Positions 1 to 64,000 of a stretch of DNA of 64,000 nt are shown here, piece by piece (within the stretch, counting starts at the first letter, position 1; every line of letters starts with the position of its first letter). The notes under the pieces are model-generated. The model did not search any database. It was not told where the DNA came from and worked only from the letters and a program-made list of their open reading frames with translations. Both the position numbers and the translations under genes were made by a program. The stretch is taken from positions 32,001 through 96,000 of the forward strand of contig CAVPOM010000011.1 in the NCBI GenBank assembly GCA_963707025.1. The letters are read 5' to 3'. The DNA is from an uncultured Verrucomicrobiae bacterium. GTDB lineage: Bacteria > Verrucomicrobiota > Verrucomicrobiia > Limisphaerales > Palsa-1400.

Positions 1-1317
1 CTTGCTGCTGTGCAACGGCGACTCGCTGGAAGGGGGTTTGCTCTCCATTGACGCGCGCCAGGTTGTCCACTGGAAACACGCGGATGTGGCCGAACCGATC
101 GAATTCAAACTGGAGGGCGTTTCCCAGCTTGACCTCCACCCGCCCGCGCCGCCGGACCGGGGCAGCAACTATCCCTGCAAAGTATTCCTGACCCAGGGCG
201 ACGTGCTGGAGGCAAGCCTGGTTTCCTGCACGCGGGACACCCTTTGCCTCCAGACCTGGTATGCCGGTCCATTGAAAATTCCGCGCAAACAAGTGCAATC
301 GGTTTATTTCTTCCCAACCACGCCGGATATTTTCAACGCCATCGGGCCGGAGGGTTGGACGCAAGGCGCGGTGACGGGGGCATTGGCCGGGGCGGTCCCG
401 GGGTCGAGGCGGGCCAATGGACCTTTCGCGATGGCGCGTTCTATGCCGCCAAATCCGCCTCCATTGCCCGCGACATCAAGCTGCCGGACACGGCCGACCT
501 CCAGTTTGACCTGGCTTGGAGCAGCAACCTCACTCTTTCCGTCGCCCTCTATACCGATTCACTCCAGCCCATCCTCATCGCCGACAAGGATAGCGCGCCT
601 AAATTTGGCGCCTTCTACAGCATGCGTTTTCAACAATTGTTTGTGGAGGTGGCGCGGATCAAACAAAGGGTGGAGCTTGTTTCCCTGCCCCCGGCGGTCG
701 TGCCCGCCTTTTCTCAAACCAACCGCGTCCACATTGAGATCCGCGCCCGCAAGAAATCCAACACCCTGGCCCTGGCGGTGGACGGCCAGTGGCTCCAGGT
801 CTGGAATGACACCAATGGTTTTGTGGGAGAAGGCACCGGGGTGCGATTCGTCCATAACGGCATGGGCCAGGTCAAAGTCAGCAACCTGCGCCTGGCCCCT
901 TGGGACGGCGTGTGGGAGGCCGATCAAACCAATGTTCCGCCCTCCGACCAGGACGTCGCCTGGCTGACCAACACCACCACCCTGGCCGGCGTGATCGAAT
1001 CGCTCGCCGACGGCAAGATGACCCTGCGCGGCAAACGCGACAAGGTGGAGGTCCCGCTCGGCCGGGTCCGGCGCCTGGCCTTCGCCCCGCCGCAGGACGA
1101 ACCGGCCCGGGAATTGCCTGGAACCGTCCATGCCATTTTCGCGCATGGCGGCCCGGTCACTTTTCAATTGGAAAGCTGGGCCGCCGACGGAGTCAACCTG
1201 CGCAGTCCTGTTTTTGGCCAAGCCAAATTCGACCCGAATGCCTTCCGCCGGCTCGTTTTTCACCCCCTGGACACCATCGCCGGCGAGGGCACCAACGGCG
1301 GAACCGGTTTGCGTTAA
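1..1317 (+). CDS. Hypothetical (probably exported) protein, 5'-partial, apparent frameshift near 400
   Basis: ORF 2..967 reads as protein up to ...ALAGAVPG, then plausible protein continues in ORF 244..1317 from VEAGQWTFRDG; no family recognised. Confidence 0.6.
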
Positions 1318-1584
1318 TCAAGGTGACTTTATCCCTGCTTGCAACAATCGTCGAAGCTCCAGCGAACTTCGAGGCTTGCATGAAAGGCCTCTCTTGAACT
1401 GCAATCCCACAGAACCACCCATTTCCGACAAGATTCTCAGTCCGCTGTATTACGGGGGAATATCCAATGTCGGGGGAATGATTGTCAGGGGAATGGGAAA
1501 AAACAATGTCAGGTTTATTCCCCTGACATCTCCCCTGTCTTTTCCATTTTCGCAGGTAACGCTTCCTGGACGCACCGGCGCGGC

Positions 1585-2163
1585 TCACTGGCGGCGGCGC
1601 CACCAGAACATCCGCTCCAGATTGGTCCGGTTCGGGTAGGAACGCGGGACCCATTCCTCCAGCAAATCAAATTGCGGCGAAAACCGCTCCCAGATTTCCG
1701 CCCGCGTCGTGCCAAAGGGCGGACCCTCCGTGTCGGGGATCAAATAATGCACGGCCAGGAAGTCGCCGCCGGGCTTGAGCCAGCGCCGCACGGCCGCCAC
1801 ATAATCCCCGCGCCGGCCGGGATCAATGGCGCAAAAAAGCGTGTGCTCGAAAATCCAATCGAACGGCCGCGGCGGTGTGTCGCTCAGAAAATCGGCCAGG
1901 ATGAATTCGGCGGACAAGCCGGCGGCGCGCGTCTTTTCGGCCGCCAGACGGACGGCGCTGGGGGAAATGTCGCAGCCCGTCGCGGCCAATCCCGCCCCGG
2001 CCCAGACGCGCGCATCGTGCCCCGTGCCGCAGCCCGGCACCAGCACCGTGCCGCGCGCCAACTGCGGCCGGGCCGCCAAAAAATCCACCAGGCCGGGCGC
2101 GGCCTCGCCCTTTTCCCACGGCATGTCGCCGGTTTGATAACGTTCTTCCCAATCGGTTGGCAT
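1585..2163 (-). CDS. SAM-dependent methyltransferase, thiopurine S-methyltransferase-like
   Basis: N-terminal WEERY..GDMPW, motif I VLVPGCGTGHD, FDWIFEHTLFCAI. Confidence 0.85.
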   Translation of the reverse strand: MPTDWEERYQTGDMPWEKGEAAPGLVDFLAARPQLARGTVLVPGCGTGHDARVWAGAGLAATGCDISPSAVRLAAEKTRAAGLSAEFILADFLSDTPPRPFDWIFEHTLFCAIDPGRRGDYVAAVRRWLKPGGDFLAVHYLIPDTEGPPFGTTRAEIWERFSPQFDLLEEWVPRSYPNRTNLERMFWWRRRQ

Positions 2164-2211
2164 GTGGATGGCCTGATTCCAGCGACGGTCATAGACCGCC
2201 GCTACAGCCTG

Positions 2212-2937
2212 CTACGATGCGGCGATGGTTCCGTCAACCAACTCCACCACCCGCGGGGCGCGCGCGGCGATCCTGGCGTCGTGCGTGGCCATGATCAGCG
2301 TGGCCCGCCGCTCCTCGCGCAGCGCGCAGAGCAAATGGATGATCTCCTCGCCGGTGTGCGAATCCAGGTTGCCGGTGGGTTCATCGGCCAGGATCAAATC
2401 CGGCTGGTTGACCAGCGCGCGGGCGATGGCCACCCGTTGTTGTTCGCCGCCGGACAATTCGTAGGGCCGGTGCTCCAGGCGCGCGCCCAAACCGACCCGC
2501 TGGAGCAACTCGCGTCCCCGCGCCGCCGCTTCCTTGCGGGCCAGGCGCGCCATCCGCGCCGGCAGGGCCACATTTTCCAGCGCGCTCAATTCGGGCAGCA
2601 AATGGTAGGCCTGAAAAACAAAACCGACGCGGCGGTTGCGCAGCCGGGCCAGGGCGCGGGCGGGCAGGGCGCGCAGATCGGCTCCGTCAAATATAATTTC
2701 TCCGGCGTTGGGCAGGTCCAGCCCGCCCAGCAGGTGCAGCAGCGTGCTTTTCCCCGCCCCGGACGCGCCGCGCAGGGCCAGGAACTCGCCGCGCTGCACC
2801 GTCAGGGCAATGTCCCGCAGGACCTCCAGCCAGCGCCGGCCCATGAGATAGGACTTGCCCACCCCGCGCGCCGTCAGGATCGGTCCGCGCGCCGTCGCCG
2901 GCGCCAGGGCCGGCGGTTCCGGGCAGGCCTCATTCAT
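2212..2937 (-). CDS. lolD: Lipoprotein-releasing ABC transporter ATP-binding subunit
   Basis: Walker A GASGAGKST, LSGGEQQRVAIARAL, ADEPTGNLD; overlaps the stop of lolE. Confidence 0.9.
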   Translation of the reverse strand: MNEACPEPPALAPATARGPILTARGVGKSYLMGRRWLEVLRDIALTVQRGEFLALRGASGAGKSTLLHLLGGLDLPNAGEIIFDGADLRALPARALARLRNRRVGFVFQAYHLLPELSALENVALPARMARLARKEAAARGRELLQRVGLGARLEHRPYELSGGEQQRVAIARALVNQPDLILADEPTGNLDSHTGEEIIHLLCALREERRATLIMATHDARIAARAPRVVELVDGTIAAS

Positions 2938-4201
2938 GGCGCAGCGCCTCCACCGGTTGCAGACGGCTGGCCTTCCAGGCGGGAAACAGCCCGGCCAAAA
3001 CACAGGCGCAAAAGGCCGTCCCGCAAATCAATAAAATGTCGCCGGTTTCAATCGAATAGGGCAAGTCATAGACCTGGTAAATGGAGGGGGGGAGCAAATA
3101 GATGTGGGTAACATCGCGCATGAAATGGAGAAACTCATTGAGATAATGCAAGGCCAGGTTGGCCAAGCCAAACCCCAGCCCGACGCCCAGGATCCCGACC
3201 ACCACGCTTTGGCTGAGAAACAGCGCCAGCACCTGCCCGTTGCTCGCGCCCAGCGCCTTGAGAATGCCGATCTCGCGGGTTTTTTGCACGACGAACGTGA
3301 TCTGGCTGCTCACAATCCCAAAGGCGGCCACGATCATGATAAAAAACAGCAGGATAAACATCATGTTCTTCTCCACGGCCAGCGCGTTGAAAATATCGGG
3401 CGAATCCTGCCGCCAGGTCACCAGGCGCAGGGGTTCCTTGAGCGCGGCCTGCAATTCGCCCGCCACGCTGTCCACGCGGAATTCGTCCCGCAATTTCACC
3501 TTGATCCCGGTTACGCTGTCCTCCGGCAACTCAAAGACACGGGCTGCGTCTTCCAGCGACGCTACCAGATGGGTTCTGTTATAGATGGGAAAACCCACGT
3601 CAAAAATACCCCGCACCGTAAATTCCGATGGCAGGACCACCTCTGCGTTGGTCTTGCGGGCGGCGTCCGCCATTTTTTTCAGGCTGCGCCCAGAATAGAT
3701 CGCCAGGCGGTCGCCCACTTGGAGGCGCAGATAATCCGCCAAGTCGCTCCCCACCAGCAAACCCTTGTCGCCCACGTCAAATTTGCCATTGGTGATGCTG
3801 CTGGGCAGCACCGTGACGCTCCCCTCGCTGCCCGGATCAATTCCATCCAGGATCGCCGCGGCATAGTTGGAGTCGTCCACGCTCTGCTCGGTTTGGGCCA
3901 CGACCTCGCCGGTAATAAACGGCGCCACGCCCACAACCTCGGGCTGGCGGGTGATCTCCTTGAGCAACACCGGGTAATTGGTCATGGCGGAGTAGTCGGA
4001 GTTGTAAACCTTGAGATGCGCGTTGAAGCCCAGGATGCGAGTGCGCCATTCCTGGTCAAAACCGCTCATCACGGCGATGACCACGATCAACACCGCCACG
4101 CCCAGCAAAACCCCGATCACCGAGATGACCGTAATGACAGAAACAAACGTCCGCCGCGGACGCAAATAGCGCAGCGCCAAAAATGCCTCAAAGGGCGGCA
4201 T
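2930..4201 (-). CDS. lolE: Lipoprotein-releasing ABC transporter permease LolC/E
   Basis: ALRYLR..FVSVIT..GVAVLIVVIAVMSGF, KTREIGILKALGA, PAWKASRLQPVEALRHE. Confidence 0.9.
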   Translation of the reverse strand: MPPFEAFLALRYLRPRRTFVSVITVISVIGVLLGVAVLIVVIAVMSGFDQEWRTRILGFNAHLKVYNSDYSAMTNYPVLLKEITRQPEVVGVAPFITGEVVAQTEQSVDDSNYAAAILDGIDPGSEGSVTVLPSSITNGKFDVGDKGLLVGSDLADYLRLQVGDRLAIYSGRSLKKMADAARKTNAEVVLPSEFTVRGIFDVGFPIYNRTHLVASLEDAARVFELPEDSVTGIKVKLRDEFRVDSVAGELQAALKEPLRLVTWRQDSPDIFNALAVEKNMMFILLFFIMIVAAFGIVSSQITFVVQKTREIGILKALGASNGQVLALFLSQSVVVGILGVGLGFGLANLALHYLNEFLHFMRDVTHIYLLPPSIYQVYDLPYSIETGDILLICGTAFCACVLAGLFPAWKASRLQPVEALRHE

Positions 4202-4212
4202 CCGGACCGGGA

Positions 4213-4794
4213 TTACGGTTGGGCCGGCGGAATATCAATGGGGTGAAAGGGCTCGCCAAAACGGCCGTAATCGAAGCGATCAATGTTGTAATCATCCATG
4301 TCCACCACCCGCAGATAACGGTAGCGCAGGACCACCGTCCCGTCCTCCACCTTTTCCGGCACGCCATAGACGATGGCCAGCTTGCCGGGGCTGGCGAAGC
4401 TTTCCGCCGCGTCGCTGCCGGCCATCGGGTCGTTGCGGCGCAACACCCAGTCCGTGCAGAACAGACCTTCGCCGTGCGAGGAGACGTTGAGTTGCACCTC
4501 GCCGAAGCAGCGGTCCTCCTCCCAGTTAAAATAATGATGCTCGAACGTCGTCTTCGCATGAATCAAGCCGTCCTTCCCCGTCTCCGCATCGGTGTGGAGG
4601 ATGATCCCGGCCCAGCCCACGCCGGCGTTGGTGTATAAATCCAGGTTCTGGCGGATGTCGCCCGGATAAATATCCAGCTTGTCCTTGATGATCTCCGTGT
4701 TCTCCGGCCGGGTGGCGGCCAGATAGGTCACATCGGTGGCGCAGGCGAAAAGAAAGGGCACGGCGCCCAGGAGCAGAGCGATAAGGCGATTCAT
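4213..4794 (-). CDS. Hypothetical lipoprotein
   Basis: Signal peptide with lipobox-like LFAC; clean 193-aa ORF. Confidence 0.65.
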   Translation of the reverse strand: MNRLIALLLGAVPFLFACATDVTYLAATRPENTEIIKDKLDIYPGDIRQNLDLYTNAGVGWAGIILHTDAETGKDGLIHAKTTFEHHYFNWEEDRCFGEVQLNVSSHGEGLFCTDWVLRRNDPMAGSDAAESFASPGKLAIVYGVPEKVEDGTVVLRYRYLRVVDMDDYNIDRFDYGRFGEPFHPIDIPPAQP

Positions 4795-4925
4795 AAATTT
4801 ATTCAGTTTTCGGCAAAACCAGCGCGAGGACCGGCGGCAGTGAGTTGCCGCGCGTCCGGCCAGCCTTGACCAGAATAAACCTACCTCATCCGCGCTTATA
4901 TTTCCACAATTCTTTTTAGGGGCCC

Positions 4926-5771
4926 TTATTTCGCCAAGGCCCGCAGCCTGGCCAGGTTTTCCACGTCTTCGTGCAGGTCTTCCGATTTGGGGGTTTCCAG
5001 GCAGCCGGGGGACGCCGGAAAACGGGCGTCGTTGACGAGGTGGCGGAAGCCGGCCAAACCGATTTTGCCCTGGCCGATGTGCTCATGGCGGTCCACCCGC
5101 GAGCCGAGGCCGGTTTTGGAATCATTGAGGTGAAAGGCCAGAATTTCCTTGCGGCCGATCAGCTTGTCCACCTTCCGAATGGCCGCGTCCCAGCCCTTGC
5201 CCGTCCGCAAATCGAATCCCGCCGCAAAAAAGTGGGCCGTGTCCAGGCAAAGGCCCAGCCTTTCCGGCTGCCGGACCGCGTCGAAAATCGCCGCCAGGTG
5301 CTCGATTTTGTGGCCGAGGCACGTGCCCTGGCCGGCGGTGTTTTCCAGCGCCAGGCGCACGCCCGAGTTTTTCGTTTTGGCCAGGACCTCATCCAGTCCC
5401 GCCACGATGAGTTCCAGCCCGCGCGCCTCGCCCGCGCCCAGGTGCGCGCCCGGATGCAGGACCAAAAACGGCAGCCCCAGCGCGGCGGCGCAGGAAATTT
5501 CCTGGAGCAACGATTGCAGCGAGCGGGCGCGGTTGGGCGAAGGCGGCCCGCCCAGGTTGATGAGGTAGCCGGCGTGGCCGAAGACTACCTTGAAGCCGGC
5601 CCGCGCCCGTGCCGCGGCAAAGGCCGCCGCCTCGTCCGGCCCCGGCGGTTTGCCCAGCCACTGCATGTTATTCTTGACAAAAATCTGGACCACTTCGCAG
5701 CCGAGGGACGCCCCGCGTTGCAGCGCCGTGCCAAGCCCCCCGGCCGTGGAACAGTGCGCGCCAAAAATCAT
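4926..5771 (-). CDS. nfo: Endonuclease IV
   Basis: GAHCSTAGG, HAGYLINL, LENTAGQG, CLDTAH, HLNDSK, DRHEHIG, LETP. Confidence 0.93.
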   Translation of the reverse strand: MIFGAHCSTAGGLGTALQRGASLGCEVVQIFVKNNMQWLGKPPGPDEAAAFAAARARAGFKVVFGHAGYLINLGGPPSPNRARSLQSLLQEISCAAALGLPFLVLHPGAHLGAGEARGLELIVAGLDEVLAKTKNSGVRLALENTAGQGTCLGHKIEHLAAIFDAVRQPERLGLCLDTAHFFAAGFDLRTGKGWDAAIRKVDKLIGRKEILAFHLNDSKTGLGSRVDRHEHIGQGKIGLAGFRHLVNDARFPASPGCLETPKSEDLHEDVENLARLRALAK

Positions 5772-5883
5772 GCGGGAATAGTGGATGAGACAAGGGTTTA
5801 GGCAATGGCGTTTTTTACGGATCCCAAACATTTTTTTCCAAATCAAACTGGATCTAATCCCATGACTTGCGCAAACTCTCTCC

Positions 5884-6474
5884 GTGAGCACAGATAAGTT
5901 GCCGCGGTTTATTCGGGAGAATTACGAGTTGCACGAGTGGCGGCACGCCACGGCAATTCTGCAAAACGACTTTCCGGGAGAATACGCTGACGTGGTTGGT
6001 GTGTTAAGCAGGTTGAGGTTACGAAGGAGCTGGATTCAGGTCGGTGGCGGCAACAAAACCGAACTTGCCAAGTGGATAGATAAAGAACTGGGGCTGAAGG
6101 GGTGGATACCGAAGAATTTCGACACCAAGATTTCAGTGGACGGCGTGGAAACTCTATCTCCTACGCATGAAATCAACTGCTTCAAAAATCGGGTCGCGTT
6201 GGAACTGGAGTGGAATAACAAGGACCCATTTTTCGACCGGGATTTGAACAACTTTCGGCTGCTGTTCGATCTTCGTGCCATCTCGGTCGGAATTATCCTC
6301 ACACGCTGCGATGAATTGCAGGAGATTTTCAACCAACTCGGCCGTGGTTCCTCTTACGGGAATTCGACAACACACATTTCCAAACTTGTGCCTCGAATTC
6401 TCGGTGGTGGTGGGGCAGGCTGTCCGTTATTGGTTTTTGGCATGAGGAAATCGTTGTATGAACCAGATAATTAG
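5884..6474 (+). CDS. BglII/BstYI-family type II restriction endonuclease
   Basis: THEINCFKNRVALELEWNNKDPFFDRDLNNFRLL motif; lower GC; overlaps the MTase start. Confidence 0.8.
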   Translation: MSTDKLPRFIRENYELHEWRHATAILQNDFPGEYADVVGVLSRLRLRRSWIQVGGGNKTELAKWIDKELGLKGWIPKNFDTKISVDGVETLSPTHEINCFKNRVALELEWNNKDPFFDRDLNNFRLLFDLRAISVGIILTRCDELQEIFNQLGRGSSYGNSTTHISKLVPRILGGGGAGCPLLVFGMRKSLYEPDN

Positions 6475-7114
6475 CCCGGCACAAGATTTGCTAAAACAGG
6501 TTCACGGTCAATACGCGACCATACTCGCTGACCCACCCTGGCGTTTCGCTAATCGCACTGGCAAAATGGCGCCAGAGCACAAGCGGTTGCTCCGCTACCC
6601 GACCATGAGCCTTGATGAGATAAAGGGCCTGCCGGTCGCAGCATTGGCGGCGCCCAAAGCGCATTTGTACCTCTGGGTGCCGAATGCTTTGCTGAATTGG
6701 GGTTTGGAGGTGGTGCAGGCGTGGGGTTTTGAATACAAGACCACCATCACTTGGTATAAGACCCGCAAAGATGGCGGGCCGGACGGTCGCGGCGTCGGGT
6801 TCTATTTTCGCAATGTGACTGAATTGCTTTTGTTTGGAGTGAAGGGCAAGAACAATCGTACTTTAAAACCGGGCCGCACCCAGACCAACATCATTGTGAC
6901 TCGCAAGCGGGAGCATTCCCGCAAGCCGGATGAACTTTACCCGATCATCGAATCCTGTTCTCCCGGCCCTCGGTTGGAGCTTTTTGCTCGATTCAAGCGA
7001 GCGGGGTGGCGGCAGTGGGGCAATGAGGATGTAGAACAAAACGCAGAAGAAGGAGTCGCCCTTCGAAACGGGCACTCCGCAGAACTGGTGTCTGTTCCTG
7101 GTGGTTTCTGGTAA
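6458..7114 (+). CDS. MT-A70 family adenine methyltransferase
   Basis: ILADPPW, HLYLWVPN, WGFEYK, EHSRKP, LELFAR..GWRQWGNE. Confidence 0.9.
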   Translation: MNQIISPAQDLLKQVHGQYATILADPPWRFANRTGKMAPEHKRLLRYPTMSLDEIKGLPVAALAAPKAHLYLWVPNALLNWGLEVVQAWGFEYKTTITWYKTRKDGGPDGRGVGFYFRNVTELLLFGVKGKNNRTLKPGRTQTNIIVTRKREHSRKPDELYPIIESCSPGPRLELFARFKRAGWRQWGNEDVEQNAEEGVALRNGHSAELVSVPGGFW

Positions 7115-7170
7115 TTCGGTTGCCTTGCCTCTCAGCTTTCGGCTGACATCGAGGCGCTGTAGAACATCCG

Positions 7171-7424
7171 CTAAAGTCTCTCTGGCGTTTGCAGCAAGGA
7201 CGCCACGCGCGCCAGCAGGCGGCCCGCCCCGCCGCCGTCCAGCACGCGGTGGTCGAAACTCAGGGTCAAATTCGCCTCTGTTACCGGAATAAATTGCTGC
7301 TTCTGCTCATCCCAGTGAGGAACTTTTTTGCCCGCGCCCACGCCCAGCACCAGGGTTTATTCGGGCAGTGGAATGGGCGTGGCCCAGGTCAGGCCGAAAG
7401 TGCCGAAATTAGTCACCGTGGCAA
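7171..7424 (-). pseudogene. Diverged duplicate of the last ~254 bp of the E2 gene (8044..8297)
   Basis: Aligns colinearly with 8044..8297; has a CAA->TAA nonsense change. Confidence 0.9.
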
Positions 7425-7506
7425 ACTGACCCGCTGGCGTCATTTTATAACCCTTGACAACTCGAAGCAACCATTCACTCTAAGCGCACTCTGAATCCAA
7501 ACCAGA

Positions 7507-7752
7507 ATGAACGCAGGGTTGAGATTTACTTTAACAAGACATTTTTGTATCCGGTTGTCGGAAAGAAAGTTAAGTGTTGATGATGTCAAAGCGGTTGTTC
7601 GCTCCCCATCAGACCAGAAGTTCTTGAAAAAGGGCATACATGGCGGTAAATTAAGCCGATTCAGGAAGACATCGAGCGGCAAAACGCTCGTGGTGATTGC
7701 TGAGATTAGGAATGGAGAATGCTGGATCGCCACTGCATATTATGAGAATTGA
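7507..7752 (+). CDS. DUF4258-like / RelE-BrnT-fold putative toxin
   Basis: 81 aa, FTLTRHFCIRLSER...KTLVVIAE...WIATAY; paired with the next ORF. Confidence 0.6.
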   Translation: MNAGLRFTLTRHFCIRLSERKLSVDDVKAVVRSPSDQKFLKKGIHGGKLSRFRKTSSGKTLVVIAEIRNGECWIATAYYEN

Positions 7753-8047
7753 GCGTCACACATTGATGGTCACGAGCACGGCCCCGCCAACGATCGAAGT
7801 TGACCGGGAAGCGGCGGCAGTTTATGTGCGATTCAAGAGGGCATCTGTCGCCAAGACGGTGACTCGGCCCTGTGAATCAATGAATATCGCCATTGATTTG
7901 GATGCGAAAGGAGAAGTCATTGGAATTGAAGCCGTGGGGTTGACTGAATTCTCAATACAGTCCATTTTGGAAAAGGCCTGCGTGCAAGCTCCCAAGACAG
8001 ACTTTTCCCGCGCTCAATACATCCCTGCCGATCTTGTGGCGGCCTAA
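7742..8047 (+). CDS. DUF2283-like putative antitoxin
   Basis: DREAAAVYVRF...IAIDLDAKGEVIGIE motif. Confidence 0.7.
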   Translation: MRIERHTLMVTSTAPPTIEVDREAAAVYVRFKRASVAKTVTRPCESMNIAIDLDAKGEVIGIEAVGLTEFSIQSILEKACVQAPKTDFSRAQYIPADLVAA

Positions 8048-9249
8048 AGTCTCTCTGGCGTTTGCAGCAAGGACGCCACGCGCGCCAGCAGGCGGCCGGC
8101 GGCGCCGCCGTCCAGCACGCGGTGGTCGAAACTCAGGGTCAAATTCGCCTCTGTCACCGGGACAAATTGTTGCTTCTCCTCGTCCCAGAATGGAACTTTT
8201 TTGCCCGCGCCCACGCCCAGCACCAGGGTTTGTTCGGGCAGCGGAATGGGCGTGGCCCAAGTCAGGCCGAAGGTGCCGAAATTTGTCACCGTGGCAATGG
8301 AACCGCCGGTGGCGTCGTTGGGCAGGCGTCGTTGCCGGGCCAGTTTGACCAGTTCATTGTAACGCCCCACCAATTCGCCCAGCCGGCGGCTGTCGGCGTG
8401 GCGCAGCACCGGCACGAGCACGCCCTCCTCCGCTTCCACTGCGAAACCGACATCAATGGCCGGGGGATGGACGATTTGATTTCCGATCAGGCGGCCGGCG
8501 GGCGCGCTGTTTTCCGCCAGGGCCAGGGCCAGCGCCCGCAGCAAATAAAGGGCCGGCCCGGCTTTGACGGCGCTGTTTTTGCGATGGGCCATCATCGCCT
8601 CCAGGTTGCAGGGCAGCGCCACGGTGGCCAGGGGCCGCGTCCAGCTCCGCCGCATGGCGTCGGCCACCGCCACGCGCATGCTGGAGGCGCTGGTCAGCTT
8701 GTTCCGCTCCAACTGCTCCAGGAATTTCTCAAAATCCTGGATGGTCACCCGCCCGCCCGCGCCGCTCCCGGCCAGCCCCGCCAAATCCGCCGCGTGCATG
8801 CCCAGTTCCGCCATGCGCGCTTTCATGCGGGGCGACATATAACTGGCGCCCGCCGCGTGCGCCGGCACCGGCAATCCGCGCACGGTCGGTTGCACGCTTC
8901 GTTTTCTGCCCTCGTCGCTCGATTCGGTTTCGTTGGCCGCGCCCTGTCCGGGCGGGCCGCCCTGGCTGGAGCCGTGTTGATCCAGTCCCAGGCGCCGGGC
9001 ATCCTCGTCGGTCGCCTCCAAATAGCCCAGCACCGCGCCCACCGGATAGCTTTCATTGAGTTTGACCAGGAGCCGGTCCACTTTGCCGGGGCAGGGCGAG
9101 GCCACATTCATGGTCGCCTTGTTGGTTTCCACCTCGATGACATCCTGGTCCACGGCGACTTGATCGCCCACCTGGATATGAAAGGCAATGACGGTGGCTT
9201 CGGCGATGGCTTCGCCCAACTGCGGCATGATGATGGGAATTTGCGGCAT
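8044..9249 (-). CDS. 2-oxoacid dehydrogenase E2 (dihydrolipoamide acyltransferase)
   Basis: Lipoyl domain MPQLGE..EVETNKA, E3-binding GSGAGGRVT, catalytic LSFDHRVLDG. Confidence 0.9.
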   Translation of the reverse strand: MPQIPIIMPQLGEAIAEATVIAFHIQVGDQVAVDQDVIEVETNKATMNVASPCPGKVDRLLVKLNESYPVGAVLGYLEATDEDARRLGLDQHGSSQGGPPGQGAANETESSDEGRKRSVQPTVRGLPVPAHAAGASYMSPRMKARMAELGMHAADLAGLAGSGAGGRVTIQDFEKFLEQLERNKLTSASSMRVAVADAMRRSWTRPLATVALPCNLEAMMAHRKNSAVKAGPALYLLRALALALAENSAPAGRLIGNQIVHPPAIDVGFAVEAEEGVLVPVLRHADSRRLGELVGRYNELVKLARQRRLPNDATGGSIATVTNFGTFGLTWATPIPLPEQTLVLGVGAGKKVPFWDEEKQQFVPVTEANLTLSFDHRVLDGGAAGRLLARVASLLQTPERL

Positions 9250-9457
9250 GGCTACAGGGGAATGGAGTGGTGGAGGAGGGAAATGGAGTGGTGGAGGGGG
9301 GCAAGGGAGTGATGGAGTGATGGAGTAATGGGGGGATGGAACAATTCCAGCACTCCAACACTCCAATACTCCAACACTCCGTCATTGGGGTGAGGGGCAA
9401 ATCCCAGCACTCCAACACTCCACCACTCCACCACTCCGTTTGTCTGGGTCGTCTTCT

Positions 9458-10423
9458 TCACATTCGCAACAGATTGCGCGCGGCGGCGGCGATGCTCCGC
9501 ACTGTCGGCCGATGCGCGGTCCACAAACTGGGATGATAGGGAATGGGCGTGTCTTTGGAATTGAGCCGTTGCGGCGGCGCGTCGAGCAGGCCGAATCCTT
9601 CCGCCGCCACCCGGGCCAGGACCTCCGCAGTCACCCCGCCCCACGGCCAGGCTTCGCCCACGCACAACAACCGTCCGGTGCGCGCCACCGACGCCATCAC
9701 GGTATCCGTGTCCAGGGGTTTGATCGAACGCAAGTCCACCACTTCGATTTCCGCCCCTTCGCCGGCCAGTTCCTCCGCCGCCGCCAGCGAATCCTGCACC
9801 ATGGCGCTGTATGCCACGATGGTCAAATCGCGGCCGGGCCGCGCGATGCGCGCCTTGCCGGTGGGCATGGCCTCGGTCGGCAGCCCCTCCGCCTTGCAAT
9901 GGTAATAAAGATATTTGTGCTCGCAAAAAATCACCGGATCATCAATCGCCACCGCTTCGAGCAGCATGCTGTAGGCGTCTTCCGCCGTGGCGGGGGTCAT
10001 CACGATCAAGCCCGGGAAATGCGCGTAAACCGCCTCCAGGCTCTGGCTGTGGAAGGGCCCGCCCCCCGCCGTCCCGCCGGACGGCATGCGGATGGTGATG
10101 GGACACGGCACCTGCGAGCGCCAAAAAAGCGTGGCGGCCTGATTGACGATTTGGGTGAAACCCGGCGCGGAAAAATCGGCAAATTGCATTTCGACAATGG
10201 GGCGCATCCCTTCGATGGCCGCGCCAATGGCCGCCCCGACAATGGCATCCTCGCTGATGGGCGCATCGAGCACGCGGCCGGGGAATTCCACGGCCAGATT
10301 CTTGGTCGCCTTGAAGGCGCCGCCAAAGGCGCCCACATCCTGCCCGTAGATGAAGACGCGCGGATCATCGGCCAGCGCCTTGGCTTGCGCCGCGCGGATG
10401 GCTTCCAGGTAAGTGATGCTCAC
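9458..10423 (-). CDS. 2-oxoacid dehydrogenase E1 beta subunit
   Basis: GQDVGAFGGAFKAT, DAPISE, EMQFADF, GPFHSQS, EVVDLRSIKPLD; GTG start overlaps the E1a stop. Confidence 0.92.
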   Translation of the reverse strand: MSITYLEAIRAAQAKALADDPRVFIYGQDVGAFGGAFKATKNLAVEFPGRVLDAPISEDAIVGAAIGAAIEGMRPIVEMQFADFSAPGFTQIVNQAATLFWRSQVPCPITIRMPSGGTAGGGPFHSQSLEAVYAHFPGLIVMTPATAEDAYSMLLEAVAIDDPVIFCEHKYLYYHCKAEGLPTEAMPTGKARIARPGRDLTIVAYSAMVQDSLAAAEELAGEGAEIEVVDLRSIKPLDTDTVMASVARTGRLLCVGEAWPWGGVTAEVLARVAAEGFGLLDAPPQRLNSKDTPIPYHPSLWTAHRPTVRSIAAAARNLLRM

Positions 10424-11469
10424 AACGCCTCCAACAAAGGGTAAGTCTCGAATCGCTCCATCAGATGCCGCGAGGCCAGCGGGCGCCAATCCTCCCGGTA
10501 AGGGTCCGGCGCCGGTTCCCGTTGCACCGCCGCCAGGGTTTCCTCCAACAATTGCGCCGCCTCCAGGCGCAGACGCCGGGTCGCCGGCTCGTCCGCCCAG
10601 CCATGCCGCCATAAATGCTCCTCCGCCACCTGCAGACAATCGCGCCCCAGCGGTGAGGCCTTCAACTCCGCGCTAATATAGTGGGCGTCATCATGCTCCC
10701 CGTGGCCGCAGAGGCGCAGCAATTGGGCCACCACCATTTGCGGCCCGCGCCCCTGCCGTGCCCGGGCCACCGCCTGGCCCACCGTTTGCAAACAGGCCCG
10801 CAAATCCGTCCCGTCCACCTCCTGGCAGGGGACGCCGTAACCGGCGGCCTTGTCCGCCAAATTGGCGCAGGCAAACTGGCGGTGGTTGGGCGTGGAATAG
10901 GCAAATTGATTGTTGGCCACCACCAGCACCAGCGGCAACTTTTCCACCGCCGCCTGGTTGCAGCCCCTCATGAAAGGAGCCGGTGGACGTGCCGCCATCC
11001 CCGAGGCAGGCCGCGCCCACATGGCCGGACATTTTCTTAAAGCGCTTGGCCATCAACACGCCGTTCACCACCGAAATCATCGCCCCCAAATGACTGATCA
11101 TGGGCAGGACTCCGTGGCGGGGACTGCCCCGATGCACGTTGCCATCCCGGGCGCGCATCGGGCCAGAGGCGACCCCAGATAAGTGCGCACCGCGTCCAGC
11201 AGGGGTTCGCCGAAAGCCAGCCAGGCCCCGTCGCGAATGAGCGGGGCAAAAACGTCCCCTTTCTTCAGCGCCAGACCCATGGCGACGCTCAAGGCCTCCT
11301 GGCCCCGGCCCAGAAAGACGCCGCCTTGAATTTTGCCCCCGCGATACAGGCTCGCCATCTTGTCATCCATCAGCCGGGCCAGGAGCATAAACCGAAACCC
11401 CTGCAAAAACTGATCGCGGAAAGACGTGGCAGCGGCCAGCGCATCCTGGCTTTCCAAAGTCTGCAACAT
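10420..11469 (-). CDS. 2-oxoacid dehydrogenase E1 alpha subunit (apparent frameshifts near 11160 and 10970)
   Basis: GRGQEA, TPP motif GDGGTSTGSFHEG...NNQFAYS, RLCGHGEHDD spread over three frames. Confidence 0.85.
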
Positions 11470-11595
11470 GCCGGTGATTTTTGCAGGCTTTGCCCTTTCG
11501 CGCAATCTTCTTTCATCGCCGGACAAGATCGCCGCCCGCTTTCCCGATGATGGCCAGACGGGCGCTTCGTGCGCGCCGGAGATCAATTTCGATTC

Positions 11596-11671
11596 GGCAG
11601 GGCGAGACTCTGTCGAGCCGAAACTCGATTTCATTGGGAAAAGTCACGGCTTGACAGAGTCTCGCCCTACC
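11596..11671. repeat. ~76-bp palindromic REP-like element, second copy at 46670..46745
   Basis: GGCAGGGCGAGACTCTGTCGAGCCG...CGGCTTGACAGAGTCTCGCCCTACC. Confidence 0.8.
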
Positions 11672-11785
11672 CCGCCCACCCGAGGCTCTGCCTTGGTTTG
11701 CATTTGAAAAAAACCCTTCGCGTTCCTCCGCTCCCGGCCTATCTTGTCCTCCGGGAAATCGCCTTTATCTATGCGCCCCTGAATT

Positions 11786-13759
11786 ATGACGCCAAAATCA
11801 TTCGCGGAGCTGGGCCTTTCGGAAGAATTGCTCAAAGCCATCCATAAACTGGGCTTCGAGCAAGCCGCCCCCATCCAGGCCGCGGCCATCCCGCCGCTCC
11901 TGGCGGGCAAGGACGTCGTCGGCCAGTCCCAAACCGGCTCCGGCAAAACCGCCGCCTTTGCCGCGCCGGCCATTGAAAAAGTGGATGTCTCCCGGCGCGA
12001 CACGCAGATTCTGATCCTTTGCCCGACGCGCGAACTGGCCATGCAGGTTTCCGAAGAGGTCCACAAACTGGCCCTCTTCAAACGCGGCCTCCACGCCCTG
12101 CCCATTTACGGCGGCCAATCCTACGACCGCCAGCTCTTCGGCCTGCGCCAGGGCGCGCACATCGTCATCGGCACGCCGGGCCGCGTCCTGGATCACATGC
12201 GGCGCGGCACCCTCCAGCTTGCCGCCGTCAAAATGGCCATCCTGGACGAAGTGGACGTGATGCTCAACATGGGTTTCCGCGACGACATCGAGCTTATCCT
12301 CCAGGCCACCCCCAAGACGCGCCAGACCGTTTTCTTCTCCGCCACCATCCCGCGGCCCATCCAGCAACTGATCGAAAAATACGCGCGCGACCCGCAGCAG
12401 GTGCGCATCGAACAAAAAGCCCTCACCGTCCCGACGGTCGAACAGGTTTATTACGAAGTGGACCGCCGCTACAAGATAGATTTGCTCATGCGGCTGATTG
12501 ACCTGCACGACCTCAAGCTGGGCATCATTTTTTGCAACACCAAACGCATGGTGGACGACCTGGTGGACCACCTCAACGCCCAGGGTTATTCCGCCGACCG
12601 CCTGCACGGCGACATGACCCAGATGATGCGCGACCGGGTGATGAACAGATTCCGCAAATCCGGCCTGGAATTCCTCGTCGCCACCGACGTGGCCGCCCGC
12701 GGCATTGACGTGGACGACGTGGAGGTCGTCTTCAACTACGATCTGCCTTACGACGGGGAGGATTACGTCCATCGCATCGGGCGCACCGGGCGCAAAGGCC
12801 GCAGCGGGCGGGCCATCTCCTTCGCCTCCGGGCGCGAGGTTTTCGCCATCCGCAACATCGAGCGCTACACCAACGTGCGCATCCAGCGCGCCCAGCCGCC
12901 CAGCGCCGGCGCGGTGGAGGAGGCGCGGGCCAGCGTTTTTATTGACAAGCTGCGCGCCACCCTCAAAGGCGGCGAATTCAAGCGCCACGATCAACTCATC
13001 GAAGGGTTGCTCGAAGAAGGCTTTGCCTCCACCGACATCATCTCCGCCCTCATCAACCAACTGCAAGGCGGCGAGGCCCTCCCCGCCAAACCCGCGCCGC
13101 GCCCGGTCGAACCGCCGCGTCCGGACCGCCCCCCCGTTCCTGTAGCGGCGGTCTATGACCGCCGCACGACTCCGCCCCAACCCCGGTTTCGAAGCAGCCA
13201 CCCGGCGGTGACTCATCGTCCGGTCAACCCGTCTCCAACCGCTCCCATATCGGTTGCAAAACCCGCGTCCAAACCGGTGTTGCCCGTCCCCAATCCGCAA
13301 TCCGCAATCCGCAATCCGCAATCCATGGTTGCCGCCGCCATCGAGACTCACAGGCCGCCTGCGCCTCGTGCCGCATCCGAACCGGCGGTGGAAGTCGAAG
13401 TTCCAAAACCCGCCTCCAAACCGGTCGTCCAAGTCCCCAATCCGCCATCCGTGGTTGCGGCGGAAATCCGCCAGCCCGTCGAACCCCAGCCTGCTTTCAA
13501 GCCGAAAACCAAGCGCGTGAGCCAACCCTTTCAAACCCGCCTGTGGATGAACGTCGGCGCAGAAAACGGCGTGGCCCCCATTGACGTTGTCAACACTATC
13601 GCGGGTGAAACCGGCCTGCCCGGCCACGTCGTCGGCACGGTGGACATCCGCGGGCGGCATCTCTTCGTGGACGTCGCCGCCGAGCACGCCAACGCCATCA
13701 TCGCCAGGCTGAAGCGCACCCAGATCAAAGGCCACAAACTCAAAGTCAAGGCGGCGTAA
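11786..13759 (+). CDS. deaD: DEAD-box RNA helicase, DeaD/CsdA-like, with C-terminal DbpA RNA-binding domain
   Basis: Q motif, SQTGSGKT, PTRELA, DEVD, SAT, HRIGRTGR; long Pro-rich linker. Confidence 0.9.
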   Translation: MTPKSFAELGLSEELLKAIHKLGFEQAAPIQAAAIPPLLAGKDVVGQSQTGSGKTAAFAAPAIEKVDVSRRDTQILILCPTRELAMQVSEEVHKLALFKRGLHALPIYGGQSYDRQLFGLRQGAHIVIGTPGRVLDHMRRGTLQLAAVKMAILDEVDVMLNMGFRDDIELILQATPKTRQTVFFSATIPRPIQQLIEKYARDPQQVRIEQKALTVPTVEQVYYEVDRRYKIDLLMRLIDLHDLKLGIIFCNTKRMVDDLVDHLNAQGYSADRLHGDMTQMMRDRVMNRFRKSGLEFLVATDVAARGIDVDDVEVVFNYDLPYDGEDYVHRIGRTGRKGRSGRAISFASGREVFAIRNIERYTNVRIQRAQPPSAGAVEEARASVFIDKLRATLKGGEFKRHDQLIEGLLEEGFASTDIISALINQLQGGEALPAKPAPRPVEPPRPDRPPVPVAAVYDRRTTPPQPRFRSSHPAVTHRPVNPSPTAPISVAKPASKPVLPVPNPQSAIRNPQSMVAAAIETHRPPAPRAASEPAVEVEVPKPASKPVVQVPNPPSVVAAEIRQPVEPQPAFKPKTKRVSQPFQTRLWMNVGAENGVAPIDVVNTIAGETGLPGHVVGTVDIRGRHLFVDVAAEHANAIIARLKRTQIKGHKLKVKAA

Positions 13760-13772
13760 TGGATAAAATCAT

Positions 13773-13795
13773 GTAGCGGCGGTCTATGACCGCCG
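13773..13795 (+). repeat. GTAG-type REP (copies at 2183..2205 minus, 13142..13164, degenerate 31914..31936)
   Basis: GTAGCGGCGGTCTATGACCGCCG: GTAG followed by a short palindrome. Confidence 0.75.
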
Positions 13796-13829
13796 TTCAA
13801 TCGCACAAGACCAACCCCAAAAAGCCGCC

Positions 13830-16148
13830 ATGAACAGCGAAACCCCGCCCCCGCCCGTCGAGCGTTTGTTTCCCCTCGTGCTGAGATCGCGCCTTTTGCT
13901 GGTCGGCCGCGAGACCATCCGGCGCAGCAAGAGCCAGCTCCATTTCGTGCTCATCACCCGCGACATCTCGGAGAACAGCCGCGCCGAAATGCTCAAGACC
14001 TTCCTGCACTACCCGGTGGTGCAGCATTACACTGCGGCGGACCTGGAGGAACATTTCGCCCTCAAGGGAACCAAGGTGATCGGCTTCAAAAAGTCCGCCC
14101 TGGCCCAGACCATCTACGCCCAACTCAAGCCCCATCGCATCAACAAACCCTTCGTCAAACGTTGCGCCAGTGAAGTTGGTTGGAACGCGGGTGAAAGTCC
14201 CGTCCGTCGAATTAGGCTGTTCACGACGGAACACGACCTCAACAGCGCCGCCGCGAGGCGGGGTTGGAAGCTGAGGGAGATGAACAGACGGGCCGTAATG
14301 AAAATGAACCACATCCAATGAGCCTCGATAAGTTTAGAACCGGAGACAAGCCGAGCCGCTGTTTGACCGGCGAAGGCCGCAGGGAGGAGGCAGGGCAACA
14401 GTCAGAGCCTTCTCAACGCTCCGGCGGGGTCGGCGTGGACGGCACGTCTGGAAGTTCAACCAAGGTAAGCTGGGAGAACTCCGGCGGCGGGCGGCCAGCC
14501 CAACCGCCCGCGCAAGCTGGCAAGACCAGTCAGGCGAGCGGCCCTGCCGGAGAAGTCGGAGTTCCTCATAGTAGCGTGGACTTGTTTGCGCTCCAGGCGG
14601 ATTTCCGCCGGGAGTTGCGCGAGCGAACGCAAAGGGGGAACACTTGCTCAATGCGTGGAGGCGAAGCGAAGGATGCGGGGATGGCCGGGGCGACCCGGAT
14701 AGCAACCCCGGAGAAAGTTCGGCAGCTTCAAATCGCGCTCTATCGGAAAGCCAAAGCAGAGCCGAAGTATCGGTTCTGGAGCCTGTATGGGGAATTGCTG
14801 CGCAAGGACGTGCTCGAAACCGCCTTGGCAGCGCAACAGCGCAACGGCGGGGCCGCGGGAGTGGACGGACAGAGTATGGAGTCCATCACCGCCGACCCGG
14901 CCCTGCGCCAGCAATGGCTCGACCGCCTGCAAGCAGAACTCAAAGCCAAGACGTATCGGGCCAGCCCGGTGCGGCGGGTGATGATTCCCAAGAGCAGCGG
15001 AGGGGAACGGCCGTTGGGCATCCCGACGGTCAAGGACCGGGTGGTGCAAACGGCGGTGTATCTGGTGCTGATGCCGATCTTGGAGGCGGACTTTCATCCG
15101 CGCTCCTACGGCTTTCGGCCCAAACGCCGGGCACACCAAGCCATTGCGGAAATCCAACAAGCAGTGCAGCAAGGCTACGTGGAAATCATCGACGCGGACC
15201 TGACGAAATATTTCGACACGATTCCGCACCGGGAACTGATGAAGGCCGTGGCCCGGCGGGTCAGCGACGGCAGCGTGCTGCGGCTCCTCAAGAGCTGGCT
15301 GCGCGCCCCGGTCGCGGAGGAAGACCAGGACGGCACCAAGCGAGTGATCCCCAACCGGCGCGGCACGCCGCAAGGCGGGGTCATCTCGCCGCTGCTGGCC
15401 AACCTCTACCTCAACCCGCTGGATCACGGGGTGAACGAGAAAACCTCCGGCCAAGCCCGCATGGTGCGCTACGCCGATGACTTTGTCATCGCGTGCGCGG
15501 CGGGGTGCGGCGGAGGGCTGATAGCGCGGCTCAAGAAATGGCTTCGAGCCAAAGGGCTGACCCTCAACGAAGTCAAAACCCGAATTGTGAACATTCGCAA
15601 GGAAGGGATCAACTTCCTGGGCTTCAACCTGACCTGGCGCAAGTCCTTTGGAGGGCGCGGCTACCTGCACGTTCAACCCAGCCAGAAAAGCCGGGGGGCC
15701 CTGTGCGAGAAACTGGGCGGCATCCTCAACCACTGGACGCAGGGGCGTCCGATACAGGAGGTGGTCAAAGAGGTCAACCAAGTCTTGCGCGGATGGGCGG
15801 GCTACTTCCACTACGGCAACAGCGTCTCGGTGATGAACCGGATGAAACACTACAGCCAAAACCGCTTTCGGCGCTGGCTGTGGCGCAAACACGGTTGCCG
15901 CCGCAGCCTGTGGGAACACTACGTTCCCGAGCAGTTGCACCAGCGTTATGGACTCTATGAACTGCCGACCACGGCGAAGTGGAAGGCGGCCCGATGAATG
16001 AGTTCGGAGAGCCGAATATGGGAAATCCGTCCGTTCGGTTCGATGAGGGGCGAAGTGGCAGCGCGAGACTGACAACTGCGGTCAGTTCAATCCGCCTCCT
16101 TCCACTTCGCCTACTCTACCACCGCCAAACGCCGAAGAACCAAATTGA
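13830..16148 (+). CDS. L7Ae/L30e-like RNA-binding protein interrupted by a group II intron (exons 13830..14160 and 16120..16148)
   Basis: LLVGRETIRRS..FVLITRDISENS pattern; removing 14161..16119 gives ...KPFVKPPPNAEEPN*. Confidence 0.6.
14161..16119 (+). mobile_element. Group II intron, full length
   Basis: 5' (G)TTGCG; EBS1 GTTTGAC in a stem-loop at 14355..14371; domain V GAGCCGAATATGGGAAATCCGTCCGTTCGGTTC at ~16009; domain VI ending CTACTCTAC at 16119; RT ORF inside. Confidence 0.92.
14681..15997 (+). CDS. ltrA: Group II intron reverse transcriptase/maturase, no C-terminal HNH endonuclease
   Basis: AAGVDG, RPLGIPTVKDRVVQ, SYGFRP, GTPQGGVISPLLANLYL, RYADD, FLGF, GWAGYF. Confidence 0.95.
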   Translation: MAGATRIATPEKVRQLQIALYRKAKAEPKYRFWSLYGELLRKDVLETALAAQQRNGGAAGVDGQSMESITADPALRQQWLDRLQAELKAKTYRASPVRRVMIPKSSGGERPLGIPTVKDRVVQTAVYLVLMPILEADFHPRSYGFRPKRRAHQAIAEIQQAVQQGYVEIIDADLTKYFDTIPHRELMKAVARRVSDGSVLRLLKSWLRAPVAEEDQDGTKRVIPNRRGTPQGGVISPLLANLYLNPLDHGVNEKTSGQARMVRYADDFVIACAAGCGGGLIARLKKWLRAKGLTLNEVKTRIVNIRKEGINFLGFNLTWRKSFGGRGYLHVQPSQKSRGALCEKLGGILNHWTQGRPIQEVVKEVNQVLRGWAGYFHYGNSVSVMNRMKHYSQNRFRRWLWRKHGCRRSLWEHYVPEQLHQRYGLYELPTTAKWKAAR

Positions 16149-16152
16149 AGAA

Positions 16153-16224
16153 TTACGTTTTCACGAGCGGATTGCGGGTCTTGAGTTGTGGAAATTTGGA
16201 GAAATCCCGATCCGCCGTCCACAG
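16153..16224 (-). pseudogene. 3' remnant of a VapC/PIN toxin
   Basis: Minus strand reads LWTADRDFSKFPQLKTRNPLVKT*, a typical VapC C-terminus, preceded by stop codons. Confidence 0.6.
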
Positions 16225-16818
16225 TTATCAGCCAAGTGGCCTTTTCAATTCAACTTGTTTTTTAGATGAACAATTTGATTTTTTAAAAGATGCTTGGAAA
16301 AATCTTTTTTACCGAAATGCGTAAAGCCCACTGCTCCCCGGGGAGAAGGAACAGACATCGCCCGCCTCCGCTTGGGTGCGGGCGCGCCCGGCAAACCCCA
16401 GCCCTGGCCTTTGGCGACGGCGGCAGAGGTTTCACCCTCCCCTGGAGGAGAGGGCCGGGGTGAGGTCGGGCTTTTCCACTGACTTGGCTTTTTGTTTCGC
16501 CCTCCTCCTGACGTTTTCCTCCAGTCCTCGCCCGCGCCGAAAGGAAAGGGCGGGACCAGGCTGCTGTGGATGCCAAAAGTATATACGCCAGGTAGTTGTT
16601 CTCCCCGCACGACGGCTTTCGAGGAAGAATTATGTCCTGCACCCTCTTCCGCCTGAAACCACGCCGGCATCAATCGTAATCTGGATTTTACGCGGCGGCC
16701 CTTGGACGGGCGCGGCCCGGCGGCGCCGCGCGGGCTGGTCCGGGAAAAATATCGGGCCGAATCGTCCGGTCAGGATTTTGGAGACGCGCTTTTTTTGGCG
16801 TCCATGTCCGGAGGAACT

Positions 16819-17796
16819 CTATCGGTCCAGGAAGCGAAGGTTTTCCGCATTATGTCGCGCGCCTTGCACGGCCCCGGCCAGTTGCCGCAAGCTTTCTCTT
16901 TCATCGGGAGACAGATGAATGTTGGCGGCTTGCGCGTTTTCCTGGAGGTGGGCGCGGCTTTTCATGCCGGGGATGGGCACGATGTCGCCGCCTTGTTGCA
17001 GAAGCCAGGCCAGGGCAATCTGGGTGGGCCGCGCGTTTTGCCGCAAAGCGATCTCCTCCAGTTTCGCCGTCAAGGCCAGGTTTTTTTCCAGATGGCCGGC
17101 TTGGAATCGCGGCAGGTTCCTCCGGTAATCGCCGGGGGCCAGATCGCGCCGGCCTCTCAGGCCGCCGCCCAGCAGCCCGCGGCCCAACGGACTGAACGCC
17201 ACAAAACCAATGTTCAGTTTCCGGCAAACCGGCAGGAGGTCCTGTTCCACTTCGCGGGTCAGAACCGAGTATTCCGATTGCAGGGCTGTGATGGGATGGA
17301 CGGCGTGAGCCCGTCGCAGGGTTTCAGCCGAGGCCTCGGACAGGCCGAGGTGGCGGACTTTGCCTTCCTTGACCAACGCGGCCATGGCGGCCACCGATTC
17401 TTCGATGGGCACGCTCTGGTCCACCCGGTGCTGAAAATAGAGGTCTATGTAATCTGTTTTCAGGCGCTGGAGGCTGGCGTGGCAGGCTTCTTTTATATAA
17501 GACGCCCCGCCGCAAATCTCCAGCGCGCCGTCTTCGTTGCCCCGGAAACCGAACTTGGTGGCGATCACGGCTTGTCCGCGACGGCCTCGCAACGCCTGGC
17601 CCAGCAGGATTTCGTTCCGGCCGGCGCCGTAAATATCGGCGGTGTCGAAAAAATTGATGCCCAAGGCCAGGCCCTGGTGGACGGTGGCGATGGATTCCGC
17701 GCGGTCCGCCTTGCCATAGGCGCCGGACATCCCCCAGCATCCCAGGCCGATGGCGGGGACGGCCAGTCTGCGCGCGCCGAGGAATCTGGTTTCCAT
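16819..17796 (-). CDS. Aldo/keto reductase
   Basis: IGLGCWGMS, FFDTADIYG, IATKFG, IDLYFQHR, GLSE, QSEYS, PIPG. Confidence 0.92.
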   Translation of the reverse strand: METRFLGARRLAVPAIGLGCWGMSGAYGKADRAESIATVHQGLALGINFFDTADIYGAGRNEILLGQALRGRRGQAVIATKFGFRGNEDGALEICGGASYIKEACHASLQRLKTDYIDLYFQHRVDQSVPIEESVAAMAALVKEGKVRHLGLSEASAETLRRAHAVHPITALQSEYSVLTREVEQDLLPVCRKLNIGFVAFSPLGRGLLGGGLRGRRDLAPGDYRRNLPRFQAGHLEKNLALTAKLEEIALRQNARPTQIALAWLLQQGGDIVPIPGMKSRAHLQENAQAANIHLSPDERESLRQLAGAVQGARHNAENLRFLDR

Positions 17797-17887
17797 GTGC
17801 AGACACTCATTACCAGCTTTCGCCTGAATTCCATAGCACCAAGAACAATGCCCCGGTCCTGGGTGGCCGGGCGCCCACTCCGTCCCT

Positions 17888-18150
17888 GCCTGGGAACTGT
17901 CCAAAAAGTGAGATGCGCCTTTGCATCGCTCGATTGAGAATTGGTCATGGAAGATTTGTTATTGGTTATCGGAAGACCTTGGGCGGATTCCGATGACAAA
18001 TGACCAATTCTCAATGACCAGTTTGCAATTGTTTGCATCGCGGGCGCATCCGAGTTTTTGGCAGGGTCGCGGCGCTGCGCCGGCCTTGATCCCGATTCCG
18101 AATCGGGACGGCGGCCCCGCCTGGGAACCGTCCGAAAAGTGAGATGCGCC
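17888..18150. repeat. Intergenic repeat block: 32-bp direct repeats (17888..17919, 18119..18150) around a 16-bp inverted repeat (17933..17948 / 18000..18015)
   Basis: GCCTGGGAACYGTCCRAAAAGTGAGATGCGCC twice; ATTGAGAATTGGTCAT / ATGACCAATTCTCAAT. Confidence 0.75.
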
Positions 18151-18212
18151 CTTGGCAGATAAATTTTGCCAAAATCGCTTGATTTGCGGCCCGCGCCTCT
18201 TAACTTCGCCTA

Positions 18213-21117
<2,905 letters not shown>

Positions 21118-21121
<4 letters not shown>

Positions 21122-21417
21122 CTACAACCTTTCAGCCAACGGCCAAAGTTGATCGCTGGAAAATATTTCTTGTCATTTCTGTTGTCATTCACATTTCCGT
21201 CCTCATCGGCTGCCCAAACATCGTCGTGCCCCCAAGACTTTCCGAGCAGGTTTTCAAAATTGTGGCGACAGAGATCATTTTGGTGCTTCCGTTCGTCTGG
21301 AGTGTGTTTATGCTTTTCCGCTCTCGTTCCGTGGCGGAGCGGGCTGTCGGTTTTTTGTCACTTGCTGTTTCCTTGTATTGGTTGGCGGTGGCAATTTCGG
21401 AGGCGAGTTTGGCCTAA
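21118..21417 (+). CDS. Small hypothetical membrane protein (about 3 TM segments)
   Basis: ATG overlaps the gcvP stop; hydrophobic segments; lower GC. Confidence 0.5.
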
Positions 21418-21436
21418 TGAGGTCTGACCAGCACAA

Positions 21437-21600
21437 AAGACTTTTAACGAATTGCTCGAAAGCGTTCGTGAACCCAAAGCCATTATGCAAGGCAAAAGTA
21501 AGCCTGCGCGCGTCACCAGGCTTGAGCCTGAATCGCCGCGCCCCGCCAGGGTTTTGATCCAAATTGCCGCCGATCATCCCAGAATGATTCTGAACTCAGC
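21437..21600 (+). pseudogene. NadS/HigA-like antitoxin remnant with the HTH deleted
   Basis: FNELLESVRE..AIMQGKSKPARVT joined directly to PARVLIQIAADHP, the two ends of such antitoxins without the central HTH. Confidence 0.5.
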
Positions 21601-21627
21601 GGGTTGGCAGCCTTGCAAGCTGGTGAA

Positions 21628-22041
21628 CTACCTCCGCCCGCCCGCCGTATGCAGATCAATTGGCACGTATTTGGCGAATCGGTCAAAGTCCGTGTCCGTC
21701 GTGAAAATCCTCATCCGGTGGCGCACGGCCACCGCGCAAATAAGCAAATCGGTTGAGGTGCCTTGAACGCCCTCACTGCGGCAGATGTTGTAAAAGCTGG
21801 CGGCGGTTTCGTCATCCTCCTCATCCGTCAAAAGGTTGGGGTGGAATCGAAGATATTCCTTTAGTTGGTTGAAACGATCCTGCGGCTGCGCGCCCGACAG
21901 CAACTCCTGCCGAATAGGACCGAGCAACTGGATGACATCCGCGCGGAAAAGTTTGGCCACCTCCTTGCAGATCGGCTCATCGCCTGGCCGATCGCGCCGG
22001 AGGAATTGCGCCCAGACGCAGGTGTCTATGATGACTCTCAC
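21628..22041 (-). CDS. vapC: VapC PIN-domain toxin
   Basis: VIIDTCVW, ELLSG, DLLICAVA, IFTTDTDF. Confidence 0.88.
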   Translation of the reverse strand: MRVIIDTCVWAQFLRRDRPGDEPICKEVAKLFRADVIQLLGPIRQELLSGAQPQDRFNQLKEYLRFHPNLLTDEEDDETAASFYNICRSEGVQGTSTDLLICAVAVRHRMRIFTTDTDFDRFAKYVPIDLHTAGGRR

Positions 22042-22238
22042 TCTTTGGCCCGCATCCTTTTATAGTCCCATGCCGGATCAAAATCAATCTTGCCGGCAAG
22101 CTCCAGAATGTGCAGCCGGCGGTGGCGCTGAACGAATTCCTCCAGCGCCGCGTTAAGGGCTTGCTGTTTGGTCTTGAAATTGCCGAGCTTTACGGCTTGC
22201 TCGACCATCTTGTCATTCAACTTCACCTTTGTCGGCAT
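22038..22238 (-). CDS. vapB: VapB antitoxin
   Basis: 66 aa, FKTKQQALNAALEEFVQR..GKIDFD; overlaps the vapC start. Confidence 0.85.
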   Translation of the reverse strand: MPTKVKLNDKMVEQAVKLGNFKTKQQALNAALEEFVQRHRRLHILELAGKIDFDPAWDYKRMRAKE

Positions 22239-22326
22239 GAGTTAAGCCTAAGCCAAATTGCCTTGTCTTGTCAAATTCCGCTTGACCTCATCCCATGGTT
22301 TTTGGACCGAGATTCGTCCGTCACAA

Positions 22327-22375
22327 ATCGCAATTGCCACTCAGGAATTCGCAAGATATGAGAAGTCTGCCCAGG
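22327..22375 (+). repeat. 49-bp direct repeat, second copy at 24821..24869
   Basis: ATCGCAATTGCC..CAGGAATTCGCAAGATATGAG..CTGCCCAGG, 45/49 identical by eye. Confidence 0.85.
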
Positions 22376-22426
22376 GTGGACAATGTGTATGGCGACCGGA
22401 ACCTGGTCTGCGCCTGTCAAACATAA
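22371..22426 (+). pseudogene. Diverged duplicate of the gcvP 3' end (21066..21121)
   Basis: [17 protein letters not shown] versus [17 protein letters not shown], 49/56 nt identical. Confidence 0.9.
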
Positions 22427-24693
22427 TTGACGCGCAGCAAAGCCTTGAGCCGTTCGCGGAAAAACGGGCTGGCCGACGACAGGATCAAAAACGGCAGCAG
22501 CATCGCGCAAGTGAACATGGCCATAAACAGTCCGATCGCAAGGAACGGGCCGAAACCAGTGCTGAAAGGCAACCCCAGCGGGCCCCATAGATACCACGCC
22601 GCCGACACCGCGACCCAGACGGCCACCACGGACAAGAAAAGCCACACGCCCAGCCGGAACGCGCCCCCGCGCCCCCGGCTGGCCAGCCCGCCCAAAACGA
22701 AAGCGGCGGCGACCACCAAGGCCAGCACCGCCAGCGGACCCAGCAACGGCATCCCCAACGCCCCGGCGCCGGTCGTGGCCGAAAATTGTCGCGGGTCGAA
22801 AAGGCCCAGGATTGGCTCGACTTCCTGGTCCCAACCCGCCATGGCCGCAAGGCTGAAAACGATAACCACCGCCAAGAGCAACCAGCCGACGAGGAAACCG
22901 CCGAAGCGAGGGATGCCCCCAAGCCAGGATGCCAGCAACCAGAGCGCGGCCAACCCAAACGCCAGCGCGACGGGAACATCGCACAGCACCTCAAACGCCC
23001 CCTTGGGCATACCCGCGCTCGAGCTTTCAATTCCCAATTCCAGGTAATGCCACCCGGCTGCCAAGCCGGCCAGCGGCAGCCAAATCCACCAAGCGCGCCA
23101 GCCGCGATTGGGTTTAAGCGCCAGCAAAGCCAGGATGGCCAGCCATGGCAGCAAAGGCGCCATCGTGCCCTCTGCCATCCAATCGCAAGTTACCGGCGGA
23201 CCTTCCGTGGCGCCCAGCCCGCCCAAACCCCACGAAGCTGCGATTTGCAGTTCGCCTCCCGTCCTGGAGGGTACTCGCCATGAGTACGCGCAGAAGCCGT
23301 CTCAGCCAAATTCAAATTGGCCCGCCCCGATTTCTTTCCCCGACTTGCGGACGGTAAATTGCGGAGCAATCCGGTTGGTCCCTTGCCACACTCTGTATTC
23401 TCCGCCGCTGGCGCCGATTAATCGGTGGCTGAGAATCAACTGCCGCCCCTGACGGGTGGCGGAGACGGAATTAGTCAACGGCCCTCCCACGGCTAAAACC
23501 GCGGGCCGCTGCTCATCCACCGCGATGGCCTGCTCAGGCGACGGCGGACTTAACACCGGCAGTTTCGCCCCGGTGACTTCCTCCAGCATGTTCGCCTTCC
23601 CGGTTTGCGGCAGGCCGAAATTGAAGTAGGCTCGCGTCTGGCCCTGCTGGAGCCAGACGCGATAAGGATGGTATCGGTCGGTCGGCACTTTCACGATGCC
23701 CGGAGGATGGGCCAGCACCACCACGTACTTTTCTCCCGTCAGGACGAGGCGTTCAATGAAGCTGCCGGTGATTCGCAATTCGCCCAGCGCGGCTGGTTGT
23801 TCGGTCAGCCGCAACGCCAGTTTGTCTTCAGGTCCTTGAGGCTCGGCGTTCCAATCCAATAAGCAGGCGTGTCCCTCGAAGAACACCCTTGGGGAAAAGG
23901 CGAACGTGTCCGACGCCCTGACCACACAGTTCTGCTCTGTCCAGGGAATCACGTACACGCCACCCGGCTCGCTGCAGGCCAGGAACGGCCGGTTCCGCTC
24001 TTCCCAGGGACGCAGCAACAATTGGCCGTGGCGGAAGGAGCCAGGCTCGTCTGACATATTCTGCACCAACCCCGCCTGCCAATCATGGCCTTGCAGAGTC
24101 AACTTGCCTTGCCAACAGGAGCGCAAGGCCGCATTGCAGAGCGGCTGCCCCGGCCGCCGGGCGGAGTCCAGGGAGAAACGCAGGTCCACCAGCATCGGCG
24201 CGCCGCCGGAGGAGGCGGGAAACGACAAGTGGATGTTGGTGAACATCTGGTTCAGGAAAGTCGGTTCTGACGACCACATGGCCTGCCCCGAAAACATCCC
24301 GGCAGGATCCTCCGCCCAATCCGGGTTCCGCTTCAGACCGAGGCAGAGTTTTTTCGCGCCGCATTGCCAGAGGAAAGGAATGGCGTTGCCTGGGTTGGCG
24401 CCGAACTTCAATACTCCGCGCACGACCGGACCGGCAGCCAGCGCCGGCTCTTTTGGGAATGGAACAGACCGGCGCTCGATGGGAACATCCCGGAACAGGA
24501 ATTGGTAACTCGTCTCGTGATACTCCAACGCAACGGTCGTCGTGTTGGAGGAAGGGGAACTGGCAGGAACAGAATCAGCGGCGCAAAGAGCATGGCCCGA
24601 ACAAAGCGCCACCAGCAGCACCGGGGTCAGCCAAGCCACTCCGGCGTTTCCCAGCCAGCGCCACGAAAAACAGCCAGTCCTCCGTTTTGCCAT
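22417..24693 (-). CDS. Putative selenoprotein (~758 aa): exported N-domain, in-frame TGA at 23302..23304, C-terminal multi-TM domain
   Basis: ORFs 23302..24765 and 22417..23226 share a frame and are separated by one TGA: QFEFG*DGFCAYSWRVP; hairpin 23271..23287; paralog at 60526. Confidence 0.75.
23262..23304 (-). promoter_or_regulatory. SECIS-like hairpin after the in-frame UGA
   Basis: mRNA UGA-GACGGC-UUCUG-CGC-GUACUC-AUGGC-GAGUAC-CCUC-CAGGA. Confidence 0.65.
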
Positions 24694-24948
24694 GAGACAA
24701 CTTAATAGCACATCCAGAAACCTGCAACAAGATAACTCCGGGGCAGGGGGAGGGGCGGGCGCCAAAACCTAATTCCTCATCCCCATCCTGATCCCGCAGC
24801 CGATTCTGCGGGAGCCGTTGATCGCAATTGCCGCGCAGGAATTCGCAAGATATGAGGAGGCTGCCCAGGACCGGTCATTATAGTCTTGCCCCGATTTGCA
24901 TAATGATATTGAGTAGTCTGATCACGACCTATCCATGCCCATGATGCT

Positions 24949-26256
24949 ATGAGCCAAACCACCCGATTCGTATTGTCGCAGGCCGATATCCCCAAGCAAT
25001 GGTACAACCTGCTGGCCGATTTTCCCGAACCGCTGCCCCCGCCGCTCCATCCGGGCACGCGCCAGCCGGTCTCGCCGGATATGTTGACGCAGATTTTTCC
25101 TGAAAACCTCGTCCAGCAGGAGATGTGCCCGGACCGGTGGGTCGAAATCCCCGAAGCGGTGCGCGAGGTCTATGCGCTCTGGCGGCCCACCCCGCTGTTG
25201 CGCGCGGTGCGGTTGGAGCGCGCCCTGAAAACCCCGGCCCACATCTATTACAAGTATGAAGGGGCCAGTCCGGCCGGCAGCCACAAGCCCAACACGGCGG
25301 TGGCGCAGGCTTACTTCAACAAGGCCGCCGGCACCAAGCGGCTGGCCACCGAAACCGGCGCCGGCCAATGGGGATCCTCCCTCGCCCTGGCCTGCCAGTT
25401 GTTTGGACTGGACTGCAACATCTACATGGTCAAGGTCAGCTACCAGCAAAAGCCCTACCGCCGCATGCTCATGCACACCTGGGGCGCGACGGTTCATGCC
25501 AGTCCCAGCGATCAGACCAGTTTCGGCCGCAAACTGCTGGCCCAGGACCCGCAGTGTCCCGGCAGCCTGGGCATCGCCATCAGCGAAGCCATCGAGGACA
25601 CCGTGACCCATCCGCACACCAAGTATTCCCTGGGCAGCGTGCTCAACCACGTTTGCCTGCACCAGACGGTGATCGGCCAGGAAGCCATCCGCCAGATGGA
25701 AATGGCCGGCGAGGAACCGGACTCCATCTACGCCTGCGCGGGCGGGGGCAGCAATTTCTCCGGACTGGCCTTCCCCTTCCTGCAAAGGAAAATCAAAGAC
25801 AAGAAGAATTATCGCATCGTGGCCGTCGAACCCTCCGCCTGCCCGTCGCTCACCCGGGGCGAGTTGCGCTACGATTTTGGCGACACGGCAGAGACGACGC
25901 CCCTGCTCATGATGTACACCCTGGGCCACCAGTTCATGCCGCCGTCCATCCATGCGGGTGGCCTGCGCTATCACGGCATGTCGCCCATGGTCAGCCACGC
26001 CCTCAAGCTGGGGTTGATCGAGGCCCAGGCCATTCACCAGACCAAGGTGTTTCAGGCCGGGACCCTCTTTGCCCGCACCGAAGGCATCGTGCCCGCGCCG
26101 GAAGCGGCCCATGCCATCGCGGCGGTCATTGCCGAGGCCGAGCAGGCGCGCGAGGCGGGGCAAAAACGCGTCATCCTGTTCAATCTTTCGGGGCACGGAT
26201 TGCTCGACCTCAGCGCCTACGAAACCTACCAAATGGGCAAGATCCAGGACGTCTAA
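24949..26256 (+). CDS. trpB2: TrpB2 (stand-alone tryptophan synthase beta-like PLP enzyme)
   Basis: [55 protein letters not shown]. Confidence 0.93.
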
Positions 26257-26282
26257 ACCTCAGTCAGCCATAACCAAATCCA

Positions 26283-27188
26283 ATGAAAAACCAAATCCTC
26301 CCCTGTCTCCTTGCGGCCGCGCTCGCCGCCCTTCCCGGCGCCATCCAGGCCCAACCCGACGCCCATTACATTCCCGGCGTGGAAGGCATCAAGGGCGCCT
26401 CCCTCCCGCCCCCCGGCTTTTACCTGCGGGACTACAACGTGTTCTATGTGGCCAGCCAGGTGAACAACGGGGCCGGGCAAAGCGCCGGCCCGCCCAATTT
26501 CCAGGCGCTGACACTGGCCACCGTGCCGCGCGCCGTCTGGATCACCGACACCAAATTCCTCGGCGGCTGCGTCGGGGTGGACGCCTTGCTGCCGATCGTT
26601 TACCAAACCTTGAGCCTGGACACTCCCGGGGGCATGTTCCACAATAGCACCCTTGGGATCGGCGACTTCTTTGGCGAGGGCACCCTGTCCTGGCATCCCC
26701 AACAATTCGACTTCTCCGTGGGGGCCGGCCTTTGGATGCCGACGGGCGATTCTTCCCCCAGTCCAACCTCAACCCGCGTCGGCTCCGGCTTTTGGACGCC
26801 CATGCTCACCGCCGGAGCCACTTGGTATCCCGACGCGGCCAAGACCTGGGCGGTTTCGGCGCTTAGCCGCTACGAGATCAACAGCACGGACCGCGAAACG
26901 GACGAAACGCCCGGCCAGGCTTACACGCTGGAATGGGGCGTCAGCAAGTCGGTCACCAAGACGATTGACGCCGGGGTGGTCGGTTATTACCAGCAGAGGA
27001 TCACGACGAGCAAGGGACCCAATCCGGCGGAATTTCCCTACAGCCGGGTGGCGGCGGTCGGCCCCGAAATCAGCCTGGCCATTCCAAGCTGGATGCTGTT
27101 TGCATCGTTGCGCTATGATTACGAATTCATGGCCGACAACCGCGCCCAAGGCCACACCGTGGTCCTCACCCTGACAAAGAGATTCTGA
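26283..27188 (+). CDS. COG4313/SphA (Phenol_MetA_deg) family outer-membrane channel
   Basis: Signal peptide, HYIPGVEG...LPPPGFY, PTG, EWG, GYYQQ, C-terminal Phe. Confidence 0.75.
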   Translation: MKNQILPCLLAAALAALPGAIQAQPDAHYIPGVEGIKGASLPPPGFYLRDYNVFYVASQVNNGAGQSAGPPNFQALTLATVPRAVWITDTKFLGGCVGVDALLPIVYQTLSLDTPGGMFHNSTLGIGDFFGEGTLSWHPQQFDFSVGAGLWMPTGDSSPSPTSTRVGSGFWTPMLTAGATWYPDAAKTWAVSALSRYEINSTDRETDETPGQAYTLEWGVSKSVTKTIDAGVVGYYQQRITTSKGPNPAEFPYSRVAAVGPEISLAIPSWMLFASLRYDYEFMADNRAQGHTVVLTLTKRF

Positions 27189-27364
27189 TGGTCCGCTGTC
27201 TTCCGCCGGGCCAGTGGCCCGGCGGGGCGGGTCCCGACTGCATCGGGATTCCACCCAGGCCGCAAGAAATCTCCGGGTGGCCCGCGGACCGCTCCGCGCC
27301 GGTGGCCCCTTCACTAAGGGGCAAGCTTGCCGCGCAAGTGTCTAATGCTTACGGTCTTGCAAAC

Positions 27365-27690
27365 ATCCGCATTTTTCCATTGCCGGCACGACTTTACATG
27401 CTAAAATTGCATAGTGAGAAGGGGCAAGGCAACAGCGGCATCGGACGGCGGCGGGAGCAGGATTCCTCCCCTGCTGCCTTCCGCATTTGCCCCTTACCGG
27501 TCAAACCCGGTCAAAGCCGGTCAAACCATTTTTTTAACCTTGACCAAGGCGCCAAAACCACCGCAGCACTCCACCCCTCCACCACTCCACCACTCCATCA
27601 CTCCATCACTCCATCACTCCAATACTCCACCGGTCCACCGGGGATTTTGTATTTCGCGGTTCAAAACCAGCCCCGGTTATTACCACCCTT
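27365..27690 (+). repeat. Dispersed composite intergenic element; related copy on the minus strand 45344->~43145
   Basis: 98-bp core 27365..27462 is 94/98 identical to revcomp of 45247..45344; CCGGTCA tandem, ACCATTTTTTAAC and GTATTTCGCGGTTCAAA blocks also shared. Confidence 0.8.
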
Positions 27691-27772
27691 TATGAGCCAG
27701 CCGTTCCGCAAGCAGGCCATTTGCATAAACGCAGTTTCTTTTCGTGGTTAAAGATGATAAATGCCTTCCCCT

Positions 27773-28243
27773 ATGTCAAATCACCGAGCTGTCATCCGCT
27801 GGAAACGCACCGGCGCCGACTTCCTCAACGGCCGCTATTCGCGCGAACATACCTGGAGCTTCGACGGCGGACTGTCCGTCCCGGCCTCGCCGTCGCCGTC
27901 GGTGGTGCCCGCGCCCTTCTCCAATCCGGCTCACCTTGACCCTGAGGAGGCCTTCGTCGCCTCTGTTTCGAGCTGTCACATGCTCACTTTTCTCCATCTG
28001 GCTTCGCGCGCCGGTTTTGTCGTGGACAGCTATCAGGATGAGGCCGTCGGGGTGATGACCAAAAACGAGAAGGGAGTGGCTTGGATCAGTTCCATCACCC
28101 TGCATCCGGACATCTCCTGCAGCGGCGAAAAAGTGCCGGCGCCCGCGGACCGGCAGCGCCTGCACCATCTCGCCCATGAACAATGTTTCATCGCCAATTC
28201 CATCAAGACGGAAGTGGTGGTCGCTGATGGGGGCGCGCCGTAA
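27773..28243 (+). CDS. OsmC/Ohr family protein
   Basis: YSREHTW.FDGG, DPEEAFVASVSSCHMLTFL, AHEQCFIANS. Confidence 0.9.
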   Translation: MSNHRAVIRWKRTGADFLNGRYSREHTWSFDGGLSVPASPSPSVVPAPFSNPAHLDPEEAFVASVSSCHMLTFLHLASRAGFVVDSYQDEAVGVMTKNEKGVAWISSITLHPDISCSGEKVPAPADRQRLHHLAHEQCFIANSIKTEVVVADGGAP

Positions 28244-28253
28244 AGGGCCGCTT

Positions 28254-29927
28254 ATGAATCGTGGAATGAGCCGCCAAAAGCCCGGCCGGAACCCTCCTCC
28301 GAAGCCTCCTGCCGAGAGGAAGGGGAACTCAGCCGGCACGATCCCCTGGCCCCGCGTGGAACTGCTCGCCGCCATGGCGTTGAGCCTTTGGATCCTGCTG
28401 TTGCATGGCTTGTTCCTTTTCCACGCCGGCCCTCTTTGGCGTGATGAAGTCGGCACCATTGATTTTGCCACCATGCCCACGCTTTCGGACATCTGGCATC
28501 ATCTGCAGTACGACAATTTCCCGCCGCTCTTCGTGGGCCTGGCGCGGGTGTGGACACGGGCCGGAGGGTCCGGCGATTTCAGCTGTCGCCTCCTCGGCTT
28601 TCTCGTCGGCGCGGGCACGCTCGGCGTCTTTTGGTTTGGCGCGCGCAGTTGCGGAGCGCGCGTGCCGCTGCTCGCCCTGGCCCTTTACGCCGTCAATCCG
28701 CTGGCCGTCCGGGTGGGAGATGCCATGCGCCCCTACGGGCTGGGGTTGGCCCTGACGCTGCTGGCCTTGACGCTCACCTGGAAATTCGTGGAAAGCCCGC
28801 GCGCGCGATCCTGGTGTTGGGCGGCCTTGGCGGCGGTGCTGAGTGTGCAGTGCCTCTATCAAAACGCCTTCCTCCTGGCCGCCTTCTGCCTGGCCGGCTG
28901 CGCCGCGACCCTGGCCCGCCGGCAGTGGAAAACCGCCGCGCAAACGGCGGGGTTGGGCGTGGTGGCCGCGCTCTCCCTGCTGCCGCATTGGCCGAATATC
29001 AGCAAGGGCCGGGATTGGCAGGGGATTGGCTTTCATCAGGTGCATCCGGCGGAGATCGGCCGGGCGTTGGTGGAAGCCTTAAACGCCGCCGGTCCCTGGC
29101 TGGTCTGGTTTTGGGCGGGACTGGCTCTGCTGGCCGTCGGGACAGCCCTCGTGTTCGTGATGCGTTGGCGGGCCTGGCGGATGGTTTACTTTGGCGCCGC
29201 CTTGCTGGCCGCCGTGCTCTTCTACGGGCTTTTTCTGGAAAGAGTCGGACTGCAACAGCGCTCCTGGTATTTCCTGATCCTGCTCGCGCCCGTGGCTCTG
29301 GCCATGGACATCATCCTGGCCGGCCCCGCCGCTCCGCGGATGCGCCTGGGCCGGGCCGGCCTGGCCCTGCTCCTGGCCGCCTCCGCCATTCCCGCCGGCT
29401 ACGCCGCCGTGCAAATCCGCCAAAGCAATGCCGACTTGGTGGCGGAGGCATTGCGGCAAAAAGCCCGCCCCGGCGATTTGATTTTAGTTTCACCCTGGTA
29501 TTACGGAGTGGCCTTGCAACGCTACTACACCAACCACTTCGAGACCTTGCCGCCGATGGCGGTGGAAGCCATCCGCATCCACCGCTACGACCTGATGAAG
29601 CAACAAATGATGGCGGAAAACCCCATCGGCCCGCTCCTGGAACAGGCGCGGCAAACCTTGCGCTCCGGCCATGCTTTCTGGGTGGTGGGCGACTTCCAAT
29701 TCCCGCCGCCCGGCCGGCCCCAGCCCCTCCTGCCGCCCTACCGCCAGGACATGGTCATGGACGTGGCCGCCGCCTGGTATTTTTCCAGTTGGATGTTCCA
29801 GTTTTCCCAAATGGTCCAGGCCCACGCCCCCTCCCAGTTGCAGATGGAGCTGGCCGCGCCCGGCGGCGCCGCCATCAACGGCTTGGAGGACATGTTCCTG
29901 TTGCAGTTCAGCGGATGGAAAGAATAA
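28254..29927 (+). CDS. Polytopic membrane protein, GT-C/PMT-like glycosyltransferase
   Basis: PLWRDE, FPPLF, MRPY motifs and many TM segments. Confidence 0.6.
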   Translation: MNRGMSRQKPGRNPPPKPPAERKGNSAGTIPWPRVELLAAMALSLWILLLHGLFLFHAGPLWRDEVGTIDFATMPTLSDIWHHLQYDNFPPLFVGLARVWTRAGGSGDFSCRLLGFLVGAGTLGVFWFGARSCGARVPLLALALYAVNPLAVRVGDAMRPYGLGLALTLLALTLTWKFVESPRARSWCWAALAAVLSVQCLYQNAFLLAAFCLAGCAATLARRQWKTAAQTAGLGVVAALSLLPHWPNISKGRDWQGIGFHQVHPAEIGRALVEALNAAGPWLVWFWAGLALLAVGTALVFVMRWRAWRMVYFGAALLAAVLFYGLFLERVGLQQRSWYFLILLAPVALAMDIILAGPAAPRMRLGRAGLALLLAASAIPAGYAAVQIRQSNADLVAEALRQKARPGDLILVSPWYYGVALQRYYTNHFETLPPMAVEAIRIHRYDLMKQQMMAENPIGPLLEQARQTLRSGHAFWVVGDFQFPPPGRPQPLLPPYRQDMVMDVAAAWYFSSWMFQFSQMVQAHAPSQLQMELAAPGGAAINGLEDMFLLQFSGWKE

Positions 29928-29995
29928 TTAACCATGCCGTCGCTTTTGTTCCCTTGCCGCAGCGGAAAGGGTGCGCTAACAATGGGCCGGAGCCT

Positions 29996-30680
29996 ATGAA
30001 AACCAAAATCCTGGTGGTGGATGACGAACCGGACGCGCTGGAATTGATCGAGGTCAATTTGAAGGGCGCCGGCTTCGACGTGCTCAGCGCGGCCAACGGC
30101 CGGCAGGCTTTGGAAAAGGCCCGCGCCACCCAGCCCGCCCTGGTCCTGCTCGATGTCATGCTGCCCGAAGTGGACGGTTGGGAAGTCTGCAAAAGCCTGC
30201 GGCGCGATCCCAAAACCGCCGCGCTCCCCATCATCATGCTCACGGCCCGGGCCGCCGAAATTGACCGCATCGTCGGCCTGGAGCTGGGGGCCGATGATTA
30301 CATCACCAAACCGTTCAGCCCGCGCGAACTGATCCTGCGCATCAAGAACCTGTTGAAACGCCAGGCCGCCCCGTCGGAAGCGGCCCAGCAGATCCGCTTC
30401 GCCGGCATGGTCATTGACCGCGCCCGCCACTGTGTCACATATAAGGATAAGCCGCTCGACCTGACCCTGACCGAGTTCAAACTGGTCACCGTCCTGGCCG
30501 AGCGCAAGGGCCGCGTCCAGTCCCGCGAGCAGCTTTTGAAGGACGTTCTGGGGCTACAATACTTTTATTGACACCCGCACCGTGGACACCCACATGCGCC
30601 GCCTGCGCGACAAACTGGGCGAGGCCGCCAAACTCCTCGACACCGTGCGCGGCGTCGGCTACCGGTTCCTGGAACAATGA
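29996..30680 (+). CDS. OmpR/PhoB-family response regulator, apparent frameshift near 30550
   Basis: [25 protein letters not shown]-terminus [21 protein letters not shown] in another frame. Confidence 0.88.
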
Positions 30681-30706
30681 AGGGCAAACCATCCGCAATT
30701 GACAGC

Positions 30707-31906
30707 ATGCCCTGGCCTCTCCTGATCTTAGCCGCCTGCGCCGCGCTCCTCTGGTTCCAGCACTGGTGGCTGCTGCGCCGTCATCAGGCCGAGCGGGACA
30801 GGGCCGGGCGCGACTTTGCCGATACGGCCCGGCAGGAGGAGCGCGAAGTGGAGGCCCGGTCCCAGGCCCGCCAGCAAACGCTCTTCAACAGCATGATCGA
30901 AGGGGTGCTGTTGCTCGACACCGATGGCCGCGTCCAGTTGGTCAACGATTCCCTGCGCAAAGGTTTTGGCCTGGCCGAAAACATCCGCGGCCAGACCATC
31001 ATGGAGGTCTTTCGCTGGCATGAACTGGCCGCCCTCTCCGAGCGCCTGCCCCGGGAGAAAATCATTTCCGGGGTGGAGCTGGACATGCAGCGCGGCAGCC
31101 GCCGCTCCTGGCAGATCAGCGCCGCCCTGGTCAGCGACCGCCCCGGCGGCCCCCAGGGCCAGCTCCTGGTTTTTCACGATGTGACCCGCCTCAAGGAACT
31201 GGAAAGCATCCGCAAGGAATTTGTCGGCAACGTCAGCCACGAATTGCGCACCCCGCTTTCCCTCATCAAGGGTTTTGCCCAGACCCTGCTCGACGGCGCC
31301 ATGCACGATCCCGAACAAGCAGCCCGCTTCCTGCAGAAGATTGACAAACACTCCGACCGCCTCCTCTTTCTCATCGAGGATTTGCTGGCCATCTCGCGCC
31401 TCGAATCCGGCCAGGTCGCCCTGAACGTCCAGGCGGTCAGCCTGCGCGACATGGCCCAGCGCGTGGTGGACGACCTGGGCGCCCCGGCCGCCGCCCGCCA
31501 AACCGCGCTGGAAAACCGCATCCCCGCCGCCCTCTCCGTCCGGGCGGATGCCGACCGCCTCCCCCAGGTTTTTTTCAACTTGACAGAAAACGCCATCAAA
31601 TACGGCAAGACGGCCGGCCGCGTCATCCTGGACGCCCGCGAAGCGGAGGGGCAGAAGGTGGAGGTCTCGGTGGCCGACGACGGCCCGGGCATTCCCCCCG
31701 ACGCCATCGGCCGCATTTTTGAGCGGTTCTACCGGGTGGACCGCGCCCGTTCCCGCGAAAGCGGCGGCACCGGCCTGGGGCTGGCCATTGTCAAACATAT
31801 TGTTCAGGCCCACGGCGGCGAGGCCTGGGTCAAAAGCGATCTGGGCCGGGGCGCCTCCTTCCATTTCACCATCCCGCGAGCCGCCGCCCCCGCCGCCAAG
31901 CCGTGA
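30707..31906 (+). CDS. PhoR-like PAS sensor histidine kinase
   Basis: FVGNVSHELRTPL, NLTENAIKY, DDGPGI, FYRVDRARSR, GTGLGLAIVKH. Confidence 0.9.
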   Translation: MPWPLLILAACAALLWFQHWWLLRRHQAERDRAGRDFADTARQEEREVEARSQARQQTLFNSMIEGVLLLDTDGRVQLVNDSLRKGFGLAENIRGQTIMEVFRWHELAALSERLPREKIISGVELDMQRGSRRSWQISAALVSDRPGGPQGQLLVFHDVTRLKELESIRKEFVGNVSHELRTPLSLIKGFAQTLLDGAMHDPEQAARFLQKIDKHSDRLLFLIEDLLAISRLESGQVALNVQAVSLRDMAQRVVDDLGAPAAARQTALENRIPAALSVRADADRLPQVFFNLTENAIKYGKTAGRVILDAREAEGQKVEVSVADDGPGIPPDAIGRIFERFYRVDRARSRESGGTGLGLAIVKHIVQAHGGEAWVKSDLGRGASFHFTIPRAAAPAAKP

Positions 31907-31940
31907 TCCGCCTGGAGCGGCGCTCTGTGACCGCCGCCCA

Positions 31941-32642
31941 TCACGCTTCCCTCAATCGGTGGTGATCTCCATCATGGCCTTTTCCAAATCGAGGCACAAC
32001 TGGGCGCGGGCCTCCGCCGTGGCGTCGCGCGGCACCGCGAAGGGCTGGCCGAAACGCAGGACGCAGCGGGCAAAGGGCAGCGGGATTTGGAACTTGTCCC
32101 AGCTTCGAAATGGTGATTTTGCGACGCGCGTAATTGGACACCGGGATAATCGGACGGCCGGTCACCTGGGCCAGGTGGATGATGCCCTCCTGCACTTTGT
32201 AGGCCGGACCGCGCGGTCCGTCCGGGGTGATGGCGATGCTGTAGTTTCTTTCCATCCAGGTGGTCGCCTCCAACAGCGCCTGCGCCCCGCGCCGGCTGGC
32301 CGAACCCCGGATCGGCACCACCCCGAATGGTTCCACCAGGCTGGCCAGAAACGACCCGTCCCGGCTGGCGCTAATCATGGCGCACAGGCAGGCGCACGGC
32401 CATTTCTCGCGCACAAAATCGCCATTCGCCGCCATGGCCAGCGCCAGCCGGTTGTGCCAGGTGCAAAAAATCACCGGCCCCGGCACAACGGGACAGAGGT
32501 CGCCGTCCTGCCAATGCAGGCGCCAGGTTTTCATCATCAGGCGCATGAAGGCCAGCACCACGGCCGCCGCCAGCTTGCGCCGCCACGTCAAGGGGCGCGG
32601 CACTACCGGCCCGCCCGCCTTCTGGTTGGTTGACACCGCCAT
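31941..32642 (-). CDS. DUF374 / lysophospholipid acyltransferase family protein, probable frameshift near 32100
   Basis: WHNR, ISASRDG, RGSASRRG, ITPDGPRGP. Confidence 0.8.
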   Translation of the reverse strand: MAVSTNQKAGGPVVPRPLTWRRKLAAAVVLAFMRLMMKTWRLHWQDGDLCPVVPGPVIFCTWHNRLALAMAANGDFVREKWPCACLCAMISASRDGSFLASLVEPFGVVPIRGSASRRGAQALLEATTWMERNYSIAITPDGPRGPAYKVQEGIIHLAQVTGRPIIPVSNYARRKITISKLGQVPNPAALCPLRPAFRPALRGAARRHGGGPRPVVPRFGKGHDGDHHRLREA

Positions 32643-33247
32643 CACCCGCCTTTTTTCAACGCCGCCCGCACCAGTTCCTCCACCCCCGCCTCCGGCCCCA
32701 GCGCCGCCGCCGCGCCGCGGACGGCTTGCTGCGCCTCGGCCTGTTTGTAACCCAGCGCCATCAGGGCCAGCGTCGCGTCGTTGATTTTTTGCTCGCCGGC
32801 GGAAAGCGCCCGTTGCGCGCTGTCCGCCTCCAACACCCCGGCCGCGCCGATCTTGTCCTTCAATTCCACCACGATCCGCTCCGCCGTTTTCTTGCCGACG
32901 CCGGAAATTTGCGACAGCATTTTGACATCGCCGCCCGCCACCGCGCCGCGAAAGGCGGTGACCGTGGTGCCGCTGAGAATACTGAGCGCGATTTTCGGGC
33001 CGATGCCGCTGACCGTATTGATGAGCAGCCGGAACAATCCCCGCTCCGCCGCGGTCATAAAGCCGTAGAGCACATGGGCGTCCTCCCGCACCGCCAGGTG
33101 CGTCAACAATTTGACCGGCTGGCCGGGCGCGGGCAGCTTGTCGAAGGAGGAAAGCGGAATGAGCGCCTCATAGCCAACCCCATTGACTTCCACCGTCACC
33201 TGGGTGGGCAGGGCCTCGACCAATTTGCCTTGCAGAAAAGTAATCAC
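32642..33247 (-). CDS. ruvA: Holliday junction branch migration protein RuvA
   Basis: MITFLQG, GVGYE, VREDAHVLYGF, VSGIGPK, GVGKKTAERI, ALGY. Confidence 0.96.
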   Translation of the reverse strand: MITFLQGKLVEALPTQVTVEVNGVGYEALIPLSSFDKLPAPGQPVKLLTHLAVREDAHVLYGFMTAAERGLFRLLINTVSGIGPKIALSILSGTTVTAFRGAVAGGDVKMLSQISGVGKKTAERIVVELKDKIGAAGVLEADSAQRALSAGEQKINDATLALMALGYKQAEAQQAVRGAAAALGPEAGVEELVRAALKKGG

Positions 33248-33263
33248 AGAAAAACGCCCGGCC

Positions 33264-33608
33264 TCATCCGGGCGGCCAGGCCAGCGCGCGTCCGCCCAGG
33301 AGATGGCAATGCAGGTGGGGCACCGTCTCGCCGCCGTCCCGGCCGTTGTTGATCACCAGGCGGTAGCCGTTTTGGTTGAGCCCCAATTGCCGGGCCACCT
33401 CGCCCGCCTTGAGCAGCAGGTGGCCGAGCAGCTTTTCATCCGCCGCGCCCGTCTCGGACAGGCGCGCGATGCTTTTTTTGGGAATGATCAGGACGTGGGT
33501 TGGGGCCTTGGGATTGATGTCGCGGAAGGCCAGCACCGCCTCATCTTCAAAGACGATGTCGGCCGGGATTTCGCGCGCAATGATTTTCTCGAAAATATTC
33601 ATGCTCAT
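33264..33608 (-). CDS. Histidine triad (HIT/HINT) protein
   Basis: IFEKII, AFRDINPKAPTHVLIIPK, HLHCHLLGG, WPPG. Confidence 0.93.
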   Translation of the reverse strand: MSMNIFEKIIAREIPADIVFEDEAVLAFRDINPKAPTHVLIIPKKSIARLSETGAADEKLLGHLLLKAGEVARQLGLNQNGYRLVINNGRDGGETVPHLHCHLLGGRALAWPPG

Positions 33609-33773
33609 AATCTGTTCGGGCGACGCTGACCCGACCCGGCAACAAACTGCCCCCGGTCAGGCGGCCCTGTCAACCTTGGCTGCGGCCCTGGGGGCCGGCG
33701 CGCTTCATTTTCCGGGATGAAGTTTTCCCTGTCTTAATCTTAATCTTAATCCTAATCTTTCTCTGACGCCGCC

Positions 33774-34904
33774 ATGAAAAAAACCCGAAGCATTCCGAAT
33801 GGCCCGGGGCACGGTTACGGTTTCCTCGTCATGCTGATGCTGGCGGGGACTACCGGTTGGCGATGCCACGCCGGCGGGGCCGATGATTGGCGCGAAAAAA
33901 TGCAGCCCATCGCCCCGCAGGGCTATCTTTGCCGCCACACCGCCCAGCCGATCTTGATGGATGGAAAACTGGACGCCGCCGCGTGGTCCGGGGCGCCGTG
34001 GACGGCTGATTTCGTGGACATTCAAGACGGCTCCAGGCCAAAACCGCGCTTCCGCACGCGCGCCAAACTGCTGTGGGACGACGATTATCTCTACATCGCC
34101 GCCCAACTGGAAGAGCCGCACGTCTGGGCCACGCTCACGCGGCACGACTCCGTTATTTTCCAAGACCCCGATTTCGAGGTGTTCATGGATCCGCGTGGCG
34201 CCACGCACGATTACTACGAATTCGAGATCAACGCGCTCAACACCAGTTGGGACCTGATGCTGGACAAGCCTTACATGGACCAGGGCAAGCCCAACAATGC
34301 GTGGGACATTCCCGGCCTCAAAAGCGCGGTCCACGTCAACGGCACCCTCAACCATCCGGCCGACACCGATCAGGGCTGGACCGTTGAAATCGCGTTCCCT
34401 TGGAAAGTTCTCGCCGAACACGCGCGTCATGCCGGCCCGCCCGCCGAAGGCGAGCAGTGGCGCATCAACTTCTCCCGCGTGGAGTGGCAAATCACGACCA
34501 ACGGCGGCGTTTACAAAAAGGTGCCGCGCACGCCCGAGGATAATTGGGTCTGGTCCCCGACCGGTGTGGTGGACATGCATCGTCCCGAGATGTGGGGACT
34601 GTTGCAATTCACCCGGCAGCCCGCGGGCGAAGCCATTGCGGTCGCGCCCATCCCTGGCAAACCCGCGCGCGATCTCGGCCTGGGAATTTACTACGCGCAA
34701 CTGGATTTCAGGAAAGCGCACAAACGTTGGGCCACCAATCTGGTTGAACTCGCCTGGACCACGCCGGACCTTCCGCCCGGCATCGAACCCCCTGTCCTCG
34801 AGCCCACCCCGGACGGTTACGCCTGTTCGGTGGCCTGGAAAGAAGGCGGGCGCCGCCGCGTCTGGCGCATTGGCCAGGATCGGTTGCTGAAACTGGACGA
34901 GTAA
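33774..34904 (+). CDS. Carbohydrate-binding family 9-like exported protein
   Basis: DGKLD..W, LLWDDDYLY, DFEVFMDP, YYEFEINALNT, WRINFSRV, HRPEMWG. Confidence 0.8.
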   Translation: MKKTRSIPNGPGHGYGFLVMLMLAGTTGWRCHAGGADDWREKMQPIAPQGYLCRHTAQPILMDGKLDAAAWSGAPWTADFVDIQDGSRPKPRFRTRAKLLWDDDYLYIAAQLEEPHVWATLTRHDSVIFQDPDFEVFMDPRGATHDYYEFEINALNTSWDLMLDKPYMDQGKPNNAWDIPGLKSAVHVNGTLNHPADTDQGWTVEIAFPWKVLAEHARHAGPPAEGEQWRINFSRVEWQITTNGGVYKKVPRTPEDNWVWSPTGVVDMHRPEMWGLLQFTRQPAGEAIAVAPIPGKPARDLGLGIYYAQLDFRKAHKRWATNLVELAWTTPDLPPGIEPPVLEPTPDGYACSVAWKEGGRRRVWRIGQDRLLKLDE

Positions 34905-34971
34905 TCCGTGCCCCGTGGACAGGGCGCGGGCAGAATTCTTCACGTCATTCGTCCCATTCCTCCCATGCGTG

Positions 34972-35685
34972 CTATTCTTTCCGCTCACCCTGCCGGGAGG
35001 AGACGTCTGGCCTCGCAGCCGGCACCACCCTGGCCCGGAGCAGTTTGTCCAGTTTTGGGAAATCGCGGTCGAGCCAGGCGTTGCCTTCGGCGAAGAGGCG
35101 GGCTTGTTTGCCGGCGCGCATCCCGCCGCCCGAGGCCTCGCCGTAACCGGAATAGAGGCGGTCCACGATGTCCATCCCTTCCACCACCCTGCCAATGGGC
35201 GCGAAACCTTCCGGGTCGTTTTGTGGGTTGTCCCGGAGGTTGATGTAGAGCTGGGTGGTGCGCTGGCCCGGGCCGGTCATGGCGTAGCCGAGGGTGCCGC
35301 GCAGGTTGCTGGACTTGGGCGGATCGTCCGGCATGGTTTGATTTTGCCAAAGGGCGGCGAGCGCCGGCTGGCCGGGGATTCCAAACTGCGCGATGTAATG
35401 GGCGTCCACGCGGAAAAAACGGGAGTCGTCGAAGAAGCCGGCGCGGACCAGATGGTAGAAACGATCCACGCCATGCGGCGCCCAGGCGCGGTTGGCTTCA
35501 ATGACGAAATCGCCGATGCTGGTCTGGACGCGCACTGTGAATACTCCCGGCGCGGGCCGGCTCCAGAGCGGAGCCGCCGGGTCACGCAAGGCGGCGCTTT
35601 CCGTTGGGCTGGTCTGGCAGGCGCTCCAGAGAACGGGGCCGGCGGCCAGAAAAAGAAACCAGCGCCAATGCCGCCGGGGGATCAT
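34972..35685 (-). CDS. Cyclophilin-type peptidyl-prolyl isomerase
   Basis: WAPHGVDRF, FFRV, QFG, RTTQLYINL.DN, GFAPIGRVVEGM. Confidence 0.9.
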   Translation of the reverse strand: MIPRRHWRWFLFLAAGPVLWSACQTSPTESAALRDPAAPLWSRPAPGVFTVRVQTSIGDFVIEANRAWAPHGVDRFYHLVRAGFFDDSRFFRVDAHYIAQFGIPGQPALAALWQNQTMPDDPPKSSNLRGTLGYAMTGPGQRTTQLYINLRDNPQNDPEGFAPIGRVVEGMDIVDRLYSGYGEASGGGMRAGKQARLFAEGNAWLDRDFPKLDKLLRARVVPAARPDVSSRQGERKE

Positions 35686-36761
35686 GGGCGCTCCGAAGCC
35701 TTGAGCAGTTCGGCCAGATGATCCTTCCACAAGGCGGCCAGGGTGTGGGTGCCGTGGCCTTGCGTGCGATCACTGAGGGGCAGGACAATGGCCCGGCCGT
35801 TTTTGACCCGCTTGATTTCAGTTTCCAGAATTCTTAATTCGGGCGGATTGATCAAATCGTCGGCCGAATTGATGGCCAGCAACGGCGCCTGGATTTTTTC
35901 CAGATCGGGACCGGGAGTGTAATCACGGGACGCTTCAAAAGCGTACAAGGCATCGTTGGCGTCGAGGGTTCTCAGGTAGCTTTCCACGCCGCGATCAAAA
36001 ACGCGGTCCGCCTCCGCCAGGGTGGGGGCGGATTTCTGGCGGCGCACCGGGTTGTCGCCCATGAGGAACATCATCCCGGCGACGGTGCGCAGGGCCAGCG
36101 GCTGTCTTTTGTACTCGCCGTTCTCCCAGGAGGGATCGGTGCGGACGGCGTCAATAATAATACGCCGCCACATCCGGTTGCGGCCCGACATCGCGGCGGG
36201 GAGGCTGGCCAGCGGCATGAGGGCGTCCATGAAATCCGGGTGCATTTCCCCCCAAAGCCACGAGTGCATGCCGCCCATGGAGGTTCCGATGACCAGCCGC
36301 AGATGGTTGACTTGCAGCCCTTCGGTGAGAAGCCGGTATTGCGCCACAATCATGTCGCGGTAGCCGTAGGCCGGGAATTTGGCGCGCAGGCCGTCGCTGG
36401 GCTTGGAGGACTTGCCGTGACCGAGGTTGTCCACGATGACCAGATAATATCGCTCCGCATCCAGAAGCTGTCCCTGGCCAAAAAGTTCGCCGCCGAAGTT
36501 TTGGTTCACGAACTGGCTGCTGCTGCCGGTGGTGCCGTGGAGGATGAGCACGGCGTTGGTCACCACCCCTTTGCCATCCTGCCGCGGCGCGCCCAAGGTG
36601 AGATAATGCATTTTGGCCTCCGGCAAGGTTTCGCCGTCATTAAAATGGAAATCTTTGATGACGTAGTCGCCGGGCGCCGGCGTGGGGAAGGTGGCGGCGG
36701 CAGCCGGGATCAAGGCGGTCAAAAGCGCAAGGAGACTATGGAAAAACTGCGGCTTCTTCAT
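35682..36761 (-). CDS. Exported alpha/beta hydrolase, homoserine acetyltransferase-like
   Basis: HGTTG, GHGKSSKPSDG, GTSMGG, NSADD, GHGTH; signal peptide. Confidence 0.85.
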   Translation of the reverse strand: MKKPQFFHSLLALLTALIPAAAATFPTPAPGDYVIKDFHFNDGETLPEAKMHYLTLGAPRQDGKGVVTNAVLILHGTTGSSSQFVNQNFGGELFGQGQLLDAERYYLVIVDNLGHGKSSKPSDGLRAKFPAYGYRDMIVAQYRLLTEGLQVNHLRLVIGTSMGGMHSWLWGEMHPDFMDALMPLASLPAAMSGRNRMWRRIIIDAVRTDPSWENGEYKRQPLALRTVAGMMFLMGDNPVRRQKSAPTLAEADRVFDRGVESYLRTLDANDALYAFEASRDYTPGPDLEKIQAPLLAINSADDLINPPELRILETEIKRVKNGRAIVLPLSDRTQGHGTHTLAALWKDHLAELLKASERP

Positions 36762-36957
36762 GAGCGCGGAGGATAGCCGGCGGGAAGGGGGCTGAAAAGG
36801 AGGATTTGCAATTGCGGACTTCCGACCGCGGATGGCGCATCATGCCAGCGAAGTCCAGCGGGCCGGCTCCAGCGCGGCCTGCCGCCGATGACTGAGGCAT
36901 CAGGCGCGCAAAAACTTTTCGCTTTTCAGCGCGCTCCCGGCGCGGCCATAATGAGGG

Positions 36958-37704
36958 GTGGAAGTTGTTCCCGTGATCGAGCTTGAGATTAAAGACCTCC
37001 AGCCAAGCTGGCCGCCGCCGCCGCCCGGAATGGAGCTGGCGGGTGAGGAGGTTCATGTCTGGAGCGCCGGGCTGGGGCGCGGGCAGGCCGGTTATTCTGC
37101 CGGCCTGGGGATGCTCTCCGAAGACGAACGGGCGCGCTCGGCCCAGTTCCATTTCGAGCGCGACCGGAAACAGTTCGTGGCGCGGCGCTCCCTGCTGCGC
37201 GTCATCCTCGGCCATTACTTAAAGGTCCAGCCGTCGCAAATCATCCTGGCTTATGAAGCGCGGGGCAAACCGCGGCTCGCCGCGCCGGTCAGCGCGGCGC
37301 CGCTTCATTTCAACTTCTCCCATTCCCGCGGCCTGGCCTTGTGCGCCGTGGGCCGGTTCGGCCCGCTGGGCGTGGATGTGGAACAAATTCGGCCCATGCC
37401 GGAAATGACCGAACTTGCCGCCACGTTTTGTTCCGCGCAGGAAATTGCCCTGCTCAGCGCCGCCCCGCCGGAAAAAAAGCTGGAGGTTTTTTTCAGCATT
37501 TGGACGCGCAAGGAAGCCTGTCTCAAGGCCACCGGCGAAGGCATCGCCGGCGCGCTGGCGCAGTTGGATTGCTCGCAGCCGCCGCCGGGTTGGTCGCTGC
37601 ATGCCTTGTCGCCCGCCCCCGGCTTCGTCGGCGCGCTGGCCTTCGCCGGCAGCCCAGCCAGGCTGCGGTGCTGGCAATGGGAACACCCCGCAGGTTGGGA
37701 TTGA
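36958..37704 (+). CDS. Sfp-type 4'-phosphopantetheinyl transferase
   Basis: GKP, FNFSHS, GVDVE, WTRKEACLKATGEG. Confidence 0.9.
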   Translation: MEVVPVIELEIKDLQPSWPPPPPGMELAGEEVHVWSAGLGRGQAGYSAGLGMLSEDERARSAQFHFERDRKQFVARRSLLRVILGHYLKVQPSQIILAYEARGKPRLAAPVSAAPLHFNFSHSRGLALCAVGRFGPLGVDVEQIRPMPEMTELAATFCSAQEIALLSAAPPEKKLEVFFSIWTRKEACLKATGEGIAGALAQLDCSQPPPGWSLHALSPAPGFVGALAFAGSPARLRCWQWEHPAGWD

Positions 37705-37735
37705 TCAAATCGCCCCGCCGGCCTATATTGCCGCC

Positions 37736-37966
37736 ATGCCGATTTACGAATTTCATTGTCAAAAGTGTGGCGCGGACAGCGAGTTGCTGATTCGTTCCAG
37801 CCGTTGGAAAGGGACGCCCTGCCCCAAGTGCGGTTCCACCAAACTGGCCAAAAAACTGTCGGTCTTCGCCTCCGGCGCCAGCGGACCATCTTCCGAGCCG
37901 GCCTCATGCAGCGGCAATCCCGGTTCGTGCGGGATGTGCGGCACGGGCCGGCCGCATTCCCACTGA
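37736..37966 (+). CDS. FmdB-family zinc ribbon protein
   Basis: MPIYEFHCQKCG...CPKCGS. Confidence 0.88.
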   Translation: MPIYEFHCQKCGADSELLIRSSRWKGTPCPKCGSTKLAKKLSVFASGASGPSSEPASCSGNPGSCGMCGTGRPHSH

Positions 37967-37976
37967 GGCTCAGCGG

Positions 37977-38663
37977 TTAGAGATCGTCGGGCGCGATTTT
38001 GGACAAGTCTTCCACGGCCCAATCGGGGCGGTGCGCCTGAAGCTGCGGCACGGAAAAGGAGCCGGTGGCCACGGCCAGCACTTTCGCCCCAATGGCCCGG
38101 GCGCAACGAATGTCCAGCGGCGTATCGCCAACCACCAGCACCTCGCCGTCTTCGACCGGGCGGCCCAGCCGTTCGCGGCCGCGGCGGCGCGCGACGGCGG
38201 CGATCTGGTTGCGGTCTTCGTGGTCGTCGGCGAAGCCGCCGAAGGAAAACTTGTCCCACAACTGGAAGCGTTGCAGCTTGATTTGCGCGCCGCGCCGGAT
38301 GTTGCCGGTGAGCAGACCGGGGAGCGGCGGCTCGGCCCGCGCCGCCAGGGCGCCATAAAATTCCGCCACGCCCGGACAGGGGCCGCCCGCGCATTGCCGC
38401 ATTAATTCCTCCAGGCAAACCACGTAGGCCGCAAAAAAGCGCTCGAAATTTTTGGGTGACGGCTCGATTTGCCGGAGCGAAAAAAGCTCGCGCACCAGGG
38501 AAAAGTCGGTCCGGCCGCCGAACTTGACGAGTTCGGTCCCGTCGGCCACGCCAAACTCCGCGGCCAGAGTCAGGGCGAAGGCCTTCACCCCCGCGCCGGC
38601 GGTGTGAATGAGCGTGCCGTCCACATCGAACAAAACCAGCCGGATGGGTCGTGAGTTGGCCAT
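37977..38663 (-). CDS. HAD-family hydrolase
   Basis: LFDVDGTL, LLTGN, VGDTPLDI. Confidence 0.88.
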   Translation of the reverse strand: MANSRPIRLVLFDVDGTLIHTAGAGVKAFALTLAAEFGVADGTELVKFGGRTDFSLVRELFSLRQIEPSPKNFERFFAAYVVCLEELMRQCAGGPCPGVAEFYGALAARAEPPLPGLLTGNIRRGAQIKLQRFQLWDKFSFGGFADDHEDRNQIAAVARRRGRERLGRPVEDGEVLVVGDTPLDIRCARAIGAKVLAVATGSFSVPQLQAHRPDWAVEDLSKIAPDDL

Positions 38664-38907
38664 TTGAAGTTCAAAGTTTAAGGATGGGAATCCGGGGCGC
38701 AAGAAGCAATCGCGGTGGGTGGGGTTCACTTTCCGGCTGTCGCGTTCCGGCTCTTAATCTTAATCTTAATCCTAATCTTAATCTCTTTACTGCACGCGAA
38801 GGAGATTAAGATTAAGATTAGGATCGAGACTCCAAAAGGGCGAAGGCCCCATTCGCGCTGGCCAATGGAATTTTGATCAGGTATGTATCCGGCCATCGTC
38901 CTGGTTG

Positions 38908-39456
38908 ATGAACCGCAACATCGTTTATTTTGATTTGGAAACGCAGAAGTCCGCCGAGGAAGTGGGCGGCTGGAACAACATCCGCGACATGCGGATGAGC
39001 GTGGGCGTGACCTACAGCACGGCCCCGTCGGAGTACAAAATCTACCGCGAAAGCCAGGTCAACGCGCTGATTGAGGAATTGCGCCGGGCCGATCTGGTGG
39101 TTGGCTTCAACAATCTGCGCTTTGATTATGAAGTGCTGGCCGGCCACAACGCGCTCTTCGATGCCGGGCAAATCCAGTCGCTGGACATGCTGGTGGAACT
39201 GCAGAAGAGCTTGCCGCACCGGCTTTCCCTGGACTCCATTGCCCAGGCCACCCTGGGCGTGGAAAAAACCAGCGAAGGCATGCAAGCCATCCGCTGGTAT
39301 CGCGAAGGCAAGCTGCTGGAGATCGCCGAGTATTGCTGTTACGACGTGAAAATCACCCGCCTGATTCACGAATACGGGGCGGCCCACAAGCGCCTGCATT
39401 ATACTAACAAGTACGGCAAAAAACTGAGCGTGGCTGTAAACTGGTCGGATTTTTGA
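38908..39456 (+). CDS. RNase H-like (YprB-type) exonuclease domain protein
   Basis: FDLET, VGFNNLRFD, YCCYDV (DEDD-type motifs). Confidence 0.75.
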   Translation: MNRNIVYFDLETQKSAEEVGGWNNIRDMRMSVGVTYSTAPSEYKIYRESQVNALIEELRRADLVVGFNNLRFDYEVLAGHNALFDAGQIQSLDMLVELQKSLPHRLSLDSIAQATLGVEKTSEGMQAIRWYREGKLLEIAEYCCYDVKITRLIHEYGAAHKRLHYTNKYGKKLSVAVNWSDF

Positions 39457-39594
39457 CAGGGCGGAACGGACGCTCCAGTTGGACGAGCAAGGCCGGGACT
39501 CGATAATTGCATGGGAAACCGGTGAAGCCGGCCGACGTGCGCCCCGAACAACCGTGCCAGCGGCGAAAGGAACGCCGGGCGTTCAGAGTGGAGA

Positions 39595-40029
39595 TTACGG
39601 TTTAACGGTGAGCCCGGCTTGTTTCGCCATCGCTCCCTGTCGCCCATCGAACGTTACAAATTCCCTGGCGCCCATGACGGCGGCGGCGGCGACGTGGATG
39701 AGGTCGAGCGTGCGGCAACCGAGACTGGCGGAATGACTGGCGGAAAGTTCATCGGCCTTTTGTTCAACGGTGGCGGCGGCATAGTCGGGACGCTGCCAGC
39801 GGCCCGTGGCGATGTCCTCCTCAAAAGCGGCGATAGATTGGTTCATTTCCGGCGCAGTGATTTCCTTGCGAAAGGCCTTCAAGCGAATGGCGTTCTTAAC
39901 TTCCAGCGCCTGCCAATGCGTCAGCCAGTAAGGGGCAACGTAAGCGCCAACCAGCCGAATAGCCTCCGGGCTGGTCGCTTCCCTGACGTACAACTTGACG
40001 ATGACGGCGGAGTCAAAATAGGCGTCCAT
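39595..40029 (-). CDS. vapC: VapC PIN-domain toxin
   Basis: YFDSAVIVKLY..E, RTLDLIHVAAA, FVTFD. Confidence 0.85.
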   Translation of the reverse strand: MDAYFDSAVIVKLYVREATSPEAIRLVGAYVAPYWLTHWQALEVKNAIRLKAFRKEITAPEMNQSIAAFEEDIATGRWQRPDYAAATVEQKADELSASHSASLGCRTLDLIHVAAAAVMGAREFVTFDGRQGAMAKQAGLTVKP

Positions 40030-40250
40030 CAGCGGTCCCCGCGCCCCTCCTCAATGATACTCCGGGAGTCAGGCGCGATTCTGTCTCCATAAATGCCGCG
40101 CAAGCGTTCGCCGAAGTCGGGCCAATTCGAGCGGCTCGCCCGGCCGGCAGCAGGCCTGCCATTCTTCATCCGGCGGAAAAGCTGCTCGAACCGCGTTCTT
40201 TCCCGCTGGGGAAGCGCGGCCACCTGTTTGATGAGTTCTGTGGCGCTCAT
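40029..40250 (-). CDS. Putative antitoxin
   Basis: 73 aa, directly upstream of and overlapping vapC. Confidence 0.65.
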   Translation of the reverse strand: MSATELIKQVAALPQRERTRFEQLFRRMKNGRPAAGRASRSNWPDFGERLRGIYGDRIAPDSRSIIEEGRGDR

Positions 40251-40330
40251 GGGGTGATTCTAGCTCAATTCCGCGACCCTGCCAAGTGGCTTTCTTCCCA
40301 TGAGTCAACGGGGCCCAGTCCCCGCCCGCC

Positions 40331-42865
40331 TCACGGTTTCCAGACGGCGGGGTTGGGGCCGCAAAAGCGCCAGTCGGGCTGCCAGTCGCGGGCGAGCTTC
40401 TCGTTGGTCACGATGGCGCGGATCATGACGATGGGCATGTTGTTGGCCATGACCACGGCGTCGTGAAAGGCGCGGTTGGACATTTTGCGGGAGTCCACCA
40501 GTTCGCGATGCAGGTCCAGCAGTTGCAAGGCGCCGAGCAAATAGCCGGCCTGGTAAAGCGGGCCGTAGCTGCCGTCGAAGGAACGGCGGACTTCGGCGGT
40601 GGCATTGTCGCGCTCGTGGCCCATGCTGTCAACAAGATAATCAATGCACTGCCGCGGGGTCCACTGGCCGAGGTGGAATTTGAGGGAGAAAACAATGCGG
40701 GCGCAGCGGTGCATGCGCCAGAACAGGGCGCCGAGGCGCTCCGGCGGGGTGGTGTGATAGCCGCGCTGGTAGAGATAAAGCTCCCAGTAGCAGGCCCAGC
40801 CTTCGACATAGAAAGGGGTGCTGAAAATGCGGCGCTCGGTGTGATAGCGGGAACTCATGAAGTTCTGCAATTCGTGGCCGGGAATCAGCTCGTGAAAGGC
40901 GGTGGCGTGGGCGAAGGGGATGTTGTTGCCGCGCATGCTGGCCAGTTTCTGCTCGTGGGTCATGGTGTCGGTGGGATAGGAAACGGAAATGACCGGGCCG
41001 CCGGTGAAGAAGGGGTTGACCAACTGGCGCTGGGGGGTCATCATTTCCATGCCCCAGGTTTCGCGGGCGATGACCGGGATGGTGATGAGATTGTTCTTCT
41101 CCAAATAGTTGACAGCATCCCAGGCCAGGTCGCGGATGAGATAGGGTTGCTGGCCCGCCTCCTCATGCATGGTTTTGACCTTCTCCACCGCTTTGTGCCA
41201 GTCATCGCCGCAGCCCATCTGGCGGGAGGCCTTTTTCATTTCCGATTCGCACCAGGCGAATTCGCGGCCGGCAAGGGCGATCAATTCCTCCGGCGTGTAG
41301 GGGATCATTTCGTCGTGCAACTCCGCCAGCAAGCCGTCCCGGCCGATGGGGCGGCCCACGATGTCGCTGCCGTCGCGCTGGGCGCCGCTGGTGGAATTGT
41401 CGCGGAGGAAGGCGCCGTACTCCTGGAGAGATTGGTCAATCGCCTGGCAGGCGGCGGTGAGGGCCTCGGGCCACGGCGCACCGGCGGTGACACGGTCATG
41501 CCAGTCGCTGAGTTGGGCGCGCAGACCGCCGAGCGTGGCGGCGGCGCGTCCGGCGCGATTGGAGACGGCCCGGTTTTCGAGCGCGGAGACGGCGTTGCTG
41601 CGGCCGGCTTCGATGGAGGTTTTCAACAAGGCCAGGGTGTTGGAGGCCCTGGTCGCGTCGTATTGTTCCGGCGCGGCGGGCGCTTCGCCCAGTTGCGCAA
41701 TAAGTTGCTCGAACGGAAAAAGCCGGCTGTTGTCCACCGGGGCGGGGGCGGCGTTGGTGGGCAGATCCAGGGACATCAATTGATATTCGATGCGGTTGCG
41801 GAGCAGGATGTAGTCAACCTGGTCATCGTGGCTGAATTTGTCGAAATCCAGATGGGGCAGCGCGGCGAGCCATTGTTGGAGGGTTTCCCGGCTCATCCCG
41901 CGCCCGCCGCCGCGGCGTCCGCCGCCACCGCCGCCGCCGCCGCCCCCGAAGCCGCCCCGCCGGCCCCGTCCGCTGCTGTTGTTAAACCGCTCGATCACGC
42001 CGCGCATCTGGCTTTGGGGGAGGGAAATTAACCCGGCCAGGTCAGGCACTTCAGGACCTTTGCCGGCCAGTGTGACGGGCGGCAGGGAGGGTTGGGGCAA
42101 GGGGGCGGGCGGAGCGGCCGGGGCGGCGGCATCGGCGGGCGGAAGATTGCCCAGAAAAGAGGCGTAGTCGCCCAGCGCCTTGTCGGCTTCCTTGTAAGGC
42201 GCGGCCATCCACCAGGTGAACAGAGGATCGTAGTCATTATAGAAGGCGTTCCAGTTTTTGAGGACGTTGCGGAGCGCCGTGACTTCGGTGGCGGCATGGG
42301 CGGCCTGGCTGGCGTCGAAGGCCACGGCCCCGGCGGCGGAGGCGGCCAGGCCGGCCTTGACCGCTTTCTGAGTTTCGGCGACGGCGCGCGCCAGGGCGTC
42401 CACCATGCCGGCGGCTTTTTCGGCGTTCATCTTTTCCACGCGGCGGCGGCCGGCTTCGAGGTCAATTATAATGTGGGCGAAAGGGACGAAGGGGGCGGCC
42501 TGGGCCTGGGTCTTGAGCAGATCGTCCAGCTTGGCGGAGTCCTCCCGCACGGTCTGGATCAGTTTGGCGTGCTCGGCGCGGGCCTCGGCAGAGAGGCGGT
42601 TGGTGTCGAGTTTTTGCAGGGCGGCGAGCCAGTCGGCATCAAAAAGTTTCAAGCGGGCGGTGCGCTCGGGGGCGAGGGGGACGCTGTAGAAGCGGGTGAT
42701 GTTGGCCCGGTCGGCGTCATAGCGCTGGGCGGCGGCGCGCATTTCATTTTGCGGGGCGGTGAGATATTGGCGGAGGTCCAGGGGCGCGTTGGTGGACTGG
42801 GCGCACAGGGCGGCGGCGGCCAGGACCCCCAGGCCGGCGAGAAATGTTCTTGGCGTGATCATCAC
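40331..42865 (-). CDS. DUF885 family exported protein (putative metallopeptidase)
   Basis: HELIPGH, FYVEGWACYWE, AEVRR, YQAGYLLG, FHD; signal peptide. Confidence 0.85.
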   Translation of the reverse strand: MMITPRTFLAGLGVLAAAALCAQSTNAPLDLRQYLTAPQNEMRAAAQRYDADRANITRFYSVPLAPERTARLKLFDADWLAALQKLDTNRLSAEARAEHAKLIQTVREDSAKLDDLLKTQAQAAPFVPFAHIIIDLEAGRRRVEKMNAEKAAGMVDALARAVAETQKAVKAGLAASAAGAVAFDASQAAHAATEVTALRNVLKNWNAFYNDYDPLFTWWMAAPYKEADKALGDYASFLGNLPPADAAAPAAPPAPLPQPSLPPVTLAGKGPEVPDLAGLISLPQSQMRGVIERFNNSSGRGRRGGFGGGGGGGGGGRRGGGRGMSRETLQQWLAALPHLDFDKFSHDDQVDYILLRNRIEYQLMSLDLPTNAAPAPVDNSRLFPFEQLIAQLGEAPAAPEQYDATRASNTLALLKTSIEAGRSNAVSALENRAVSNRAGRAAATLGGLRAQLSDWHDRVTAGAPWPEALTAACQAIDQSLQEYGAFLRDNSTSGAQRDGSDIVGRPIGRDGLLAELHDEMIPYTPEELIALAGREFAWCESEMKKASRQMGCGDDWHKAVEKVKTMHEEAGQQPYLIRDLAWDAVNYLEKNNLITIPVIARETWGMEMMTPQRQLVNPFFTGGPVISVSYPTDTMTHEQKLASMRGNNIPFAHATAFHELIPGHELQNFMSSRYHTERRIFSTPFYVEGWACYWELYLYQRGYHTTPPERLGALFWRMHRCARIVFSLKFHLGQWTPRQCIDYLVDSMGHERDNATAEVRRSFDGSYGPLYQAGYLLGALQLLDLHRELVDSRKMSNRAFHDAVVMANNMPIVMIRAIVTNEKLARDWQPDWRFCGPNPAVWKP

Positions 42866-43206
42866 AGGATTGTCAGCAAAGGTTGCCCGATGGCAAAAGC
42901 TGCTTGAGGGCGAGGTTAAAGGAACCTACCGGGCCAAGCCAAGGATAAATGAAAAAGGCGGCGGAGTGGTGGAGTGGTGGAGGGGCAGGAAATGCAGAAT
43001 GCAAAATGCAGAATGGGAGGAATCCGCCAATTTCCGCGAAGTTGAGGATAAAGGTTGTTGGATGCATGGGGGTCCCCAGGGGGCCGGGAAGTGGAATTAG
43101 GTGAAACCAGTTGAAACTAGCTGAAACCAGGTGAGATTAAGTGAAAATCGGGGGTTGGGTTTGAACCGCGAAATACGCAAACCTGAATGGATCGCTTAGG
43201 TATTGG

Positions 43207-44700
43207 TGAGCTGGACCCCTATTTTTAGACCACAGGTAAGTTTCGATTTTTGCCGGTTTGCTGTAGATAAGAAAGAGCAGACTTATGAAAGCAAAACGGA
43301 AAAGACACAGTGCGGCCTTCAAGGCCAAAGTGGGATTCGAAGCCCTGGTGGGGCTGAAGACGGTCGCGCAATTGGCGCGAGAGTATGCGGTGCATCCGGC
43401 GCAGGTCACGCAGTGGCGGGCGACGATTCGGGATCACATGCCCGAATTGTTTGAGCCCGGGCAACCCCGCACGGAGGATCAGGAACAGTTGATTGCCCAA
43501 CTGCATGAGAAGATTGGCCAACTGACGGTGGACTTGGACTGGCTTAAAAAAAAGTCCAGGCAACTGGGGCTTTAACATGTTTAATCGCTCCCGATCCGCA
43601 GCTCAGCGTGCGGCGCCAGTGCGAGCTGCTGGCGGTGTGCCGTGGCAGTTATTATTACCAGTGCTGTCCGGAGACAGAGGAGAACCTGGCGCTGATGCGG
43701 CGGTTGGACCAGATGCATTTGGACCACCCGGTTTATGGCAGCCGCAAACTGACCGTGCTGTTGCGCCGGGAGGGTTTGACCATCAATCGCAAACGGGTGG
43801 TGCGGCTGCTGCGGTTGATGGGGATCGAGGCGATTTACGCCAAGCCCAAGACGAGTCTGCGGGAGATGGGGCACCAGATTTATCCGTATCTGTTACGCAA
43901 TTTGGCAGTGACGGGACCGGATCAGGTTTGGTGTTCGGACATTACGTATGTGCCTATGGCAACTGGGTTTATGTATTTGGTGGCGGTGATGGATTGGTGG
44001 AGTCGTTACGTGCTGGGATGGCGCTTGAGCAACACGTTGGAGGCGGACTTTTGTGTGGACGCTTGGGAGGCGGCGTTGCGGGCGGGGCGTCAGGCGCCGT
44101 TGATTTCCAATACCGACCAGGGATCGCAGTTCACCTCCCCGATGTTTATCGATGCGGTGGAATCGGCGGGGGTGGACGTGAGCATGGACGGACGGGGTCG
44201 CTGGATGGACAACCGGTTTATCGAGCGGCTGTGGCGGAGCGCCAAGTATGAGGACATTTATTTGCAAGACTATGGCGACGGGTTGGCGGCAGGGCGCGGA
44301 CTGGGCCGGTGGTTTGACGGCTACAACCGGGAACGACCGCACCAGGCGTTGGGCTATGCGACGCCGGCGGACGCGTATTTTGATCCCGGCACGCATGGAG
44401 CCCAACCGGCCAAATGGGAAGCGATGCAACCTGCCAGAGGCAGGAGCGATCGCAGCACTTGACAGAGAGGCAGGCGGCAGGAAAAGGCTTGAAATCAGAC
44501 CGCCTGCGGCGGTAGAGTTGAGAACCCTAAGAAAACGGAGAGGGAGGACGGGCAGTGCTCCGCATCGCTCGTTCTCTCTTTTCGAAAGGGTTTTGAAACA
44601 CGGAATGAACAGTAGTCAACTACAATTAGTAATGACAGCAATCGGCAAAAGTCGCGCTTATTTCATGCGCTCCGTGGTCTAAAGGATGGGGTCCACCTCA
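43207..44700 (+). mobile_element. IS3-family insertion sequence, 1494 bp, 4-bp target duplication TTGG
   Basis: Ends TGAGCTGGACCCCTATTTTTAGACCAC / GTGGTCTAAAGGATGGGGTCCACCTCA; TTGG at 43203..43206 and 44701..44704. Confidence 0.95.
43285..44462 (+). CDS. IS3 transposase OrfA (43285..43575) / OrfB, fused by a -1 frameshift
   Basis: OrfA HTH; A8G slippery run 43546..43554; OrfB in the -1 frame with WCSDITY, TDQGSQF, IERLWRS (DDE). Confidence 0.93.
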
Positions 44701-45483
44701 TTGGAGTGAATAAGTGACGGTCGCCGAGTTTCAAAAAATCACCTTGATTTAGCTTGATTGGGCTTGAAGGACCCTGATCGTGAAATCTCGTTTTTACGTG
44801 TAAGATGCACATGGAAAGGCACTTGAGTTGATTTGCCGCAAAAAGGCGCCAATCGCGCCAAGATGCCATGGTTGGGGTGCGGGAATCGTATAGTTCACGG
44901 ATTTGGTCAGGTATGGCATCGTTCTGGGTTGATGGAGTAATGGAGTCCTGCGCTGGCTGTGGCGCGTCGGTCAAAGTTAAAAAATGGTTTGACCGGGCAT
45001 GACCGAGTATGACCGGGCACAATTGGGAAAGCGCCGTGAGGTGCGTAAACGGTTCATGGACAGGCATTTGGATTGATTTGCCGCCAGAAGCCACAAAAGG
45101 CGCACAGCAAGCCGTTGTTTGGGTGGTGGGAACATGGAAAAGGATACGATTAGTCAGCCGCCGCCAGTTGGAAGCAGGGTTGCAACCAAACCAACGAAGA
45201 AAGAACTTCGCTGGCTGCTGTGGAATTCGCAACCTGGGGAATCCCGTCCTGGTCCCGCCGCCGTCCGATGCCACTGTTGCCTTGCCCCTTCTCACTATGC
45301 AATTTTAGCATGTAAAGTCGTGCCGTCAACGGAAAAATGCGGATTTTGGCAAGGACTTGATCATAAGCTGCTTGCGCCGTTTGATCACGGATGGTGAAAA
45401 GGCGGGAGGCGCAGCGCGGAAAGCCGCAACCAAAAAGAAGGTGGAGGCTGTCTCAAGTTCCGGGCTGGCGTGCGGCGCAGATG

Positions 45484-46416
45484 TCAGCGCGCTCCAGCAT
45501 CCGGTTGAGCGACATCGAACTTCAACACGACGTTGGTGTCACCCGCCTTGACTGGCAGCCATGTGCCTGACCTGAGAATGGCGATCTTGTGGCTGCCCGG
45601 AGGGTGTTCAAAGCTGGCGTTGACGAAGAGCGAGCCGTCGCAGACATCGAAGGCGAAATGTCCCGTCGCATCCGATTGGGTGCTGGCGCTGAGTTCCCCG
45701 CAAATCCCCACCCAGGCCGCGGGAACCGGTTTGCCGTCAGAACCGAACACGTGGCCGGCGATTTTGCGGTTCAGCAATTTGAGGACAACGTCCGGGAAAA
45801 CGAATTGGTTGGTTTGAGAATCCCTGGCTTGCAGCGAGACCGTGACCGGGGCGAATCCTGCGGCGCCGCAGCCGCATTGGTAATCGAATCCCTGTGGCAG
45901 AGCTGAAATGGAGAAGGCTCCTTGCCCATCCACCTTGACCGGTTGCGGGCCCAAATTGGAGTAGGAATGAGCCACCACGAAACAGAGATTCACTGAGGCC
46001 GTGCTGACCGGCGATCCCTTCGTATCCTTGAGCAATCCTGACAAGGTGATTCCGGGTTGCAGGTTTAAGTCCATTTTCGCCGGCGTGCCGGTGAATTCTC
46101 CGATGGCGGCAAGGTTCCGTTTGAGATCGCGAGCCAGGATGGCATTGGTCGGGTTGATGGGGCCGTCCCAAGGAACCGCATTGTCGTCTGGAGGGGTCTT
46201 CACGATCAAGTCATATCTCCCGTTTTTATGCGTCCTGGCTTCGGCGTAGGCGGGCGCTGCCGGGTATTGTCCTGGATGGAATGTCACCTCCACGCCTGGG
46301 GCCGGCGCGCCGGAAGGATCGCGCACCGTGCCGGAAATCGTCACGGACCGGTCTGAATCAGCCGGGACCAGTCCGTGGCAGGCCGAGCCGAAAACCAGAG
46401 CCGCCCCCAAAATCAA
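45484..46416 (-). CDS. Exported protein with carboxypeptidase-regulatory-like beta-sandwich repeats
   Basis: Repeated ISGTVRDPSGAP / LSGLLKDTKGSP / IAGHVFGSDGKP. Confidence 0.7.
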   Translation of the reverse strand: MILGAALVFGSACHGLVPADSDRSVTISGTVRDPSGAPAPGVEVTFHPGQYPAAPAYAEARTHKNGRYDLIVKTPPDDNAVPWDGPINPTNAILARDLKRNLAAIGEFTGTPAKMDLNLQPGITLSGLLKDTKGSPVSTASVNLCFVVAHSYSNLGPQPVKVDGQGAFSISALPQGFDYQCGCGAAGFAPVTVSLQARDSQTNQFVFPDVVLKLLNRKIAGHVFGSDGKPVPAAWVGICGELSASTQSDATGHFAFDVCDGSLFVNASFEHPPGSHKIAILRSGTWLPVKAGDTNVVLKFDVAQPDAGAR

Positions 46417-46798
46417 ACCGCATTTCTGAAATCTTTTCGCAAGGCCTCCGAGGTTGAAAATTCAGTTCGCAGGATGTTCACTCATTATGACACCGAACGC
46501 TACCATTCATTTGACGGAAAAGAAGAATTTTCGCCCGCGCCCTTCCAAGCGCCTCCCAAAAAGTTGCGGCAGCGGCGGGAAGCACCTCTGCCCGACCAGT
46601 CCAAGGCAGGAGCATTGCATTGCCAAGGCAAGGGGTGTAAAGAAAACAGGTAATGGGTCAGTCATGGAGGGTAGGGCGAGATTCCGTCGAGCCGAAATTC
46701 GATTTCTCGGGAAGAAGTCACGGCTCGACGGAGTCTCGCCCCACCGTCCCAGACGCCTTACGAAAACAGGAAACCGGCCGGAGCCGGAATTGACAGAT

Positions 46799-47686
46799 AT
46801 GACTATGCCGTTGACCGGGGTATTGGCGAAATGGACGCGCCGGGAAATGATCGGACGCACCACACAGTTGGCGGCAACGCTGGCCTTCGGTTCCGCCCTG
46901 GCCCCCTTGCTGGCCGCGCCGGGCGGACGCGGCTTCAAAATCGGCGCACCCGAATGGTCTTTGCGGAAGACCGACCCTTCCTGCTTCGAGGTGGCGCGCG
47001 ACATTGGCCTGGACGGGGTGCAGGTCAACCTCGGCAGCGCGGGCGACCAGATGCACCTGCGCCAGCCCGCCGTGCAGCAGGCTTATTTGGCCGCCGCCCG
47101 CCAGAACGGATTGGAGATCGCCTCGCTGGCCCTGGCGGAATTGAACAATATCCCGCTCAAGAGCGATCCGCGCGCGGCCATTTGGCTGCTGGATTCCCTG
47201 GCGGTGGCGCAGGCGCTGGGCGTCAAGGTGATCCTGGTCGCGCAGTTTTTCCACGGCGAACTCAAGGGTGACAAAGAGGGGACGGATCGCACGGTGGGAT
47301 TGCTCAAGGAACTGGCGCCTCGCGCCGAGAAAGCGGGCGCGATTCTTGGCCTGGAGAACTATCTCAGCGCGCCGGAGAATCTGGATATCATCCAGCGCGC
47401 CGGCTCGCCGGCGGTGCAGGTTTATTATGACGTGGGCAATTCCACCGACAAGGGCTACGACATATACCAGGAGATCCGCCTGCTCAAGGACCGCGTCTGC
47501 GAATTCCACGCCAAGGATGGAAACTTCATGCTCGGCCAGGGACGGATTGACTTTCACAAAGTCCGGCAGGCGATGGATGAGATCAATTACCGGGGCTGGA
47601 TTCAGATTGAGGCCGCCGCGCCGCACGCGCTGGTGGAGGATTACCGCGCGGACTTGAAATTCCTCAAGGGCATATTCCCTGCTTGA
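46799..47686 (+). CDS. Tat-exported sugar phosphate isomerase/epimerase (AP_endonuc_2)
   Basis: TRREMI Tat-like motif, GLEN, YYDVGNS, FHAKD, IE; start codon uncertain. Confidence 0.8.
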   Translation: MTMPLTGVLAKWTRREMIGRTTQLAATLAFGSALAPLLAAPGGRGFKIGAPEWSLRKTDPSCFEVARDIGLDGVQVNLGSAGDQMHLRQPAVQQAYLAAARQNGLEIASLALAELNNIPLKSDPRAAIWLLDSLAVAQALGVKVILVAQFFHGELKGDKEGTDRTVGLLKELAPRAEKAGAILGLENYLSAPENLDIIQRAGSPAVQVYYDVGNSTDKGYDIYQEIRLLKDRVCEFHAKDGNFMLGQGRIDFHKVRQAMDEINYRGWIQIEAAAPHALVEDYRADLKFLKGIFPA

Positions 47687-47765
47687 ACCGGGGTGAAAGC
47701 GGTCTATGCTCTGCTTGAATCAGCCCGGAGAAATTGAACTGGTGATACCGCAACCTGGCAAATCT

Positions 47766-49007
47766 ATGATCCACGAAACATCGAAACCGTTCCAAGCCTC
47801 CCCTTTCACGCGCCGGCAGTTCCTGGCCACGGCCGGGGCTTCGGCCTTGTCTCTCGCGGTCGCGCCCGCGGGTTTGGCCCAGGGCGCCGGGAGCGATTCC
47901 CGCATCAACATTGGCCTGATTGGCTGCGGCGGCCGCGGTGTGTGGATCGCCGATCTTTTCCTGAAAAACGGCCATTACAACCTGGCGGCGGTGGCGGACT
48001 ATTTCCCGGACAAGGCGGAGGCGGCGGGAGAAAAGTACCAGGTGGACAAGGCGCGCCGCTTCACCGGGCTTGCCGCTTACAAGCGCCTGCTCGAACAGAA
48101 GTTGGACGCGGTGGTGATTGAGTCGCCGCCTTACTTCCACCCGGAGCAGGCGGCGGCGGCCATCGAGGCGGGCAAGCAGGTCTATTGCGCCAAGCCCATC
48201 GCGGTGGACGCGCCCGGCTGCCAGACGATGGCGGAGAGCGGGCGCAAAGCGACGGAGAAGAAACTGGTTTTCCTGGTGGACTTTCAGACCCGCGCCCACC
48301 CGTTCTATCAGGAGGCGGTGCGGGTGGTGCGGGCGGGCCGGATTGGCCGGATTGTCTCCGGCGAGGCCGCCTACCAAACCGGCGATGTCTGGAGCCGCAT
48401 GGACGCGGTGATCCGGAACAATCCGAACAACGACGAGGCCCGGCTGCGCGCCTGGGGCGCGGACCGCACCCTGTCCGGCGACATCATCACCGAGCAGAAC
48501 ATCCACGCCCTGGACGTGGCGTCGTGGATAATGGATGCCGCGCCCCTGCGCGCCTGGGGCGCCGGAGGACGGACCCGCGCGCCGGTGCCGAACGGGGTAT
48601 GGGACAATTTTTCGGTGGTCTTTGACTATCCCAACGACGTGCGGCTGACCTTCAGTTCCAAACAGGCCGGCAAGGGCTGGGAGGACATCCAATGCCGCGT
48701 CTATGGCATGGAAGGCGTGATTGACACGCATTATTTCGGCGTGGTCAAGGTGGTGTGCGACGAGCCTTACAACGGCGGCACCCTGGCCAATCTTTACACC
48801 GATGGTGTTGTCAATAATATCGCCACTTTCCACAAGGCCATCACCACGGGTGATTTTTCCAATGGAACCGTCGCGCCCAGCGTGCGCAGCAACCTGACCA
48901 CCATCCTCGGCCGCACCGCCGCCTACCGGCGCGCCGAGGTGACCTGGGACGAAATGATCAAGACGAACGAGAAATGGGAGGCCGGCTTCAAAGGGCTGAA
49001 AGGCTAG
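47766..49007 (+). CDS. Tat-exported Gfo/Idh/MocA oxidoreductase
   Basis: TRRQFL, GLIGCGGRG, AKPIAVD, EQNIHALD. Confidence 0.88.
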   Translation: MIHETSKPFQASPFTRRQFLATAGASALSLAVAPAGLAQGAGSDSRINIGLIGCGGRGVWIADLFLKNGHYNLAAVADYFPDKAEAAGEKYQVDKARRFTGLAAYKRLLEQKLDAVVIESPPYFHPEQAAAAIEAGKQVYCAKPIAVDAPGCQTMAESGRKATEKKLVFLVDFQTRAHPFYQEAVRVVRAGRIGRIVSGEAAYQTGDVWSRMDAVIRNNPNNDEARLRAWGADRTLSGDIITEQNIHALDVASWIMDAAPLRAWGAGGRTRAPVPNGVWDNFSVVFDYPNDVRLTFSSKQAGKGWEDIQCRVYGMEGVIDTHYFGVVKVVCDEPYNGGTLANLYTDGVVNNIATFHKAITTGDFSNGTVAPSVRSNLTTILGRTAAYRRAEVTWDEMIKTNEKWEAGFKGLKG

Positions 49008-49291
49008 AGCAGTTTAATTAAAACTGCAGCCGTACGCGGCAAACCAGTTCATCGCCTCCTGACAAGGCGTTCCGGCTCCAGTCTCATTGGAAACGCTTGA
49101 ATCTTTTTTCTCGACAGATTCGAGTCCCTCGCTAAAATGAGACTACCACGCATTGAGTATTCAGCAATGCGTGGTAGTCTCATTTTCAAAGTGATTAGAG
49201 CAGTTTAAGGACTATTTTAATTACAGCAGGCAAACCAGTTCATCGCATCCCGGTCAGGTGCCCTGGCTACAGTTTTATTGAAAATGCTCTA
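49005..49291. repeat. Two tandem TAGAGC...GCTCTA MITE-like units around a perfect 22-bp inverted repeat (49134..49186)
   Basis: Units 49005..~49100 and 49196..49291 share GGCAAACCAGTTCATCGC; related unit at 62167..62300. Confidence 0.75.
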
Positions 49292-49297
49292 AACGGG

Positions 49298-52108
49298 TCA
49301 CTTCAGCAACTGGCGAACCTGGGCGGAAGTGATTTCGGTTTTCGGATGGAAGGAAGGGCCGGCCATGTAGTCCAGCAGGGTTTGCCGCATCTGCCGGCCC
49401 ACCGGATCATCGCTCAAATCGCCGGTCAGATCGAAACCGCAGACGACGATTCCGCCCTGGCCAATCCTGGCTTCGATGACCAGGCCGAGGGGTCGGCCCG
49501 TCACCCAGTCGTCAATGATCCGCACAATCGGGTCGAGGCCTTTGGGCAAAACATCCAGCCGGAGCGCGCCCGCGCGGTGGAGCAGGTACCACCATTGCCA
49601 GTTGGCGCAGGATTCGGTTGGAAATTCAGCCAGGGCCGGATGCCGCGGCTGGCAAAGGATGCCCAGGGTGGTCGGCGGCTGGCGCCGGGTCCAGGCGGTG
49701 TTCCAGAAGATGCTGGAAAAGCCCACCGCCACCGGCGCGCGCTCAAAGTTGCGGATGGCCGCCGGGGCCAACGTCAACAATACTTTTCCGCCGGCTTGCA
49801 ACCGCTGCTCCGCCGCTTCATCGAAACGCGACGTCACCAGCGCGCCGTCCGGCGCGGCTGCCGTCGCCGGCGCGGGATAAATCCAGACATCCCAATCGTT
49901 TTCCGCGAGCCTTGAGCCATTGGCCGCGTTGTGGATGGTCACCACCAATTTGTAACGCGCGGGCGCCTTGGCGTTTTGCAAATCCACCCGCACCGTGCCG
50001 AGCGCGGCGCCGTTGTCCACGGGGATTTCCCCGGCCGGGAATTTGCCGGTGGCGAAGGCCGGGCGGTTGTCGGGGAGGAGTTTCCAGGAGGCGGCCGCAT
50101 TTTTCAGCGGGGCGGGGCCGAAATGAGCGGCCTCCACCGTCGCGGCGAGCGTTTCGGCGGTGGTGAAAACGCGTTTGTCCAGGCGGGCGAGAGGGACGGT
50201 GGCGTTGCAGAAACGGCTGTACTGGCTGGCGGTGACATAGCCTTTATCATGCCAAAAGGGATCGAGCACGCCGACCAGCGCCGTGCCCTGGCCGGGGAAA
50301 TCGTGCAGGTCCAGCAATTCAAAGCCGCCCATGCCCGGGGTGCGCAAGGCGGACTCGATGTCTTCCTTGTAGCAGAGGGTTTGCAATTTGCCGGAGGCCA
50401 GCAAGAACGGTCTGGCCAGGCTGCCCAGGCCTGCGGCCCGGAGGCGGTCGCGGAAAATCTCGAAATTTTTCGGCTTGAGATAGCCGGTGTATTGCGGGAT
50501 TTCGTCAAAATTGGGATAGACGCACCACTGGCCGATTTCGTGGCTGATGACCGGCACCTGGCGCGCGGAAATGAAGGAGCGGTAATCGGTCGTGGTTTCC
50601 GGCGGCCTGGAGTTGATGCGGGAGCGCAGGCCCTGGCCCCACTGTTGGATGCGCGGGCCGGGGGTGACATCGAACTGGTTTTCGGCAAGTTCCGGCCAGC
50701 CCGAACCGCTGGTCCAGAGCCGGCGCGGGTCGAGCGCCTTGAAATGGGAGACGTATTGGGCGAGCCAGGCGGTGGCGTTCCGGCCGCCCGGTTCGTTGCC
50801 GTAGGGCATGAGCATGAAGGAGGGATGGTTGCCGTAATACCGCAAGATGCGTGCGGTCTCGTCATAAACCCATTGGTCCACCGGCCGGCCGTCGCCCAGC
50901 CCCGTGGCTCCATTGGCCCAGCAGGTCTCGACCTGCAAATACATGCCGAGCTGGTCCGCCGCCGCGAAGGCCGCTTCCGGCGGACAATAGGAATGGAAGC
51001 GCAGCAAATTCAGTCCGTAAGATTTGGCCGCGCCGATAATGCGTTTCCATTCCGCCACTTCCGTGGGCGGATGGCCGGTTTTTGGGAAAATGCAGCATTC
51101 CAGGGTGCCGCGGAAAAAAATCTTGCGGCCGTTGAGGACGAACTGGGTGCCGCTGGCGGAGAAATCGCGCAGGCCAAAGGTGACGGACCTGGTGTCGTTG
51201 CCATTCAAGGTGACCTCCAGGCGGTGCAGCGCCGGGGAGAATTCATCCCAGGGTTGGGCGCCCGGGCCGAGGTTGAATTCGGTTTCAAACGAACCGCCGC
51301 CGGTTTCCCAAGCGACCTCCAATTGGGTTTTTTGGCCGTGGCCGGCGAGTTGAACCTGGCCGCGGCCGGCCTGCCCGGTGGCGTTGCCAATTTTTCCTTT
51401 GACTGTCACGGACTTGGCCGCCAGGCGCGGATAGACCTGCAAGTCCTCAATCCACACCAAGGGCGTGGCGCGCAATTGGATGGCGCCGGCGATGCCGTTC
51501 CAGTTGCCCTGGGTGTGATCGCTGACGGCGTGCGAATTGGCGCCGATATTGACGATCATCCGGTTGTCCACGCGAATGGTCAGGGTGTGGGAGCCGGGAG
51601 CCAGGCGGCCCAGGTCATATTCATGCGGTGTGGCAAGGCTGGCGTTGGAACCGGCCAGCCTGCCGTCGAGCCAGACGCGCGTTTCCCAGTGCGGCCTTTC
51701 CAGGGCAAGCACAACGCGGTTGGCCTCCCAATCTTTTGGAATGGCGATGTCCCGCTGGAACCAGGCCGCGCCCGCGTAGTATTTTTCCGGCTGAAGCCAG
51801 AAGGGGATTTTCACATTGCCCGGCTGGCGATAAGCCGCGAACTCCGGCGCGGTGAACCACGACCGGTCCACAATGTCGCCCATCCAGCGTGTGTTGGTGG
51901 AGATGTCGTCACCGATGCCCTGCGCCGGCAGCGAGCCGGGCAGATTGATTTGGCCGTTTAATTTGCTGGCGAACCAGCTTTCCGTGATTCCGGCATCCGC
52001 GCGATCCAATTGAAAACGCCACCGGCAGGCCAGGGAAATGGAGGGCGCCGGTTTGGCCCAGGCGCCGGCCGCGGCCAGCGCCAGAAAAAGGATGGTCAGC
52101 CGTCTCAT
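49298..52108 (-). CDS. Glycoside hydrolase family 2-like exported protein
   Basis: LERPHWET, HTQGNWNG, WDEFSP, RFHSYCPP, NHPSF..GNE, HEIGQW. Confidence 0.8.
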   Translation of the reverse strand: MRRLTILFLALAAAGAWAKPAPSISLACRWRFQLDRADAGITESWFASKLNGQINLPGSLPAQGIGDDISTNTRWMGDIVDRSWFTAPEFAAYRQPGNVKIPFWLQPEKYYAGAAWFQRDIAIPKDWEANRVVLALERPHWETRVWLDGRLAGSNASLATPHEYDLGRLAPGSHTLTIRVDNRMIVNIGANSHAVSDHTQGNWNGIAGAIQLRATPLVWIEDLQVYPRLAAKSVTVKGKIGNATGQAGRGQVQLAGHGQKTQLEVAWETGGGSFETEFNLGPGAQPWDEFSPALHRLEVTLNGNDTRSVTFGLRDFSASGTQFVLNGRKIFFRGTLECCIFPKTGHPPTEVAEWKRIIGAAKSYGLNLLRFHSYCPPEAAFAAADQLGMYLQVETCWANGATGLGDGRPVDQWVYDETARILRYYGNHPSFMLMPYGNEPGGRNATAWLAQYVSHFKALDPRRLWTSGSGWPELAENQFDVTPGPRIQQWGQGLRSRINSRPPETTTDYRSFISARQVPVISHEIGQWCVYPNFDEIPQYTGYLKPKNFEIFRDRLRAAGLGSLARPFLLASGKLQTLCYKEDIESALRTPGMGGFELLDLHDFPGQGTALVGVLDPFWHDKGYVTASQYSRFCNATVPLARLDKRVFTTAETLAATVEAAHFGPAPLKNAAASWKLLPDNRPAFATGKFPAGEIPVDNGAALGTVRVDLQNAKAPARYKLVVTIHNAANGSRLAENDWDVWIYPAPATAAAPDGALVTSRFDEAAEQRLQAGGKVLLTLAPAAIRNFERAPVAVGFSSIFWNTAWTRRQPPTTLGILCQPRHPALAEFPTESCANWQWWYLLHRAGALRLDVLPKGLDPIVRIIDDWVTGRPLGLVIEARIGQGGIVVCGFDLTGDLSDDPVGRQMRQTLLDYMAGPSFHPKTEITSAQVRQLLK

Positions 52109-52163
52109 AGGATGCAGGTTACTGTGCTTCTGATGCATTGTTCATTTCAAACAGCGCGCCGGC

Positions 52164-53747
52164 TCATGGGCGCGGCGCCGGCAGCGCGCCGGTCAAACGC
52201 GCCAGGCGCGGGGACGCGGCCATTTCGTTCCCGTCCGCCAACACGCGCAAGCCTTTGCCTTTCCCGTAGTGTTCGCCGGACTGGTCGTAGAGGACCGTCA
52301 GGATGTGACCGTGATAGGCAACGTTGTCCAGGCAGAAATAATCCCACGTTCCTTCCGGCACGAGCGGGTTGACTTCCACCAGGTTGTCGGCGCGGGGACG
52401 CAGCCCGGCCAGGCCGGTGATAATCAGGTCGCAGAAGGTGGAATGGTTGTAATCCTTGCCGCGCTCGTAAATTTGGTTCCCTGCTGTTTTCATGACCGTG
52501 CGGGCGATCCAGTCGCCGGTGAGCGGATTCAAATCTTCATCAATCCACGGCACGACCTTGCCGTCGTCGCGCCGGAGATGCTGCGACTTGGCGTAAATTT
52601 GCAGCAGGCCTAAATAATCGCGCCGGCTGACGGCGTTCTGCTGGTAGTGGTTGAGCAGGTTGGCCATCGCGGTCAACGTGACCAACGTCGCGAAGGGCCA
52701 GCTTGGCCCGTTCCATTGGCACTCGTGTCCCTGATAGGCCAGCCGGAATTTCGGGCTGCGCCGCTCGGCGGTGGTTGGCCCGAAAGGCGCGTAAAAGCCG
52801 TTCGTGTCCATGAGTTGCAGCCAGGCGGCTTCGTAGCCGGGGCCGGGCAAATTAACATACCACGGCGTGTAGCCGTGCAACTCGCGCACGCCCACCAGCG
52901 CCGCGCCGGGCAGGCGGTTCGGAAGGGTCTCGAAGAATTGCTGGTCCGCGTTCCACAACTTTTCCTGGACGAGCTGCTTGATCTGCGCAGCCTTGGCGCG
53001 GAATTCCGCCGCGGCGTCATTCTTGCCCAGGAGGTCCGCCGTGCTGGCCAGGGCCAGCGCGTCGGCAAACATATAGCTGTTGATGGTGGGCCGGTAACCG
53101 CTGCCGCCGATGGACATCTCCATGCCGTCGCGGTCGTCCACCTGCCAGAACAAACCGTTGGTGCCGCGGTGGCTTTTCTCCCACTCGCCATAGTTGGCCA
53201 CGAGGTCGGGGAACAATTCCTTCACCTCCGCCGCGTTGCCGGTGACCAGAAGGCGGTTCCATAACGCATCGGCGATCCAGAAACTGTAACTGCGCGCGCT
53301 CCCGCCTTTGCGCAGCCAGAAGGCCGCGTAGTCGTCCAGATATTTCGGGTCGTGCAGCCAGCGTCCCTCGTAGAAGTGGAGGGCCGCCGCGCAGTTGATG
53401 GTATTGTCCTTGCCGGCCCACGGCACGTCGGGCAGGAATTCGGTGACGACAAACCCATCGGGCGTTTGCCGGAGGTGCTTGCGGTAAGTCCACCAGCGAA
53501 AGTAATAAATCTCCTCCAGCGAGTTGTCCGGGCACTCGAAGAGCGGAATGTTGTCCCGCAGAAACCGCCAGGCGTTGGTGTTGCGGATGGCGGCGGGCCA
53601 GACCTCTTCATCGCCGGCGTTGAAGCTGTCAATATAATGTTGGAAGCTCTCCGCCTTGAGGACGGCCTGGGCGGCGGCGGCCCCGGGCCGGAGCAGCGCC
53701 AGCGTCAGGCAGCAGGCGATGGCGAAGGCCGCCGAAGCTCGTTTCAT
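52164..53747 (-). CDS. MGH1/GH63-like (alpha/alpha)6 glycoside hydrolase
   Basis: YYFRWW, EGRW, DGME, RPTINSY, WNGPSWP, DYNHSTF. Confidence 0.75.
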   Translation of the reverse strand: MKRASAAFAIACCLTLALLRPGAAAAQAVLKAESFQHYIDSFNAGDEEVWPAAIRNTNAWRFLRDNIPLFECPDNSLEEIYYFRWWTYRKHLRQTPDGFVVTEFLPDVPWAGKDNTINCAAALHFYEGRWLHDPKYLDDYAAFWLRKGGSARSYSFWIADALWNRLLVTGNAAEVKELFPDLVANYGEWEKSHRGTNGLFWQVDDRDGMEMSIGGSGYRPTINSYMFADALALASTADLLGKNDAAAEFRAKAAQIKQLVQEKLWNADQQFFETLPNRLPGAALVGVRELHGYTPWYVNLPGPGYEAAWLQLMDTNGFYAPFGPTTAERRSPKFRLAYQGHECQWNGPSWPFATLVTLTAMANLLNHYQQNAVSRRDYLGLLQIYAKSQHLRRDDGKVVPWIDEDLNPLTGDWIARTVMKTAGNQIYERGKDYNHSTFCDLIITGLAGLRPRADNLVEVNPLVPEGTWDYFCLDNVAYHGHILTVLYDQSGEHYGKGKGLRVLADGNEMAASPRLARLTGALPAPRP

Positions 53748-53924
53748 GATGCGTGACCATTATCCGACTCGTCGCGCAAACTCAAGACCAATGGCAACCG
53801 GTCCGTCTCAGGTGGGCCTGGCCGGCAGGGAGGTTTTGCGGCGTTCGTGAGCGATTCTCGCTTTTCAAATTCCCGTAGGCTGGTAAATTCCACCTTATGA
53901 GAGCGTGCGTCACTCAGGTACTTT

Positions 53925-54791
53925 TTGATTATGGCGCTTGTTACGGCTGCCTCAGCGCATCAGGTTGGTTCCGTTCTTCAGACGAATCTGCCGCCCCTGA
54001 AGCAAGTCCGTCTGGTCGATTTCAAAATAAAGGGAGCCCGTGCGGTTTCGTTCTGTTCCGCTTCCAGGAACCTCTTCGTGGCCTTTGCCCAAGAAGGCTC
54101 TCGGAAAGTTCATTGTTGGAGCCTAGATACAGGAAAGGACATCGCGTCATATACGGTCCCTCGAGGCTATCGCTGCGATGACTCATTGCCGTCGCCGGAT
54201 GGGAAGCTTTTGCTGATCGCAACGTACGATCTCATCCATGACGCTCTACACGAGGTATTCAAGGTGTTCGTCTTCAACGTCAAGACCGAGAAACTGATTA
54301 AAGAACTGGATTACCCTGATGAACTCATCACGTTTCTCCAGTTCAGCCGAGATGGCAATTGTTTCCGGCTTTGCCGTGGGATCCCCAGCCGGTCCGCGGA
54401 CTGGCCCGTTTATGTATATGATCCAAAGGGTAACACATTAACAAATGTTGATATGATGGCGTTCGCTCCTGCTGAAAGTCCCATCCTGAAACAAGGGGAA
54501 TTTAAGGATCCGAGCCTTTACTACACTAAGGACGGAACTCAGCACAAGCTCGTCGAGGATGCATTCTGTTATCTCTCAGCCGATGGTGACGCCTTCCTGG
54601 CGTCCTCGACCGTCAACGGCGAGGTTTTGGTTTGGCGCGCAAGCGATTTGAAGGAATTATTTCGAGGGAAGTTCGGCAAGCATCCGATCTGGGTGCGGTT
54701 CGATGACAAGCTTAATCGGTTTCTTGTCATTAACGGAAACGCGGACGAAAACTCTTTTTTAGAGGCAATTCAGATTGGAACTCCAAGGTGA
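53925..54791 (+). CDS. Hypothetical beta-propeller (WD40-like) protein
   Basis: SPDGKLL, FSRDG, WSLDTG repeats; lower GC. Confidence 0.55.
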   Translation: MIMALVTAASAHQVGSVLQTNLPPLKQVRLVDFKIKGARAVSFCSASRNLFVAFAQEGSRKVHCWSLDTGKDIASYTVPRGYRCDDSLPSPDGKLLLIATYDLIHDALHEVFKVFVFNVKTEKLIKELDYPDELITFLQFSRDGNCFRLCRGIPSRSADWPVYVYDPKGNTLTNVDMMAFAPAESPILKQGEFKDPSLYYTKDGTQHKLVEDAFCYLSADGDAFLASSTVNGEVLVWRASDLKELFRGKFGKHPIWVRFDDKLNRFLVINGNADENSFLEAIQIGTPR

Positions 54792-54951
54792 GAAAAGGCG
54801 GAAAGAGATCAGGCAAAGGTATCGTCGTATTTTTCCTTCTGGACGCAGCCTGGACCGAAAAAGCATCCAAGGCATGGCTGGCTTTGTGCCCGGCTGCTTG
54901 GATCTGGGCCAGGGCGGGACGGGGAAAATTCTCGTCCAGAAAATATGTCAT
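54730..54951 (-). pseudogene. Truncated DUF5615 PIN-like toxin
   Basis: YFLDENFP..AAGH N-terminus, then family similarity is lost. Confidence 0.6.
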
Positions 54952-55190
54952 CTCGCGGTGAGTTCGGCCTCAATCCCTTCCATGGCCGTCAACCGGCCGG
55001 CAAACTCAAGGCACGCCCGAACATCGGCCTCCGTGAGCGAGGGGTAATCCCGCAAGATCTCCGGCGTGGCCTGGCCGGCCGCCACGGCTCCAACCACATT
55101 GGCCACCAGAACACGCGTGCCGCGCACCACCGGCTTGCCATGACAAACCGCGGGATCGAAAACAATTCTCTCTGAGAGCCAAGTTTGCAT
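54948..55190 (-). CDS. DUF433 antitoxin
   Basis: RIVFDPAVCHGKPVVRGTRV..DYPSLTEADVRACLEFA. Confidence 0.9.
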   Translation of the reverse strand: MQTWLSERIVFDPAVCHGKPVVRGTRVLVANVVGAVAAGQATPEILRDYPSLTEADVRACLEFAGRLTAMEGIEAELTAR

Positions 55191-55407
55191 GATGACACTT
55201 TATCCCCCCAAGGTTCCGTTGTTCAAGGATAAGTTTCGCGGCGCGCCGGGCCGGGAAGACCGGCAGTCGCGGGTCGCACGACCTCAGCATGGTCAATCCG
55301 GATGGCAAGACAACGCCAGCCAATGGTCGGGCCAGCATGTCTTGGCAGCGTTCTGACGCGGAGGTTGACCCCGCGCTTGATTTTGTTCACTCTAAGACAT
55401 CGCCGCC

Positions 55408-58400
55408 ATGCGCCATGCTTCGCCAGTTCGGGTCCGGACCGGAACCATCACCCTTCCCACCTGGCGGCCCGCGCCGCCGGACAAGAACCCGATGTTTCTG
55501 GAAAAACGCGTTTATCAGGGCAGCAGCGGCAGGGTGTATCCGCTGCCGTTCACCGACCGCATCGCCGAAAAACCGGTCCGCCGCAAATGGCAGGCGGTCT
55601 GGATTGAAAACGAGTTCCTCCGCGTCCTGGTGCTGCCCGAAATCGGCGGGCGCATCCACGCCATCCAGGACAAGACCAACGGTTACGATCTGATTTACAA
55701 TCAGCCCGTCATCAAGCCCGCCCTGGTCGGCCTGGCCGGGCCGTGGATTTCCGGCGGGATCGAGTTCAACTGGCCGCAGCATCATCGTCCCGCCACCTTC
55801 CTGCCCGTGGATGTTAAAATCGAATCGCACGCCGATGGCTCCAAAACCATCTGGTGCGGCGACCACGACCCGATGTGCCGGATGAAAGGCATGCACGGCG
55901 TCTGCCTGCATCCGGGCCGGAGCTGCCTGGAATTGAAGGTGCGCGCTTACAACCGCACGCCCTTCCAGCAGACTTTTCTCTGGTGGGCCAATGTCGCCAT
56001 GCGCGTGCATGAGGCCTATCAAAGCTTTTTCCCGCCGGACGTTTATTACGTGGCCGACCACGCGCAGGCGCGCCATGAGCGAATATCCGCTCTGCCAGGA
56101 ATGTCTATTACGGCGTCAACTACGGCCGAGCGCGGCGCGCCGGGGCATTCCGCAAAATGAAATTCCAAAGCAGTTCCTCCCGCCCCACTGCCGGCGGGTC
56201 GATCGCAGTCCGCATGCCCGAATACGCGCCGAACGACCTTTCCTTTTACGCCAACATTCCGGTGCCGACCTCCTACATGTGCATGGGCAGCCGGGAGGAT
56301 TTCTTCGGCGGCTACGATTACGCGGCGCAGGCGGGCATCGTTCACGTCGCCAACCACCACATTTCGCCCGGCAAGAAACAATGGACCTGGGGCAATCACG
56401 AATTCGGTTACGCCTGGGACCGCAACCTGACCGAGCGCGACGGCAAAGGTGAATTCGGCGCCCTACATCGAAATCATGGCCGGCGTCTATACCGACAACC
56501 AGCCCGACTTCAGCTTTCTCCAGCCCGGCGAGACGAAAACGTGGAGCCAGTATCTGGTATCCCATCCAAAAAATCGGCCCGGCGCAACACGCCAATCTGC
56601 AGGCGGCCGTCAGCCTGAAAATCGCAGAATCGGCCGCGCGCGCCTTGGCGTCGCTGTCACCACGGAACATTCCGGGCGCGGCCATTGCCCTGATTTGGCA
56701 AAAGCAAACGCTGGCAAAATGCGACGGCGCGACCTGGCGCCGGGTTCGCCGTTCGTCAAGGAAGTCAGCCTTCCGCGTGGCACCGGCGAAACCGGGCTGC
56801 TGCTGCGCGTCCTGGACCGCGCCGGCCGCGAAATTATTTCTTACGCGCCGAAGCCGCGCGTCCGGGGCGCAGTGCCGCCGCCCGCGACCGAACCGGCCGC
56901 GCCGGCGGACATCGCCAGCGCGGACGAATTGTTCATCACCGGCCTGCATCTGGAACAGTATCGCCATGCCACCCGTTCCCGGTGCTATATTGGCGCGAGG
57001 CGTTGCGCCGCGACCCGGTGGATGCGCGCTGCAACAACGCCCTGGGTCTGTGGCACCTGCAGCGCGGCGAATTCACTCTGGCGGAGGAATTCTTCCGCAG
57101 AGCCATCGCGCGCCTGACGCGCCGCAATCCCAATCCTTCCGACGGCGAGGCCTTTTACAACCTGGGCTTGTGCCTGCGCCATCTGGGCCGCGATGATGAA
57201 GCTTATGGCGCGTTTTACAAAGCCACCTGGAACCAGGCGTGGATGGCGGCGGGTTATCACGCGCTGGCGGAACTGGCTTGCAAAAAATCAGACTGGGCAG
57301 GCGCGCTGGAACATCTGAACCGCTCGCTCCGTTTCAACACCGACAATCTGCGGGCGCGCAATCTGAAGGTCATGGTCTTGCGGAGGCTCGGCCGTGAAGC
57401 CGAGGCGGGTGTGCTGCTGCGCGAAACGCTCGCGCTGGACCCGCTGGACTGGTGGGCGCGGCTCTTGACGGGCGGAAATTCCCGGTTGCGATTTGCCCAC
57501 GCATCTGGACCTGGCGCACGATCTGGCGCAGCGCGGGTTTTGCGCTGAGGCGGTGGCGGCTGCTGGAGGGCGCGCCCGTCCAGAGCGGCGGGTGAGTTGC
57601 CAACCAAAGTTTGGGAGCGTTGCCGCTGGTCCACTACACGCTCGGCTGGCTTCAGGAAAAACTGGGCAATAAAAAATCCGCCTTGCGGCATTTCCGCCAG
57701 GCGGCGCGCGCTCCCGCCGGATTATTGTTTTCCGTGCGCGTCTGGAAGAGATTGCGGTGTTGGAAGCGGCCATGCGGGCCAATCCGCACGACGCCCGCGC
57801 GCCTTATTATCTGGGCAATTTGTTTTACGACCGCCGCCGCCACGCCGAGGCCATCCGGCTTTGGGAGCGCAGCGCGAAATTGAATCCCGATTTCTCCATC
57901 GTCTGGCGCAACCTCGGCATCGGTTACTTCAACATTTCCAAACAACCGGCCAAAGCCCGCGCCGCTTACGAGCGCGCCTTCCGGGCCAATCCGCGCGACG
58001 CGCGGCTGCTCTTCGAGCGCGACCAGCTTTGGAAACGGCTCGGCGAAAAACCGGCGAAACGATTGCGGGAACTGGAAAAATATGCCGCGCTCGTCCGCCA
58101 GCGCGACGATTTGACGGTGGAACTGTGCGCGCTCTCAATCAGACCGGCCGCCACGTCGAAGCGATGCAACTCCTGGCCCAACGCCGGTTTCAGCCGTGGG
58201 AAGGCGGCGAAGGCGGGGCGCTGGGCCAGCACGTCCGCACGCAGCTTGCGCTCGGACGCGCAGGCCCTGGCACAGCAAGATTTTCCGCTGCGCCGCCAGG
58301 CCATTTTGAGAACGCGCTCGCTCGCGCCGGAAAATCTCGGCGAAGCCAGGCATCTGCTGGCCAACCAGAGCGACATTCATTATTGGCTGGGCGTCGCGCT

Positions 58401-58842
58401 GGATTTGCTCGGCGAGCAAAAAAGGCGCGCGCAGCACTGGCTGGCCGCCGCCAACTTCAAGGGCGATTTTCAGGAGATGAGCGTCCGCGCTTTTCAGCGA
58501 AATGACCTTTTACTCGGCGCTGTGCACTGCGAAAAGCTGGGCCGGAAGCGGAGGCGAAAAAACTTTTGCGCGACTTGCTGGCCTACGCGCAAAAGCGTTG
58601 CAAAAGTCGCCGGCCAAAATTGATTACTTCGCCACGTCGCTGCCGACCATGCTGCTGTTCGAGGATGATTTGCCATTCCGCCAGGAAACAACCGCGCTGT
58701 TTTTGCAGGCGCAGGCGCGGCTGGGCCTGGGGCAAAAAGCGAAGGCGCAGGCGCTTTTGCGGAAAGTTTTGCGGCGCGACCCGAACCACGCGCTGGCGGC
58801 GGATTTGTGGGCGGGTTGGCCCCGCGGAAGGGAGCCGCATGA
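55408..58842 (+). CDS. DUF5107 + TPR protein, multiple apparent frameshifts
   Basis: VYQGSSGRVYPLP, LPEIGGRI, GGIEFNWPQHHRP, PGKKQWTWG, YIEIMAGVYTDNQPDF, TPRs, IDYFATSLP across several frames. Confidence 0.8.
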
Positions 58843-60265
58843 CGGCGGTGGCTCCAAAAGACGACCCGCCTCTCAAGGCCGAATACAATTTCGGTTACAT
58901 CTGGCTCATTTCCGTGACGCCGCGCTTGGGCGGGCTGTTGTTCGGCTACGACTGGGTGGTCATTGGCGGGGCGAAGCCGTTTTTCGAGCGGTACTTTCAC
59001 CTGGCCAAAGCCGCGCAATCCGGCTGGGCGAACAGTTGCGCGCTCATCGGCTGTCTGGCGGGCGCGCTCGTCGCCGGCGCGTTGAGCGACAAGTTCGGCC
59101 GGAAAAGATTGTTGATCGCTTCGGCGTTTTTGTTCGCGCGTCACCTCGCTGGGCAACGCGCTGGCGCCGAATGTTTTCCATTTTCGTCGCGTGGCGGATG
59201 CTGGGCGGCGTGGCCATCGGCCTGGCTTCGAACCTTTCGCCGATGTATATCGCCGAAATCGCCCCGGCGCGGATGCGCGGCAAACTGGTCTCCATCAACC
59301 AGCTCACCATCGTCATCGGCGTGCTGGCGGCGCAACTGATCAACTGGTCGCTCGTGCGCCATCTGCCGCCGGGCGCGACGGATGAGTTCATCGTCAATTC
59401 CTGGTATGGCCAGTCCGGCTGGCGCTGGATGTTTGCCCTCACCGCCATTCCTGCGGCGTTGTTTTTTGCCGGCATGTTTTTCGTTCCCGAAAGCCCGCGC
59501 TGGCTGGCCAAAAACGGCAAGCCCGAACAGGCCCGCGCCGTCCTGCAAAAAATCGGCGGGGCGAGCTTACGCGGGTCAGCGCCGCTCCGGGAAATCGAGG
59601 CGACGCTGGTGAACGAAACCGAAAAGGTGGATTTCCGCGAACTGCTGCAGCCGAGGATGAGAAAGGTGCTGGTGCTGGGCGTCGTGCTGGCCGTGTTCCA
59701 GCAATGGTGCGGCATCAACGTCATTTTCAATTACGCCGAGGAGATTTTCAGGGCCGCCGGCTACGACATTTCCACCGTGCTGAAAAACATCGCCTGGACC
59801 GGCTCGGTCAACCTGGCGTTCACCTTTGTCGCGCTGGGCGTGGTGGACCGCCGCGGGCGGCGTCCGCTGATGCTGTTCGGCGCGGCGGGGCTGGCGGTCA
59901 TCTACACGGCGATCGAGTTTTTGTTATCACGCGCGGCGTGCAGGGATGGCCGGTGCTGCTGCTCGTGCTGGCGGCCATCGCCTGTTATTCCATGTCGCTG
60001 GCGCCGGTGACGTGGGTGGTGATTTCGGAAATCTTTCCCGAATCGCATCCGCGGCGCGGCCATGGCCGTCGCCGTGGCGGCGCTGTGGCTGGCCTGTTTC
60101 ATCCTGACTTACACGTTCCCGATTTTGAAGGACAAGCTCGGTCCGGCGGGCACGTTCTGGCTCTACGCCGCCATCTGCGCACTGGGCCTGCTTTTCATCT
60201 GGAAGAAACTGCCCGAAACCAAGGGGCGGACGCTGGAACAGATCGAAAAGGAATTGGTGAAATAG
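58839..60265 (+). CDS. Sugar porter MFS transporter, apparent frameshifts
   Basis: GGLLFGYD, DKFGRK, PMYIAEIAP, PESPRWL, QQWCGIN, PETKG. Confidence 0.88.
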
Positions 60266-60272
60266 GGGGCGG

Positions 60273-60443
60273 ATCTTGACACTGCTGCCGGCGTCTGGCG
60301 AAAGAATGCCATAGGAGTGCGCCCGTCCTCGGGCGCAGCCGCGTGGGAAACACGGCGCGCCGGTGATTTTCCTGAGCACCCAAACCATCCCTGGCTTGCT
60401 GCGGCCGGGGACGGCCGCACTCCGCCGGCAGCAGTGTCAAGAT
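60273..60443. repeat. 171-bp element with perfect 21-bp terminal inverted repeats
   Basis: ATCTTGACACTGCTGCCGGCG ... CGCCGGCAGCAGTGTCAAGAT. Confidence 0.75.
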
Positions 60444-60470
60444 GCGCGTTGAAATAGGTGCGTTTAGGGA

Positions 60471-60498
60471 TTGACATCGCCGGGGGAAGGACTAATGT
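60471..60498 (+). promoter_or_regulatory. Possible sigma70 promoter
   Basis: TTGACA-N16-TAATGT upstream of the 60526 ATG. Confidence 0.35.
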
Positions 60499-60525
60499 GG
60501 AGTTGACGCAACAGAAGGATCTCTT

Positions 60526-62031
60526 ATGAAAAAGTCACTATTTTTATGCGGAGCGCTCTTGCTGGCGGTTCCGGGTCTTTCGCCGGCAGCGGACTATCCC
60601 CTGGTATTCAAGACCCTCGATGCCCAGCAGGCCATGTCCTTTCCTTCCGGCTCCACCATTTACGCCATGATGCAGGCCGCCAAACCGGCTGGCCTCCACA
60701 AGGCGCCGCCGGCCGTCTCCCAGCACCCGCTCTATGGCCAGATTGCGGCCGGAAGCGACCAACTCCTGTGCCGGCTGGATGAATCCAAAGGCACCGGCCA
60801 GGGCTATGACCGGCTGATCGTGGACGTGAATCAGAATGGGGACCTGACGGACGACCCGGTGGTCAACCTGGTCCCGTCCGCCATGCATCAAGGAGTGGTC
60901 TCCGCGCCGCAGCAATTGCTCTTTGGGCCGATTCAGGCGCCGGACAATCTTAAGATTGGGGCGGATCGCCCCGTCTTTTTCGCCCAGGTTTACATGTTCA
61001 TGGCAGCGGGGATCTCGGCTGCCGCCATGCCCAATGCCACCGTCGCCGAGATTCTCGTCCGGCCGGGCTGGTATTTGGAAGCCACGGTGAACGTGGATGG
61101 CAAGGAGCACAAGGTGGGCTTGGTGGACGGGAACTGCAATTTCCGCATCGGGGACCCGGAACGGCCCGTGACTTCCCGGACTGGGGTCAATGGCAGCGAA
61201 ACCAGTTGGTATTTCCAGGGCGGCGACCGTTTCCTGATGGACTGGGGCCGTGCAGGAGGCATGCAAAGCTCCGTTCTGGAAGACCAATCCCGTTCCTTCG
61301 GCCCATTGCTTTATCTGGGCGCCAAGCCCTATAAAGTCGCCGTGGCCGCTGACAGCAAATCGCTGTCGCTGGCCCCCTGGACCGAGCCGCTGGCGGAGTT
61401 GGCCATGCAACCGGGCGGGGAGCACATCAGCAGCTTGGAGCTGGCTTGGGAGAAAGCCCCTGGCGACTGGGTGCTGCTGCAGCCCGGCGTCGAAAACGGC
61501 AAGGCCAAAGTGCCGCCGGGCAACTATCGGCTTTATTCCTTGGTCTTGAAAGGCAAAACCGCGGCCGGCGATTCCCTGATCATGAGCGGCATCAAGCGCG
61601 CTCCGGAAGGCACCGTCAAGGCCGTGGCCGGGGAAACCACGCCCTTGAAGTGCGGCGCGCCGCTGCAAATCAACTTGAGTTCCGTGCCCACGCGCGCTGC
61701 CGGCGGCTTGTTGCAGGGTCTCTTCGGTCAGGCCGGCCCTGCGCAGACCATCCAGGCTTCCATCCTCGGCGCCGGAGGGGAGACCTATTCAGCCCCTCAA
61801 CTGATGGGCGCCAGGGGAATGGGGCGCCCGCCGACCGGCCCGACTTACGCCGTCCTGACAACGGAAGGCAAACAGGTGGACTCGGGCAATCTGGAGTATG
61901 GCTGAGGCGGCGTTTGTTCGCACTCATGGCGAGTGCCCCAAGATTTGTCCGGCAAGAAAGTCACCATCAAAGCCGAGTTCGATCTGAAACCGATTGACAC
62001 GGTGAGCAAATCCATCGAAGTGCAGTTATAG
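60526..62031 (+). CDS. Putative exported selenoprotein (501 aa), in-frame TGA at 61903..61905
   Basis: Signal peptide; NLEYG*GGVCSHSWRVPQDLSGKKVTIKAEFDLKPIDTVSKSIEVQL then TAG at 62029..62031; motif shared with the 22417..24693 paralog. Confidence 0.75.
61903..61942 (+). promoter_or_regulatory. SECIS-like hairpin after the in-frame UGA
   Basis: UGA-GGCGGCG-UUUG-UUC-GCACUC-AUGGC-GAGUGC-CC-CAAG. Confidence 0.65.
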
Positions 62032-62309
62032 AAGCAGATGGCAATTGCCAGATGCGTCCGCCCCGGACTGCCAGGGGGGCAGTCCTGCTCATTTGCCGTG
62101 TCGAGCCTGCGGCTCGCAATCGGCGCAGAGCGCCGGCGCGGCAACGAATTTGGACACTACCGAAGTTAGGGCGTTTTCAAGAAAACCGTAGCCGCAGCAC
62201 GCGGTAGGGTCCCGGCAGGCCGGGATTGCCCGCCGCGGCGCGCACGGAGTGCGCGCCCTACCTCCCTCGTTTCGGCTACATCATTTCTTAAACCGCTCTT
62301 GCGTGCTTT

Positions 62310-62645
62310 CTATTTGTCGCCTTCCTCTTTTTCCTTTTCTGGTTTTTCTTGTGCCGCCTTTTCGTGCTCGACGTTTACGACGGTGCCTGCGATCGCATCC
62401 ACATTGACCTCGGTGATGTCCTTTGAATCCGGGGTGGTGAAGCAAAACGACCAGATCAGTTTGCCGTGTTCCCGTTCCAGTTCGCATTCCTTGTAGGTGC
62501 CGTTCGGCACCATGGTGAGGGCGGTGGCCTGAGCCTGAGGCTTGCTGATTTTCGCCTCCGCTTCAAGCTGGGATTCATTCTCCGTGGCGCAGCCGGCGAG
62601 GAAGCCGGCGGCCAGGATCGAACAAAGAGTTAATCGCATTTTCAC
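62310..62645 (-). CDS. PepSY-domain lipoprotein
   Basis: Lipobox LAGC; AKISKPQAQATAL, ELEREHGKLIWS, EVNVDAIAG. Confidence 0.75.
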   Translation of the reverse strand: MKMRLTLCSILAAGFLAGCATENESQLEAEAKISKPQAQATALTMVPNGTYKECELEREHGKLIWSFCFTTPDSKDITEVNVDAIAGTVVNVEHEKAAQEKPEKEKEEGDK

Positions 62646-62729
62646 TGTTTTCCTATTCGTTAATTGTGTCCTGCGGAGAAAGCTACCCGGCTGGAAAGAG
62701 CACGCAACGAAATTAACATTACAATATCG

Positions 62730-64000
62730 TCATTCAACCTGTTTCCAACTGAGGATTTCGTAGGCGTTGGTCAGGGACGGAGAGGAGCGGAGGATGCGCC
62801 CGGATTTGGTGGCGCTGTCCCAACTCAATTGCACGGAATCCAGCGCCGGCGTCCAACTGCCGTCGTCTTCAAACAGGGTCGCCGCCCGTCCGCCATCGCC
62901 ATAGACCCAAACCGTGAGCTTTCGGCTGGCCGGGTCATCGGTATGCAACGTCGGTTGGGCCAGCGGCAGCACCGTGCCCGTCTTGACGAAGAGCGGAATG
63001 CGCCCGACCGGCACGCTGACGTTAATGCGTTGCCCGCCCGCGTGCCTCGCGCCGGTCCAAAAGTCGTGCCACTCGCCGGCGGGCAGGTAAACCGGGCGCA
63101 TGGCTTCCGCGCCGGCCGCGGCGGCGCCCGCCGTGTCTGCCCGCCGGCCTCCCCGGCTGGCCGCCCCCTCCACGATGACCGGCGCGACCAGCAGGCTGTC
63201 GCCCATCATGTATTCATCGTCCATCGTTCGGGTCCGGGGATCATCGGGATAATCCATGACGAGGGCGCGGAAAGGCGGCAGGCCCTCGCGATGATAACGG
63301 ACGAAGGCGGCGTGCAGGTAAGGAATGAACTTCATGCGCAAATCCAGAACTTCCCGGCAGAGCGCCTCGACATTTTCCCAGCCTTCCGCGAACCGGCCTG
63401 CATTATTCGCGGCGCGGTCCACTTGTTTCCAGGGCGGGTGGCGCAGATACCAGGCATTGATCATGGCCAGGGGCGAGAAGGCCGCGCTTTCCAGCCGCCG
63501 CAACAATTCTTCCGGCTGGGCCGCCTCCCGCACTTCCGGCGCCCAGAGCAGGCCGGAAAAACCGGCCTGCGCCACCCCGCGAACGAACTGGCGGTGATCG
63601 TAGAGATCGCTGTAGAGAACGTAGGGATACGGCGCCGCCAGCGCGCCGGACGAGCGCACCAGGCCGTAAGTCCGCTGCTGCCGCCGCTCGAACGCCCCTT
63701 GCAGGGCGTCCTGATAACGCAGCCCAAAAAGACTGTGCATCTGCTCGCCGTCCGCTCCCGAAGGAAACCGGCTCATCTCCGGGAAGGACCAGCCGCCGGT
63801 AAAATCCGAATTGTCGCACTCGTCCGCCTTGAAGCCGGCCGCGCCCTGGGCGACAAATGTTTTCTCGTGGTAGTCGGTGAAGATCCGGCGCGTTTCAGGC
63901 TGGAGAAAGTCCGGCACCAGACCGCCCCACACCTCGTAGTCCCCGCAGTGTGGCAGCAACGAGGCATAGATCGGCGCGGAGGGATCCACGAAGGCCTGTT
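62730..64000 (-). CDS. Glycoside hydrolase family 31 (5'-partial)
   Basis: GFKADECD, PYLHAAF, RALVMDYP, YMMGDSLLVAP, YLPAGEWHDFW, IPLFVK. Confidence 0.85.
   Translation of the reverse strand, partial: QAFVDPSAPIYASLLPHCGDYEVWGGLVPDFLQPETRRIFTDYHEKTFVAQGAAGFKADECDNSDFTGGWSFPEMSRFPSGADGEQMHSLFGLRYQDALQGAFERRQQRTYGLVRSSGALAAPYPYVLYSDLYDHRQFVRGVAQAGFSGLLWAPEVREAAQPEELLRRLESAAFSPLAMINAWYLRHPPWKQVDRAANNAGRFAEGWENVEALCREVLDLRMKFIPYLHAAFVRYHREGLPPFRALVMDYPDDPRTRTMDDEYMMGDSLLVAPVIVEGAASRGGRRADTAGAAAAGAEAMRPVYLPAGEWHDFWTGARHAGGQRINVSVPVGRIPLFVKTGTVLPLAQPTLHTDDPASRKLTVWVYGDGGRAATLFEDDGSWTPALDSVQLSWDSATKSGRILRSSPSLTNAYEILSWKQVE

Follow-up and report, generated by a model that had tools for sequence, protein, structure and literature searches.

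The question raised by this locus is whether an in-frame TGA within a predicted exported protein gene is a stop codon or a codon for selenocysteine (Sec). The window, i.e. the whole stretch of 64,000 nucleotides that was analysed, holds two such genes, a short one (gene A) and a long one (gene B), which an earlier note had proposed to be paralogous selenoproteins. Their homology was reproduced, with an overall identity of 23%. The local similarities quoted for the pair (KVPPGNY/KVPTDRY, CGAPL/VGGPL and ILGAGGETY/LIGASGGEY) were all found, and both genes contained the motif [FY]G-U-xGxC-xxSWRxP, in which U stands for the shared TGA and a Cys follows four residues later. When the TGA was translated through, gene A read ...GNLEYG-U-GGVCSHSWRVPQDLSGKKVTIKAEFDLKPIDTVSKSIEVQL and gene B read ...GQFEFG-U-DGFCAYSWRVP. 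The open frame claimed beyond the TGA of gene A was recovered by translation at its full 41 codons. The frame of gene B was found to stay open for 294 codons beyond its TGA, a continuation absent from the earlier note. The coordinates are collected in Table 1.

Table 1. Positions in the window of genes A and B and of their observed and predicted features
Feature	Positions	Strand	Basis or remark
Gene A, short soluble form	60526..62031	+	ORF with translation; 501 codons including Sec460
Gene A, start codon ATG	60526	+	
Gene A, predicted signal peptide MKKSLFLCGALLLAVPGLSPAA	60526..60591	+	From sequence
Gene A, C-terminal Ig-like beta-sandwich, ~residues 378–501	61657..62028	+	AlphaFold2 model; best Z 9.4, generic Ig/Fn3/MG-like
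Gene A, in-frame TGA, codon 460, taken as Sec460	61903..61905	+	Translation; TGA column of alignment A6
Gene A, Cys464 (TGT), partner in U-x-x-x-C	61915..61917	+	Cys column of alignment A6
Gene A, SECIS-like hairpin GCACUC-AUGGC-GAGUGC	61920..61936	+	Stem 61920–61925 with 61931–61936, loop 61926–61930
Gene A, stop codon TAG	62029..62031	+	
Gene B, long membrane-anchored form	22417..24693	-	ORF with translation; 758 codons including Sec464, plus stop
Gene B, start codon ATG	24693	-	
Gene B, putative signal peptide or anchor at the N-terminus, ~39 residues	24577..24693	-	From sequence alone
Gene B, in-frame TGA, codon 464, taken as Sec464	23302..23304	-	Translation
Gene B, Cys468 (TGC), 4 residues beyond Sec	23290..23292	-	Translation
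Gene B, SECIS-like hairpin GUACUC-AUGGC-GAGUAC	23271..23287	-	Sequence, alignment A6
Gene B, C-terminal hydrophobic domain, ~7 predicted membrane helices	22420..23181	-	Translation; helices counted by eye
Gene B, final stop codon TGA	22419..22417	-	

The TGAs might be sequencing errors in an error-prone assembly or recent nonsense mutations in pseudogenes. The assembly is indeed rich in indels, with rpoB and rpoC each split over many frames, and one of the paralogs (paralog E) carries a frameshift ~35 nt ahead of its TGA. Nevertheless, the TGA was found at the same column in all 5 paralogs of this genome, in 29/29 strong matches reaching the column among 41 related genomes, and in 19/19 matches from 12 further genomes of 400 sampled in the phylum. 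One match (G024), which was N-terminal only and stopped short of the column, was excluded from these counts. In an alignment of 45 copies from 24 genomes (alignment A6), the codon was TGA in 44 copies and TGT in one (L054); a 46th copy (L064), with a codon deletion in the motif, an unclear hairpin and no Cys, was excluded. The errors observed in the assembly were indels and not substitutions. Parts of gene A were found in 6 public DNA runs from 2 studies, and contigs from 4 of these runs showed no indels relative to gene A in the parts covered, 61903–61905 lying outside them; the public-read search listed no RNA runs containing gene A. The error or pseudogene reading was refuted by the conservation of the TGA across genomes, which leaves it a practically negligible probability and agrees with the opinion of the earlier note that an error or a chance nonsense mutation was unlikely.

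The same column was conspicuous in the databases, in which the family is carried as truncated "hypothetical proteins". Among the 120 best database relatives of gene A, 115 ended in E[FY]G. A profile search returned 422 cluster representatives at E ≤1e-10, and of the best 150 of these, 122 ended at the column and 26 continued through it. The residue found there in the latter was Gly in 6, Leu in 4, Ser in 3, Pro in 3, Cys, Trp and Arg in 2 each, and Thr, Gln and Glu in 1 each, with a gap in the remaining one. The earlier note had held that Trp, Gly or Arg at this position, or a genuine end of the protein, would speak against Sec. Such residues did occur, but in a minority of relatives, and the Gly forms were genuine, since a true GGA was present in 3 metagenome copies (in the metagenome codon scan, 3 of 230 pattern matches were confirmed as loci, a number that does not allow statistics). 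The Cys forms that the note had suggested looking for were also found, one at the DNA level (TGT in L054) and two in protein databases (P0172 and P0197). The Cys four residues beyond the column was present in 43/45 rows of alignment A6, being replaced by Phe in L054 and by Leu in L067.

If the UGA did not encode Sec, it could either terminate translation, giving a truncated product and a separate or dead downstream frame, or be read through by an ordinary tRNA, and the hairpin described below would then have some other role, for instance in pausing or mRNA stability. It is in favour of this explanation that gene callers end the proteins at the UGA, that Gly and other sense-codon forms show the fold to tolerate other residues, and that selenium incorporation at the UGA is still a sequence-based prediction. 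However, the frame stayed open for 41 to 309 codons beyond the TGA across copies, with coding-type substitutions and no start codon needed, and the sense-codon relatives translated straight across the column. The variation beyond the TGA was smallest at codon position 2, larger at position 1 and largest at position 3, matching the upstream pattern. In the AlphaFold2 model of gene A (mean pLDDT 88, pTM 0.84), three strands of the C-terminal Ig-like domain (464–469, 478–487 and 491–500) lie beyond the TGA, and a stop at this codon would delete them from a confidently modelled domain. The codon-position pattern and the completion of this domain by the downstream strands together indicated that coding continues beyond the TGA. 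TGA was the commonest stop of long ORFs in the genome (1860/3317), which argues against a genome-wide recoding of TGA.

A 6-bp hairpin begins 14 nt beyond the TGA in alignment A6. All 270 of 270 cells of this stem were paired, and double changes were observed in 5/6 pairs (54 cells), a result equalled by 0/500 shuffles, whereas in shifted registers pairing occurred in 30–62% of cells only. Genes A and B themselves differ in this way, the second stem pair being C-G in gene A and U-A in gene B, with both sides changed. The encoded amino-acid pairs followed the stem (H/V, Y/V with GUA, L/E and A-T/G). The stems were 6–8 bp long, the loops were 3–5 nt long and contained GG, and the distance from UGA to loop was 20 nt. 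A covarying hairpin at the distance of a SECIS element speaks against a UGA that does not encode Sec. The published bSECIS model, as given in the available part of PMC13188914, comprises a stem of 4–16 bp, a loop of 3–9 nt, a distance of 16–37 nt from the UGA, an MFE ≤-7.5 kcal/mol and a G within the first two apical-loop positions. The energy threshold was reached by 45/45 rows when 48 nt from the UGA were folded and by 34/45 rows when the 21-nt stretch centred on the hairpin was folded; for gene A, the hairpin together with its flanks, 21 nt in all (A6 columns 28–48), gave -9.1 kcal/mol. A G among the loop's first two nucleotides was present in 12/45 rows (GUGGC, GGGUC, CGGCG and CGGGC), and in the other 33/45 rows the G's were at positions 3–4 (AUGGC and AUGGA). 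In most respects the hairpin agrees with the published bacterial SECIS model, apart from the loop-G position in 33/45 rows. An alternative hairpin including the UGA, suggested by RNAalifold on 5 sequences, was rejected, because 85% of its cells paired in the 45 sequences and 428/500 shuffles were equal. An Rfam scan around the TGA gave chance-level rows only (E 2.8–9.1).

The earlier note had also proposed to look for the Sec genes and for their co-occurrence with the family. It was found that this genome contains selA, selB, selD and tRNA-Sec. In this assembly selA, selB and selD are broken across frames. As rpoB and rpoC are fragmented likewise, we ascribe this to indel errors in the assembly. 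Among related genomes, all 11 with a verified copy of the family had selA (8) or a tRNA-Sec of at least 74 bits (3), compared with 8/29 genomes lacking the family. In the phylum sample of 400 genomes, selA or tRNA-Sec was present in 12/12 family carriers versus 10/388 others, a distribution which also stands against the non-Sec explanation. In a Pirellulales bin with a Cys form, which is a fragmentary bin of 3.1 Mb, selA was not found. Physical linkage was observed as well, selC or selA being a frequent neighbour of the family genes. In 5 genomes, tRNA-Sec was located ~0.3–8 kb from family genes, and selA was immediately next to a family gene in two genomes (G415 and G302). In this genome tRNA-Sec lies directly 3' of a short-form gene. 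This arrangement was rejected as a general layout, as ARAGORN detected no tRNA in 21 other loci (~1.5 kb flanks); elsewhere the linkage was at ~4–8 kb instead. Given its tight linkage to selC and selA, the family offers a useful way into the question of why these soil and freshwater bacteria have retained the Sec trait.

Taken with the conserved TGA and downstream coding, the hairpin and the co-occurrence with Sec genes support the selenoprotein reading of the earlier note: the UGA of genes A and B very probably encodes selenocysteine, and the two are predicted to be true selenoproteins. Termination or ordinary read-through at the UGA appears quite improbable. E. coli fdhF is the archetype of SelB/bSECIS-dependent selenoprotein genes. 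The present family resembles genes of this type in its in-frame UGA, in the hairpin downstream within the coding sequence, in a spacing, stem and loop within the model ranges, in the presence of selA, selB, selD and selC, and in its truncated database entries; it differs in the loop G's at positions 3–4 in 33/45 rows, in a protein unrelated to the selenoprotein families listed in the available part of PMC13188914, and in sense-codon relatives that are mostly not Cys.

The statement of the earlier note that no known family could be assigned was borne out. Neither read-through protein matched any Pfam-A family at E up to 1, the only row from NCBIfam release 20.0 reached E 0.16 and 11 bits, the cut-off being 386, and no paper describing the gene A/B family was found in the literature search. 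The family is uncatalogued in this sense, that is, with no Pfam or NCBIfam model and no describing paper found, and published candidate lists may include members. Other selenoprotein families, likewise cut at the Sec codon in databases, have recently been identified from coding that is conserved beyond this codon, from the genes around them and from their occurrence together with the Sec trait, according to the parts available of the Haft preprint (10.1101/2022.07.06.499078) and the deep-Sep paper (PMC12013277). They are covered by a Pfam or NCBIfam model or contain a named domain, whereas the present family matches none and is predicted to be exported and all-beta. The available part of the 2026 prokaryotic selenoproteome review (PMC13188914) contains no mention of Verrucomicrobiota or Planctomycetota, and the family carriers here were labelled Verrucomicrobia and Planctomycetota. 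This family of bacterial proteins is widespread, in predicted secreted and membrane-anchored forms. If confirmed, it would be a large addition to the selenoproteins and an example of Sec in use on an Ig-like scaffold in an extracytoplasmic setting. Database entries ending at the UGA would have to be corrected, those of the long form lacking a whole membrane domain.

The long form differs from the short one in its C-terminal hydrophobic domain, which is translated solely when the TGA is read through and had no Pfam or NCBIfam match. A paralog 41% identical to gene B has an identical layout. For gene A, a signal peptide was predicted because of the basic N-end, the hydrophobic core and the small residues ahead of the cut; the first 20 residues had a pLDDT of 47–57 in the model. 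In most genomes, the long and short genes are in tandem within a shared cassette, which also encodes an iron-sulfur protein of the membrane with Fer4_5, a small membrane protein whose C-terminus reads C-P-T-U-x-x, and a protein of ~1100 aa that matches DUF4198 and CarboxypepD_reg.

A mechanism can be proposed from these features. SelB and tRNA-Sec would recode the in-frame UGA to Sec, directed by the hairpin within the coding sequence with the dimensions given above (6–8 bp stem, GG-containing apical loop, 20 nt from UGA to loop). The all-beta proteins would be exported via their predicted signal peptides, the A type being soluble and the B type tethered through ~7 membrane helices. Sec would occupy a loop rich in glycine, [FY]G-U-[GSD]G-x-C, that lies between strands of the final Ig-like domain, and could form with the conserved Cys at +4 a redox-active selenenylsulfide outside the cytoplasm, for which the Fer4_5 and C-P-T-U proteins are candidate electron partners. 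A redox role is suggested by the Cys at +4 in 43/45 rows, by the Redoxin/AhpC-TSA domain (E 3.8e-10) of the Cys-form relative P0172, and by the presence of Fer4_5 and C-P-T-U proteins in the cassette. An extracytoplasmic Sec–Cys redox site was tentatively favoured as the function, with catalysis of a redox reaction by the Sec site being judged somewhat less likely than not. The scarcity of Cys among the sense-codon relatives makes a catalytic redox residue less convincing. In the available part of PMC13188914, the family table devotes many of its rows to thioredoxin-fold redox selenoproteins with CxxU or UxxC, and the string 'UxxxC' has 0 occurrences. The present proteins share with them a Sec near a Cys and, in one Cys-form relative, a fusion to Redoxin, but have U-x-x-x-C on the loop of an Ig-like sandwich in an all-beta model, which shows no thioredoxin fold.

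Fold comparisons gave little further indication of the chemistry. Searches with the gene A model and its C-terminal domain returned generic Ig/Fn3/MG-like folds only (Z 9.2–9.4), the N-terminal 370 residues being barely covered, Foldseek gave nothing for the C-terminal domain at E ≤0.001, and the ESM Atlas gave unnamed clusters only. Such a generic Ig-like sandwich, as modelled, is uninformative on chemistry. The weak Foldseek rows include SoxYZ (2oxh_A, E 0.076) and a SoxZ-like protein (1v8h, E 0.047), which are consistent with a true selenoprotein whose Sec–Cys loop, instead of catalysing redox reactions, binds or carries something: it could bind a soft metal or metalloid (Hg, Cu(I), Cd or As) or act as a covalent sulfur or selenium carrier arm as in SoxY. 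SoxY is a sulfur carrier with a GGCGG arm at its C-terminal end. The family would resemble it in its Ig-like sandwich, in acting outside the cytoplasm and in having its reactive chalcogen within a motif rich in glycine (G-U-G-G versus G-G-C-G-G). Moreover, the varied replacements of Sec suit a losable ligand or carrier site better than a fold-critical catalytic residue, and the ~1100-aa protein of the cassette would also fit binding or carriage. In contrast, SoxY, SoxZ and metal-binding families gave no Pfam match at E up to 1, the fold matches are weak and generic with none standing out, the motif is internal with three strands after it, the gene neighbourhoods that were inspected showed no metal-resistance or sulfur-oxidation (sox) genes, and the Redoxin fusion suggests thiol redox chemistry. 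A binding or carrier function was considered possible but rather doubtful.

The redox reading may be extended, speculatively, to the whole cassette. The family, the C-P-T-U protein and the Fer4_5 protein beside tRNA-Sec might form a new selenium-dependent system for redox reactions or chalcogen handling on the outside of the cytoplasmic membrane, built on an Ig-like and not a thioredoxin scaffold, with the Gly paralogs as non-reactive partners. It might even be what chiefly accounts for the retention of the Sec machinery in these Verrucomicrobiota and Planctomycetota lineages. As a whole, this proposal was judged unlikely.

In most selenoprotein families the sense-codon relatives have Cys in place of Sec, whereas here they rarely do. 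This replacement pattern, with Gly and other residues and not Cys, bears on the gain and loss of Sec sites. In a quick tree of 137 domain segments, the sense-codon forms were scattered, so that 11 changes were required, of which the well-supported branches force 2.

Genes A (short, soluble form) and B (long form, with predicted membrane helices) shared the motif E[FY]G-U-xGxC-x[HY]SWRVP, in which U is selenocysteine (Sec) at an in-frame TGA, exactly as described in an earlier note. The two proteins were 23% identical. The frame of gene A was open beyond the TGA as stated there, and the post-TGA codons of gene B, absent from that note, encoded ~7 hydrophobic helices. By a six-frame motif scan, five family copies were found in this genome, A, B and three on contig C17, with TGA in all five. 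The note had proposed a new exported selenoprotein family, and the results below support this reading: the in-frame UGA is very probably decoded as Sec.

Positions of family genes and associated features (window coordinates unless a contig or locus is named)
Feature	Position	Strand	Description
Gene A	ATG 60526 to TAG 62029-62031	+	in-frame TGA 61903-61905 (codon 460), then 41 sense codons
Gene B	ATG 24693 to TGA 22419-22417	-	in-frame TGA 23304-23302 (codon 464), then 294 open codons
Long copy	C17		B-like
Short copy	C17		A-like; stop ~320 nt upstream of tRNA-Sec
Third copy (E)	C17		frameshift ~35 nt before TGA
MFS transporter gene	58502-60265		directly upstream of gene A; split over two frames
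Repeat upstream of gene A	60270-60447		~178 nt, inverted ends
Repeat on the other side of gene A	62032-62310
ORF pair just 3' of gene B	21628-22238	-	two small overlapping ORFs
rpoB and rpoC	G000:C6:393346-401325		each broken into many frame segments
Small membrane protein gene	L023:9543-9920 (= G000:C17)	-	between tRNA-Sec and Fer4_5 gene; ...AKTPCPT-TGA-2 codons-stop
1133-aa ORF	L081:8679-12077 (G016)	-	inside cassette; sigma-70 regions 2 and 4, CarboxypepD_reg repeats
selD-like gene	L081:13672-15453 (G016)	-	AIRS, AIRS_C; adjoins selB and selA
Long-form gene	L054:510-760		TGA; Phe (TTT) replaces Cys four residues on; frame break just upstream

The claimed positional conservation of the TGA held well beyond this genome. 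A profile built from four full-length paralogs was searched against 41 related genomes. Among the 31 strongest matches, 29 reached the alignment column of the TGA and one TGA was present in each; the other two ended before it: G005:C14 was cut by the end of its contig, and G024 matched over the N-terminal part only. Direct reading of the fetched loci gave TGA in 26/26 distinct copies. An even 400-genome sample of the phylum yielded 12 further carriers from seven families, with one TGA in each of 19 matches. Of the best 120 database relatives of A, 115 had E[FY]G as their C-terminus, and every named entry was annotated as 'hypothetical protein'. The profile search of 1.84 billion representatives returned 2418 matches at E ≤ 0.001 and 422 at E ≤ 1e-10.

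It was found that a SECIS-like hairpin lay downstream of the TGA inside the coding sequence. A gap-free 60-nt alignment was made of 45 of the 46 known copies, L064 being excluded for a codon deletion. Columns 30-35 and 41-46 paired in 270/270 cells, and double-sided changes occurred in five of the six pairs (54 cells), which was matched by 0/500 shuffles. When the partner was slid by 1-3 columns, pairing fell to 30-62%. The stem sequence differed completely among subfamilies (GCACUC/GAGUGC, GUACUC/GAGUAC, GCUCUC/GGGAGC, GGCCAC/GUGGCC and GGUAUUCC/GGAAUACC) while the register was kept. The encoded residues shifted along with the stem (H..V, Y..V, L..E, AT..G), and synonymous sites in it covaried (Val GUG versus GUA). 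The change of stem together with synonymous covariation therefore indicated selection at the RNA level, beyond protein conservation alone. The loops were AUGGC (28 copies), GUGGC (5), AUGGA (5), GGGUC (3), CGGCG (2) and CGGGC (2), and folding of 21 nt centred on the hairpin gave energies of -6.9 to -15.4 kcal/mol. The bSECIS model, as quoted in a 2026 review (PMC13188914), sets criteria on spacing, stem, loop size, energy and a G at loop position 1 or 2. The family hairpin agreed with the model as quoted there in its spacing (20 nt), its stem, the size of its loop and its energy; a G stood strictly at loop position 1 or 2 in 12/45 copies. Rfam gave no match for the TGA region. A rival hairpin containing the UGA showed no covariation and was rejected.

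The selA, selB and selD genes and tRNA-Sec, which the note had asked for, were all found in this genome: contig C12 carried selA-selB-selD, and the tRNA-Sec (anticodon TCA) scored 72.9 bits. Across the 41 related genomes, which are not independent of one another, Sec genes were present in 11/11 carriers (selA in 8; tRNA-Sec of 74-76 bits in 3) against 8/29 non-carriers; in the phylum sample selA was present in 12/12 carriers against 10/388 non-carriers, and carriers spanned at least eight families. Physical linkage was also frequent. The tRNA-Sec was on the same contig, ~0.3-8 kb from family genes, in this genome and in G003, G008, G016 and G021; selD, selB and selA were 8-14 kb from family genes in G016, and in both G415 and G302 selA was the direct neighbour of a family gene. 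The selD-like gene of G016 carried a C-terminal carboxymuconolactone decarboxylase (CMD) domain.

The region 3' of the hairpin showed a coding pattern, with codon-position variation of 0.25/0.17/0.30 for the short forms and 0.33/0.26/0.48 for the long ones, compared with 0.25/0.20/0.34 upstream. Because TGA was the commonest stop in long ORFs (1860/3317), the genetic code was regarded as standard. The AlphaFold2 model of A (73 sequences; pLDDT 88, pTM 0.84) was all-beta and multi-domain, with residues ~378-501 forming an Ig-like sandwich and the Sec placed in a turn between strands 450-455 and 464-469. Strands 464-469, 478-487 and 491-500 come after Sec460 in the model, so termination at the TGA would leave the product three strands short. 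Fold searches matched solely generic Ig/Fn3/macroglobulin-like structures.

The window corresponds to C11:32001-96000 of an assembly (6.96 Mb, 18 contigs) that carries many indel errors. As rpoB and rpoC were also split, the frame breaks in selA, selB, selD, copy E and the MFS gene were read as artefacts, and frame breaks in this assembly are thus not to be taken as pseudogenes. Another genome of this genus had both selA and copy E whole, each in a single frame.

The note had looked to Cys at the TGA column as support, and to Trp, Gly or Arg there, or a true end, as evidence against. Cys forms do exist: on contig L054 a short-form gene that adjoins a long-form gene with TGA had TGT and kept its hairpin intact, and two more were the protein representatives P0172 and P0197. 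But among the 26 read-through representatives of the best 150, Cys accounted for just 2; Gly (6), Leu (4), Ser (3), Pro (3), Trp (2), Arg (2), Thr, Gln, Glu and a gap (1 each) made up the others. The three residues named as contrary do occur, but in a minority of entries, 122/150 being truncated exactly at the column. Genuine GGA (Gly) was confirmed in three metagenome loci, in two of which hairpin decay had begun. In one of the three loci the Gly form was in tandem with a TGA paralog: on metagenome contig L090, two long-form paralogs (L090:62 and L090:1496) carried TGA and GGA respectively at one copy each, the Gly copy having one hairpin mismatch. In a quick, poorly resolved tree, sense-codon forms were scattered among TGA forms. 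From the residue counts, the GGA loci and this scatter, Sec appears to have been replaced repeatedly, mostly by non-Cys residues, which is unusual. Gly-containing homologs of a selenoprotein have been reported for planctomycete FmdB (PMC4807772).

The note could assign no known selenoprotein family, and likewise no family model in Pfam-A or NCBIfam release 20.0 matched; most listed selenoprotein families are covered by NCBIfam models. Neighbours in the Atlas were unnamed clusters from Planctomycetota and Verrucomicrobiota. No description of the family was found in the literature searched; supplementary tables or Deng et al. 2026, cited in PMC13188914 for candidate selenoproteins in groundwater genomes, may list members. 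The passages of PMC13188914 that were searched contained no occurrence of Verrucomicrobi-, Planctomycet-, signal peptide, UxxxC or Ig-like. The family belongs to the bacterial selenoproteins, and its unusual features are a modelled Ig-like scaffold, a predicted extracytoplasmic location, multiple paralogs, sel-gene linkage and mostly non-Cys replacement of Sec.

In G003, G008, G016, G021 and G010, long and short genes in tandem were followed by a CarboxypepD_reg-repeat protein of 1085-1903 aa (~1100 aa in four of the five); in G020 a 307-aa CarboxypepD_reg protein followed instead. Other genes close by included tRNA-Sec and those for an S41 peptidase and a membrane 4Fe-4S protein (Fer4_5); G003 also had a BlaR1/BlaI pair. 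A further neighbour encoded a small membrane protein with the C-terminus ...TPCPT-U-x-x-stop, which was conserved in 5/5 genomes examined. This protein, seen also in L079, L080, L081 and L082 with position and sequence kept, probably represents a second selenoprotein family, its C-x-x-U lying three residues from the end. The Cys of U-x-x-x-C was kept in 43/45 copies, and the Cys-form relative P0172 was fused to a Redoxin/AhpC-TSA domain. The predicted signal peptides, U-x-x-x-C, this fusion and the neighbouring iron-sulfur and C-x-x-U proteins would point to an extracytoplasmic selenenylsulfide redox site, with metal binding and a SoxY-like carrier as live alternatives for the role of the Sec-Cys site. 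The 1133-aa ORF inside the G016 cassette may be two genes.

Genes A and B were stand-alone copies outside the cassette. The repeats flanking gene A were multi-copy and interspersed, with 52 (60270-60447) and 76 (62032-62310) blastn matches in this genome; they resemble miniature mobile elements, which might account for the position of gene A apart from the cassette. Judged by eye from the translations, the second ORF 3' of gene B is PIN-like, and the pair looks like a toxin-antitoxin pair.

Follow-up and report, generated by a model that had tools for sequence, protein, structure and literature searches.

A SECIS-like hairpin behind in-frame UGA codons marks candidate selenoproteins in a Verrucomicrobiae bacterium

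The DNA analyzed here (the window) is a 64,000-nucleotide stretch of contig CAVPOM010000011.1 from an uncultured Verrucomicrobiae bacterium. It contains two related genes, A and B, that are each interrupted by an in-frame UGA codon, and a small hairpin follows both codons at the same distance (Table 1). Bacterial SECIS elements are hairpins behind UGA codons for selenocysteine (Sec). SelB reads such hairpins. The locus therefore raises the question of whether the two hairpins are SECIS elements, and if so, which proteins they would complete.

Table 1. Positions of the genes, UGA codons, hairpins, and related loci (window positions unless a contig is named).
Feature	Position	Strand	Description
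Gene A	60526..62031	+	501 aa, all-beta multidomain protein; C-terminal Ig-like domain with U460 and C464
In-frame UGA, gene A	61903..61905	+	Read as Sec460 (putative); motif EYG-U-GGVC
Candidate SECIS hairpin A	61920..61936	+	6-bp stem GCACUC/GAGUGC; arms 61920-61925 and 61931-61936; loop AUGGC 61926-61930
Gene B	22417..24693	-	Paralog of gene A; UxxxC domain, then hydrophobic multi-pass C-terminal part
In-frame UGA, gene B	23302..23304	-	Motif EFG-U-DGFC
Candidate SECIS hairpin B	23271..23287	-	6-bp stem GUACUC/GAGUAC; arms 23287-23282 and 23276-23271; loop AUGGC 23281-23277
Second selenoprotein candidate, 119-aa membrane protein	C4:256658-257017 (L334:1159-1518)	+	TGA at C4:256811; hairpin at offset 21
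Three paralogs around tRNA-Sec	C17:173500-183800 (L007)		4Fe-4S membrane protein and S41 peptidase in between
selA-selB-selD operon	C12:64900-69850 (L008)		Each gene frameshifted in the assembly

Two UGA-interrupted genes and their hairpins

Both hairpins were found again in the sequence as the preliminary description had given them. Each has a perfect 6-bp stem, an AUGGC loop, and a spacing of 20 nt from the UGA. The sole difference between the two stems is compensatory, as had been claimed. The Ser codon TCA and the Arg codon CGA, said to be unexpected in this genome, are indeed rare: across 2,822 long ORFs, TCA accounts for 5.5% of the Ser codons and CGA for 7.0% of those for Arg. The frame past the UGA is open for 41 codons in gene A and 294 codons in gene B. 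The probable start of gene B at 24693 was placed by comparison with a paralog, and the ORF call extends to 24765.

When codons were resampled synonymously, 1.5% of the draws for gene A and 3.5% of those for gene B contained a stem of at least 6 bp. A perfect stem with ATGGC was obtained in 0 of 20,000 draws for each gene. The energy varied with the window folded. It was -9.1 to -9.3 kcal/mol for hairpin A and -7.3 to -10.6 kcal/mol for hairpin B, which is borderline. The minimum free energy (MFE) structure of the gene B UGA plus 45 to 70 nt lacks the hairpin, which is present in shorter windows. Rfam covariance models applied to 61800-62300 did not match the hairpin; the single match was a chance one (E 2.4) that lay off it.

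The genome encodes five paralogs with the motif [FY]G-U-[GD]G-x-C-x-x-S-W, of which the window contains two and contig C17 three. The stem is present at offset 20 in all five. In one of them, His is replaced by Leu and Val by Glu together, and an A-U pair becomes U-A. The paralog at C17:182501 has a layout identical to that of gene B. In the paralog at C17:175216, the frame shifts a short way ahead of the UGA, probably through an indel in the assembly. The tRNA-Sec gene lies about 320 nt behind one of the C17 paralogs. Such adjacency was rejected as a general rule, because none of 60 other loci has tRNA-Sec within 1.5 kb.

A whole-genome search with the exact probe returned two sites at offset 20, genes A and B, and zero to two sites at each of 34 other offsets from 5 to 39. 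Because matches also occur at other offsets, the motif alone is not decisive, and the comparative data are.

Other features were seen in passing. Upstream of gene A, at 57757-60495 (+), are frameshifted TPR-repeat and sugar-porter genes, a further sign of assembly indel errors. A TrpB-like gene (tryptophan synthase beta type, judged by eye) is located at 24949-26256 (+), divergent from gene B. Two clusters of about 10 closely packed tRNA genes each, at C2:106545-112159 and C8:72468-81806, are suggestive of integrated elements.

Protein family, Sec machinery, and the residue read at the UGA

UGA homologs were retrieved by two DNA scans with patterns in which no stem base was fixed. The first returned at least 132 stretches (at least 131 distinct sites), and the second returned 97 (92 distinct). 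A profile built from the flanks alone kept 126 and 45 of these sites, respectively, for 171 sites among the matches listed. The 5 and 47 sites that it dropped were chance matches or too short. A protein profile search retrieved 1,890 cluster representatives at an E value of 0.001 or better, including some unrelated Ig-repeat proteins. By record titles, the family occurs in Verrucomicrobiota, Planctomycetota, Lentisphaeria, Armatimonadota, Sumerlaeota, Hydrogenedentota, and others.

The genome contains a canonical tRNA-Sec with a G discriminator and a long variable arm. It also contains selA, selB, and selD, which are intact in relatives. We read their frameshifts as assembly indels, since EF-Tu is likewise broken and the relatives' genes are whole. 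Cys occupies the catalytic site of the SelD encoded here, which is also extended at both ends: the N-terminal addition is rich in Cys, and the C-terminal one carries a CxxC motif. The alignment of SelB from a same-family genome with E. coli SelB (5lzb) extends through the C-terminal domain.

The co-occurrence samples overlap partly and contain kin that are not independent; in them, the family tracks this machinery. A selA gene was found in 48 of 50 family-bearing genomes, which had been selected out of about 150 so as to favor larger contigs and a variety of loops. One of the two genomes without a detected selA has a tRNA-Sec; the other is the Cys case (L009) described below. Among 300 genomes of the phylum that were at least 90% complete, selA was found in 17 and the domain across the site in 9, all within the 17. 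A tenth, weak match ends short of the UGA site. The family is present in 7 of 20 relatives, and every match spanning the site in the phylum sample and these relatives has one TGA. A selD gene was found in all 33 records checked for it, and selB in 28 of the 30 checked.

Some homologs read through the site. The best 150 profile matches include 91 that end at Gly and 52 ungapped read-through rows, 15 with Cys and 37 with other residues, mostly single-base neighbors of UGA. At the protein level, only 3 of the 15 Cys heptapeptides could encode the stem under any codon choice, versus 167 of the 171 UGA sites. Cys homologs do not keep the hairpin equally well; the preliminary description had named equal retention as an outcome that would count against a SECIS. 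The other-residue homologs are still stem-compatible in 25 of 37 cases. Trp and Pro are kept in many Cys forms too, so part of the loop is constrained by the protein.

DNA scans for Cys homologs yielded 1 real homolog among 27 genomic stretches and none among 43 metagenomic stretches (34 distinct). A scan with the Cys-type proteins retrieved two loci, both UGA forms with the hairpin, and no Cys locus. The sole genomic Cys homolog found (L009, on G001:C290) is a TGT copy with a perfect hairpin. In its genome, 3.1 Mb with no completeness value given, no selA and no tRNA-Sec over the cut-off were detected. A second copy there has TGA, has lost the Cys, contains an upstream stop, and looks decayed. 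L009 is thus a possible snapshot of recent Sec loss.

It may be asked whether the hairpin is read by SelB as proposed and a residue other than Sec is inserted, for example, Cys by a tRNA of the tRNA-ReC/SelC* type. SECIS-dependent UGA-to-Cys recoding is described in PMC13582414, and Cys occupies the site in the 15 homologs above. The canonical tRNA-Sec is, however, the only UCA-anticodon tRNA found in this genome, and the family goes together with selA and selD, genes required for nothing but selenium use. We consider insertion of another residue very unlikely and infer that Sec is inserted at the UGA.

The proteins of genes A and B matched no Pfam or NCBIfam family. A search with 64 members of the Sec domain gave single weak, unrelated matches only (best E value, 0.009). 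NF049953 (GUxG family) has no match in the genome. Gene A appears by eye to encode a signal peptide. Its whole protein was modeled as all-beta (pLDDT 89), with no overall structural match (TMq 0.17 or less). The predicted structure of the Sec domain is a beta-sandwich (pLDDT 82.5). In it, U sits on a turn that separates two strands, and four strands lie beyond the UGA. Foldseek found nothing for this domain at an E value of 0.001 or better. Its best structural matches are Ig-like, fibronectin-III, and macroglobulin beta-sandwich domains (Z 8 to 9; root mean square deviation, 2.4 to 3.2 Å over 92 to 102 residues), with the top rows tied and identity low, which indicates a common fold and not a family or function.

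An AhpC-TSA/Redoxin domain is fused to 5 of the 20 read-through homologs scanned. Among 17 family neighborhoods, the recurring genes were those for a carboxypeptidase-regulatory-like repeat protein (6 neighborhoods) and a 4Fe-4S membrane protein (4), together with selB (3) and selA (2). From these fusions and neighborhoods, the U/C pair has about an even chance of acting outside the cytoplasm as a redox or metal-binding site.

TGA is a normal stop codon in this genome, and 115 of the 120 listed database matches to gene A end at E[FY]G, directly before the UGA position. The UGA might then be a true stop, with a separate or vestigial gene downstream and a hairpin that serves reinitiation, pausing, or mRNA stability. 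This is still less probable than insertion of another residue. In the model, the UGA would split one beta-sandwich. The natural read-through homologs span the site in one chain, and no conserved start codon is found behind the UGA. With a true stop, TAA and TAG would be expected too, without the tracking of selA, whereas the spanning matches all have TGA.

Covariation of the hairpin and a second candidate

A stem of at least 6 bp with its 5' arm ending at nt 23 is present in 162 of the 171 flank-verified UGA sites among the matches listed, in which kin are not independent. The synonymous-codon null gave a mean of 7.5 and a maximum of 15 (300 replicates). Among the 151 sites with a 5-nt loop, pairs 23-29, 22-30, and 21-31 form in all 151, pair 20-32 in 145, pair 19-33 in 146, and pair 18-34 in 149. 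All six covary, often by way of amino acid changes (YSWRV, HSWRV, LSWRE, LRWPE, HTWRV, ASWGG, and YLGQI). The covariation that the preliminary description had looked for in a larger alignment is therefore strong and extends to every pair of the stem. The lower stem that it had thought possible folds in some windows of genes A and B but is not conserved, since pairs 17-35 and 16-36 are kept in only 53 and 28 of the 151 sites.

RNAalifold recovered only the six-pair helix from 45 sequences, with two-sided changes in all six pairs and a score of 0.706. Shuffled controls scored 0.232, and slid registers scored 0.19 at most. These sequences were hand-picked for diversity within the 5-nt register, so the count over 171 sites is the unbiased figure. 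CGA makes up 109 of 124 Arg codons at this position of the hairpin, versus 12% upstream. The MFE is -7.5 kcal/mol or lower in 134 of the 171 homologs among the matches listed.

The loop is more variable. In the 126 Trp-type sites it is RUGGN, with UGG fixed by the search pattern. Its first base, a silent position, is G in 81 and A in 45 and never C or U. AUGGC is not the universal loop of the family, as GUGGC, GGGUC, CGGCG, CGGGC, CGUGC, and the 3-nt loops GGC, GGU, and GUG also occur. The A form is dominant among the close kin of this genome. In records L011 to L090, it was found at 12 of 15 sites with Verrucomicrobiota titles and 6 of 49 with Planctomycetota titles. The SelB proteins of AUGGN-loop genomes of this lineage (L400, L401, L403, L406, L409, and L411) share a distinctive C-terminal tip. 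We do not claim that this tip coevolved with the A loop, because the sharers are kin and there are two A/G exceptions.

The hairpin had also been proposed as a probe for hidden selenoproteins. Its exact form misses three of the five paralogs, but a relaxed form led to an unrelated second UGA gene. The relaxed descriptor passed 3,908 TGAs, 15 of which had a coding signal before as well as after them. When the probe was tightened to C-RWGGN-G with 6 or more stem pairs and offsets 16 to 26, it returned 36 open sites, which include the five paralogs and the second gene; the remaining sites look non-coding. No TGA was found in the FdhA, SelD, AhpC-TSA, and DUF1573 matches of this genome. Screening for UGAs de novo by coding score mostly turned up antisense frames and adjacent genes and was abandoned.

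The second candidate encodes a 119-aa membrane protein. It is present in four of five same-genus genomes at 62 to 77% identity, and in these the TGA position is unchanged and is followed by a 7-bp stem at offset 21. The UGA and hairpin are kept in six genomes. Across five genomes, the loops are AUGGU, AUGGU, AUGGA, AUGGC, and AAGGU. Synonymous resampling put the chance of the hairpin at 2.5 to 5% for each gene. A natural homolog reads through with Gly, which indicates that the candidate is one gene. A distant homolog from another family, found in 1 of 250 genomes of the class, has C-U at the site and an offset-21 hairpin with the loop GGUCC. It is directly behind selB. The 119-aa protein belongs to no NCBIfam family and has a weak likeness to DUF4190 below the cut-off.

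The hairpin might have no RNA role and simply follow from the conserved peptide x-Y/H-S-W-R-V-P. This fits the Trp and Pro kept in Cys forms, but it is the least probable reading of all and is largely refuted by the synonymous null and the Cys-form comparison, with the CGA bias, the paired amino acid changes that preserve the stem, and the recurrence of the top of the stem and the spacing in the unrelated 119-aa protein also against it.

Comparison with known systems and best explanation

The hairpins were compared with the available parts of four printed sources (PMC13188914, PMC12013277, PMC13582414, and PMC13326102). As set out there in PMC13188914, a bSECIS lies in the coding region just 3' of the UGA. 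It has a loop of 3 to 9 nt whose first or second base is G, an upper stem of 4 to 16 bp, 16 to 37 nt from UGA to loop, and an MFE of -7.5 kcal/mol or lower; non-conforming classes exist. Hairpins A and B are like this model in their location, 5-nt loop, 6-bp upper stem, and 20-nt spacing, and the genome has a canonical SelB and tRNA-Sec. Their energy is near or below -7.5 kcal/mol, borderline in B. The hairpins differ from the model in that the first G of AUGGN is at position 3, there is no conserved lower stem, and the family has several loop types at one fixed distance. By the rule as given there, G is in the first two loop positions in 81 of the 126 Trp-type sites (GUGGN) and in 44 of the 45 non-Trp sites among the matches listed; it is in neither position in AUGGC of A and B and in 45 of the 126 Trp-type sites.

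The preliminary description regarded the hairpin as the SECIS form of its lineage. This holds for the genus and family and does not extend to the FdhA SECIS of a same-order genome (L310). That element belongs to an unrelated protein. It also has a single upper stem of 6 to 7 bp, a 5-nt loop, and a similar distance, but the loop is GGUCU at offset 18, with G first. The Sec-SelD genes of two family-bearing genomes likewise have hairpins of other kinds.

Gly-flanked Sec, as found here, also occurs in hypothetical protein DG (NF049953) and YeeE (GUxSG) in Table 1 of PMC13188914; the UxxxC spacing and the Ig-like fold, in place of a thioredoxin fold, set the present family apart. In the available part of that source, the UxxxC motif is in none of the 119 catalogued selenoprotein families. 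A literature search found no description of a UxxxC family, which supplements, the BSepDB site, and subscription papers could still list.

The best explanation is that the hairpin is a bacterial SECIS behind a Sec-UGA, with a loop variant outside the consensus (probability, about 0.93). It draws on the hairpin, its spacing and covariation, the co-occurrence of the family with the Sec machinery, the mid-domain UGA, and the loss of the stem in Cys forms. The ribosome would reach the in-frame UGA. By analogy with known systems, SelB-GTP-Sec-tRNA(Sec) would bind the apical loop 20 nt downstream via its C-terminal winged-helix domain and deliver selenocysteine. Translation would then continue and complete the Ig-like beta-sandwich, with U-G-G-x-C on the turn between two strands. 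Evidence to the contrary consists of the AUGGN loop that breaks the loop rule, the other fold of gene B in longer windows, the borderline energy of its hairpin, the hairpin kept in the L009 Cys copy, the stem-compatible other-residue homologs, and the frameshifts of selA, selB, and selD in the assembly.

These bacteria may maintain their whole Sec machinery chiefly to serve two uncatalogued clients. One would be a mobile UxxxC module with an Ig fold, located outside the cytoplasm, and the other a small membrane selenoprotein. The module has five copies here. It is fused to membrane or lectin domains in relatives and to peroxiredoxin-like domains in Cys forms. The loop class through which both clients would be read, A-[U/A]-G-G-N, departs from the bSECIS rule, and a lineage-specific SelB tip may match it. 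We give this joint picture balanced odds.

The main value of the hairpin is that it marks two uncatalogued selenoprotein candidates. It is also a tested probe for further hidden selenoproteins and a clear example from nature of a protein sequence being set by RNA structure. The UxxxC family appears to be a widespread selenoprotein family missing from the profile libraries checked and from the catalogue as far as compared. Three features probably hid it: annotated genes end at the UGA, Cys homologs are scarce, and the loop rule is broken in many members. It would place Sec on an Ig-like secreted domain and not on a thioredoxin or metal-enzyme fold. It may also explain why selABCD is kept in genomes whose FdhA, SelD, and peroxiredoxins use Cys.
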